Assembly (NCBI GenBank): GCA_964016885.1
Contig: OZ024742.1
Span: 137,826,001 to 137,890,000 of the forward strand
DNA: 64,000 nucleotides
DNA from: Eledone cirrhosa
Lineage: Eukaryota
Direction of reading: 5' to 3'
Part shown: positions 1 through 64,000 of the stretch, piece after piece
Position numbering within the stretch: the first letter of the stretch is position 1
Layout of the letters: the number at the start of each line of letters is the position of its first letter
Notes under the pieces: model-generated
Told to the model about the DNA's origin: nothing
Seen by the model: the letters and a program-made list of their open reading frames with translations, nothing else
Database searches by the model: none
Translations under genes and position numbers: made by a program

Positions 1-236
1 TTGATTCGGTCTTCGATCCACATCAGAATGGTCTTGTCATCTATGTGCATACAAAGTTGTCATGAGGAAGTTGGTGCCTCAGTTCGTTGCATGCGTCTAT
101 AGAGATTACGCAGAATCACTTTCTTTGTCGGAGGTAAATAAGACGTGATATTTCAATATCAAAGTTTTTAGGGTGGTGTGCTGGGGTCCAGAAACTTTAT
201 AGGTGGAAGGCATATATTTCTGCGTATGTGCGTGAA

Positions 237-237
<1 letters not shown>

Positions 238-326
<89 letters not shown>
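238..326. repeat. (TG)n microsatellite
   Basis: Pure TG dinucleotide run. Confidence 0.98.
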
Positions 327-328
<2 letters not shown>

Positions 329-1007
329 GTTTGAATGTATACCGGTCCATGTAAAATCGAGTGGAAACGGAAATCAGCATATAACGTGAAAGATGAGAAA
401 ATTCGTTTGAACTTTACTTATGGGACGGATTGTGCGATAGATCACAGAATTAGAGACTAGGGACAAGTAGCGATGTAACAACTACATTAAAGTCGATATA
501 TTCATCAACCATGATCAATGAACTTTCTGACACGATCGTAAAGCAATGAACTAATTAATTTACCTATCTTCAAATTTTGTTTTATTTTCATTGTTCATTC
601 TCTAACTGCATTATGCACATCCGCATTTGAAAAAGCATTTAATGCGGAAACCGGTACCATTATTAAGTGCGGAAATACCCACTTTATAAATAAATGTTTT
701 GAATTTTTTTTTTCCTTTTTAACATTTGTTTATATATATAAACTCGTCTGTTACTTTTCTACATTCCATATATATATATATATATATAATTTGTATTTTA
801 TCTGATGAAAGCGCACCATAATTTGCCTTGGTTGCCCTTGAAATATATATAATAAAATAATTATGGTTTTATAAATATAGCTTCCATTTATTAATATATT
901 GAATATTTACTCCACTAAACTGTTGAGTGCTTCATATAAGTTATAACATTTTTAAGCTTGTTGAAATTTTTAAGCTTGATGAATCCAAACAAATTAAATA
1001 TAACCTC

Positions 1008-1412
<405 letters not shown>

Positions 1413-2048
1413 TGCATTCCTCTATATGTGAGCGTAGGCATTTTGTTTTTGCTACTATTGACCGATCCACATAAAAATATTTAATCACTATACATTTGAT
1501 ATACGTATATAAAACAGATATTTTAACTGGTTTTTGACATATAATATGAACTTATCATAAGACGTAGATAAGCTAGTCATGACCCTAATGAGTGACCTAT
1601 ATTTTGTAATATGTTTAAACTATTGTGTTATTCTGTTAATCTACAATGCATAGTTTCTGTTCCTTTCGTATATCTCTCCACCACAATGTACACTGAAAGA
1701 AAAGAATCTCATGATAAATCCTTTTTATTTTATTTTTAAGTCGTATCTTTTTTCCAAACCTAGCACGTGTGTTTCCAAAAAGGCAATCATCTGATGTTTG
1801 ACTATCGTGGTATGTTCACAGTGAAATATTGTTTTCAATATATCTTGAGGTTTCCTTTCAAGTCCACAGAGATTTATGACGGTTAAAGAAAGACGGAATG
1901 GATGATACGAGTGTGCTTTGATGAAATACATTACAATAATATATGGAAAGATAAGAAAAATAAATATAGTGAACCGAGATAAAGAATGGGAAATGGGAAT
2001 ACACAATGACAGATTGGAGGAGATTATTATTAAGAGAGAAAGAGCAAG

Positions 2049-2052
2049 AGAG

Positions 2053-2126
<74 letters not shown>
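2049..2126. repeat. (GA)n microsatellite
   Basis: GA dinucleotide run. Confidence 0.97.
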
Positions 2127-2129
<3 letters not shown>

Positions 2130-2439
2130 GGGCGAGGTGGGAAGGAAAAGGGACAAGAAAAAAAGCAAGAAAATAGAGAGAAATATGGAAAAAAGAAAAG
2201 TACTGATAGGTGGACAAATGTCGGTAGATTCAAACTTAGTGTTGGTGGATACAAGGAAAATATACACAGAACAAGGTTTTACCATGGTTCCTTAAAATCC
2301 CTCGTAATCTATCGAGTCTTTGCTAACACATTTGTAGAATGAAAATAAAAAGAATACAATCACTGGAAAATTGTTTTTAACCCTTGATCATCCAATTTCC
2401 CTTGCCGCACTGAATCAGACCAACATTATTGTATATATG

Positions 2440-2648
2440 CTCTACCGATACTGCCAATCCGGTGGATTGGCAGTATCGGTAGAGGGTCGGACGCCATGCT
2501 TTGTAGCACAGTTACGTCCGTTTACGGACTGAGTTCAAATCCCGCCGAGGTTAACTTTGCCTTTCATCCTTACGGGGTCGATAAAATAAAGTTCCAGTAA
2601 TACACTGGATAATTGCTGGCCTTGTGCCAACAAGTAGAAACAATTATT
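2440..2648 (+). mobile_element. tRNA-derived SINE (family A, Meta-domain-like core) with inverted 5' head duplication
   Basis: A-box-like tggcagtatcgg, B-box gagttcaaatcc, core ttgcctttcatccttacggggtcgataaaataaag; 17-bp TSD attattgtatatatgct at 2425-2441 and 2643-2659; many other copies in the window. Confidence 0.9.
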
Positions 2649-3130
2649 GTATATATGCTTTGATGGAATGACGATATTAAATTATTTCAGAAACAATGCA
2701 GCGCTAATTCTCAAGAAGTTATATTTAGATTATTACGGACGTGTTGTTGTGGTGGTGTTATATGGAATTAATGACCAGGGTTTTGAATATATATATATGT
2801 ATATATCTACATATATAAAATTGCTTATTTGTTGGTTTGTTTGTTACCAATGCACTAAAAAGCCAGTAAACCAATAAAAGTTCATCCTCGGCATGAAACT
2901 TCCATAGACTAAGTTATAGTTGATCCTCAATCTTGGACCTGTGTTGTTTCAAGGGATAGGAGACAATCGTCATTCAACTAAAATTTCACTCGACCGTTAA
3001 ATGGAAGTTAATGAAGTATGTTTGTATCACGTGATGTTGCTATTGTATTAGCGGGTGTGTTAACCTTTTTCTCTCTCGTTAATTGACTTAATCGGAAGTG
3101 ACAGGGGATATATTCTACATGGTCAATGCA

Positions 3131-3280
<150 letters not shown>

Positions 3281-3579
3281 GTAGATAAATCTACCAAGAG
3301 TTTACGGTAGTGTCCAATCCGTATGAAGAACTCAATGTATTCCGGATATCATGGAAAGAAGAGATGTAATGAAAAACCACTTTCGGTGAAAGATAAACGG
3401 TATACAGAGTCAAGATAAAATACATATATATACACATATATAAACACATATATACCCTAGAAACGATCGTTAAATAATGAACTTTTTTTGTTTAATATAA
3501 GGAATTGTTTATTCATTATTTGTTTAATATTTTATATATATATATATAGAAGGGGTTACACAACAGTTAGTTCACCATA

Positions 3580-3619
3580 CCGAGAACAATTGTTTCACCT
3601 TCGCGGATCTTCAGCTCGG
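3580..3619 (-). ncRNA. Minimal type-I hammerhead ribozyme (inverted copy of 4325-4364)
   Basis: Reverse complement of the motif at 4325-4364. Confidence 0.75.
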
Positions 3620-3644
3620 GATGTGTATGGTTATAGGAACATAA

Positions 3645-4135
3645 AGGCCCAGATCACCAGCAGCCCTAGGAGCAACACCCCACCAGGGTGCTCTTGCCAT
3701 AAGCCTGAAGCTTGCCCCCTTCAACAGCAATGCAACACACCAGCTCTAATCTATGAAGCTGTGGTCACTTCCAACCGACCAAACGAACCACAGGAGGTCA
3801 AATCCTATGTGGGCATGGCGGAGGGCCGATTCAAGGAGCGTTTCCTGAACCACCAGTCTACCTTCAGATACCCGGACACACGTTCATCCACGAAACTCGC
3901 GAGCCACGTATAGTCCTTCAAGGACTCAAGTATAGGCTACTCCATTCAATGGAAAGCCATCACTAAGTCCAAGCCATACGCAAGGGGAAATCCGACGTGT
4001 GGCTTATGTATTGACGAACGAATAACTATCCTAAAGAGATTACGCAATAGTGATTGCCTAAACACGAGAGGTGAATTTTTCACACGTTGTCCACACGTCA
4101 CCAAACATCTATTGCATAACTACAAGGCCCCGGAC
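3645..4135 (+). pseudogene. PLE C-terminal GIY-YIG endonuclease (Hydra-clade-like), with in-frame TAG
   Basis: CSC..CPL...C, IYEAVV...YVGMAEGRFKERFLNHQSTF, TKLASHV*(W)SFK..IQWK, CGLC, CLNTRGEFFTRCPH. Confidence 0.85.
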
Positions 4136-4324
4136 TTATTCTTTGCAATTTTATTTTTAATTTTTAATTTTATTTTTCAACCTAAAAACTTTCCGGACTT
4201 TCGCAGTTATCTCCCTTACACCTCCCACACGCAGTCTAGTATTGCCTGTCTGAAGTGAGTGACCGAGTTTCTGCGCATGCGCGTTCGTACGGTTGTCCTT
4301 CCTGTTCCTATAACCATACACATC

Positions 4325-4364
4325 CCGAGCTGAAGATCCGCGAAGGTGAAACAATTGTTCTCGG
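4325..4364 (+). ncRNA. Minimal type-I hammerhead ribozyme
   Basis: ccgag-CTGAAGA-t.cc.gcgaa.gg.t-GAAA-caattg(palindromic stem III)-TT-ctcgg; stem I extends (ccatac/gtatgg). Confidence 0.75.
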
Positions 4365-4482
4365 TATGGTGAACTAACTGTTGTGTAACCACTTCTACCT
4401 AACTCGTCCCTTCGACTGAGTGCTCTACCACTACGGATATTACCTTCCAGTGTTCCACCACTATATATATATATATAATAGA

Positions 4483-5300
4483 CTAGCAGAAGTACCCAGC
4501 GTTACCCGGGTTGAAGAAATTCATGAAATCTAATTCAACACTTGATATATTTTCTTCATAGTTATTGTCATTGGTGATTCTAATATTATTGGAATAGAAA
4601 ATTGTGTGGTCAACAACAATAATAAATTTGAAATAGAAAGCCGATAAAACTATAATGAAAATTCTGTACATTTTTAAAACACACCCTCGATTTTAGATGG
4701 GAATGATTATTTTTCCTCGGTTTGATTGTGAATTGATCTCCCTGGAAAACGGAAGGAGAAGAGAAGGTGGACACTCGGACTTTTACTCTCCAATGCAGTT
4801 TTCTTTAGAAAAGAAAATTCTTTCATGGTAATCCCTAATCCCAACCTAAACATAAACTTAACTGAAATCTTCCGTTTTACGAACTGGAGACGGATATTTT
4901 TTGGAAAGGGGGCAGCTAATGTAAAATTTCAACAGCTACGTGGTAGATCGACATGCGAGAAATAGCAGTAAAATATTTCCCTTTTCTGAAAAAAAGAATT
5001 GTTTTTGCGTGATTTGTAAGTCAAATCCGTGTTCACGTAATTTGGAAGTCAGATTCATTGCCCTTATGAGACTTGCTTCCAAATTAAGGTTCATTCTATG
5101 CGAGACACAGCACAAGAGAAATACAAACCCTCCATCTCAATATTACTTTTGAAAATCTTAAGAACTGTGAAACAGGTAAAGTAGAAAAATAAATATTCTT
5201 AAAAGACTACAGTTGCATTTTCAATTTCTTTTCCTTATAATTTCTCCCGTGTGGGACATCTTTTTGAAGAACCTCATTTCCTTATATATATATATATATA
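4483..5300 (-). mobile_element. Non-autonomous Helitron-like element
   Basis: Minus-strand 3' end: GC-rich hairpin cccggg..ctggg then CTAG followed by T; other end runs into (TA)n, so the 5' boundary is approximate. Confidence 0.55.
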
Positions 5301-5312
5301 TATGAAAATAAA

Positions 5313-5590
5313 TGTTAGCGTTCATATTTGTAATTCCTTTCTGTTTTTTCGAAAATACTACTAGAGGAACAAGACTCGTACAGGCGCGCCCCTTATCTCC
5401 CTTTGTTGTGGTACTCTTCTTTGCTAGATGTCAAAGGGCTTTCGTCCATTTTCAAATGGCTACTAATGGACACAGACACACCGAGAACTTCTGTTGTCAT
5501 TGCTTAAGAAATAAAGTATTGAGAAAAGCAAAGCGCGTTCGAGACTCATTTATGACAAAATAAGTTCACTCGACTTCCTGCAAAACAACA
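5313..5590 (+). mobile_element. Putative 5' LTR of Ty3/gypsy element
   Basis: TG...aacaaCA ends, internal aataaa, followed by PBS-like tgagtgacc and a gag-like frame. Confidence 0.55.
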
Positions 5591-7140
5591 TGAGTGACCA
5601 ACCCTACCCTGCGCCTAACTGCGGCACGACATGGTCCGCCAACATTCGGACGGAGTTGCTGATTCGCTTCATCGACCTTCACAGCTCTACCGCTTACAGC
5701 ACGAATGCACCACCACCCACTACAGGAGCAGCTGCATCGAGACAGCACTATGCCTCGTCATCTCCGCGGCAGGAACGAGCGAAGAGTGGGCTACTTTGAG
5801 CAGAGATGGTCGGACTACAAAGGTGCCCCGCGCCTTACAGGTAGGGATGATGTTTTCCAGCTACTCGAGTACTGCGACGAAGACTTTGGAAATCCTACAC
5901 GGACATTCGGTGCCTTAGCTTCCAGCGATGAGCAAACGGCCCTTCGCAACATTAATTCCCTGGCCGTACGCCAAGAAAACGTCATGGCTGCTCGCGTGCA
6001 GCCGCAACAGATGCCCCAAGACCGGGACGAATCGATTAGTTCCTTTGCTACCAGTCTCCAGGGGCAGGCCGGTGTCTGCTATTTCAAAGTGGAATGCCCA
6101 TCGGCCTCATGTCACATTCCGGTCGACTATAGTGACATCATGGTCATTCGAGGATTGGAGGAGGATGAGTTCCACCTAGACATCCTCGGCAACTCACGGC
6201 AGGTTATGACCCTCGAAGAGGCCTTGAGTGACGTCGAGGCGAAAGAAAGTCGAAAACGGTCAGCCAACTGTCTTCTGGGATACGACATCACCTGAACGGT
6301 AGCTGCTTCCAGCTTCTACAGACGCCAGGAGAGCAGCCGATACGTCAACAGGTCCGACAACTCTCAACCTTACCTGCCCTTTGTAGCCACTGTGGGAAGC
6401 AAGGCCACAGACGCATTGTACTGGACCGCATGAAAAAATGCCCTGCCTACAACCACAAATGAACCAAGTGTGGTATCTCAGACCACCATGAGAGTGTCTG
6501 CCGCCAACAACGGTGAAGTCCCCAACGACAGGTTCAAACCAATTCAGCGGAGGCTGATGATCACGCCACCACCATATTCAACAACCTCTGCAATGTAATT
6601 GACGCACCTGACCGTTCCTCTAGCAGTAAGCCTTGATCACCATGTGTACAACTAATTCTGCAATGCATGGATGAAGCGCTCTTCTGACCCTCACCCCATT
6701 GTCAATGTCTCCATCCAAGTTGACCCAGCCGATGTACATGCATTGGGCTTCTCTACCCCTCTCACAGGTCCAATCCCCGTCGTCTCTTACAAAACTATGG
6801 CAGACACTGGATGCCATACATGTCTGGCTGGGACAACTTTCCTGTCCAGACTGGGCCTGAACTGGCATCATCTTATACCAGTTAACACGAAGATGACTGC
6901 CGTCAACAGCATCCCCATCAACATCATCGATGCCCTCACCTTGCGAATATCCGGGACTGCACCATCCATTAAAAAAGCATCAGACCCGCCAGGTTGTCTA
7001 CTTCACCTCCACAACCGATTAGTTCTTCCTCTTCAAACAAGCCTGCATTGCTCTCCGGATAATCTAACCCCCCCCCCCCCCCCCCCCCCATCCCCACACA
7101 CACGCACACACTTTTCCACAATCGGGGAAAGTCGTGAGAA
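5591..7140 (+). pseudogene. Ty3/gypsy gag + aspartic protease remnant
   Basis: FEQRWSDYK..FQLLEYCDE..LAVRQENVMAARVQ..QDRDESI..F..LQGQAGVC; zinc knuckles CSHCGKQGH..CPA and C.KCG..DHHESVC (~6380-6500); protease MADTGC; frameshifts and stops. Confidence 0.85.
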
Positions 7141-7144
7141 TACG

Positions 7145-7700
7145 TCCGCCTCACTGGCTACAAAACCTGAAGACGGACACTTTTCTCTTCGGCCAATTCT
7201 TCATCAAGTTTTTCAAGTTTCATTTAGAAAGGAATGTGAGGGTGGAGAGAGAAATCCTACCCCCAGTACATTTGCTAAAAGGTGGGTGAATGTGGCGAGA
7301 ATAGCCCGTGTGAATGAGCCTAGTTTGAGCATGCGCCGGTAGGCTGGTTAATTTGAGGAGAGAGGTGCTCTCCCTGGGTGCCCTAGAAGCGCAGGGTTGG
7401 TCAGGATTGGTGGGGTACCTAAATCAGCTGAGCATGCGCCTGTAGGGTGGTTAATGTATGTAGGAGAATGATGCCCTTCCCGGGTGCCCTCGAAACCTCG
7501 GGTGGTTCAGTTTAGGGGTTCCTTAGTCGACCCTGGGTAGTTATCCTACTGGGGAATTTTCAATTTTGTATTTTTATTATTTTGTCATTGTTATTTATAT
7601 TTTTATATAAACCCCCACTTTCCCTATCTTTTATATTGTATTGTCCCCTATACGTCAGACCTTGTGGCCAATAAAGAGATTATTGTTATTACTATCACCA
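7145..7700 (+). mobile_element. 3' end of L1/Tx1-like LINE
   Basis: ORF2-like C-terminus (LKTDTFL..FFKFHL..VRVERE..FAKRWVNVAR), 3'UTR ending ccttgtggccaataaag + (TAT)n; the same tail recurs inverted at ~57735. Confidence 0.6.
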
Positions 7701-8629
7701 ACGTTATTATTATTATCATTATTTTTAGTATAACAACAACAATAACATTCATTAATAATAAAACTTTTATTAGTTGAGGAGCCTTAGGCAAATATATATT
7801 TGGCAGAATATGAACTTATGATCCTTGAGCCAACTTTCTATATCTGAATCAACTTAAGCCAATGCTCAACATCTGATAAAAAAGTTCTTTTGTTTAGGCA
7901 ATTAAAGCTTAGTTGCATTTCATACTTTGAAGTTAGTAATGCCATGTGTTGGCGAGGCGATGTGAGCGAGAGGGGTGTATGATTTTCTAATTGGTGATTG
8001 GGCAGAATGCCTGTGCGAAAGCTAAGATAGTATTGTTAATCAATAAGACCCTAATTGAGAAATGAGAACATTCGATAATTGTCGAATATGCGGAATCCTT
8101 ACTTTATACAATGTTGAAATGTATTCTTATTTAATTAGAACAACGGAACAGTCGCTGTATTTATGTTATGTATAAACAGAAACCTTTAATTAATTGGTAT
8201 TGAACAACCATAAGAAATGTATAGATGCTGTATCCGTTATTGCCTTTCTTGATTTAACTGTTTTCCCTGCTTTGGCTGATGGCATTTTGAATATTGTTGG
8301 CGATGCAATAATTTGGCTTGAGCGAATTCTTATGGAGAAGCTATGCCCTTGTGGCAAATAAAAGAAACATATCTTAATATTTGAGTAAATGTTCATATAG
8401 TGCTGTATCGACCATGATTAGAAGATACAGTTATATCGTCTACAAACATAGGTAACTATAACATTTCGATTGAATGAGAACTTGCATGTCCAGTTAAATA
8501 TATCCCGTGAATGTGTTTAATGTAGAAGATTTCAAATGTTGTTATGTGTTTTATGATATTAAGGGCAGATCATCGTGTAAGCTATAAATAACATTTTCTT
8601 TTTATATTTAACGTTTCCTCTCCCCAGAA

Positions 8630-8632
<3 letters not shown>

Positions 8633-8697
<65 letters not shown>
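8633..8697. repeat. (TA)n microsatellite
   Basis: TA run. Confidence 0.97.
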
Positions 8698-8701
<4 letters not shown>

Positions 8702-9669
8702 AATCTCACACATTCTGCATGGAATATGAAATGATAGATGAAAGCTACCAACGTTTATGTTCATTTAAGCTCGTAAATTCTATGTGAGACTCTATAGAAT
8801 AAAGGAATAAGGGAAAAGTGTTATGGGAAAAGACATGTAGTTGTCAGACATTTCAAGTTGATAGCTTATAGAAAAGTATTGAAATTATATTTATTTGTTA
8901 ATATTTTTTATTATTGATTCATTTTCTTGTAACACGACTACATGATTTCTGGCGAGATAACAATTATTTTATATAGAACTATAAAGGCCGTTCAAGGTCG
9001 CATACATCTGTGTCAATGTCAAGTGAACTAAGGATCTAGATATTGCAATTGCTTAGTCGACCAACTAAAATTACTAAACATATGACGAGGCAAAATAAGG
9101 AATTCTAAGCAATCTATCTCTAGATATAACAACCAAAATACTCTTAAGGAGACATTGGTTGATGCATTTTCGGTGAAATTTGCCTGATATAGTAACAGGG
9201 TTTTGGCGAATGGAATGTCATTGAAGGAAGACCACTGAAACGTACTAAGTCTCCCGACATTAAAACTATCCCCGTAAGGAAGTGATTCGGATGCGTAGGC
9301 CATGTCGTCTGCATGGATGCTTGTAGAGCTGTAAAGAAACTTCTATTTGATGAGCTTGAGAATGGTGCTCGAAATGTATTAGGACACGATCAAGGATGTT
9401 TTGAGAGAAAGGTAACATTCTTCACTGCTGGAGGCATCATATTGATGATAAACTCATATGGCGGAAGCTAGTCCATGATGTAAGCATCGATATTGAAAAC
9501 CAAAAGATGCAGGACAACAGGAAAAAAGAGCACATTGACACAATAACAGACCGGGTCGACTGGTATAATTAACGAACTATGATATTTTATTTGTTAAACT
9601 AACTGGAATGCCTGCTGAAACTCACTTTTGAACTGTTGTTTGCCCGCATCGGGACTCAGGCAAACATTT

Positions 9670-12600
9670 GTATGCGTGGATGCATGTATGTTCTTCTGGT
9701 TTTATAATTTCACAAATCTTTTCCCAATAGACACCAACACTCTCTCATTGGAATTTACACAACATAAACTAGGTAGATTATGTATGCTTGCATGCATGTG
9801 TAGATATGGATGTTATTGTATGTGTGGATGTGTATGTTTTGAGTTGCATGAGTGAACTTATATATGTTTTGTACATGTGTATATGCAGTTATTAGATGCA
9901 AAATGTTTGGAAAGTTTTACATATTTTTACTTGTAATTTCCTAACTATTTGTGTTCTTTCTGCTCCTGTGAAGCCTAGCTTCTCAATATTTGTATTGAGG
10001 CAGTTACTAACATACCCCAGTGCCCCAATCACAGGCAATAATCTGAAGGTGTAATCAGGGTGGAGTATCTGCAGATTTCTCAACAGGTCTGCATAAATAT
10101 TCTCCTTTTTGCTAACCTTTGATATTATATTGGCAACTGCTAGGCAGCTAATTTCCACTACTGTGCATGCCTTCTTTTCCCTGTCCCATATCATTATATC
10201 TGGTCTGTTGTACCTGCATTTTATTGGGGGTTTTTCTGGAACATTCCAACAGTACTCTTTCATATTATGTACATGGATGTCTTCCACATTGCTATAGCTT
10301 TTAATGTGTTTATTATCGGGGCTATCGTTTTTACGGACTGCATTTGTACAGTGTTTTGGTCACTACATCATGCCTCATAGGTAGATAGTACCGCGATGAC
10401 ATCTTTGGACATCTGCTGATGACTTGGGTGATATATTCGATGTTAGTTCTGCAGGGTCTGCACTTGTTATCACATCTAGGTGTTTTGCCTGCATCCCTAT
10501 CTCTTTCGTGAATCATGTATTTCGTGTTAATTTCCTGTTCTTGATTGCAAAAGCGTATCCTTCAAAGTGGGAGCCAATATAGCGGTTGTTGGTCCAAGAT
10601 GGACTACTTTCCTTATCTATATTACTCTCACTCTGGAGCTTCCTTGCAACATTTCCATGCATGATTTTTTGCTGATAAGCATGCAGTTTTTCATCCATGG
10701 GTTCACTGCGATACTGCTGAGCGACTTCCTTGGGTGTGAGTTTTTGTTTATCACACGGAATATTTCTCGAGGAGTTCCTTGTCAACTCTCATGATCTTAT
10801 CTGTTTCATGCAGATAGACTTGCTCGAGAGACGGGCTCTTACGCTTCGAGGTTCGTAGATGCGTCAGAAGGATATGATGCGACATTCCGATGCTGTCTGG
10901 TCTCATGTTAGGCCTCTGCCTCCCTGCTTACGTTTCAAGTAAAGGCGGTCTATGTCACTGTTGATGTGGAACTTTCCGGTGTTGTTTAGTATTGTTCGAG
11001 TTCCCACATTAACAGCTTGGATTTCGTCTATCGTCCAATTGAGTATTCCAAACGTTGGTGTTAGGACAGGCACAGCAAACACATTGTGAGCCACTGTTTT
11101 GTTTTGCGCAGAGAGTTCCGATGACCAAATCTTTCTTAATCGGGTGTATTATTCCCTGGTTACGCCTTCCTTATTACAGATACCATTATAGGATATGTTC
11201 TCATCTATCCCCAGATAACTGTAGCAGTCCTCATGAGATATCGGTGAAAGAGTTAGGCCATTGATGACAATGTTGCTAGATTGGGTTGTTGTTTTTCCCC
11301 GCTTTACATTCATATATGAGCATTTATCTAGGCCAAACTCCATTCCTATATCCTTTGAGAATGTTGTAACCAGGTCAAGATTTTTCTTCTTTCCATCCAT
11401 GTTCTTGGCATAGAGTTTCAGATCGTCCACAAAGAAATTATGGGTTAGGTTCCTATTTCTGTCCTCCTGTGAGCCAATGATGTATCCCTCACATTTCTTG
11501 AGCAGAAAAGACAAGGGGTTTAATGACAAGATGAATAATATCACAGAGAGACTGTCCCCGTGAAATATACCCATGCGATATTTTATTTTATCAGTGAAAA
11601 TAGTGTCCTCCCTTTCTGATTTAACCTTAGGATAGTAGTCCAAGAATAAGACAGCCTCTCTATGGCTCTGACAATAATGCCTGGGACTTTAAAGTTGGAG
11701 GGCGTCTATCATCCAAGAGTGGGGAACAGAATCGAAAGCTTTCCTGTAGTCCAGCCAGACTGTAGCCATATTCCTCCTAAGTTGTCGCACCTCCGACATC
11801 GCAGTTTTGTTGATTAGGAGGTGTTCAGCATATCTCCAAACCCCTTTCTTTCCAGCTGCTGCTTCATCTGTGATGATGTTATTATTTTCACAGTGATCTT
11901 GGAGGAATAGTTTTCAGGCAGGCTGTATACATCTTATACATCAGATTCTGGCATGCAATGGGTCGGTAGTTCTTTGCCAAGTGGGTGTCTTTGTTCTTGG
12001 GGACCAGTAATGTTTGTGCTAATGTCAACCATTCTGGTATAAGTGTATCTCCCTTAAGAACTTGTTGGTAGAGGCCAGTAAGATACCTCCGATAGAATAT
12101 CCGTTTTTTGTACCAGTAGCCGACAATCATGCCTCTTCCTGGTGTTTTCTCATCTTGGAGTTTTCCTATCACAGTCTCAAGGGTACCCTCACTTATTTCG
12201 TATGTTTTTGTTGTAGTATAGGAGCAATAGTTCTTTCGAATTTCTTTTAGCCACACTGCATCTTGGTTGAAATTCTTCTTTTCACCCCATATTTTGCTCC
12301 AAAAGGAATCTATGTCTTTCTGGGATGGGGCCACAGTGATACTTATTATTTTGTTCTTCATATATCTATAGACTGATGTTTGGTTTCGTCTGAATCTTTT
12401 ATTAAGCACTTTCTTTCATCTACCTTCTTCAGGTATCGGGGTTTTTCGCTAACATCTCTCAATTCTTGTTTGAGGGTGATCAGCTTATATTGAAGAGTGC
12501 TGGTTCTACTGTTAACAAACATCGTCTGTATTTTATCTTTCACTCTTTGTTGGTGAGGAGTGATGTTTTTTTGTGTTTGTTTGCATGTAAGGAGCATTGT

Positions 12601-13530
12601 CACATATCCTATGGTTTTTTGTAGGTCAGCAATCTTTTTTTCTATTTTCGTTATATATGAGGGTATTTTTGGTCGTGTTTTGTTCTTGTTAAGATCTCTG
12701 CTATCACCAAGATAATGTTTCACTGTCGTTGCTAAGGCATATAAACAGGCGTTGATTTGCCAAAATGTTGGGGTTTTTATCCGTCTTAAATATCCATCCT
12801 CTATTTCGTCAATAACACGTAATATTTCAGTATTTGGTTTTGTATTAAATATTGTCGTTTTAATACGTTCAGCAAGAGAGATATTTATACATGAATAAAT
12901 TTCTCTATGGAAGATTTCGTTGAGGGAAATTTTTAATCGTTTATACTTTTGATTATTATCATTATCGATAGTATTTTCCACAACAGCCGAGGTAGACTTA
13001 GATGGTACATGTGGTGTCAAATTTCTTATAGGCATAGTTATTTCAAGGCACTGTTCGACCTGGCTTCTAGGAAGTCTAGTAGCATGGCGACCTGTAGCAC
13101 GTGTTGTTGATCCCATGTTTGTTGTGGGGGACTTACAATTAATAATTTTCATCTTATTTGTACGCTCAACAGATGTCGCTTGTTGGAGTAATTGTTTCAC
13201 TGTGAAATAATTTAGCTCTGGGTGTACTTCATCCCAGTGTAGCTTCATTCTGTTCATATAGCCAATGGTGGGATTGTTTTTTGCCATTTTATAACAATTA
13301 AATAAATCATTATTAAGTTCGCAACTCTAGGAGAAATGCGATTTATAATTTCGGTTTCTTCTGTAGCTACAACTGAATAAAGTTTCCTTACTTTTCTTGT
13401 TGTTTGTCGTCGATACTTCCTTAATTTTGTTGTTGATGTTGTGTTCAGCCATGATGTTTGTAGAAAATCTTTGTAAAATGAATTATGTATTTAGTCGGAT
13501 ATCTCTACCAATTCGAATAAAAGGTGTCTT
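9670..13530 (-). mobile_element. Near full-length, disrupted R4/Dong-clade RLE non-LTR retrotransposon
   Basis: Probable ATG at 13452; RT motifs NYRPIAC, WLDYRKAFDSVPH, GIFHGDSLS, FVDDLKLY; zinc knuckle CRPC...VISRC, RHD, RPDIMIWD..VVEISC, K.ENIY.DL (PD-D/ExK endonuclease); many frameshifts. Confidence 0.92.
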
Positions 13531-13665
13531 CAGAAGATATAGTTAGAAGAATAACCAATTATTCAACATGACCGTAGTTGTGGCATTACTGTCGGAGATA
13601 GTATTCATCTTAAATTTAATAAATAGTCTCCCACGCCCAAATATTCGACTGATCGCGTTGACTGT

Positions 13666-13743
13666 GTATGTATGTATGTATGTATGTATGTATGTATGTA
13701 TGTATGTATGTATGTATGTATGTATGTATGTATGTATGTATGT
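13666..13743. repeat. (TATG)n microsatellite
   Basis: Tetranucleotide run. Confidence 0.97.
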
Positions 13744-13760
13744 CACGCTTGAGTGCTATT

Positions 13761-14347
13761 GGTAACATGTAACCCAGTACAACCTGTCGCATGGTCGGGC
13801 CGTCGGCGACTAATCTAACAGCCCCTCAAAGTTTACTTGGTGAGGAGGGTGATTTTGGACACCCTACTGGACAAGAAACCTGACAAATGGTGGAAGAACT
13901 CATAAGAGTAAACGGCCATCCAAATATGTGTAAATATGTATGTACACAGGTACATATGTATGCATATGTGTATGCATGCGTCCCTGTGTATGTATATGTA
14001 CGGGGATATAGAAATAGTCGGGCTGGATAACCAATCGCTCCGGTAACCACTGGGAGTGACGGACCCCTTGCCTTTGTCAGGGCATTCTTCTAGGAGAAGG
14101 GAACACAGGAAACTGGGATAACTCCGACATAAAAGCTGCGGCTCAGTAATTACCGATGATGTTTATCTTTTCTTCTTTCGGGTTATAGCTACTGTCGCCC
14201 AGTAAGTGGGATTGGCTCAGTGCACAGTATTTCCTTACTTAAAAAGAATGTTCACGCACAGGCATTGTACGATAGCATTAATTGATAATTACTAATGATG
14301 TTAATGGTCAAACTCGATAACGAGGGGGCAGCCATCATGTATGTATG
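13761..14347 (+). mobile_element. Non-coding ~590-bp retroposon-like repeat with (TATG)n tail (family B)
   Basis: Homologous to 19500-19855 (high identity) and 48531-49015 (diverged); ends gcagccatc(atgt)n. Confidence 0.7.
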
Positions 14348-16262
14348 CATGTTCTTCCGGTTTTATAATTTTATAATTTCACAAATATTTTTTCCAATAG
14401 AGGGAGGGTCGGATACAAGACTCTCTCATTGGAATTTACACATCAACTAGGTAGTTATGTCTGTATGTCTGCATGTCTGCATGTATGTGTGTGCAGGTGT
14501 GGATGCTATTCAATGTGCGGATGTTTGTTTTGCGTCATATGTGTGCATGCGTATATGCTTTCTATCTGTATATGTGTACATGGAGTTATTAGATGCAGAA
14601 TTTTGGAATATTTTACATATTTTTAATGTACCATTAATGGTTTGTACTTGTAATTTTCTAACTAGTGTGCTTTCTGTTTCTGTGAAGCCCATCTTTTCAA
14701 GATGTGTACTGAGGCAGTTACTAACATATCCCAGTGCCCCAATTATCAGAGGTATAAATGTGAAGGCATAGTGAGGGTGGAATATCTGTAGAGTTCTCAT
14801 TAGTTTTGCATAGATATTCTCCTTTTCGCTAATCTTTGATATTATATTGGCATATGCTGGGCAGCTAACTTCCACCTCTGTGCATGCCTTCTTTTCGCTG
14901 TCCCATATCATTATATCTGGTCTGTTATGCCTGCATTTTATTGGTATTTTGACAGGGACATTCCACCAGTACTCTTTCATATTATTCATATATATATATA
15001 TATGTCTTCCACATTGCTGTAGCTTTTAATGTGTTTATTGTCGGGGCTATCTTTTCTACAGAAGGCATTGTACATTGTTTTGGTCACTACATCATGCTTC
15101 ACACGTAGATAGTACCGCGAAGACATCTTTGGACAGCTGCTTATGACATGGGTGACATCTTCGATGTTAATTCTGCAGAGTCTGGATTTGTCACATCTAG
15201 GTATTTTGCCTACATTCCTATCTCTTTTGTGAATCAGGTATTTAGAGCTGATTTCCTGTTCTTGGATTGTAAAAGCATATCCTTTAATTTGGGAGCCAAT
15301 ATAGCGGTTGTTGATCCGAGATAGACTACTTTGCTTATCTATATTACTCTCACTCTGGAGCTTCCTGTCAACATATCCATTCCTAATTTTTTTGGCTGAC
15401 AAGTATGCAGTTTTTCATCCATGGACTCGCTGAGGCATTGCTGGGAAATTCCCCTGGGTGTGAGTTTTTGGTTATTATGCAGGGGGTATCTTTCAAGGAG
15501 TTCCTTCCCAACTCTCATAATCAGATCTGCCTCATGTAGACAGACTTGCTCAATAGATGGGCTCCTTCGCTTGGAGGTTTATAAATGTTGTCGGAGGGAT
15601 ATGATGCAAAACTCAAATGCTGTCTGGACTGATGTTAGGCTTATGTCTCCCTGCTTACGCTTCAAATAGAGATGGTCTATGTCACTGTTGGGTCTTCCCG
15701 GTGTTGTTTAGAATTCTTTTGGTTTTAACATCAATTGCTCACATTTCGTTTATCGTCCACTCGCGTATTCCAAACGTTGATGTTAGGACAGGCACAGCAA
15801 ACACATTGTGAGTCACTGTTTTACTGTGTGTAGAGAGTTCCGATGACCATATTTTTCTTACTCGGGTATAATATTCCCTGATTAAGCGTTCCTTATTATA
15901 GGATATGTTCTCATATATCCCCAGGTATCTGTAGCAGTCCTCGTCAGATATCGGTGAAACAGTTAGGCCATTGATACAAATGTTCCTAGATTGGGTTGTA
16001 GTTTTTCCTCGCTTTACAATCATATATGAATATTTATCTTGGTCAAATTCCATTAATATGTATTTTGAGAACGGTGTAAACAGTTCAAGATTTTCATTCA
16101 TCCGATTTATGTCCTTGATATATAGCTTCAGATCATCCACAAAGAAATTGTGAGTTACATTCGTATTTCTGTCCTCCTGTATCCTTCACATTTCTTGAGC
16201 AAAAAGGACAAGGGGTTTAATGACAGGATAATTAGCAGCACAAAGATACTGTCTCCTTGATA
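14340..16262 (-). mobile_element. 5'-truncated second copy of the R4/Dong-like LINE
   Basis: DDLKLY, CRLC..VTHVISSC, HNRPDIMIWD..VEVSC; shares its 3'UTR with the 9670-13530 copy. Confidence 0.9.
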
Positions 16263-17550
16263 TGGGGACTCTTTGTATTATGTTTTGAATTTGATAAACT
16301 TTATTCCTTCTTAAATTTCCTGAGTAAATGCATATGTATGTCTTATGTATTGTGTTAATAATTATTTATTAAATATTGCCGATCGTTTTCATATACGTGT
16401 ACTCTTATCACCTGTATTGAAATGTACGTTGAAATTAAAGAATGGATTTAATTGGTTAACCTTGGTCTTCATTCTAAATATCTAAACTATAATAATATAT
16501 ATAATATCCGGTTCATGTAGACTAATTCACGTATAAAATGGGGATACGAAACAAAAAATTGATGAAGCAGATTACCGGTTAACGTGGTCGGTGTAGTTGG
16601 CTAACATAAGCATCTTCATGATACCAAGCGTCATCAATTATGGTACATAATTTCCCAGGAGATTTCTCACAGTAATTAAAAGTAAATAAGGTACAAGGTA
16701 AATCTAGGCAAAATCTGTTGAAAATCGAAAAAAAAAGATGTATTGCCTAATAAGGGCTCTTACGTGTGTGTCAATGCAGTTACACAATCACCTACGAGAG
16801 GTGAAACACTATGTCACTATCCAGGACTCTTTATTTACAAAAGCCTTTCGTCAGAGAAGTCTCGAGTAGAACTAAAGCTCTGTGGACCAGGCCACGTTTA
16901 TATAGTAATTCCTGCACGCAGATAGGCAATCTATCAAAGTATTTATGAATATATTAATCGGATAATGATCATGCAAATTTAACATTAGAATCAGTAAATA
17001 TGTAAATATAGATATACATACATGTCCACCTTTAATGTGTACAGATTAATGATGAGGAGAACAACATTTTAGAGAAGCCAATGGAATGTATTAGTAAGTA
17101 ATTAGAGGAAATGAGAGTGGTGACAAGTGGGTAGTGTATTGAGTAATTGGTTAACTATAGTTCGTTATTATCAGAAGGTGCGTTAGAATTCTTAAGTTTA
17201 TTGGGGGAGATCAAAGAAAGACGCTACGGTTTAAATTCGGCCGATAGCATTCGGTGAGAAAGATAAAGTTCAATGAGTGAGATGAAAGGAAGGATAGCGT
17301 GTTTGGAGTAACTGATTACGGCCAGTTGTAGGCGCCAGTTTTGCGGTGTTAAAGAGAGTTAATAGATAAGGGGTATCAATTGCTGTGATGAGAAATAAAT
17401 AAAAATAAAAGTAAGATAAAAGAGGAATAGCGTACGCATGCTGGAATTACACTGAAAATAGACGCTGAGGTGTTGGATCGAATCCGGTTATTGTAACTGT
17501 AAATTACCTTGTACCTTGTTCACTTTATAATATATATACACATATATATA

Positions 17551-17860
17551 TACGAGGGTAATCCCAAAAGTAAGGTCTCCAAGGCGATGGGAACGCAGAG
17601 AAACTGTTCGTACGGCTGTTGGCAACACTGTTGTGATTGGTGCTTCCTTCACTCCCAAACAAACATGCGCGCGCCTCGCTGGGATGCTCAATCTTGGCTT
17701 GGCAGCCGTTGGGAATCGAGCTGCCGTTGAACGCTACCGCCAAGTACGAATTTCGCGCAGTTATTATATACGAGGGCAATCCCAAATATAAGGTCTCCTT
17801 CCGGACGTCCAAAAATAGCCGTCGAAACTTGAGCTCTGCCGTCGGGGTCCTGAATTTGTT

Positions 17861-17862
<2 letters not shown>
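17551..17862 (+). mobile_element. Tc1/mariner end fragments
   Basis: TA-cgagggtaatcccaaaagtaaggtctcc at 17551-17580 and a near-identical copy at 17769-17798; transposase N-terminus-like [16 protein letters not shown] between them. Confidence 0.65.
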
Positions 17863-18255
<393 letters not shown>

Positions 18256-19385
18256 ATAATAAACTTTAAAATATGTATAATTCAAAATCAGTATCATGGA
18301 CCGATGCCGCTGGGTATGAAAATTGCAAATCCGGCTAAATTTCAATTTGCCTGAACTTATTGCGAATCACATTAAAGTTTTGTGTCTTAAATAAACGCTT
18401 TGAAGTGGCTTTCTTCAATATACCCCTATAGGAACCACTATATAGTTAAAGGTCGTATATATTCACGATTTAAACTATTCATTGTGGACAAGTGTTGCCG
18501 CTGCTAAAAACAGATTTAAAACGATTTTACACACCTTGTGTGAGTTTTTATTTTTAATAAAATGTTGAAACAAACAACAAATAAAATCTTTATGAATATT
18601 TGAACAATATATTTTCTTAATTTCAGATATGATCTCATAATGGATTTGTAGCTTTGTTATTGAAATATATTTCCAAGTATAATGTTCTAGTAAATTCATG
18701 TGTTCAGAATTAAGTGAAATAATTTTCCAAGAATGTAAATAGAGAAAATTGCTTAAGTATAAAACTTAATTTATGTTCATAATACGTTTAATTACCTTTA
18801 TTTAATCGAAATTACTTTGCAACATTTAATTTTAGCGTTTAAAATATTCACAGCGTGGTCGGGTGAGTTTTAACATTCTTAATTAAACCAATTGTTTTCT
18901 GTGCTTTCCCTAACTCTAGGCTTTTCATCATCACGACTCCTAATTTTTCTTCTCTCTATCTCTCCCTATATCGTAACATACCTTTCATTCTCTCTTTGTC
19001 TAACAGCTCTTACCCTCAATTTGTTCTTTGTCACGTTAAATATTTTCATTCATATTTATACATCAACTACCAACTCTTTTTCTCATACTTTATTCCCAAC
19101 TGCTGCAGGCTCTGTAGAAATCTGTGCAATGCTGCAATATGAAGAAAATATACACTTAAATCGATACAGGCAAACACAGACACATACAAAATTACATCCG
19201 CATACTCACCCTAATATTTATGTATGTAGGGGTGGTTTTCTTTGAACATGAATGAACAATCATCATCAAGTATGTATGTCTATATATATTTATGTATGTA
19301 TGTATGTGTGTGTGTGTATGTATGCATGTATGTATGTATGTATGTGCATTTACATATGTGTGTATGTATGTATGTATATACGAGT

Positions 19386-19418
<33 letters not shown>

Positions 19419-19499
19419 CATATATATATAAATGTGTATCTATGTATATGTATGTATGTGTGTATGTATATACATACATATATATATATATGTATACAT

Positions 19500-19855
19500 A
19501 TAAGAGTCAACGGCCATCCAAAAGTGTGTAAATATGTATATACACGTGTACCGAGTGGTTAAACCACTGGGAGTGAAGAACCCCTAGCCTTTGTCATGGC
19601 ATTCTTCTAGGAGAAGGCAACTCAGGAAACTCCGATATAAAACCTGCGGCTCTGTAGTTACCGATGATGTTGATCTTTTCATCTTTTCTGGTTATAACTA
19701 CGGTTGCTCAGAGAGTGGGATTGGTTCAGTGCACAGTCTTTCCTCACGCACAGGCATTGCACGATAGAATTAATTAATAATTATTAATAATGGTATATCG
19801 TGCAATGGCCATACTCGATAACGATTGGGCAGCCATCATCATGTATGTATGTATG
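19500..19855 (+). mobile_element. Family B repeat, 5'-truncated copy
   Basis: Collinear with 13903-14347; preceded by a TATG-rich tract and ends in (atgt)n. Confidence 0.7.
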
Positions 19856-19856
19856 T

Positions 19857-20725
19857 TTCAGCAGAAAGATATATACAAAACAACCAGGATGCAACCAGCC
19901 TCAAAGCAGAGGCACATGATTGATTATTTTCTTGTTCGTAGGCATGATATTCGTAATGTGTGCAGTGTCAGGGTTATGCCTGGAGCTGAATGTTCGATTG
20001 ATCATTGTTTGGTTCGTGCAAATGTGAAGTTTGCTGTGAAAACAAAGGTTAAGTTCCGTGGTCTGACCATACCAAAGAAGGTAACTGGGACTCGTCTAAA
20101 AATGATGCGATTAATGGAGAACTGATGAAAAGAATAGATAACATTCAATATAATGAATCACGGAAAGAGTTCAAAACATCTGTGTATGAAGTCTCCAAAT
20201 ATGTTCTGGGTGTAGTCAAGAAAAAAACCCACCAAGACTGGTTTGATGAGCATTAAGAAGAGATTCAGATAATTTCAAAAGAAAGGAACACAGTGGTAAC
20301 CAAAGTGCTAGCTGGTGGACCTGAAATGAGTAAAAATGAAGACTTGGCCAAGGTTGTGAAGTGTAATATGCAGCGTAGTTTTCGTAGCATGCAAGATAAG
20401 TGGTAGAGGTATAAATCAGAGGAGATTCAGTCGGCCTGTGAATATAACAATACAAAGTTGTATAATTTGTGCGGGAAGTGTACGGGCCATTACCATATCT
20501 AGTTTCAGCTCTACGCACTCAGGACGGCATAGAATTGCTTAGAGATCCACAGGACATGCTTGTCATGTGGCGCGAACACTTGGACAGACTTTTGAATAGG
20601 CCCTCTGAAGTTCATGACGAGTTTTTCGACGCCATTTTCTGAAGACCCACCAAAGATCTAATGGCCGGAACTCCTTCCATAGAGAAACGCCAAATTTCTG
20701 TGAAAAGACTGAATAGTGCTAATGT
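19857..20725 (+). pseudogene. RTE-clade LINE fragment (APE C-terminus to pre-RT region)
   Basis: YKTTRMQPASKQRHMIDYFLVRR..VRVMPGAECSIDHCLV, then HQDWFDE and WREH..LLNRPS, degraded. Confidence 0.8.
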
Positions 20726-20938
20726 CAGTATATGTTTATATTATATATATATTTTTTTTCAAAATTTTCAAGCGTCTAAAATAACGGTATTTTTATCTGT
20801 TTAATATATCCTGTGAAATATTGTATTTTATCTGATAAAAGCCTACCTTAATTTGGTATCCTTGAAATACGTATAATAATATAAATATGATGCTATAGTG
20901 ATATTCTCCATTTATTACTATTATTAATATTATAATAT

Positions 20939-21070
20939 GGGAGATTGGCAGTATCGGTAGAGGGTCTGACGCCATGCTTTGACGCATAGATTTACGGCCC
21001 TTGCCATTCTTAGTTTATAAAATAAAGTACCAGTAATGCACTGAGTAATTGCTGGCCTTGTACCAAAATA
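20939..21070 (+). mobile_element. SINE family A, internally deleted
   Basis: Head gattggcagtatcggtagaggg and tail gtaccagtaatgcactg..gctggccttgt. Confidence 0.8.
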
Positions 21071-21522
21071 ATAACACATTTTGAACTGCTTATCTTTAAG
21101 AACTATGCTTGTAAATAATATTCTTCTATCTTTCCCATTATCTTATCATGTTCTACATGACCTCTTCTTTTTCTTTTTGATTTTTACTTCTAAAATATTG
21201 TTTGTAAATAATATTAGTTTTTCTTTCCCATTTCCATGTTCAACATCAAAATATTTTCTCTCCAACATTTTAAACCAATACAAATTCCCCCCTTTGATAA
21301 TGCATAAAATGCTTAAACCGGTAATAGAGAATTATTAAATATATAAATATATAAATAAATAAATAAACGCCATTGTTAATTAATAAATAAATTAACTAAC
21401 ACCTTAACACTTCTCACAAAGTAAAATATTTTATTTTAAACATTTTCTAACCTAGAAAAAAGAGAAAATAATAAAAGGAAAAAAAAAATGTTTCTTCCTA
21501 ATAATCGTTTTTTTCTCAGTAT

Positions 21523-22000
<478 letters not shown>

Positions 22001-22265
22001 AGTATAAAAGAGAAAACACAGGTAAGCATTAAGAGAAGGATTTTTTCCAGGTATTTACGACCGTTTCATTGGTAAGTGCAACCTTATATTGCTATACTGC
22101 AAATAGCAGCCACTCAATTATAATTGTTGTTCACAGTCCAAATTTTCAAAATAGTCCTGCTATTTGCAGTATAGCAATACAAGGTTGCATTTACCAATGA
22201 AACGGTCGTAAATACCTGGATAAAATCCTTCTCTTAATGCTTACCTGTGTTTTCTCTTTTATACT
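22001..22265. repeat. 109-bp inverted repeat (PLE pseudo-LTR-like fold-back)
   Basis: Arms 22001-22109 and 22157-22265, about 3 mismatches; lies between TA tracts. Confidence 0.9.
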
Positions 22266-22392
22266 TTATACTCCAAGATTGAACGGAATTCTTACAAACT
22301 TGTGGAGTTACTCCTAACCGTACGTTGAAACCATCCATGAAACTGGCTTTCTTAACCAAAAACTGGATCACAATAAGCAATTTTTTGCTAAT

Positions 22393-22489
<97 letters not shown>

Positions 22490-22642
22490 CATATATATAT
22501 GAAAAGTGTAATTTTCTACACAAAACGAAGGTTATAGAGAAAATTGAGGTTGGTAATGGCACATGGAATATATAAGAGACAGAATACTTTTTTGTGAAAA
22601 AACATATAATTTTATAAGGTAAGGAAATAATAAAGGGTATAA

Positions 22643-22690
22643 AAAATGACCGGTTTCGATGGGTCTGCAAAAGCCATCTTTTCAAATGTT
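22643..22690 (-). ncRNA. Type-I hammerhead with U3-A8 variant core
   Basis: aacat-TTGAAAA-gatgg..ccatc-GAAA-ccgg-TC-atttt. Confidence 0.7.
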
Positions 22691-22989
22691 GATTAATATT
22701 AAGAAAAATTAATAATACGAAGAGTTAAAATTTGAGATTTGAAAATTCAAGTATAAAATTCATTGTGGGATTTCATAGTAGTTTTCATCTAGTTGACTGC
22801 TGTGTCCCTTTCTGGTAGTGAATGAGAAGTTATTTGGGGTGTGGGTTATTTTATAAAGGTCAGATTTAGCAATGGCCAACTGGCCAGCTGCTGGTCAGTG
22901 AGGGGGTGGAAGCAATATACATACATATATCTTCCTGTGGTGGGTAGGAGAGTGGAGCGTGATAGAAAGGGATTTAGTGCACTTACACC

Positions 22990-23237
22990 TATATATACAC
23001 ACATACCTTCATCCACACATACATACATATACATATACATCCACATATACATATATATATATATATACATATACACACATACATACACACACACATACAT
23101 ATACATATATATATATATATGTATATATATACATATATATATATATGTATATATATACATATATATATATGTATATATATACATATATATATATGTATAT
23201 ATATATACGTATATATATATATATGTATATATATACG

Positions 23238-23286
<49 letters not shown>

Positions 23287-23299
23287 GTATATATATACG

Positions 23300-23336
<37 letters not shown>

Positions 23337-23388
23337 ATACATATATATATATGTATATATATACATATATATATATGTATATATATAC

Positions 23389-23420
<32 letters not shown>

Positions 23421-23476
23421 GCATATATATATATATGTGTATGTGTGTGTGGGGGTTTGTGTGTGTATGTGTGTGC
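22990..23476. repeat. Compound TA/CA/TG microsatellite
   Basis: Low-complexity tract. Confidence 0.93.
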
Positions 23477-23642
23477 ATTTGATCTAGCTTAAAAAATGTA
23501 TACAATCGCATGATTTAGGGGGGCTTATTACCGTTTTCAAGGCATCCCATACTGATGAGTGGGTGATATAAAAAGGATATTCTTACAACAGAGTGGGCGC
23601 TGCTAAAGGTAACCAATTGGCTGCGGCTGTTGTTGAACAGGG

Positions 23643-23943
23643 CCGCCGAGGTTAACTTTGCCTTTCATCCTTACGGGGTCGATAAAATAAAGTACCAGTA
23701 ATGTACTAGGTAATTGCTGGCCTTGTGCCAAAAAGTAGAAACAATTATTATGGTTGATTGGTTGTTTCGGTAGAGGGCTGGACGCCATGCTTTGCAGCAT
23801 AGCGTTACGCCCCTTTATGGTCTGAGTTCAAATCTCGCCGAGGTTAACTTTCCCTTTCATCCTTACGGAGTCTATAAAATAAAGCACCAGTAATGCACTG
23901 TGGTAATTGCTGGCCTTGTGCCAAAAATAGAAACAATTATTAT
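23643..23943 (+). mobile_element. Tandem pair of SINE family A copies
   Basis: 5'-truncated copy 23643-23750 directly followed by a full copy 23752-23943. Confidence 0.88.
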
Positions 23944-25653
23944 GTCTTCTACCTTGTGAACTTGCACACTCGTTTCGTCTATTGATTTTCATTCACAGGT
24001 CTTTCGTGTTCGACATTTCTTTTAAGATTCCTTTCATTAATATCGAACTTTAGAACAGGTTAGGAGCCACTTAGAAATACCTAGTATAAATATACGTGAT
24101 TAATAAATATACGAAATTAATTTCACAATTTATCACATGTATATTATCTACTGGATATGTTTGGTAACATTCGAAATCTTCATGCGGATTCCTTTCGCAG
24201 GTTTCGGCATTTGGTATGCAATGTACAAGATATCATTCTCCGTGCACATAACCGAATATCCGGTGCTTCATTGCATAATGTTAAGGAACAGGGGTATGCA
24301 TAACCATATGTTATATAAATACTAATGAACTTCTAAATACTAGAGATACTATAGTCAAGATGTAAAAATGGAATATTCATTGCTTCGTTTTCAGCGCGTT
24401 CGCTTTCTTTTGTGATTTCCCAGACTTAATCTGATGTAGACTGTTATGAAGCTATATAAAGGTGAGAAATGTTCGTCCATACCCTCATTTGCTTATATAA
24501 AATCAAGAGAAGGTATGACCAGGGATATGTAAATATAATGTTTGAAATTATGTCATCTAATTCTGAGACTTCCACGAATGTAGGTTATACTAGTATGTGA
24601 CAGTCAACGTTACCTTCACAGTATGGCCCTAATACAAAATTAGTTATGATATTACTCGGACATTGCCGATCATACTCATTCACTATCTTGATTTTAAAAA
24701 CAAGTGAACATGTACGTATAATATTTATAATCATTCGATGTTCTTGACAGGTACTGGTTGTTTTTGTAACAAAACTGGTTGTTTTTGCTAAGGATTTGCT
24801 AAAATTATTTAATAATTGTGAACAAATATAAAAACAAAACCTTAATATTTCGCTTGTCAGTTGTTTAATTCCAGATCTTTATACAACAAAGTGCAACAAA
24901 ACCAAACATAATCTAACTCAAAGATAATGAAACAGAAATAAAATTTAAAACCTACGAAGAGTATGTAAAACATGGAGGCGACGTCATCCAAGTCTATTCT
25001 CCCCTACATCAGCCATTATATATTTCTCTATCAAACTTCGAAGAATTTTAGTTATCTTGAAACCTAAACGCCCATTAGCACATCAAACCAAAGCGAAATC
25101 TATATCGTTGATGTTTTTGTTATTGATGTTAAGGTTAACATGAGTAGGGGTAGTGATTAGGATTTTTATATTGTTGTTGGATTAGATGACGTATTAAATT
25201 TCGTTTTGTTTGGGCAATGATAGATTAAGTGATAAAAGAAAGTTACCTTTGACATATTTAGATATCCCAAAAGATAGCAATCGCAGTGTATGGTATCCTG
25301 CGTATATCTCATTCTACGTTGGTTTATAGTATCTAACAATATATTTCCAACTCTCACACACAAACACACATATATCTTCATATATATGCCTCATTTCATA
25401 CACACACGTACTCAGACACACAAACATGCACACACACACACACACCTATATATATATTATACTGTTAATACAAATACCATATAAATCGAAATACAGCCTG
25501 CGTTTAAAACAAAATGTCTTCCTATTCTGGAACATGGTGCACAGTATAATCAAGGATTTTTTCCTTAGAGATTACCCTGTAAACTGGTATTCAGTGGAAC
25601 GTTCATATTGTACGTACATCACACAAAATGATTGCTAAAAATGAATACGTGTT

Positions 25654-25764
<111 letters not shown>

Positions 25765-25802
25765 AGAGAGAGAAATAGTAACAGAACAGTTAGTTCACCT
25801 TA

Positions 25803-25841
25803 CCGAGAACAATTGTTTCACCTTATGCCGATCTTCAGCTC
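25803..25841 (-). ncRNA. Hammerhead of the same type as 4325-4364 in a solo pseudo-LTR fragment
   Basis: gag-CTGAAGA-tcggcataaggt-GAAA-caattg-TT-ctcgg; flank aggtgaactaactgtt resembles the 4.3-kb element; stem II degraded. Confidence 0.6.
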
Positions 25842-25889
25842 AGCTCAGACTGATAATGGTTATACGGATCAGTAGAAGGAGAAACAACC

Positions 25890-25926
<37 letters not shown>

Positions 25927-25961
25927 AAAGAATAGAGGTGTAACACACGAGTTATGATATA

Positions 25962-27583
25962 TTGGTAAAAGGAAAAGAAAATGCCAAATCACTCAACTAC
26001 TACGCGGATGCCTCATCGTCAAAAATCGGGAAAAGATACTACCACCATGATAGATGTAACAACTTCACCGCTTCAAGGGGACAGCAAGGTAATTTCCATT
26101 TTCTCAACTCTCGCTTCCACAATACACAACAAACCCACACCACACGATACAACCAACAACGTAGGCCACCTATACCAACACAATCCAACATGACACATAG
26201 AAACACACATCCATACTCGCAATACAGGAACGCCCCATTCAATCTACAACCACGAACCCAAACCACATTTTACAACAACAAGGAATATAACAAATACAGG
26301 AGACCACTTAACATCAGCAGACAACCCCTCTACCCCAACCATTTTTTAGACACAGCACACATATACAGGCAAACAAAATAACACAAGACAGGGAGGAGAA
26401 ACCGAGAGTAATAGAAATTATCAATCTAACTAGTGCAGAACCAACACCCAACCTTATCAACTTACTCTCCAAAGGTCTTAAATTCACACCGACCCCACTA
26501 CGTCCTAACTATTATGAAATGAAGGAAGACATCACAGACTTCTTTAGAAAGTTACGACTCAGTGAAGAACTATTCGACCAGTACAATGAGGATGAATCAT
26601 TAGCCAGAAATAGAAGCAATTACACCCCATCAAAAGGTAGAAATAAAATCCTGGACGAATTCTGTGAACACATCACAAACTTCCCTTACCAACACTTGCA
26701 CAGACAAAAACACAAGACAAACCTCAACAAGAAAGAATGGGAAGAATTAAATAGATTAAAAACCGACAGAAGCATTACGATTAAAGAGGCTGATAAAGGG
26801 AGTACAGTAGTCCTAATGGAGTCAGAATTCTATATCAACTTAGCGCTTTCCACTTTGGAAAACGGAACATACTACGAAAAGGCTGAACACTACAATCAAC
26901 AGAAAATTATGAAAAACCTAAAAACTCTGATCAACCAATACAAAGAAGGACTCACTAACAAGGAATTCATCTTCATCACAGACTTCACAAGTAAATCAAG
27001 CCTTTTCTACGGTATCCCTAAAGTACATAAAAGCGAATCAATAAGTAAGGCATGCAAGGAAGCCACAGACATAGTCATCAATGTCCCCTCACCCAATGAT
27101 CTCAAATTAAGACCTATAATAGCAGGCCCCGCTTGCGAAACCCACCGCCTTAGCAACTTCATTGATACCCTTCTCAAGCCTTTTCTCAAACACATCAAAA
27201 GCTATATAAGGGACGACCTAGATATGCTCAATCACCTCCCTAATATGCCCCTTTCTGAACAAACCCTACTAGTGACGTTCGATGTAGTCAACCTATACTC
27301 CAACATCCCCCACAACCTAGGAATAGAAGCTATCCAATTCTGGCTGGATAATTACCACAATGAACTCCCACAACGCATCGAAAAAGAATTCGTGACAGAG
27401 GGACTCAAATTTATCTTGGAGAACAATTATTTCGTTTTCAATAACAAACCCTACAGGCAGAAATCTGGGACCGTTATGGGAACGAAAGCAGCCCCCACTT
27501 ATGCCAACCTAGTCATGGGATAGCTGGAAATCACCCTCTACACTAAAGTACTAAACAAATTTGGAAACACTCTCCACTTACCA
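25962..27583 (+). pseudogene. Penelope-like reverse transcriptase (N-terminal two-thirds, Neptune-like)
   Basis: IINL..LLSKGLKFTPTP, FFRKLRL, IKEADKGSTVVLM, FYGIPKVHK, LRPIIAG, LVTFDVVNLYSNIPH, YRQKSGTVMGTKAAPTYANLVMG*; cut by (TA)n before the YxDD motif. Confidence 0.92.
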
Positions 27584-27689
<106 letters not shown>

Positions 27690-27837
27690 AGTGGGTGTAA
27701 CTAGGAGGTACTGCAGGTTCACCCGGGTGAGCACTCGATGTTTAGGTTCACTTCTGTGATGATGTGTAGAGCCATACAGAGTGTAAAATATCCAAAGGAT
27801 AAAAAGGACGATTGATTATTCCTTCATTGCATTTATT

Positions 27838-27929
27838 GATAAGTGACGCGCGTTTCGCCACTGATCAGCTCTAGGTTCGATCTATATCGATCCTACCCGA
27901 CTCAATAATCGGCAGTTCGACGGACCCTC
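27838..27929 (-). ncRNA. Hammerhead-like motif, inverted copy of 31511-31602
   Basis: gggt-CCGTCGA-long stem II-GAAA-cgcgcg-TC-actt. Confidence 0.55.
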
Positions 27930-27947
27930 TTAAAATGCTATAAGAAA

Positions 27948-29310
27948 ATGACAGTTAACTTCTTAGACGTCACCCTAGAATTAGACTCAGGCCTCTACCG
28001 TCCTTACCACAAACCTAATGAAAATCTTAGATACGTCAATAGACACTCCAACCATCCTAAGTGCATAATTAACTCTATAGTTAAAAGTGTCTCCAACAGA
28101 GTGTCCACACTGTCGGCCAACGAAAACATCTTCAAGCAGCACGCGGAATACTATGACTCCGCACTTATAAACGCTGGTTATACTGAGAAGATTTCTTACA
28201 TCGACCCTAATAGAACCGCAACACAGGTAAACATAGCAGGACCCTTAGAAACGAACTTAGAAGAAACCTCCACACATAGGACACAAAATAACCTTAGACG
28301 CCCCCTAGCCGGCAGCGCAGACAGCACCACACATAACTGTCTAGGAGATAAAGCCACACTCTCCAGCCCCGATAACAACTCCGACTATCGCACACGTTTG
28401 CGTACCAATAGAGACAAGGAACATAACGCCAATAGATTACCTGGAACCTATTTGAAACACACGCCTTACCAAAACACACACAAACTCACTAAACAACGCA
28501 TAAACCGAAGTAGACCTGTCACGTGGTATAACACCCCCTATTCTATATACGTCGCCACTAACATACCGGGAACCTTTTTCAGGGCCCTGGAACAATCTTT
28601 TCCACACACACACAAATACCACAAGCTCTTCAATAAACACACCGTAAAATTCTCTTTCTCCACAGCACCAAACCTAGGCCACATAATAGCACACAATAAT
28701 AGGGCAAAAATACAAAAAACATGGTTTTCCCCCAAACAAACCACCACCACAACCCAGAACGAAACCACACACACAACACAACACAACACAACAACACACA
28801 CCACACCAACACCCCACGACACCAACCGCCAACGCTGCACCGCACCGGTTACTCCCAAATGCAACTGCAAAAACGAGACGAATGCCCACTAAAGGGGAGT
28901 GCCTCGTTAAGAATATTGTTTACCGGTGCGATGTCACTGCCGGCAATAAGGAGTACTCATATATAGGTGCGACATCCACTACGTTTAAGGAGCGCTGGTA
29001 TAACCACAGAAGCTCCTTCAAACATAGATCGAAACGACCCCAAACAAAACTGGCCGATCTGATCTGGGACCTCAAGGACAGGAATATTGAACCCCGGATC
29101 TCGTGGTCAGTAAAAAGACGTGTGGCATACATCCCCAGTGACAGAAACCACTGCAGATTGTGCCTAGCTGAGGCGGGGGATATAATTACACTTGATACCG
29201 CCATAAACTATAGGTCGAACATAATTGTCAATTGCAGACACACTAGGATGCACACCTTTTCTGCACAAACTTTCGCGGGAAGACCACGCACTAACCATGA
29301 CCCACCATAA
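27948..29310 (+). pseudogene. PLE RT thumb + GIY-YIG endonuclease, frameshifted near 28880
   Basis: VNFLDVTL..YRPYHKPN..YVNRHSNHP; WYNTPYS; CNC..CP..GECLVKNIVYRCDV..YIGATSTTFKERWYNHRSSF; TKLADLIWDLK; CRLC; CRH. Confidence 0.9.
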
Positions 29311-29937
29311 TATTAACCACACCTGCCCCGTATCACCATCGCCCATCTCAACGAACTTTAATTCTAATCTAACTTCACTTTATCTTATTTCATTGCATTG
29401 AATTTAACCATATGTAAGCCCGTATTTTGTATATCATGCCGCATACATAACCCACACCAAAAATCACACTAACCATGGCACACCATATTAATAACCACCT
29501 ATACCCCGTTTAAACATCGCCCACCTCAATGAACTTATTGTATTGTACTCCATGTTACCATTTCTAAGCCCGCATTTGTATATCATGCCGCACACATCAC
29601 CATCACCACCACCAAAATTCACATCAACATACAAACCTCATAGTTGCAACATCGTATTAAATCGGTACCCTATCATACGTTCTACCTTGCAATCCACAAT
29701 GACAAGGGACCTTGTAAATACAATGTCGATCATATCACACCATCGCCACCACCACCACACCACACATCGTCATATGCATACCATACACGCCTACAACCTC
29801 ATCCACCCATGTTCCCTCTATCTACCCTAACCTACAACCCCAAGCTAAATTCGACCCTGTAACTGTACTGTCGCACGCACACACAACCACCGACACCACT
29901 AAATACATCCACATACTTCAACAATCATTATCATTAA

Positions 29938-30001
29938 CAATAAAGTACCAGTAATGCACTGGGTAATTGCTGGCCTTGTGCCTAAAGTAGAAACAATTAT
30001 C
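29938..30001 (+). mobile_element. SINE family A 3' fragment
   Basis: taaagtaccagtaatgcactgggtaattgctggccttgtgcc. Confidence 0.8.
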
Positions 30002-31510
30002 ATTAACATCATCAACACATATCATCCCTCGCTCCCAAATCGACTGTATTATATATCCCCCACCCCCGTCTGCCTACCATATAACACACTGTAACCTCTG
30101 ATCATGTAATCATCTTGTCGAACATATCACCCAAGCACCACCATCATCACCATGTCCACAACACACATCGCCGTACGTCCATAAACGCTTTTCCCCCGCT
30201 TTCCCTATGTCACCTTTTAACCGGTATTCGATCCGGTATATATATTCCCTCACAACTCCACCACCACCACCACAAAACACAACTCCATACTTCATCAACA
30301 CCGACAACACATACCTCCACTCCCCAACCAACAATAGTGTGTGTGTCTGTGTGTAAGTATTTTACCCATACGGGCGTTTTAAGTGTGCGTGCGTGTACGC
30401 AAAATTAGGTGTATGTGTGTGTGTATGGGAACACATGTGTATGCATATGTCTATGTGTGTGTATATATATATATCTGTATATATATATATATGAGTATGT
30501 GTATGCATATGTGTATGTGTGTGTATATATGTATGTGTATGTATGAGTGTGTATGTGTACGTCTACATGTATGTATATGGGTAAATCTGACTGTATGTGT
30601 AGGTGAACTCATATATGTGCATCTATGTTTATATGTGCGTGTATGTGTGTGTTGTCGGTACATGTGTGTGTGTATATATATATATATATATGTGTATATA
30701 TATGTGTGATTATACGTGTGTGCGATGTGTATGTGTATATCTTGCATACATGAGTGTGAGTTCATGTGCCCATACCCATATGTATGTATGTGTATGTATA
30801 TATATATGTAAAACACCTTCTACATTGCCTCTCACCTTCCCCCCATCTCTGTCGTTCGCCACCCCCACCGATACTCCCCCACTCTCCATATTCGTGTCCG
30901 CATGCGCGCATACACATACATGTGTGTACATATACATATGGCTGTGTGTGAGCGTATGCCGATATGTGTGGGTAAGGATGTGCGTATGTGTTTTATGTTG
31001 TGTGTGTTTATACAACAATATATGTGCACATATATACATATATGTGTGTGCGTATACGTATAAACAAGGTATCTGTCAGACGAAGAGCGTCTAACTATGT
31101 ATCTATGTAAGGACCTGAAGCCACCAATACATCCACCACACCACCACAAACTCCGCTACCATAGACAAAGGCACCACTACCACACCCCCACCCACACGCC
31201 AACCCGTCTATTGACAATCCACTAACCTCATACCACAGCCCATCCCACTAAATAACCGTAACCACCACCATATCATCACAACCACCCCCACATACTCTAC
31301 ACGCCAAGGCCAACCCACCACCACCACACCACAGCCCACCTCATCCACAGACCGTCACCAACATCTCACCATCACACCCACCCCCATATACACTACAGAC
31401 CTGTACATCTCCTTGATCCTGCCCACCAATCAAAACAACTCATTTTGTCAAACCCTTGAATATCTGACTTTACCACATAGCATGTATTTCATTTTCTTAT
31501 ACCATTTTAA

Positions 31511-31602
31511 GAGGAACCGTCGAGCTGCCGATTATTGAGTCGGGTAGGATCGATATAGATCGAACCTTGAGCTGATCAGTGGCGAAACGCGCGTCACCTA
31601 TC
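31511..31602 (+). ncRNA. Hammerhead-like motif with 60-nt stem II and variant core
   Basis: CCGTCGA (31517-23), stem II 31524-31583 (gctgccgatt/gatcagtggc), GAAA-cgcgcg-TC-acct, then aataaa. Confidence 0.6.
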
Positions 31603-31951
31603 AATAAATGCAATGAAGGAATAATCAATCGTCCTTTTTATCCTTTCTATATATATATATATATATATATAGAAAGGATAAAAAGGACGATTATTCCATC
31701 TCTCTAGTGGGTCCGGGTATGCATTTTACATTCATTTCATTTATTGATTTATTGATAATTTATCTGAGTGTCCCGAATCTTCCATATCGAACTTTTCGGT
31801 TATTTGGTTGATTGTAGACATATTCTACGTGTGACGGTATTTTAACGATAGTTATAGCTCTAATTTATTTGAATTATAGAGCCCTCTGCCGCTCATCTCG
31901 AATTTTGTTTATCGTGAACTCGTGCGCCGATTTTTCGATACTCGATTATTC

Positions 31952-32016
<65 letters not shown>

Positions 32017-32109
32017 TATTGAAATTTCAGTTAGAAACAGAAAAGGTCATAGAAATGAAGAGTGCTCTATGTCAGTATCAGAGCAAAATTTAATGTATAA
32101 AATCAATAT

Positions 32110-32189
32110 TATTACCTCATTACCAGAGGTTTCCCGAATGAGGCGAATACGAAATAAACGACTTCATTCGTTCGTCAGACGAGGCAATA
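32110..32189 (-). ncRNA. Type-I hammerhead (inverted copy)
   Basis: Exact reverse complement of 34045-34124. Confidence 0.8.
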
Positions 32190-34044
32190 TAAAATATTGG
32201 CAAACACTTAGAAAAACACATCAAGAAAATCAAAAAAATATATAGATAAATGAAATAGAAATTGAAATATATAAAAATCTATCAAGAAAAATAGTTAGGT
32301 GTGTGTATGTGTATGTATATACGCTCATAGATGTGCATATATGTATATGTGTACGTGTAAATGTATGGTTAGAAAGTGTGCGTAATTATAAAAATAAAAG
32401 TTTAGGGCAAATGTATCTATATGTCTGTATTATGCAGACGGAAATGGTTACTTCGTAAAAATAAGAAAATAAAGTCGCGCGCATAAAAAACGGCTGGACA
32501 CTCGTACATTTAGATACGGAAAGTAAGGAGATGAAGAGAGTATAATAAATAAAAGAAAAGTATCTATTACGATATATTTATAAAAATATAGTAACGATAA
32601 ATTAGAAAGACATGATAGAAAGAAAAATTAAAGAAAACAAAAAAAGCGGGGGTACATACATACACAGACACAAATCACCAAAGACCTGCCTGAACACAAA
32701 GACGGAAATTTTTACCAGTTGCCCACACATGAAATCACACCTGCTTTCCAGCTCATATAAACTTAACACACTTTCAGACACTTATCCTCCATAAACTCTG
32801 ATTATTCTCTTTTTAATTACCCTTTCTGACTTACTTTCATTCTTATCCTTGTCGATAATTTCATTTATTTTCACTTTTATTTATTTTTTATTTATTTTTT
32901 ATTTATTTATTTATTATTATTTTTTTTTTACTTCACGCGCCCCCCCCCCCTTTATTCTCCGATCCACTTCCTATTTTCTACTTTTTACTTCCCCTTCTTT
33001 TACTTCCCTTTTTCCTCTACTAACTGATTATACTTGTCTTTTGTGTTTTTCAATCCAGATATATTTCTCATTTTTATTTTTATTTTATTTTTGCGCAGCC
33101 TATCTTACAATTTTATATTTGTATTTATTTATCCACATTTTAATATGGCTGAACGCCTTAACGTGTGTATGATTTTTTTTATATATGTACATGAGTGACT
33201 ACGTATGTGCGCGCGCGTGCGTGCATGTATGTGTGTATATATATATATGTACGTGTATGTATGCGTGCGTGTACTGGTGTTTGTGTGTGTGCGTGTGTGT
33301 ATATTATGCGTATGTGTAAGTGTCTTTATATCCGTGTTTTTGATATTTCGGTTTTATATTTTTTTGTTTGTTTCTTCCTTTTTCTTCTCCCCCCCCCCTT
33401 CCCTCTTCTGTTATTTACCCAGTTTCATACATGGGCATGCAAACAGGTTTATATGCGCGAGTATAAGTATGTGTGTGTGTGTATGTACGTATCGAACGCA
33501 TGGAAGTGTAAGCGCGTGTGTGTATATAAGCATAATTATTTTTACACTTCTTTTGTGAGACACGCGTGTCTGTGTATGTATGTACCCTCGCTTTTTTTGT
33601 TTTCTTTAATTTTTCTTTCTATCTTGTCTTTCTAATTTATCGTTACTATATTTTTATAAATATATCGTAATAGATACTTTTCTTTTATTTATTATACTCT
33701 CTTCATCTCCTTTCTTTCCGTATCTAAATGTACGAGTGTCCAGCCGTTTTTTATGCGCGCGACTTTTTCTTATTTTTACGAAGTAACCATTTCCGTCTGC
33801 ATAATACAGACATATAGATACATTTGCCCTAAACTTTTATTTTTATAATTACGCACACTTTCTAACCATACATTTACACGTACACATATACATATATGCA
33901 CATCTATGAGCGTATATACATACACATACACACACCTAACTATTTTTCTTGATAGATTTTTATATATTTCAATTTCTATTTCATTTATCTATATATTTTT
34001 TTGATTTTCTTGATGTGTTTTTCTAAGTATTTGCCCATGTTTTA

Positions 34045-34124
34045 TATTGCCTCGTCTGACGAACGAATGAAGTCGTTTATTTCGTATTCGCCTCATTCGG
34101 GAAACCTCTGGTAATGAGGTAATA
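34045..34124 (+). ncRNA. Type-I hammerhead ribozyme
   Basis: 11-bp stem I tattgcctcgt/atgaggtaata, CTGACGA, stem II cgaatga/tcattcg, GAAA-cctctgg-TA (GUA triplet). Confidence 0.82.
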
Positions 34125-34144
34125 ATATTGTATTGATTTTATAC

Positions 34145-34191
<47 letters not shown>

Positions 34192-34197
<6 letters not shown>

Positions 34198-35030
34198 ATA
34201 CTTTGGGAGGGTCATGTTGCCAATAAGAAAACACACGCGTCAGTTGCTTTCACTTCAATTTATTATATATTTATAAATTTATAAATTTACAAATTTACAA
34301 ACTTACAAATTTCTGGTTGGTTGGTTGGTTCCGCAACCAGATAGTTGTTTATATATAGTCATAGTCCTTTCGTCACACACTCTATGACCTCTTCAGTGAC
34401 TGGGGATTCCTTTCTTTGTTTCTGTGCTTTCCTTTCTTCTATCCTACGCCATTTTGTTTCTGTGTGTGTTGTGTGCTCAGTTTGCGCATGCGCCACATCC
34501 GGGTGTCTGTGTGTGTTTGTGTTCATTTATCTATTTGTTTATTTATTTATTTATTTATTGTTGGTTGGTTGTTTGTTCTATGTGTGTGTGTGTTTTCATT
34601 TTGTCCTGTGTGTGTTTTCATTTTGTCCTTAATTGTAAGTTGTTTGTTCTATGTGTGTGTGTGTTTTCATTTTGTCCTTAATTGTAAGTTGTGATGTTGC
34701 TGTTCCACTCATATTTTCTATTTAATTTTGGTTTTAATTCTTTTATGCTTACTGCCTCTGTAATGTGTCTAAATATTGCGTCTTTTCTGTGTGTGGATTC
34801 TATTTTTATTTCTATGTTCTCTAATCTACCCCTGTGTTCTATCTTAGCATGTTGGTAGAGCACAGATGATTCTTGGAGGTCTCGCCAGTGTTCATTTATT
34901 CGTTCCCCTATACTACGAGCTGTCTCACCTATGTACACTATATTTTTGTTTCTACATTGTCCTTCAGTATAACAATATCGGTTTCAACACACGATTTCAG
35001 ATAAAGAATCTTGCTAAACAAATTCAGAAA
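34192..35030 (-). mobile_element. 3' end of a Penelope-like element (GIY-YIG + 3'UTR/pseudo-LTR)
   Basis: [46 protein letters not shown] at 34678-34938; HHR downstream; (TA)n flanks. Confidence 0.85.
34357..34401 (-). ncRNA. Minimal type-I hammerhead
   Basis: agtca-CTGAAGA-g-gtca..tgac-GAAA-ggac-TA-tgact. Confidence 0.72.
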
Positions 35031-35618
<588 letters not shown>

Positions 35619-35714
35619 CATAAAACATGTCTATACTATCACCAGATAAAATATATACTATTTACTCTCCCAATTAGCATAATTAACCATATAAAAAATC
35701 GAATATGTCTAGAT

Positions 35715-35801
35715 TTGAGCAAACTCCTGAAGAGTCCGGTGCTCGAGTTTCCGAAGTTATTGGAAATCTCAAAATGCGGACGAAACCATGGTAGAGGTCA
35801 A
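35715..35801 (+). ncRNA. Type-I hammerhead in a solo pseudo-LTR
   Basis: ctc-CTGAAGA-gtccg..(tttcc/ggaaa)..cggac-GAAA-ccatgg-TA-gag; bulged stem I (ttga/tcaa); aataaa follows. Confidence 0.82.
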
Positions 35802-36172
35802 TAAATGTATTCTCTTTTCTCCTAGTTTATTTTACACCTAATTCTGTTTAATTGACTGTATATCTGGGCGATGACGCTGTCGAAATATTCGATAAATATT
35901 CCGTCGCAGCTGACGCGAAGGGCTAGTTTCGGTTATTTGTTGGAGATTTCTTCATAGAAGCCTTATTCTTATAGCCTGGTCTATTCGATTTTTTATATGG
36001 TTAATTATGCTAATTGGGAGAGGAAATGGTATATATTTTATCTGGTGATTCTATAGACATGTTTTATGATATATAGCTCTGATTATTTAATTTATTAACT
36101 TTTCATTGAGCCACAAAGTTACCCGTTGCAAAACACGTATATGGATGTATGTATATATATATATATGTAAAC

Positions 36173-36227
<55 letters not shown>

Positions 36228-36429
36228 TCTGTGCGTGTGTGCGTGTGTGTGTATGTGTGTTGCTTTTTTGGGGGGAATTCACTTGAGAAATCTGGTTCAG
36301 ATAGGCAAGGAAGTGAGTGTGCTTTCGTTTGGAGGAGGGGAATAGAGATAAAGAGGAAGGAGACGGGCTGGCCGCACCCTAGTCGATCTTATCCCTGCTT
36401 TTACTTCGCTTGTTGGCGTTGTTGGTGGT

Positions 36430-37560
36430 AGTACTGTTTTTGTTGCTAGTGTTGGTGATTTTACAGGTGGCATTTATGCATGTGTTGTTCGTGTTGTTGT
36501 ACCATTGCTGCAGGTACTGTAATTGGTCTTACTTGGCTAACTGAGTTGGTATTTTGGTTGTTGTTGTAGGATGTTAGTGTTTTTATTGTTCTCACTGTTG
36601 AGTTCCTAGTGTTTGCAGTGTAGAGGTCTGTGGGTCCTTGTCTTCCGTTCATGGTAGAAAGCTCTCAAGTGGTTAGTCTAAGCACATGTGTGGCAACGTG
36701 TATTTTGCCCTCGATATTGCATGAAGTTATACTCAACAAGGCAGGGAAAAGATGTCTGGCACCTTGCTGATAGGGTATGATATGGAGGAGCATCTCTATG
36801 TTGTCTACAGACCAGTTTTATCCGCTTAGTTCATCTCAGGAGATGGGGTAGTTATTGCACTCTATGAAAAACAGGCCAGGCCACGTCAGATATCTAACTA
36901 TGGTGAGATACCCGAAATTCTCACTTGTCACCGTTCTACTCTATAAATATGACGTCTACAGGACGCATTGCTCACTTCGCCAGAGGATCAAAGATTGTTT
37001 GACTTTGTGGGCTTCATGGAATGACTCTAAACTGTGTGAGTCAAGCGATATGTTACCTGTCCGGTATTACCACTTTCAGTGCTCTTGCTTTAAAGACATT
37101 TCTGGTTGAGGCACTTCTTCCAGACCTTTGGTTTACCTGGAGAAACACCTTTAGTTAGATGGGTTATTTTGGCAGTTACTACAAAATTGTCAGGCGATAT
37201 GTCTAAGTCGGCCCAAGTTGCATTTAGCCTGATAAGTGTAGCTCCTCTTGCTAAACAAGTGCCTTTTTTTCTATTACTTAAAATGTTGGGAAATGTGCAA
37301 CGTCTATGACAAATATATCATTTTTATAGTTGTTTTTGTTCAAGCTTTGGTTGCCATTTTGACCTTATTACTGTCACTTTTGTTGTTTGTTTGTTTTACT
37401 AAATTTGTCGTGGTTCTGGTTGTAGCCACGTTGGTGGTTATATTGGTTATGGCAGTGCTCATGCTAGTGTTCTTGTTGTTTATATTAATGTTCGAATTTG
37501 TGTTGTTCTGGTAGTTGTGGTGGCGATTGTGTTAAACGTTTTTTAATGGTTTGAACTAGA
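36430..37560 (-). mobile_element. Heavily decayed retroelement ORF1-like region
   Basis: A/C-rich strand bias and fragmentary coding-like frames; no diagnostic motif intact. Confidence 0.25.
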
Positions 37561-37823
37561 TATACTTTTTACGTATTTCATGTGTTTTCTATTGGTTATT
37601 GTTGTTGACTTCAAGGGTAAGAGATTGACGGAAACCAACCAGCACAAGAAGATCCTTGTTAGTTTAACTATAAAACAATATCAAATGACCAACAATGTAA
37701 ATAACAGCTTACTTACGGAGCAATCTATAACACGTGTCGAGAGACAAAAACAAAACTATACAACAACAGCAACAACAGCAGTAATAATATAATAATTGTG
37801 ATGATGATGATGATAATAGTAAT

Positions 37824-38016
37824 AATAATTGTTTCTACTTTTTGGCACAAGGCCAGCAATTACCCAGCGCATTACTGGTACTTTATTTTATCGACCCCGT
37901 AAGGATGAAAGGAAAAGTTAACCTCGGCGGGATTTGAACTCAGAATGGCAAGGGCCGTAACTCTATGCGTCAAAGCATGGCGTCCGACCCTCTACCGATA
38001 CTTCCAATCTACCGCC
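37824..38016 (-). mobile_element. SINE family A
   Basis: Full reverse-complement copy. Confidence 0.9.
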
Positions 38017-38531
38017 ATTAGTAATAATAATAATGAGAAGAAGGTACAGGTAAAGGAGGAAGAGGAGGAAGAGGAGGTGGACGGGGGGGGGGGGTGAGGT
38101 GAGGAAGGGGCGATGGAGGAGAAGAAGAAGAAAGAAACATCATATAATGTTAAAGAAGCTCTATAAGAAATAATTGTTAATGTTTTAGTTTTGACCCATA
38201 AAACTTATCTTTAAGTCATTATTTGATGGTTTATCTTTATAAAAAATTATCTTGAATTGACTGCGGGCGTTGGGGAGGTTCGAGAGAGATATTTTTGTCA
38301 TTGGTTTTGTTATTGGTATTTCCTGCCAGTTTCTCATTAATTCAGTTCCAGTCTCGACCTCCCCCGCAATGTCTGTGCCTTACTCTATCTATATTTTTAA
38401 TCTCTATTATCTCGCTTCACATAATTATCTCCAGCATATATTTCTTTTTTCTGCTTTTAGCGTTTTAATGAACGGGTAGTTATGTCTAACGTGTCAAACA
38501 AATTGGCAGTAACGTGTTTACGGGCCCTATA

Positions 38532-38533
<2 letters not shown>

Positions 38534-38597
<64 letters not shown>

Positions 38598-38623
38598 GAA
38601 GAAGAAGAAGAAGAAGAAGAAGA
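38534..38623. repeat. (ATT)n(AAG)n compound microsatellite
   Basis: Trinucleotide runs. Confidence 0.95.
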
Positions 38624-39073
38624 AATGGGAAATCGTTTTATTTCAATTCTTTAGTTAAAAGTAGTGTCTGAGGAGACATTAAAGTTACTCCGGCATTCAT
38701 CTAAACTGTATTTCGTTTCAATATAACTTCGTTTTTATATTTATATCAATAGCTAACCTCACTCTTTCGTCTTGACTGATTCTAAAATGTGTTGTCTTAA
38801 AGTTGATTTGTTGCTTCTGATGATTGTTAACCGAACTGATTGTTATAAAATAATGTCTTTCTTATGAATAGTTTTACGATATGATATATCTCTATGATAT
38901 ATTCACCTATAGGATATTTCCCTCTGATAATTCATCCTAATGCCAGAAGGGATGCTTCATTCTTCAAATGATGTGGTGCTTTATCTAAACTATAATAAAG
39001 TAAGAAGCGCGGGACTGCGTACGGTCTATAATTTTTTATCCCATTAGTAAAATAAGTTGGATTACTTTGAATA

Positions 39074-39266
39074 AATAATTGTTTTTACTTTTGGCACAAG
39101 GCCAGTAATTACTCAGTTTATTACTGGTACTATATTTTATCGACCCCGTAAGGATGAAAAGCAAAGTTAACTTTGGCGGGATTTGAACTCAGAATGGCAA
39201 GGATCGTAACTCTATGAGTCAAAGCATGGCGTTCGACCCGCTACCGATACTGCCAATCCACCGCCC
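39074..39266 (-). mobile_element. SINE family A
   Basis: Full copy; probable TSD ttgaa(ta/tt)aataat. Confidence 0.9.
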
Positions 39267-40119
39267 TTGAATTAATAATGAATGGATATTACATAATTTA
39301 ACTACTAAATTTCGTGGCTGTTCATTAAATATATTTTATTATTTATTTAAAGAATCATTTCTTTAAAATGTTCAAATGTCAACATTTCCGGTGGCGATCG
39401 CTTAAATATACATATTATTTTCTGTCACTAATTTTTTACTAATGCAGTTTCTATATAATATCGTCTTTTTTTTAATGTATCATGGATTATGTTACTGATT
39501 ACATAAGACAGTGTAACACAGTCTTCGTTCAATTTCTGTGTATATTGTCAATTACGATTTTATTTGATGTATCATATCTACATGTATATATACTTGCGTA
39601 TAATATCAATATACACACTACACATCCTAGCAGAAAACCACCCGAAAGGTTGTTTTTCTGCTAGTATATTTAAAGTTGTTTTCGTATGTTCTAACGTAGT
39701 CATTTTCAGTTGTTTGACGTTACTCTTTTAAAAAGGCTTCTTCACGTTTTAGGTGAATAAAACATTGGCATTTTGACAAGATTATCCATTATGCCCATTG
39801 TTCCATATCTTGATATGAAAATGTACGCTTTAAAGGAAAGTTGGCTAATGATTCTAGTTGATTTTGGAAAAACAAACTTAGAGGCTCCATAGAGCATGTA
39901 AAGAGATAAATATATTACGAATTCGTAAACCAATAACTGTTAGGCCTAAATGTTTACAGATGATTTCTTAAACGAATATATACCGTCATATGCGTCGACT
40001 ATACAAAAGGATGCTAATAAAGATTCCGACATTATGCACAGGGTCCAATTATGTGGCATCAAACACTCAATTGCATTAGATGCATTATTTGATAGGCCCC
40101 TATTTCATCAACACCTTTT

Positions 40120-40955
40120 TTCTTCTACTTCTTAGCCCACTTATTTCTGAGATGGCCATGGGGACATAGTCCTCAAACATTTCTTGCAGTGGGACCTGTC
40201 ACAGGAAACCCTTTCCAACTTATTCGGCTGGACCCCCAAGTGAGAGCAACCAATTTCATGGATATTAAACAACGATCCTGCTCGGGCTATACCCCTGTTT
40301 CTCCTGCCGGTTGGTTTTGTTCATAAAATATGTCCAGCGACTCTTTCCTGTGATATTTTAATTCGGAGAAGTAGCCGCTCTACTTGGGGCGATTATCTGA
40401 TCTCCGAGCTACGCACTCAATCTAGAACGTTACTCCAAAGACTCTTCGGATTGTATTTGCGGTCGTATTATTTCTGTCTTTACCCAAGATTCATGACCAT
40501 AGGTAAGGGGTGGCACATATACCGAATAGCGACTTTGGCTTGTACACCTAGCTCTTGTCTTTTGATTACCGAGTGCTGAAGCAAGTGTATTACTGCACCA
40601 GCTCCTGCAAGTCTTGAATTTAATTCAGTCTCCCGCCTTCCACCATTCGTGAACACGACCCCGAGTTATTTGAACTTCTTCACCTGCTTCAGTAGAACAT
40701 CAATTACATGCAGAGTGCACTTAATCTATCAAGTGCAATGAGGAGATCTCCTTCTGTCGAGTTAAGTAATGCAATGCAAATTCCTGCCAAATAATTCTAC
40801 ACCTGCTAGTTATGGTACAAATTCCAACCTGGCTGCCTATGTCAATACTGTTCACGAAAATTATGAACACGAGTGGTGTCAGTACACATCCCTGGCCTAG
40901 CCGGACTCCCAAATTGCAAGGTTTCGATTTAATGACATTTATTTCAACACAGATA
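40120..40955 (-). pseudogene. RTE-clade LINE 3' part (RT C-terminus and tail)
   Basis: LGQGCVLTPLVFIIF, VKKFK*LGVVFT, PLTYGHESWV, KPTGRR; (GAA)-rich tail. Confidence 0.75.
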
Positions 40956-40959
40956 ACCG

Positions 40960-41805
40960 TAAAAATACATGGTATAATGGTAATCAAGAATAGAGATCAT
41001 TAATTGAATTTGTTATTTGTTCTCAACTCTTCGATTTTGTGCTAGTTATTCGTGTTGTCAACTGATTACCATCTAGTTATCTGCAACCTGGGACTATTTA
41101 AAACTAAAGAAGCTCACAAAACTCACAGATCCAGATCAAACTACAGGATAAAGTGGGAAGTGTTGGTGAATACAGGAAATCAGGGTCAGATATTCAGGAA
41201 GTATTGCATCCAAATTCAGAGAACGCCTTGAGCAAACTGAGGACGTTGAAAGAGAGTGGGAATTGATCAGCTCAGCTATTAAATGCTGCGTGAGAAAGAA
41301 GCTTGGTGTGGCGCCGGACGACAGTAGGTCCACTTGGTTCAAAGGTGCCACCTGAGCAAAGAAGGGGGCCTCCAAAACATGGCTTGATTATAAGTCATCC
41401 TTCTTGTATTTGCGATACAAGCAGGCAAGAAGGATTGCTACAGAAACAGTAAAGTTATCCAAAGTTCAGACATTGAAAGATTTTAGCTGGAATACGACAC
41501 CTGATCTGGCAGATCATCCGCCGACTTCCTAATAAACATTCATGTTCCAGACCTGCTATTAGGGACGCGTCAGCGGTTCTCTTCTTTTCAGAGAGGTGCA
41601 TCCTCCCGAGTTGGAGAGAACATTTTTCTGATCTCTTAAATTTGATCACAAATGCATCGATGAGCAATGGCTAATTTCTCAGCGGTTGAGATCACAAGAG
41701 CAATTAAGGGGCTCAAATGTGGCAAGGCCGCTGAGGCAGATGAAATTCGCCCCGAAATGTTAAAAACCTTGAATAGAGGAGGTATTCTCTGGCTGACACG
41801 TGTGT
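40960..41805 (+). pseudogene. RTE-clade LINE middle part in inverted orientation
   Basis: RSLIEF..TDYHLV (APE end), WREHFSDLLN, CGKAAEADEIRPEMLKTLNRGGILWLTRV. Confidence 0.75.
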
Positions 41806-42275
41806 GAGGGGTAGATGGATATCAACGCCTATTTTATATAAAATGGAAACTTAATATCTGTGCAAAATGAAAACTCTAATGGATAGTAACTTAACGCAAT
41901 ATCGCATGGACATTTTGGCTGTCACATTACCGATTCAGCAATCTGCCATTGCCAAGTTTTAATCCAAATTCGTATAATTCTGATCCACATATCTTCATGA
42001 GTAAATGCCTGGCCAAGTATGATATTTTGAACAGTATCTCTAATGATACTATCGATGTAGATGATGCTTTAAGATTTTCATGCATATATTGTATTCTATT
42101 TCATTTTCTACTTCAGCATTCAGTGTCCCACTAACCTAACGCGTATGTCTACAAGTATCTGAAAACATACAAATAACAGCGACCTTTTCTTCGATATTAA
42201 TGTTGTTTAAATTGGATTTTGCAACTACAAAATGCAAAGTCAAGCAGAAAATTAAGTCTATTGAGGTTAGCTTAC

Positions 42276-42711
42276 CTTTATCGATCTAAGACGTAGCCAA
42301 ATCAAAATACAGCACAAAGAGATTTAAATTCACGAGAATATGACATTGGAATTGATATTATGAATTATTTAGTCAAGGTCTTTGACGTTTAGGTGGAATT
42401 TGCAATACAGTTTCAATATTAGATTTAACTGCAGTAATCTCTTTTAGAATGTCTGAAACGATTAATCTCTATGTAGACGTAACTCATTGCGTATGAATTT
42501 AATAGTTTGTAGATTTTCTTTACTGACTAATCTGCTATATAATACGATTACAAACCAAGGAAATATTACTTACCTTTGTCCCAATTTGAGCCAGATAATT
42601 TTACAATATCGAGTGTACACCACATTTCTCTTGGAGTAAATTGCACAAATATGTATTCCTCTATATGTGCGTATTCCCACATAAGTAAATTCAAATAGTC
42701 ATAGCTATTGG
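42276..42711 (-). other. Two candidate spliced exons of an unidentified gene or pseudogene
   Basis: Exon 42711-42574 (cag|..AAG|gtaagt, open 45 aa) and 42452-42276 (tttcag|..AAG|gtaagc); phase-1 join reads ..MWCTLDIVKLSGSNWDK-D-ILKEITAVKSNIETVLQIPPKRQRP*. Confidence 0.35.
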
Positions 42712-43463
42712 CTGAATGCCAGAATTAACCAAAATGAAGTTGTTTTTACACTCTTAATCAGCCTAGTACAATTCATACACTACTCAATCGATCAAGAGTT
42801 AGCCGTCTTTCAAGCGAAAGAGTACGTGTACTTAGTTCATTTTCTTATGTTAGATGGTATAGAAAGAAAGAAAAATGAAATATAAACAGACGGAAAATGA
42901 GAACGTAAAATAAAATGATAGCATCCATTCATCTATTATCAATATCAGATACTAAATTCAAAGATGTCTCCAGTCTTTAGAAGCTCTAGCCATACTTATT
43001 AGACCCAAAACTCTAGATCACCAGGGAGGATTCTTACTTTCGTCTCAAAGCCGATATAATTATTTCAACTTACTACAATAGTGTGATTGAAAGTTTGGTC
43101 ATTAATAAATTGCGTATTATCTCTTGTGTGAAACGTGTGAGGTGTATTTCTAAATAAAATAATTTCTAAAATATTGTTAAATAAAGAATAGGTGGCCAAT
43201 TGACAAATGATTTGGGGGCGATGGTCACAATTCTATGTTAGAATAATATGGCTATTAACTTTACCTTTTAACGTTTCGGGATTGCGTATCATTATGTTAA
43301 TAGGTGTTGTGTACTGGTTGTGTAATCGTTGTTTGGAATACCTTGCAGTGAATCTTCTTCCTGCACTTAGAGTCCTGAACTAAATCCCTGCATAGCATAC
43401 CTCTTCCTATGGAGAAGATGGGATCCCAGCGTGGATAGCATGAAGACGATTCATTGTCTTTAA

Positions 43464-43967
43464 TCTGTTGAACGTAGATGCTATTTATCTGTTGAACGTA
43501 GATGCTATTTATCTGTTGAACGTAGATGCTATTTATCTGTTGAACGTAGATGCTATTTATCTGTTGAACGTAGATGCTATTTATCTGTTGAACGTAGATG
43601 CTATTTATCTGTTGAACGTAGATGCTATTTATCTGTTGAACGTAGATGCTATTTATCTGTTGAACGTAGATGCTATTTATCTGTTGAACGTAGATGCTAT
43701 TTATTGTTGAACGTAGATGCTATTTATCTGTTGAACGTAGATGCTATTTATTGTTGAACGTAGATGCTATTTATTGTTGAACGTAGATGCTATTTATTGT
43801 TGAACGTAGATGCTATTTATTGTTGAACGTAGATGCTATTTATCTGTTGAACGTAGATGCTATTTATTGTTGAACGTAGATGCTATTTATTGTTGAACGT
43901 AGATGCTATTTATCTGTTGAACGTAGATGCTATTTATCTGTTGAACGTAGATGCTATTTATTGTTGA
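43464..43967. repeat. 24/23-bp minisatellite (~21 units)
   Basis: Unit t(c)tgttgaacgtagatgctattta, no spacers. Confidence 0.97.
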
Positions 43968-44357
43968 CATGATTTGAACTGAAAAGGTGGTGTAAGCTTA
44001 TGCAAATTCCATGTAGTTAAAATACACAATATGTGGAACCCATTACGCTAATGATCATGGGGTTCCTGGTAAATATAACGATGGAAACAATGAGATGTCT
44101 AGTTGTAATAGCGACAACGATGGCAATAGCCTCTATGACGAGGACGACGATGATGTCAACTAAAAGGATGATGTCATGCTGATGAAGTAGACGTTGATGA
44201 AAATTATAGTGATGATAAAAAATATGGAGGCGTGGAGGTTGTTTTTCATAACAATATGGATGTCTATGACGATTACGATGTTTATTATAATGATGAAGAA
44301 GAATTACAAAAATGAATGCGTTTAAAAATACCACTGATCATATAGTCGACGAAAAAG

Positions 44358-44371
44358 ATGATGAGGATGAC

Positions 44372-44439
<68 letters not shown>
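44358..44439. repeat. (GAT)n microsatellite
   Basis: Trinucleotide run. Confidence 0.95.
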
Positions 44440-46084
44440 CTCACAGTGATTGCAGCGTGACAAACTGACGGCAATCCATATTTAGGGACATGCCAGAATC
44501 TCAAATATTAAAATACACACACCCGAAATATTTCTTTACTTAGAGTAACACTCAGTACAGACATTCCACCCAATATTTTGCAATTGATGTCTAAAAAGTT
44601 GCATTCACCATTAGGAAATATAAGGTTTTTACTGGATCCTTTAATCTGTATGGAGAAAACAGGATTCGTTCGAATCATACTCCATCATGTAATGCAATAA
44701 TTTACTGCATTATGCAGGAAGAGCTATATTTTGCCCAACAATGATAAACACGGAGAGTTAACATCGTGATCATCTTTGCTCATAGATCTTCTCTATCAAA
44801 ACCAACTAGAAAAAAAAAACTTTTACATTCTTTTATACTCATAATTCCTTATGATGTAAGTGTGCATGACAACGCGTTGCTTTCAACGAGTGTCTAAATA
44901 TAATTCCGAAATAAAAAAAGACAAACAATTATCAGTATTTTAGACTTAATATGAAAGAATATGTCACTATTGTTTTCGTGCAGATTGCTGTCGCTATATC
45001 CCACTTCGAATGTGGGGTATTCAGAAACACTGGAAACTTGAGGTAATTTAAAATTACTGAACAATGCTGGACAATGACAGGACAATGTTGGAATTTGTAT
45101 TGTGGTGTCACAAATACTGCTCTGCTTTGTATTTGGAAATACTTCTGTTTATGGAAGGGCACCATTGAAAACATTTTCTATATGCTAACTCTGTATCAAT
45201 TCAATCCAAATATGATTTAGTCTATTTCATAAGTGTAGTTCATAAGTGTTTGAACTCCACATCAGTAGCTGTTTCGGAATTCTGGAAGAAAACAACAAAA
45301 CAAAATCTAACAGGAATAACAATTACGGCCAATGAAAATAATCAAATAACCAAATGTGATACTATTTTTATATGTAAAAGTCTATATTAACTGTTCAGTA
45401 GACTTAAACAAAAACCATGTTCGTATTAGATCCTTTCCTCCAAACAAAATCAGGCCTTCCCCTATATATTTTGTTTTGTTTTCCTTTTGGTTTGTTATCA
45501 AACGCTTCGTTTTCTGTTTATTGCTCAAGCTAAAGGGGAAATTTCAATTAAATGAAAACTTTTTTCGTATCCCATTAGGTACAACACCCTTTACTGCAAT
45601 TATCTAAATTCATGCTTGTGTCTTGTTTGAATTATTTTCTTTAATACATTTTATTTTTAACTATAAAATCGATATAATTATTATGCTTGCGCGTATGAGA
45701 CGGGGATGGATGAAGGGTAGAATAAGAGAAAATATTTGATAAAAGAAACGTTGTATGGAAAGTGAGAAAGTGAAGAATGTTGAAGAGACGGGGATTGTAA
45801 CAGCGTGAGGCAAAAGAAAAAAGAAGGCCATATAGATATGAATGGAGAAGCATTAAAGTTACGCGTCTGAAATAATTGTGAGTCAATTGAAAGGGGGAGC
45901 AGCAAGGCTGTGACGCAATACGAAATACGAATACAAATGTAAGAACTGCAGTAAAAGGTGAGTTACATTTTTTAAATTTATATATGCACACACACAAATA
46001 CACACACACAAACACACACGCATGCACAAACACATACACACCACACACACACATATATATGTGTGTAAATATATATAGTTCAAA

Positions 46085-47525
46085 AGGACAAACAAACAAA
46101 CGCAGGAGTCAATAGCACATAGTTGTATTGTTGTATTTGTTTCACGCTTGATGTGAGCGGGTGAGGTTTTGACATTTCGGACATAAATCCTTCATCAGGA
46201 AAGTAGAGAGGAACTCCGAGTGGGAGTAATGAGGGTAGTAAGGAGGGAGGTAAACAAGAAGGACACGAAAAGAAGGGAAACATAAAAATAAATAAAAACA
46301 GAATTTAAAAAAAGTGAAAATAAAGTACGTGTCCGGGATAACAAGAGTGTGGTAGTGTGTATAGGGTTGGTAGAGGGGAAGAGTGGGAGAGAAATGTGAG
46401 GGAAGCAAGACAATCAGAGTCCGAGCGGGGATGACGGAAGGCAAAGTGTGTGCATATGTGTGTGTATGTGTGGATGTGGGTATGATAGTCTGGAAGGAAG
46501 CGAATGTATGTGAATGTAGGTTTTGAAAAAAACACTGTGTGTGTTGGGGGAAATATATGTCTGTGCGTGTATAGTCCTTGTATGGGTGTTGGTGTGTATG
46601 TGTGTGTGGATGGAGTGGTGCAGATGAGAGGAAATGAGAACGTGGCAAATTGAGAGACAGTGTGGTGTGAAATGTGGGTGTATGTGTAGATGCGCATGTA
46701 TGTGTGTGTGGTTAAATGAAGCGGATGCATGGTGTGTCTGTAGGTGATGTGGGTTCGTTTAAGGTGCGTAGTTGCGTGTGTGGAGGATTGGTGGAAGTGT
46801 CTGCGTGTGTCTATGTTTCTGTATACATTTTTGTGTGTTTGTGTTTGTGGATGGTAAAATCCTAGTGTACAGCGGTCGGATTTCAACGTGAGGTAAATTC
46901 CAAGTTCAAGTAAGAGAAACACACGATGAGGAAGTGAAATGGCAAAATGGCGTGCGCAACCAGAAGTGGTCAAGTCGAAAGAGTGGGAGGGGATGGTGGA
47001 GAGAATGGTGATGGCAGGACAATGTGTGAGAAGGAGGGGGGGGGAGGTGGCGCCAACAAAACATTACTTGATGGGTGAGAGTGATAGTGCTACTATGTTT
47101 GCGGAAGAGATAGTTAGCTGTGTAGACAGGCAGGTGTGTATGGGGGGAGGTGGCTGAGAGTGGCATCTGGGTATGTATGTGTGTATGGAGTTGTATATGT
47201 GTGTGTAGAAAGCGTAGTGGACAGACGAGGAGGTATTGTCGGTGTATGTGTGTGGGTACTGGGGATCGCTGAGTAATGTGTACATACACGTAAGTGAGTG
47301 TATGTAGTGGTGTGTGTGTCTGTGTTTATTTAGGGTATAAGTGCGTGTGTGTTTTAATGGTGTAGGGTGGTAGGGGACGTAGGTGAGGTGTGTGGTGGGG
47401 ACTTAGTGGATTAGAGAGTGACGGGGTGGAGGTAGAGTGTATGTGGATGTGGGTGGGGTTATTAGTAGTTTAGAGGGTGAAGCATGGGACCGAGGGCGGC
47501 TACGGTTCTGTTTCCAAGTAGACAA
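46085..47525 (-). mobile_element. PLE-like 3'UTR/pseudo-LTR remnant
   Basis: CA-rich minus strand like 29330-31500, ending in an HHR; boundaries approximate. Confidence 0.5.
46167..46202 (-). ncRNA. Minimal hammerhead, decayed
   Basis: tttc-CTGATGA-a-gga.tttatg.tcc-GAAA-t-GTC-aaaa (consistent with CpG decay of GAAACGTCG). Confidence 0.6.
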
Positions 47526-47927
47526 TGTTATTCAATGACAATTAATAAAGCACAGGTGCGTGATTTAATATGATAGCGGTTTACTTACCACAACCAGTCG
47601 TTAGTAAGGAACAATTAGATTTCATAATCTCCAGGGTTACAAAATTCATTGATGTTTTTGTTAGAGTAGTTAAAACCAATAAGGAAGAAAAAAAGCTGAA
47701 AAACTATAAATGAAACTATTGTATACAAGGAAGCATTAAGTTAATGGTATAAATTACGTTAATGATAATGATCTAATAATTCACATGAAAACACGAAAAC
47801 AAATAAATGGATGTTAGAAACCGTATTGTGTCACACTTGCCAACTAGCTTAGAATTTCCATGGAGAAATCATTTTAATCATTAATACCGAAAGGCAAAGC
47901 GATGAAGTTGTAACGCTGTCCACGTAT

Positions 47928-47928
<1 letters not shown>

Positions 47929-47983
<55 letters not shown>

Positions 47984-48072
47984 GCTGCTGCTACTGCTAC
48001 TACTGCTGCTACGGCTGCGACGGCTACTGCTACTAATACTAATACTCCTAACATTAATAATACTTTATTTAT

Positions 48073-48129
<57 letters not shown>
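47929..48129. repeat. (CTA)n ... (TAG)n inverted microsatellite pair
   Basis: Complementary trinucleotide runs about 90 bp apart. Confidence 0.9.
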
Positions 48130-48530
48130 CGTTTCTATTATATTTTTAATACATTCACAAATATCTCACTACTAATAGTAAACACAACTAAAACTAACAA
48201 TTCATATATAACGAAATACATGAAACAACATTCTGGTGTTTGAAAAAATACAGTTTTGATCGACATGTTAGATCTAGCTGCGAAATCTCCAACAAAACAC
48301 AAACTAATCTCTTATCATATGAATGATACATTGGGTAATGTTATAAAGGATGCAAAATTCCAAAAGAAATGAAACAAATAGTTCGGCCATGATCTGGAAT
48401 AGCTTTCATTACTGCTCTCTAATCGATTAGATCTGATCAGTGAATAAAACCCAACTGTGACATAGAGAATGTAGTGCTGATATTCATTGTACATATAATG
48501 TATGGTGAGGAGAGGCTTCTGTCTGCCACT

Positions 48531-49015
48531 GGTACCATTTACCTCAGTACAACCTGCTTCATGCTTTAGTGACTGAACCGGTTCTCCTGCAAGACCCCAG
48601 TGAGGAGATAAAGTGGAACCCTAGCAGCATAAACATAAGAGCTGTTAAAAGGGTAGATGGACTGCTCAGAGTCAACGGTCATCCACCCAAACTATATGTT
48701 AGCCTCGCTAACCTGTAATTGACCAAGCGTGATGAGTAAAGCTACACCCCTGACATGAATAAAACCTAACAAAAAGTGGTGAGGGCCAACCAAGGTGGGT
48801 TTCTTCTAAGAAGAATGAGAAGCCTCTGGTTTGGATTGGATCGGATAATGCAGATGCACCCTAGAAAATGTTTAGGAAGTTTGCTTCGCAATAATGAGAT
48901 CCCATGATCCATCCAGTTATGTGGCGTATTGGCCAAATGACATTTACCATAGCCTCAGATCGGTACATTCTTTATGAAGAAAGTTGGGTGTGAATGAAGT
49001 TGGCTAGATGGAAAC
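48531..49015 (+). mobile_element. Diverged relative of family B repeat
   Basis: Collinear motifs cagtacaacctg, gtgaggag, accct, gagtcaacgg.catcca, ttcttcta, ggattgg. Confidence 0.5.
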
Positions 49016-49299
49016 GGTTTAACAACTCTTCAAAAAGCCAGACTTGTCATGGGTGATGACGCGTAGAATCTGCCTGAGAATTACTGAAAGCGAATACGTG
49101 TTTGTGTAATGTTCAGACACGCGTAGGTTCATTTACTATCAGGTAATTCCGTTGATTAAAAGCCCAGAACAGTCATTATCAATATAGACGGTAGTTCATT
49201 CCATAGTTATTATATAAGAAAATAATTTTCATAGAAAAATAGAATCAAAGCAAAATTAGGAAAGACGCAAAGATTGTGAATGTGTGCAAAGGAATTAAT

Positions 49300-49500
49300 G
49301 ATAATGGTTTTTATGTAGGCACAAGGCCAATATATTTGTGGAAAAACCAAAGTTGATTTAACTCCAATACTTCAGCAGTACTTTATTTTTTCGACCGTGG
49401 AACGATGAAATGCTAAATTGATCTTGGCAGAATTTGAACTCAAAAAATAAAGAACCGGAACAAATAATACTAAATATGTGTCCAACCCTATAAATACTGT
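49300..49500 (-). mobile_element. Old SINE related to family A
   Basis: Diverged core and B-box (atttgaactc). Confidence 0.65.
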
Positions 49501-49636
49501 ATCACAACCATTGAGCGAGTCATACAGTCGTCTATATTTAAAAGGCAGTAACTGAAGAGCAAATTAGTTCATCACAACATAATATAAATAATGTTTTATC
49601 AGTGTGATTCAAACTCAAATCTTCATAGAATAACAC

Positions 49637-49820
49637 AATAGTTTCTACTTTTGGCACAAAGCCAACAATTATTCCAGTTCATTACTGGTACTTTATTTTA
49701 TCGACTGCGTAAGGATGAAGGGCAAAGTTAACCTCGGCGAGATCTGAACTCAGGTCGTAAATGGACGTAATACTATGCTGGAAAGCATGGCGTCTGACCA
49801 TTTTACCGATACTGCCAATC
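49637..49820 (-). mobile_element. SINE family A
   Basis: Reverse-complement copy. Confidence 0.88.
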
Positions 49821-50770
49821 AACATAATGTTGTAGAAGAAGAAGAAGAACGAGGAGATGGGGAGGGGGGGGGGGACATAATAGAAATGAAAGAAGCAATG
49901 GACAGAAGATATAAAAACTTCATGTTTAAAAAGAACGATAAGTAGCGTCTCCAAAATACCATATACAGGATCAGGGAGAAGAAGTAAAAAGTGCAAAGTT
50001 AATGTTTTTAGAATTTATTTAATTTGAAGGTGAATACAAAGCAAAAATGTAATATATTGAGCATTTTACTCCGTGCTCTTGTGATTCAGCAATCTTAGTA
50101 CCACGTAACCTGGAGTCAATTAAATAACTGAAGAACGGAATAACCTAAACTTTAGTTACATTTTGTTTTATTGAATATTTATTTCTAGAATAATTAATTT
50201 AGCTATAGAAACTTTTTTTTATATTTCTATTTCTATTATTGAATGCTTTTCCCCCTGTTCTAAATGGTTTAATATAGCCTAAATTGATTCTGGTTTCGAT
50301 TACTTTCTTACATTAAGCAATGGCGTCAATCCACCCATATATATTCTAATCGGTGCAAACAACTACGGCATCAACACACTAGAAAGAAAACACAATTACA
50401 ATGAATAAAGGAATTGTTATTATCAATGTTTCTATCTCACTCGCCAAATCAACCATACCAACTCTATAAGTAGCAGCACAAGTTATTAAATTCGTTTTCG
50501 ATTAATTGTAAGCTTTATTACAGAAAACGTATAAGTTAAATGAAATGAAATCAACAGGAAGACATTTTACAGATTTCTTTTATATCCAGCACTATTTACA
50601 TACTCATTTTGTTGTTCTATTCAGAACCATACAATGAATGGTGTACGTACGTTATATGTATATATATATATATAAAGATATATTATATATATAATAAAGA
50701 TACTTATATGTTGATGAATGTAATTGTTTAACTCTCTAACTCTCTCTCCTCTCCCTCTCTCTCTCGCTCT

Positions 50771-50854
<84 letters not shown>

Positions 50855-51258
50855 ATGTATGTATGTATATATATTATATATATATTCCCTTCTTTCAAAT
50901 TTCAAATGATTAATTATTTAGGATTGTGGTTCTTGCACCACAATAATTAAGTAATCCAAGTCTAAGCTAAATTAAGCATTCCACGCTGATTGTACAATTC
51001 TATAGGTGATACGTGTTCGTATAGTTTGTTACCCGATGAAGTATTGACACATGAATAATACAAAGACATGATGTTAATTTATAATATTTTATATTTCAAA
51101 TGACATCCGAACTGACATATCGAGTGATACGGTTTCGGACATTATTACATTTTATTGTCTGAAGAATCAAGTGATATGCTTTGTATAATTGAAAAGTGGG
51201 CATAGCCTGAAATGCACGTCACGTTACATTATGTAATAAAATATAATTTGAAATATGA

Positions 51259-51642
51259 ACTACTTTAAAACTGATAGCGAATGTTCTTCTAAATATTTTT
51301 AATTAAACATACGGTATATTACCAAATATACTATACATACATTCATGTATACATCACTATTTCAGAACACCAATACTAATACCTAATTTTTGCTGAGCCG
51401 GCAATCGGTCTATGAAATCAGCTCCTGATTATTACTGGAATTCTATAAGAATCCAGCTCCTATAATTTTGGACAAAGTGCGTGGTTTTGATAAATACAAT
51501 AAACAGCGAGAAACAGACTGTCAGCCTCTCTCCCTATATTTGCCGAAATAAGTAAGTGACATGGTCACTACTTTAAAACTGATAGCGAATGGTCTTCTAA
51601 ATGTTTTTAATTAAATATACGGTATATTGCCAAATATAATAT
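51259..51642 (+). mobile_element. ~308-bp non-coding HHR unit with terminal direct redundancy (family C)
   Basis: Direct repeat 51259-51335 / 51567-51642; homologous to 58927-59301 in opposite orientation. Confidence 0.7.
51483..51526 (+). ncRNA. U3-A8 hammerhead, stem II decayed
   Basis: ggtt-TTGATAA-..-GAAA-cagactg-TC-agcc. Confidence 0.55.
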
Positions 51643-51675
51643 ATATATATATATATATATGTATAATATATATAC

Positions 51676-51709
<34 letters not shown>

Positions 51710-51711
<2 letters not shown>

Positions 51712-51960
51712 ACTCATAATGAAGTTCTACCTTGAACAATTTGGAAATAGAAACACTAAATCAAATTCCTAAAAACATGAATGGGAGAACTTAATTGATT
51801 TACAAAACAAACCGAAATCTCTATCGAAGGAGCAGATAAAGTTAGTGCTGTTGCCATCATGAACTCAGAATACTGGAAAGATTTAGCATCTAAAATGATT
51901 GAGGATAAGAGTTTGTATGAAAGACCAGCCAGCTACAAACACGATAACATCAAAGACAAT
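51710..51960 (+). pseudogene. PLE RT N-terminal fragment
   Basis: EISIEGADKVSAVAIMNSEYWKDLA, homologous to the 26519 ORF. Confidence 0.7.
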
Positions 51961-52270
51961 TAAATGAAGGAGACGATAAGATCTGAATACATAAGGAGAG
52001 TAAGGAACATACTGAAACCACACCTGGATAGTAGAAATGCCTTAAGTGCTGTAAATGTCCGAGCTGTGTCTATTATTAGGTACAGTGCGGGAATTCTAAA
52101 ATGGAATGTAAACGAACAAAAAAGAACTGGACAGAAAGACAAGGGAATTAATGACCACCTACTGTATGTTTCATAAGAAGAGAAATCTAAATGTGGAAGT
52201 GGTCTAATCAGCGTAGAGGAATGTGTTCAGATAGAGAAGAGCTGCTACATAAATATGTGTTTGAGTGTAA
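51961..52270 (+). pseudogene. R4/Dong-like RT C-terminal fragment
   Basis: KETIRSEYIRRVRNILK..N...AVN..AVSIIRYSAGILKW..ELDRKTR..GLISVEECVQIE. Confidence 0.75.
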
Positions 52271-52772
52271 TGATTCAATTGATTGTTTGTCTATTTCGAA
52301 CGTTCAGATTATGAAAAGATGTGCGTAACTAAAGAGGAGTAAAAACAACTGTGACATTGAAATACCATACAATTCTGCAGAAAGCAAATAAAACATATGG
52401 AGGCGCAAATTAGAATTTAAGAAAAAAAAAATGTTTAATATAGGAAAAAACCCCAGAACCCGACAACAATTTTACCATTCGAAATGTAGGTCAGGACTTT
52501 ACTCAAGTGTCGTAAATAAAATGGAAGATACAAATGGTGATGAGAAGAATATATTTCTCTTCGATATGCAACACTGTAACTTAATGAAAGCACAACAGAA
52601 TACATGTGTAAAATATGGGAGTAAAATAACACACAACCTAATACAAAATTGGTGTCCCACACACTAGCGAACCTAAGTAGAAATATATATTAAAAAAAGA
52701 TATATCAGAAATTCAAATAGATCATCTTAAAGAGCAAAACAATTAACGTACACGAAACAACTCGCGAATGCA

Positions 52773-52965
52773 TAATGATTTCCTATATAGGCACAAGACC
52801 AGCAATTTTGGGGGAGGGGAAAGTCGATTAAATCGACCATCGACCCCGAAAGGATGAAAGGCAAAGTTAACCTCGGCCGGATTTGAACTCAGATCATAAA
52901 GGGCCGTAGCTCTATGCTGCAAAGCATGGGGTCCTACCCTCTACCGATACTACCAATCCACCACC
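52773..52965 (-). mobile_element. SINE family A, variant tail
   Basis: Same head and core; different 3' segment. Confidence 0.85.
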
Positions 52966-52984
52966 CTCTAGCGAATGAATTATA

Positions 52985-54369
52985 AAAAAATATTTACACA
53001 ATAAAGATAGATACAAACATAATCAACACAGATAGAGTAAACAACAATACACAACAAAACACAACTCTAAAATGCATAGCGAATACTGACCAACAAAAAC
53101 TGATTTAGGACAGCACAGCGAAAAGTACAAATGAAAAGAAAAATGAGATGGAATATGTAGGTACAGGGTAACAAAAAAGACGGAATTAAGGACAGCAATA
53201 TGATAAATAATGAAATAATCACAATCTTCAAACAATGGAAGATCTCCTTATGGACGAAAGAATACACCTCCCAAAGATAAATATCAATGGTGAAATATCA
53301 ACAATAGTCTTAACAAAGACTAACCTGACCAAGCTAGATTTAACATAAACAAAAACGTTAGTATCATAAGGGTAAATAACGTGATATATTCAGCGGTCCC
53401 ATGTGCTGAAAAAGATAAAAACAAGAAAAGAAACAAAACTCCAAAACATGGAAATGAAAGTTAAAATAAAAGAAGATAGGAAATAAACAAAATACCTTCG
53501 AATCTTAATGGAAATAGTAAAGAAAATAACACAAGGAAAAAGGAAGAAAATTAAGACGAATTAAAGAAATACAATTTAATAGAAAAGGGAATCACTCAAA
53601 CTAAGGAATGCCTAAGAGAACAAATATTTGCAAAGGCATAAATAATCCGGAGATATGAAAATTGGCAACATTTTTTCTCGACAAAATCAACAATTACACT
53701 CTAACTAAACCGATAATACAAGGAATGTAGTATATGCCAAATAGTGGTAAATGTAGCCCCCCCCCCCTAAAAGTAGTGGAAGAGTTCTAGGTAGGTTTGT
53801 TAGCAGCAGGGGAATCCTCCACACAAAAACAGTAAGATCAACAAACTCAGTCCCTGAACAACTATGGGAAGAAATCCCAACAGAAGAAAAGAGAAAACTG
53901 GAAGGCACAGGGCTAAGACAAAATCCAAACTTTCAGGTGACATATTTAACAGAGACACATGGATACATGCACAAACTTGTTGACGTTGAAAGAAATAGCA
54001 TTCGACTGGAGTACTAACGGGCGTTTACGTTGATCATCGAGACTAAAACACAAGAAACTCTAGAGCTAAACCTCTAAACTACAATCCCCTAAACTACAAT
54101 CTAAGCGGCCTTTACTGTAATAATATTGCAGAAATTGACAAAACACTTAAAAATAAAAACATTCCCAGAAGAGCAAATGTAATGTTGCAAAACTCATGAC
54201 TGCAAAAATTAATTATTAATTAAAAGAAAAAAAAAAACGATAACAGAAGACTGCAGATAATTGTGAAGCAAATCACAGCATAGCATGAATTCATTATATA
54301 GAAGGCTTTTCGCGGTGTTTTCAATACTTGGATATCAAACAGACTAGAAATAATCAAAGTATACATATA
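52985..54369 (+). pseudogene. Ancient R4/Dong-like LINE remnant, interrupted by a Helitron
   Basis: EQIFAKA*IIRRYE..RQNQ, PEEQ.C.K...CK..LLI, A*I..Y.KAF..V..WI..LE; traces resume after 56303. Confidence 0.55.
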
Positions 54370-56302
54370 CTAGCCACCCGGGAATCACCCCGGCCTATAC
54401 TGTGCTCAAATCTATCTATTAGGCACCTATAGACATCTACTGCACTACAGCACTTCAGTATATACAACGTTTTTAACCTTTTTTCGTTAGATCATATATG
54501 AAGTGTTTGTGGGGGCTTCCTGGTCTGGAATAATGGATATACAATTGACAATGTGAGAAAGAGCACTTTGCTTGATGAAAATCAACAATCTGCAGTGTTT
54601 TATGTTGGGACTTGTTAATGGTCATTGCACAACTGTCTCTCATTGAGAATTGCAATCGTTTGAAACAAAAAGGGAATCTGATGGAATTATCTGATGATAT
54701 TAGCGGGATTCTAGGTATAAATACGATGTCTCCCTTACCACATCCAGTGAAGATTTTGATTTCGATAAGGAGAGGCTGTAGATCAGTTACAAACATGCGC
54801 GGCCCATTGCACAATCATCGCTGATACTGGTTCCAGAGAAGCATGGTGATTGTGATATTTTTTTCAATTCAAGGTTGTAAGGTACCATACCAGATGGTTC
54901 AAGACTGTTGAGAAATTCATCATGATAATGAACAGCTTCGTCCTCTTCAACAACTTTGTCGATTGATTTATTGGTCTGGCTTACTCCAAGGATCATTTCT
55001 GAGAGATTTTTGTCGATGGCATTCACTGTGATATTTTGGCGGGAAAGGATTGCTCTTTCTCACAGCCACTCCTTGTTGGAATGGTTGATTTCGAAATTGG
55101 GAACACTTGATTAATTATGTTTACAACGCTTAATGTGATGTTGACGGTGAAAGAAATAACATTCGACTGGCGTACTAACGGGCCTTTAGCTTGGCCAGAT
55201 GTAGAATCAAAACATGCTTCAGTATAAAGGTATTGCTTTTGTATACATTTAAACGGCTGAGAGGTGCTTCTCTGTAACTCCAATGGCCCCTTGCTCTTCC
55301 CTCCTCAGTTAATGCCACTAAAGAAATCTATGAGGCTGGTAAAATCCGAGGAAAACCCCCAAATCCATTTATGGAAAGGAAGGCGATTGCGTGCATGTCA
55401 GAGGTCAGATTAGTAAAAATCATGAAAATATGTCAATGGCTGAGTGGAGCTTATCTGCAACTCCGAGTGTCCCCCCCCCCCCTTAACTTCCTGCCTCCGT
55501 ATTCGGAAAAAGGTGTTCTTAGTAAGTGAGTCGGGTATCAGATCGGTTGAAAATAAGCGAAAAAAGAAAAAAAGAAAAAGAAAAGAAGATCCCTCAGAAT
55601 AAATCTCGAGGGTCAACCCCTGGCACCTCACACTCTACTACTGATATAGCGGCCGTGTTAGAAGTTGGATGCCTCGTCGGACAAATTTCATTGTGTTTGC
55701 ACAAACCTGGCAGACTCGGAAACGTTGTTGACCTATTTGCACACATTTTATACGCTCCCTGCTGTTCCCCATTCCGTTTTCGAGGGGAATGGGAGATTGT
55801 GAGCATGCTGGAGGTCAGATGAGTTGAAAACACTCAAAAATTCTCTTTGAGTTTCCTATCGGCTGCTTTTCTATAAATTTAAACGGTTGAGATATGCTTA
55901 TCTGTAACTCCAGTGGTCGCCGCCACCCCACGCCTCCGTTTTAAGGAAAATGAGTCGTTGGTGAGCGAGTCAGATAATAAATCTTTCAATAACAAACGAA
56001 AACACCTAGAAATATTTTAGTGAGTAAGAGAGAGAAGAAGGGGATTTAGTGAGAGGTGGAGTAGTATTTTACTCTCTGTATAGAGATAGTATGACGGACG
56101 AACAGACAGTCCTTAGAAAGAGCAATCAATTCTTCTCAACCCTCCTTCACCCCCATCCTGTTTTCGGGAAACGTCGACAGTGAGCATGTTGGAGGTCAGA
56201 TTAGTTGCAACCACACGAAAAACCTTGAATATTACCAATTTTATTTAGTGTTATTAGCGGTGAACTTACAAACCAACAAACTTCATTTTATAAGTATATA
56301 GA
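54370..56302 (-). mobile_element. Internally deleted Helitron with PIF1-family helicase remnant
   Basis: 5' A|TCtatatacttataaaatg at 56302; 3' hairpin ccggg..cccgg + CTAG|T at 54370; WL.ERAIL, EFLNSLEPSG..P..LELK, CNG.R..V, VFIPRIPL, FKRLQF..AMTINKSQ..L, FSH.QLY..SR; internal repeats gcatg..gaggtcagat. Confidence 0.88.
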
Positions 56303-57244
56303 TGATAAGTATATATATATTTATCATATATAGATTTTAATACAGACACACATACTGAAATATAATCGTTATGAAAAGGAATAAGAACATTATGAATAAG
56401 TGAAACGGTATGGTATTAATTTGAGAATGTACAATACATTGTGAGACTGCCGGAGGAGATGTTTAAATGTAAAACCGAGTGTCGTGATGTCGAAATGAAA
56501 TAAATAACTTTTATTGTGACATATAGATGAAATTTACGTAAAACTACTCACTAACGATTTTACAAAAATGAAAATCCTTCTATCAGAATTGCATTATGAT
56601 AATTCTAATTCTAATAGAAAGGTCTATTATACTTTCTCAGTTTGAAATCCTCATCCATTCCTCTCCTAGAAGCCAAGTGACTCCCGCTTGAGTATCTCTG
56701 ATGTAGAGATAGGCTGGTAACATTGTATCACATAGAACATCTAGTTGTTAGTATATATAGTAAGGAATACAGACGAAAATAGAAGAAGGGTGACGAAAAG
56801 CATGTGCTGGACGCCAAATTTTTATATATGAAGCGTCAAAATATATGGGTTAGGCTAGTTTAATGACAAGAGGAGGAGAAATAGTAAACAAGGGAGGAAA
56901 GTGCATTTGATATAATGGAAAAATCATGTAGGGACCAGCAAATCAGAGAGAAGGAATAGAGTAAAATAATTCCAAAATGTAGGACCGAAATCTCATTAAA
57001 TATTGACATTAGCAGGGAAGGAACGAGTACAAAGTATACAAAAGAATTAAGTAAAAAAGAATGTCCATTCACATATAATAATTATATATTAATATAAATA
57101 TACCCAAAAATATGCATGCGCACTCACAGATACACACATATATATGCACACACATACACACACACATACACACACATATATATATATATAATAGAAAAAC
57201 AAGGAGGTTTCGTTTACACATGAAAAATATTTATTGTGTATCGA

Positions 57245-57334
57245 CCTGTCACGGACGTGTCGCAGAGGATTAGCTCAAGGTAACCCATAGAAGTTATAGA
57301 CCCGACTCTAGTATTGATATGTTCTTCAGACTGG
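57245..57334 (-). ncRNA. Decayed long-stem-II hammerhead related to 31511-31602
   Basis: ccagt-CTGAAGA-..GAGTCGGGT..ACCTTGAGCT..gc-GAcA-cgtccg-TG-acagg. Confidence 0.5.
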
Positions 57335-57734
57335 TGACGTGACAAAAAGTATGATTTTGTTGTTTTATGTGCGTTGATATAGGAATCGGCCCTGTTTTTT
57401 GTGTGTGGGCATATGTGTGTATTGTGGTGTAATTAGTGGTGCTGCTATGCGGGTGTTTATTCAAAGGTATTCATGTGCATGTTTGCGTGCACGCGCGAGC
57501 ATTTAAGGATTCGTGAGTAGAGTATGCGCGCGCGTGGGTGGGTTTTGGAAATGTCTTTTGGACAGTGAAAGACTTGCTTTGGTATAAACAGGAAGCTGAA
57601 AGTGGGGGTGACACTATAGGAGGTGCTAGTTCATCATATCATTAAAGACAGTTCAAGTTTTTCTCAAAGAATGATACAAATTAAAAAAGAATGAATGGAA
57701 TTGGTTTGTTGTGGACGAAGATAATAGTGATAGG

Positions 57735-57850
57735 AATAATAATAATGGTTTCTTTATTGGCCACAAGGGTGTTGGAAATTGTAAATGAATCTTATATAGA
57801 ACAATAAATAGGACTGTAAATAGTTTGACTGAATTAACATTGCTCTTTTC
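57735..57850 (-). mobile_element. 3' tail of the L1/Tx1-like family seen at 7145-7700
   Basis: cccttgtggccaataaagaaacc(att)n on the minus strand. Confidence 0.5.
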
Positions 57851-58110
57851 AACTCAAAAAGTTAAACTCGTCGCGTCTTGCTCCTTAAATAGATTAATCG
57901 AACGACAATATGGTTGATTCCATATATCCCAAGATCTCCCCAACAGAAACGAAATTTCGGCCCCACATTCTCTATTAATACAGAGACACACACACAAGCA
58001 CACAAACACACCCAGTCGATCGATTTTCGTCAAATCGGACCGAGGAAACAATGTTTCCGTTGGTCTTTCCAATTGCTAGTAATCTTTATTGGTCACAACG
58101 CCAGATAAAA

Positions 58111-58226
58111 GGAGCAACGTGAAATAAAGTGTATTGCTCAAGGATATAACGCATTACCCGGCCCAGGATTCGAAATCACAACCTTACAATTGCTAATCCA
58201 ATTCTCTTAGCACTCAGCCACGCGCC

Positions 58227-58228
<2 letters not shown>
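58111..58228 (-). mobile_element. tRNA-derived CORE-like SINE (second family)
   Basis: ggcgcgtggctgagtg A-box, atttcgaatcc B-box, tccttgagcaatacactttatttcacgttgctcc core. Confidence 0.75.
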
Positions 58229-58318
<90 letters not shown>

Positions 58319-58538
58319 GTGTGTGTATGTGTGTGTGTGTGTGTGTGTGTTCTATACATTCCCTTTTGTATATATATATATATATGTGTAATTTTTGAGT
58401 TTATGTTGGTTGTATACCAACACCTCAGTATGCAGGCTGGATCACTCGACGAAGTGCGCAGGTTGGTTTGGTTACTCCGGAGTAGTGTAAAATAAAGTTT
58501 AAAAAAAATCAAATGATTAAAATTTAGCTTCGTTTATT

Positions 58539-58593
58539 ACTGCTATATATATTTCAGTGACAGCCATCTTTGGCTGTGACCTCTTCAGGCAGT
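58539..58593 (-). ncRNA. Type-I hammerhead (inverted copy)
   Basis: actgc-CTGAAGA-ggtc.acagcca.aaga.tggctgt.cact-GAAA-tatata-TA-gcagt. Confidence 0.78.
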
Positions 58594-58765
58594 TTGAATT
58601 AGTATGGTATAGACAAGTACATATGTTGTTTAGGTGTATAATATTGTCATATGACTCCAGTTCCTCAGTGAATTAACAACCAAACAAGGAACTGGGCATA
58701 TCAGAGTATTGAGAATATTATACACCTAAACAACATATGTACTTGTCTATACCATACTTATTCAA

Positions 58766-58820
58766 ACTGCCTGAAGAGGTCACAGCCAAAGATGGCTGTC
58801 ATTGAAATATATATAGCAGT
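58766..58820 (+). ncRNA. Type-I hammerhead
   Basis: Same fold; palindromic stem III tatata, AUA triplet. Confidence 0.75.
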
Positions 58821-58873
58821 AATAAACGAAGGTAAATTTTAATCATTTGACTTTTATTTAACTTTATTTTATA

Positions 58874-58926
<53 letters not shown>

Positions 58927-58938
<12 letters not shown>

Positions 58939-59301
58939 ATGTATATATAATGTATTTTGCAATACACTTTATGCTTAATTAAAAGCATTTTGACCGTAAG
59001 CTATTGTTTTAAAGTAGTGACAAATTCACTCAATTTGATCTCACCAAACAGGGGAGATAAGCCGACAAGACTTGTTTCGCTTTGGTTGAAGCTTATCAAG
59101 GCCAACTACCCCACCTGTTTGCTGAGATCATTGATGTTATATTCTTATAGAAATCTAGTAAATAATCAGGAGCTGATTATGCAGAGCGGTTGTTGGTCAG
59201 GCAGAAATTAAAAATTATAATTGGAGCTCTGAAATAGCAATATATATATGGATGTATATATAATGTATTTTGCAATACACTTTATGCTTAATTAAAAGCA
59301 T
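58927..59301 (-). mobile_element. ~313-bp non-coding HHR unit with terminal direct redundancy (family C)
   Basis: Perfect ~60-bp direct repeat with period 313; homologous to 51259-51642. Confidence 0.75.
59060..59103 (-). ncRNA. Type-I hammerhead with U3-A8 core
   Basis: ggcc-TTGATAA-gctt.caacca.aagc-GAAA-caag.t.cttg-TC-ggct. Confidence 0.78.
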
Positions 59302-59583
59302 CACTATCAACATCACTTTTATTATTATTATTGTTGTTCTTGTTGTTAGTGGTGGTAGTCGACATGGTCGTAGGCGTAGTCATAATAAATAATACCCCTA
59401 AGCATTATTATTGTTCATTTAGCTTGGGTTGGAATTTATCAATAAAATTATTTTCTTTAATTTTTCTCTTGATTTCACTTGGGCTGTGTAGTTTGTAGAA
59501 TGGAAATATTATACAATATGTCGACTACCACCACTAACAACAACAATAACAATAATAATAATAAAAGTGATGCTGATAGTGAT
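59300..59583. repeat. 66-bp inverted repeat
   Basis: Arms 59300-59365 and 59518-59583. Confidence 0.85.
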
Positions 59584-60017
59584 GATTACTGAAGATTTTT
59601 TATAAAAACCCTAGAAACAGCTATTTTCATCATTTCTAAAAATAGCAAAACAATTAATGCTTTGGACAGGGTCAAATATAGGTCGTTAGACATGCTGAAC
59701 GAACCGTGATGCCTAAACCAATCAGCTTTGGTAATCTAGTGAAACCACACACCGATTGGTCGAAATACAGTTTGCGAAACTTAGAATTCTGTAGCCCCTT
59801 TTTACTGTATATATGGCACAAATTTTAGCCATCTCATTACAGTCGAAAATTGCAAACTTGTCTGTCACCACTGAATATGAATCTGAAGATTGCGAAATCA
59901 TGAAAGTACTTGTTTTATTAACATTTAATATTCTACCATACTATTTCATTATAATATTATAATTTTAAAGGATTGTAAATAAAACGAGTAAATCAGACAA
60001 AGTTGGAATTCCTTGTA

Positions 60018-60072
<55 letters not shown>

Positions 60073-60265
60073 GGAAAAAATGAAACGGAATTTCATTTCC
60101 CACTCTTAATACTTAGAGTGGGAAATGAAATTTCGTTTCATCTTTTTCCGTTTATCGTTTTCGGTGCACCCGGCCGATTAACCCACTCGATATGCAAATT
60201 GGGCCACTCAGCCGTTAATATGCATAAGGTAAGTATATACATTCAACAATCTGGCAGGAAGGTAT

Positions 60266-60308
60266 ACGTTGCTGACGATATCTAATAAGCTTGAAACTAG
60301 TACAGCGT
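60266..60308 (+). ncRNA. Minimal type-I hammerhead
   Basis: acgttg-CTGACGA-t.atct.aata.agct.t-GAAA-ctag-TA-cagcgt. Confidence 0.72.
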
Positions 60309-60689
60309 TCCTTTGTCAGTGTTGAACAAACGAGCAACGGTGGTTGCTGGACACTACGGCTTAATACGGGATGTTTGTTTACAAACACACCGAACATTAT
60401 AATAAATGTTCGGTGAATCCATACGTACGTATATATATATATATGTGCATGTATGTATATATATATACATACTACTGTACGTCTGTATACATATATGTAT
60501 GTACGTGTACATACTTATATTTAAGTAACAGCCGTACTAAGAGTGGGAAATGAAATTTCGTTTAATTTTTTCAGTTTATCGTTTTCGGTGCACCCCGCTG
60601 ATTAACCCACTCGATATCCAAATTGGGCTACTCAACCGTTAATATGCATAAGGTAAGTATATACGTTGAACAATCTGGCAGGAAGGTAT

Positions 60690-60732
60690 ACGTTGATGAC
60701 GATAGCTAATAAGCTTGAAACTACTACAGCGT
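60690..60732 (+). ncRNA. Second hammerhead copy (C3A mutated, stem II perfect)
   Basis: acgttg-ATGACGA-t.agct.aata.agct.t-GAAA-ctac-TA-cagcgt. Confidence 0.6.
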
Positions 60733-60935
60733 TCCTTTGTCAGTGTTGAACAAACGAGCAACGATGGTTGCTGGACACTACGGCTTAATACGGGATGTTT
60801 GTTTACAAACACACCAAGCATTATAATAAATGTTCGATGAATCCATACGTACATATACATATGTGTGCGTGTATGTATATATATATATACATACTACTGT
60901 ACGTCTGTATACATATATGTATGTACGTGTACATA

Positions 60936-60988
<53 letters not shown>

Positions 60989-62123
60989 GTGTGTGTATAT
61001 AACTATGTGTATATGAGTATATACATTTTTAGAGTAAATGGAATCTGGTTGCCTACATACATGCAAATATATATTTTTCTACGACAATCTAAATGATCAA
61101 CTACGCCTTCATAAACGTCACATTCTCGCTACATCATCACACCTTTCGTTGTACACATTATTTCTCTATCACCCATTTATCGCAGCTTTGTTTTCTTTCT
61201 ATTTCCTGTTTAATCATCTAATTTTTTTGCTAGAAGAAATTTACTTACTCAGAAGTTACCATCTGTTGTTTTACCATATAATGACTGAATGTTATGTAAG
61301 TCGTTTTACATATCCATCAACATTTGGAATAGTTTTCTCAGATAGTCTTTGATTTATATAAGATCCTTGTTATTTTATGACTATTTATATTTTTGCAATT
61401 TAAGTTCCATTCAAATTTGTTATTGATATTTGATCTCATGGATATTATCAATTGCATATTATCTTTCATGTGTTTAGTTCTATTGTTGCTACTGATCCTA
61501 CAATTACAATCCGATGATGGCTGCAGAATAAACGAATCGTTTGAGTGGCATTGGCCTGAATTTCTTTCTGTATGTATCCCGCCTCAGCCTTCTGAAGTCA
61601 AAAATATATAACTGTATTAAGATATATAATCTCACAATGTCATGAACAATGTTTGGCATTGTATGAAAATTGTTGAACAGTATCTAATAAAAACAGAACA
61701 CATTATTAAAGGGAACAAAAAAGGAAGAAAGAAGAAAAGGAAAGAAATTGAAGGAAGGAAACGAAAAAAGTATCAAGCAGCGAAAGAAAAGAAGGGTGAA
61801 CAGACACTACACCACAATTTTAGTGGTGCCACGATCGCGTCCGGGGACAAAATGGCAAGGATAGTACTGCAAAGAATAGCCAGAGACACGCACTGTAACA
61901 GCCACCTGATATCACAGAGCTTCCTCCTCAAGTGGTCCGCTGTCTTTGCAACTTTACAAACGAAATCAGCTGTGTGTCGACCAAAGACGCAAGAGGTCTT
62001 GACGGAGACCGGTGCAATGAGGAAGAGGTCGGTTAGGCCTCGCTATTTGACAATTCAAGTCATCGACATGCAGTGTATGTATGTATGGCTGGAGCATCTT
62101 TGATCAGATCAATTCTGTCTAAG

Positions 62124-62181
62124 ATAATTGTTTCTACTTTAGGCACAAGGCCAGCAATTAACCACAGTGCATTACTGGTAC
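62124..62181 (-). mobile_element. SINE family A 3' fragment
   Basis: Tail sequence only. Confidence 0.8.
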
Positions 62182-62567
62182 GTCTATGATAATGCTGGGT
62201 TTTAAGGGATTACAGTAATTACTGCCTCTTTAAGATAATAGCATTGATTTGGCTGATATTTCTAATATGCTAAGCGACAATATAGAAGATCTATTCTTAT
62301 ATATGCAAATATATATGTATATATCTATTTTGGTATGTTTGAATGAATGCATGTATGTATGTATACATGTATGTATGTATGTAGCTGATGTATATAAATT
62401 AGTATGTTTATAATTTAGTAATAGTTTGTAAATGTAGACACTGGAATGTTTTGAGTTTGCACCTGTGCGTAATCTCTTGTTCCGATTTGATTCTGGTTTC
62501 GATTTGCATGCGTATATTACCGCGCATGCACTAATAAAAGTAACTACATAACGGTATTTTAGAAACA

Positions 62568-62753
62568 AGGGCGGTGGATTGGCAGTATCGGTAGAGGGTC
62601 GGACGCCATGCTTTCAAGCATAGTTACGTCCCTTTACGATCTGAGTTCAAATCCCGCCGAGGTTGACTTTGCCTTTCATCCTTACGGGGTCGATAAAATA
62701 AAGTACCAGTAATGCACTGGGTAATTGCTGGCCTTGTGCCTAAAGTAGAAACA
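62568..62753 (+). mobile_element. SINE family A, full length
   Basis: Perfect 15-bp TSD ggtattttagaaaca at 62553-62567 and 62754-62768. Confidence 0.93.
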
Positions 62754-63067
62754 GGTATTTTAGAAACATATATCGTATAATTTGTACGAGCATTCAGTCG
62801 CTAGATTAAATGATTCAGGGAAATACGTGAACGAGGTTGAGTAATCCACAACAGTCTCAGCAGGACACAGTGTGGCAAGGATAGTCCTTTGAATTACAGG
62901 TAGAAACTATTAGGTAGGTGTCATGCGACCTATACAACTTCCCCGCGCAAAGGTTAAGTAGAAATTACGATATTATAAAAGCTAATTATCGAAAATGAAG
63001 CACATTTCGATTGTAGCAGGAAACTTTTGATTGCGAAGCGAATATATTAGACAACTGTTTATATATA

Positions 63068-63200
63068 TCTTTCTATATATAAAACGGAAGATGCCTGTCT
63101 GTGTGTGTGTATGATTTTTATGCATTTCTACATTTCTCTACCGATTTTGATGATTTGTTTCCAATGTGCTCCAAATTTATCAAGGATGGACAACGCCTAA
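63068..63200 (+). mobile_element. Possible Helitron/Helentron 5' end
   Basis: a|tc..tctatatataaaa..tgtctgtgtgtg..accgattttgatg; no 3' end identified. Confidence 0.35.
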
Positions 63201-63814
63201 TAAACATTGCCAAGAATTCTCTGCTTCTATGAAAAAAAATCGATAAAACTATATACACGCTGTAACCCTCTCTCTTACACGCTTAATTCCTCTCACTACT
63301 ACCCTAAAAAATCTATGAAACTACATACATGTTGCAACTCTCTCTCTATATATATATATATCACACACACACAAACACATATATATATAAAGACAGAGAG
63401 AGAGAGAAAGAGAGAGAGAGGGTATGAGAAAAAAGGGAGAAGGGTTGAGAAAGAAAGAAAGTTTAAGCAAAGAATCGCTGCTTTCAACATTAACGGGATC
63501 GTCTTAAACTAAAAAATTCAATCCGTGAACGCAGAATTAAATATTTCGAGAAACGTTGCAACCGAAGGAAAACAGGAAGACGATATTTTGGTTCGTGAAG
63601 ACGTTCCGTGGTAATGAACGGAAAAAAAGCGAGGATAATAAGTCGTTATGTGGACCGCGAAGAACAATTTCATGCAAAGACGAGACCAAGTTTATGGTGT
63701 AGATGGAGTCATTAGACTAATATTCTATTTAAAATAACCGAATGATTTCCAGTCCCGGAGTTTAAGAATGGTGTAAATAAAATTGTAAACGAAAATGACA
63801 GAGGTAATTAAAAT

Positions 63815-63932
63815 AGTTCTTTCTACTTTTGGCACAAGGCTAGCAATTATCCAGTACATTACTGGTACTTATTTTATCAACCCCGTAAGGATGAAAGGCA
63901 AAGTTAACCTCGACGGGATTTTAACTTTGCCT
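63815..63932 (-). mobile_element. SINE family A, 5'-truncated
   Basis: Core and tail present. Confidence 0.85.
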
Positions 63933-64000
63933 TAAAATAGTAAAAGTAAATAGTGAAGATTTAGACCAGTACATACGTATGCGCCGACGGACATATACAT

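What the first reader, a model, noticed from the sequence alone, without database searches (positions are those of the whole stretch)
60068..60940. Tandem 424-bp hammerhead units with complementary lesions
Seen: two head-to-tail non-coding units, each with an HHR 424 bp apart, preceded by a ~40-bp fold-back and flanked by (TA)n. Copy 1 has an intact core and ctag stem III; copy 2 has the perfect stem II (agct/agct), so the ancestral motif can be reconstructed. Cleavage at both sites would release a 424-nt monomer able to circularise, making this a second retrozyme-like family (inference).
Basis: partly seen in the sequence, partly recalled or inferred. Interest (0 to 1): 0.7.

Follow-up and report, generated by a model that had tools for sequence, protein, structure and literature searches.

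The report
Hammerhead retrozyme riding Hydra-type Penelope elements
This is one damaged copy of a very abundant non-coding jumping repeat that carries a predicted self-cutting RNA motif and lands in TA microsatellites with the footprint of Penelope-type retrotransposons; a few copies are fused back-to-back to Hydra-type Penelope elements, which likely points to the enzyme that copies it, possibly from an RNA circle.

Summary
The tandem 424-bp units and both hammerhead (HHR) motifs are real. They are one copy of a young non-coding family: 9,103 exact intact HHR cores genome-wide, a 422-nt unit, arrays of 1 to about 60 units, and a sister family of about 470 nt. No ancestor needs reconstructing, because most copies are intact. 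This locus is predicted dead: core C3 and the helix III palindrome are broken in copy 2, stem II in copy 1. The 'fold-back' occurs once and is a second, inverted insertion arm. Copies end at two fixed sites about 59 nt apart (the Penelope 'tail'); back-to-back arms pair the two sites in 35 of 37 cases. No 5' end lies at the cleavage site (0 of 166 arms), so the template is uncut or re-ligated RNA. No coding Penelope carries this unit. Seven direct junctions with a Hydra-clade Penelope suggest the mobiliser, though deletion could explain them. Circular RNA is inferred only; no RNA data were available. Verdict: new member of the animal non-LTR retrozymes. The scan reported this family before at another locus of this genome.

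The parts
60021..60066 (.). (TA)n target microsatellite, left half
   Evidence: 60021-60069, period 2; the last bases overlap the arm end
60067..60108 (-).
   Evidence: L001 1458-1499
60110..60534 (+). Unit 1, full length
60240..60327 (+). HHR copy 1 with extended stem I; core 60272-60302, predicted cleavage 60302|60303; stem II lesion at 60281
60535..60942 (+). Unit 2, ends at fixed end A (no tail)
60664..60751 (+). HHR copy 2; core C3>A (60696) and helix III G>C (60724); predicted inactive
60521..60579 (+). Tail segment between ends A and B (about 59 nt) at the unit junction; strongly conserved between the sister families
60943..60987 (.). (TA)n target microsatellite, right half

Best explanation
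The locus is a decayed copy of a non-coding, hammerhead-bearing tandem retroelement (a non-LTR retrozyme) that is likely copied into TA microsatellites by the reverse transcriptase-endonuclease of Hydra-clade Penelope-like elements, probably from a re-ligated circular monomer RNA. Shown from DNA: about 10^4 near-identical dispersed units, variable 5' truncation, two fixed 3' ends, head-to-head arms pairing one end of each kind, conserved and covarying RNA structure, no ORF. Inferred: read-through transcripts of copies with two or more HHRs fold as double hammerheads, cut to 422-nt monomers and are ligated to circles. A Penelope protein dimer would then cut both strands of (TA)n and prime at two internal sites through short TA microhomology. 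It would copy the same RNA from both DNA ends, passing the cleavage site repeatedly, and the two truncated cDNAs would join back-to-back. The window copy is such a two-arm product (42 nt ending at B plus about 2 units ending at A) whose HHRs later mutated.
For: Copy number and youth: (73 full units, mean 98.2% identity to the majority; youngest subfamily 0.5% divergence). Ends: (two-arm insertions with both ends canonical: A+B 23, B+B 2, A+A 0 in the position-ordered sample; A+B 12 of 12 in the best-hit sample; p=1e-8). This matches two internal RT starts and both-strand cleavage in a Penelope in vitro (PMC11167929) and the tail at one end only (PMC8557442, PMC3846280). One template per insertion: the two arms share rare variants 30 times per 9,675 sites against 118 per 644,011 for random arm pairs; adjacent units 40 per 20,785; shared rare changes A>G 8 vs T>C 1 (p=0.04). 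Cut linear monomer not used: 0 of 166 5' ends within 5 nt of the cleavage site, 210 read-throughs. Structure under selection: 7 of 113 predicted pairs change on both sides, including HHR stem I (GU 14, UG 8, UA 4 of 26). Mobiliser: family P in this window has the RWR, DKT and CxCx5C motifs of the Hydra clade, the same two-end rule (11 of 11 pairs by my reading), the same U.U closure of stem II, and 7 direct junctions with this repeat.
Against: No RNA evidence of expression, cleavage or circles. A ~60-unit array of the youngest subfamily with no shared private substitution could feed long linear templates. Four insertions are multi-site subfamily mosaics whose switch points, where read (L067, L086), are not at the cleavage site. 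Period-2 arrays L105 and L063 look like local duplication. No sequence similarity was found between the unit and the 30 family-W PLE loci tested, nor were unit and family-P matches seen to overlap. 2 of 7 family-P junctions and 1 of 2 scorable junctions with other families break the A+B rule, and 7 of 12 pattern hits were mere neighbours across TA or other DNA. The HHR has a U.U stem II closure and no Rfam match. 8 of 9 Xenopus dimer retrozymes did not cleave in vitro, and HHR cleavage was dispensable for PAc insertion in vitro.
Confidence: 0.62

Rival explanations
1. Same Penelope-mobilised non-autonomous element, but copied from uncut linear multi-unit transcripts of master arrays; the HHR is slow or protein-dependent and circles play no part in retrotransposition.
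For: Unprocessed RNA was the dominant substrate of PAc and HHR mutants still inserted; ~60-unit homogeneous array of the youngest subfamily; mosaic arms and local duplications.
Against: Subfamily-diagnostic changes are fixed across all units in 33 of 58 scorable insertions, and most of the other 25 differ at one site. Rare variants are shared between units and arms about 10-fold above background. Both suggest a one-unit bottleneck. Linear copying with 5' truncation alone can only shorten arrays (inference).
Confidence: 0.28
2. The unit is only the pseudo-LTR of an unseen coding Penelope, and the copies are its 5'-truncated ends.
For: All end features are those of PLEs; the genome holds very many PLE fragments (69,843 first-look candidates).
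Against: The unit closes on itself head-to-tail. 0 of 95 5' flanks had PLE coding sequence directly upstream in the same orientation. No related HHR family with a coding body emerged from the 200 listed variant-spacing hits, of which 68 loci were examined. The partner search was not exhaustive.
Confidence: 0.06
3. A satellite spreading by DNA-level duplication, with a fortuitous or relic HHR-like motif.
For: Some arrays were lengthened locally.
Against: Fixed 3' ends, random 5' truncation, inverted arms, TA targeting, a 12-nt target duplication at L011 and compensatory base changes all indicate RNA-templated insertion.
Confidence: 0.04

Closest known systems
Metazoan non-LTR retrozymes (Cervera and de la Pena 2020, PMC7229834; Li, Clavereau and Pollet 2026, 10.64898/2026.07.22.740005)
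   Same: Short non-coding tandem units, one type I HHR per unit with palindromic helix III, low GC (0.35-0.38), thousands of copies, dimers to large multimers, co-occurrence with PLEs.
   Different: The unit (422-476 nt) is slightly longer than the 170-400 nt reported there. The passages I read do not describe two fixed ends, head-to-head arms or junctions with a named PLE clade. Expression and circles are not shown here.
Endonuclease-bearing Penelope-like elements: PAc/Poseidon (PMC11167929) and Hydra clade (PMC8557442)
   Same: Two internal 3' ends bounding a tail, inverted 5'-truncated arm, tail on one arm only, HHR, (TA)n targets.
   Different: No ORF; the tail is about 59 nt rather than 30-40 (family P here has about 65-78); the ends lie 215 and 275 nt past the cleavage site; no homology to an autonomous pseudo-LTR was found.
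Non-autonomous Chlamys elements such as MRC1 (PMC8557442, passage)
   Same: Non-autonomous PLE derivatives with multicopy head-to-tail insertions.
   Different: Those generally resemble their autonomous partners at the 3' end, and Chlamys mostly lack HHRs; this family has an HHR and no detected partner homology.

Membership tests
Non-LTR retrozyme | Short tandem units, each with a type I HHR | tested here: met
   17 of 65 sampled insertions have two or more complete HHRs in one arm
Non-LTR retrozyme | No protein coding, no LTR organisation, low GC | tested here: met
   longest ATG ORF 73 aa; GC 0.35-0.38; arm maps. PBS/PPT were not searched separately.
Non-LTR retrozyme | Dispersed, mobile multi-copy family | tested here: met
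   9,103 cores; 30,146 tail motifs
Non-LTR retrozyme | Highly self-paired monomer RNA | tested here: met
   7 compensatory pairs; z -5.6 without the TA-rich part, but antisense z -4.2
Non-LTR retrozyme | Self-cleavage and accumulation as circular RNA | not testable with these tools
   no RNA holder listed; needs bench work
Type I hammerhead ribozyme | Conserved core CUGANGA, GAAA, NUH with three stems | tested here: met
   family majority and 37 of 42 tail-selected copies; helix III needs a dimer. Not met in window copy 2.
Type I hammerhead ribozyme | Canonical closing pair of stem II and a match to curated models | tested here: not met
   U.U closure in the sequence; no Rfam hammerhead hit. 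That R10.1-Y11.1 is usual is recalled.
PLE-mobilised element | Two 3' ends (tail), inverted 5'-truncated arm, AT-rich target | tested here: met
PLE-mobilised element | Sequence shared with an autonomous PLE pseudo-LTR | tested here: inconclusive
   none found in family-W or family-P loci; most PLE families of the genome were not examined
Autonomous PLE | RT and GIY-YIG ORF | tested here: not met
Hydra clade (for neighbour families P and W) | RWK-like motif, DKT, CxCx5C linker, C-terminal GIY-YIG, under 3 kb, (TA)n targets | tested here: met
   motifs against section 11 of PMC8557442; no tree was built; Pfam gave no hits

The most novel reading that the evidence does not exclude
A Hydra-clade Penelope protein dimer copies a hammerhead RNA circle, and sometimes copies two different RNAs (the retrozyme and its own mRNA) from the two ends of one break. 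The mixed back-to-back insertions would name the mobiliser of an animal retrozyme and argue against fold-back self-priming as the source of Penelope inverted ends.
Probability: 0.35. Interest if true: 0.68.

Novelty: new member of a known kind. Interest (0 to 1): 0.45.

Why it matters
That Penelope enzymes spread animal retrozymes through RNA circles is proposed in the papers read, but not shown there. This family is young, has about 10^4 intact ribozyme cores and two precisely mapped start sites, and has a candidate partner clade. It therefore gives a defined substrate-enzyme pair for an in vitro test. The locus itself is an ordinary decayed copy.

Tried and rejected
Rfam: no hit at gathering score; no hammerhead among 99 hits at E<=10. 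RNA runs: no RNA holder listed; three guessed-RNA runs matched only about 35 nt of the TA-rich part, and the one run that held the unit has no recorded type; no evidence either way. A splice donor upstream of the HHR was rejected because it is absent from the older subfamily and the sister family. Period-2 arrays as proof of dimer circles were rejected: edges diverge and the L063 breakpoint is not at the HHR. Partner by related HHR spacing gave only indel variants, the sister family and chance hits. Partner by homology to family-W loci: none. Pfam on three PLE proteins: no hits. Cleaved linear monomer as the main template: rejected for the 422-nt family (one 3' end near the site, L030); the sister family was not mapped for this. 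A planned search for a non-family continuation behind the predicted junction region was not run, so a partner sharing only part of the unit stays possible. Paper searches listed nothing on cephalopod retrozymes or mixed retrozyme-PLE insertions; only listings and the named passages were seen, and no supplements.

Full report
Observation. Tandem Repeats Finder gives 60110-60942, period 424, 93% matches. Each unit has a type I hammerhead layout: 6-bp stem I, CUGACGA, a 4-bp stem II with a 4-nt loop, GAAA, palindromic CUAG, and a UA cleavage site after 60302 and 60726. Copy 1 has a G>T that abolishes the predicted stem II hairpin (0.0 against -2.5 kcal/mol). Copy 2 has C3>A and a G>C that weakens the intermolecular helix III from -6.8 to -2.2 kcal/mol. 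C3 mutation abolished cleavage of a Penelope HHR (PMC11167929). In a double hammerhead each core acts on the other unit's site (established model, recalled; dimer folding described in PMC4209133 passages), so neither site is predicted to cut. Rfam found no hammerhead, and stem II closes with U.U.

Family. The window lies in a 3.0-Gb genome (G000). A 316-nt query had 1,454 candidates; the 40 scored were 97-98% identical apart from the window itself. A pattern for the intact core has 9,103 exact matches, control 0. A 25-nt motif near the unit start has 30,146 and includes a sister family of about 465-476 nt, 72-80% identical by BLAST. From 73 full units the majority unit is 422 nt with an intact HHR and mean identity 98.2%. 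Position numbers below (c) refer to it; cleavage is at c192|193. In loci chosen by the non-HHR motif, 37 of 42 HHRs were fully intact (three of these loci overlap, so a few may be counted twice). RNAalifold on 26 natural monomers predicted 113 pairs, 7 with changes on both sides, among them a stem I pair seen as GU 14, UG 8, UA 4. These sequences are related, so this reflects a few events.

Insertion anatomy. I mapped 97 loci: 61 from the first 100 core hits on contig C1 (selected for an intact core, not for ends) and 36 best hits. Four segmental duplicates were dropped, leaving 166 arms. 5' ends are scattered. 3' ends cluster at A (about c408) or B (c45 of the next unit), about 59 nt apart, nearly always followed by (TA)n. 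In the first set (65 insertions) 27 were single arms, 3 complex and 35 head-to-head pairs: A+B 23, B+B 2, A+A 0, and 10 with a non-canonical end. In the second set: 15 single, 4 complex, A+B 12, and 3 with a non-canonical end. The window copy is a B arm of 42 nt plus an A arm of about 2 units, so the 'fold-back' is an integration product. This is the Penelope tail: two internal RT starts, both strands cut, and a predicted dimer (PMC11167929, parts 1-2 of 4). The tail being present at one end only is already described (PMC8557442 and PMC3846280 passages).

Template. No 5' end fell in c188-198 (0 of 166; 4.3 expected if uniform, p=0.013), arms pass the cleavage site 210 times, and one 3' end lies at c195. 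The template is therefore uncut or re-ligated RNA. For a single monomer: the two arms share rare variants 30 times in 9,675 sites against 118 in 644,011 for random pairs (8 of the 30 come from one rearranged locus, L119). Adjacent units share 40 in 20,785 after dropping three locally amplified arrays. 33 of 58 scorable insertions are uniform at 13 diagnostic sites. Shared rare changes lean to A>G (8 against 1 T>C, p=0.04; eight complex loci dropped, a lead from earlier finding e1-8803865). Against: 25 of 58 have a discordant site, four of them multi-site mosaics by my reading; two period-2 arrays look locally duplicated; and an array of about 60 units near the end of contig C4 carries only the youngest subfamily's markers and could be a linear source. 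I put circle against linear at roughly 2:1.

Mobiliser. No coding PLE continues the unit in sense: 0 of 95 5' flanks of single-orientation match clusters (102 of 223 clusters). Two independent loci have PLE coding sequence starting within 32 nt of the 5' junction in the opposite orientation (L022, L266), against 0 of 99 3' flanks within 200 nt. L262 joins the unit directly to a PLE terminal repeat. The partner in L022 and L262 is family P, present in this window at 3524-4470, about 2.7 kb long, with 5,852 exact motif hits. It carries RWR, DKT and CxCx5C, as does family W at window 26-31 kb, matching the Hydra clade (PMC8557442 section 11). Family P has its own short and long ends, paired in 11 of 11 clean two-arm copies among 30 loci by my reading. 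Two targeted patterns gave 12 hits: 5 direct junctions (L328, L331-L334) and 7 neighbours separated by TA or other DNA. Of the 7 direct retrozyme-P junctions, 5 pair a short with a long end and 2 do not. L257 (another family) obeys the rule and L210 (family W) does not. Insertion next to an older PLE with microhomology-mediated deletion could produce such junctions, so they suggest co-integration but do not prove it.

Comparison and novelty. All sequence-level criteria of animal non-LTR retrozymes are met (PMC7229834 passages). Their PLE origin is argued in 10.64898/2026.07.22.740005 (parts 1-3 of 5), which sampled no mollusc class in the text read and saw cleavage in 1 of 9 dimers. PMC13282606 passages do not mention ribozymes. 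Searches listed no paper on mixed retrozyme-PLE insertions; no supplements were read, and those of the preprint and of PMC8557442 may bear on this. Earlier notes of this scan describe the same 422-nt family and the two-end rule; they are not independent support, and my reading was reached before I saw them.

Verdict. A real feature and a new member of a known kind; the locus itself is predicted inactive. The interest lies in a testable enzyme-substrate pair and in the mixed insertions.

Noticed in passing
window 3524-4470: Two-armed, 5'-truncated Hydra-type Penelope (family P) with HHRs at 3614(-) and 4330(+), short and long ends in (TA)n; candidate mobiliser.
   Followed up: yes
window 26312-31661: Hydra-type PLE remnants (family W and another RT fragment); a relative at G000:C3:151.6025-151.6051 Mb (L304) has an 861-aa open frame.
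   Followed up: partly
window 802(+), 25838(-), 32178(-)/34056(+), 34396(-), 58588(-)/58771(+): Further type I HHR-like motifs of unrelated families, several in inverted pairs.
   Followed up: no
window 58927-59301 and 59296-59587: Another repeat with 313-nt spacing and an adjacent inverted repeat, possibly a further retrozyme-like family.
   Followed up: no
G000:C4:375,754,000-375,793,000 (L171, L172, L339-L341): Array of about 60 or more units of the youngest subfamily, about 3 Mb from the contig end; possible master locus.
   Followed up: partly
L173-L190, L221-L270: Sister family of about 470 nt and intermediate subfamilies with the same two ends and a conserved HHR.
   Followed up: partly
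family-wide: Private substitutions show strand asymmetry, G>T 65 against C>A 22 on the sense strand; unexplained, and arm ends were not trimmed.
   Followed up: no
listing: A recurrent 8-nt deletion between the two AGCT repeats removes stem II in about 30 of the 100 listed short-spacing hits.
   Followed up: no
L257:3859-3905 and many loci: A very abundant short two-armed family whose tail, like those of families P and W, starts with an ACTC...GAGT-type hairpin right after the short end.
   Followed up: partly
L030:2124: Single copy whose 3' end lies 3 nt past the predicted cleavage site, followed by a short inverted repeat.
   Followed up: no
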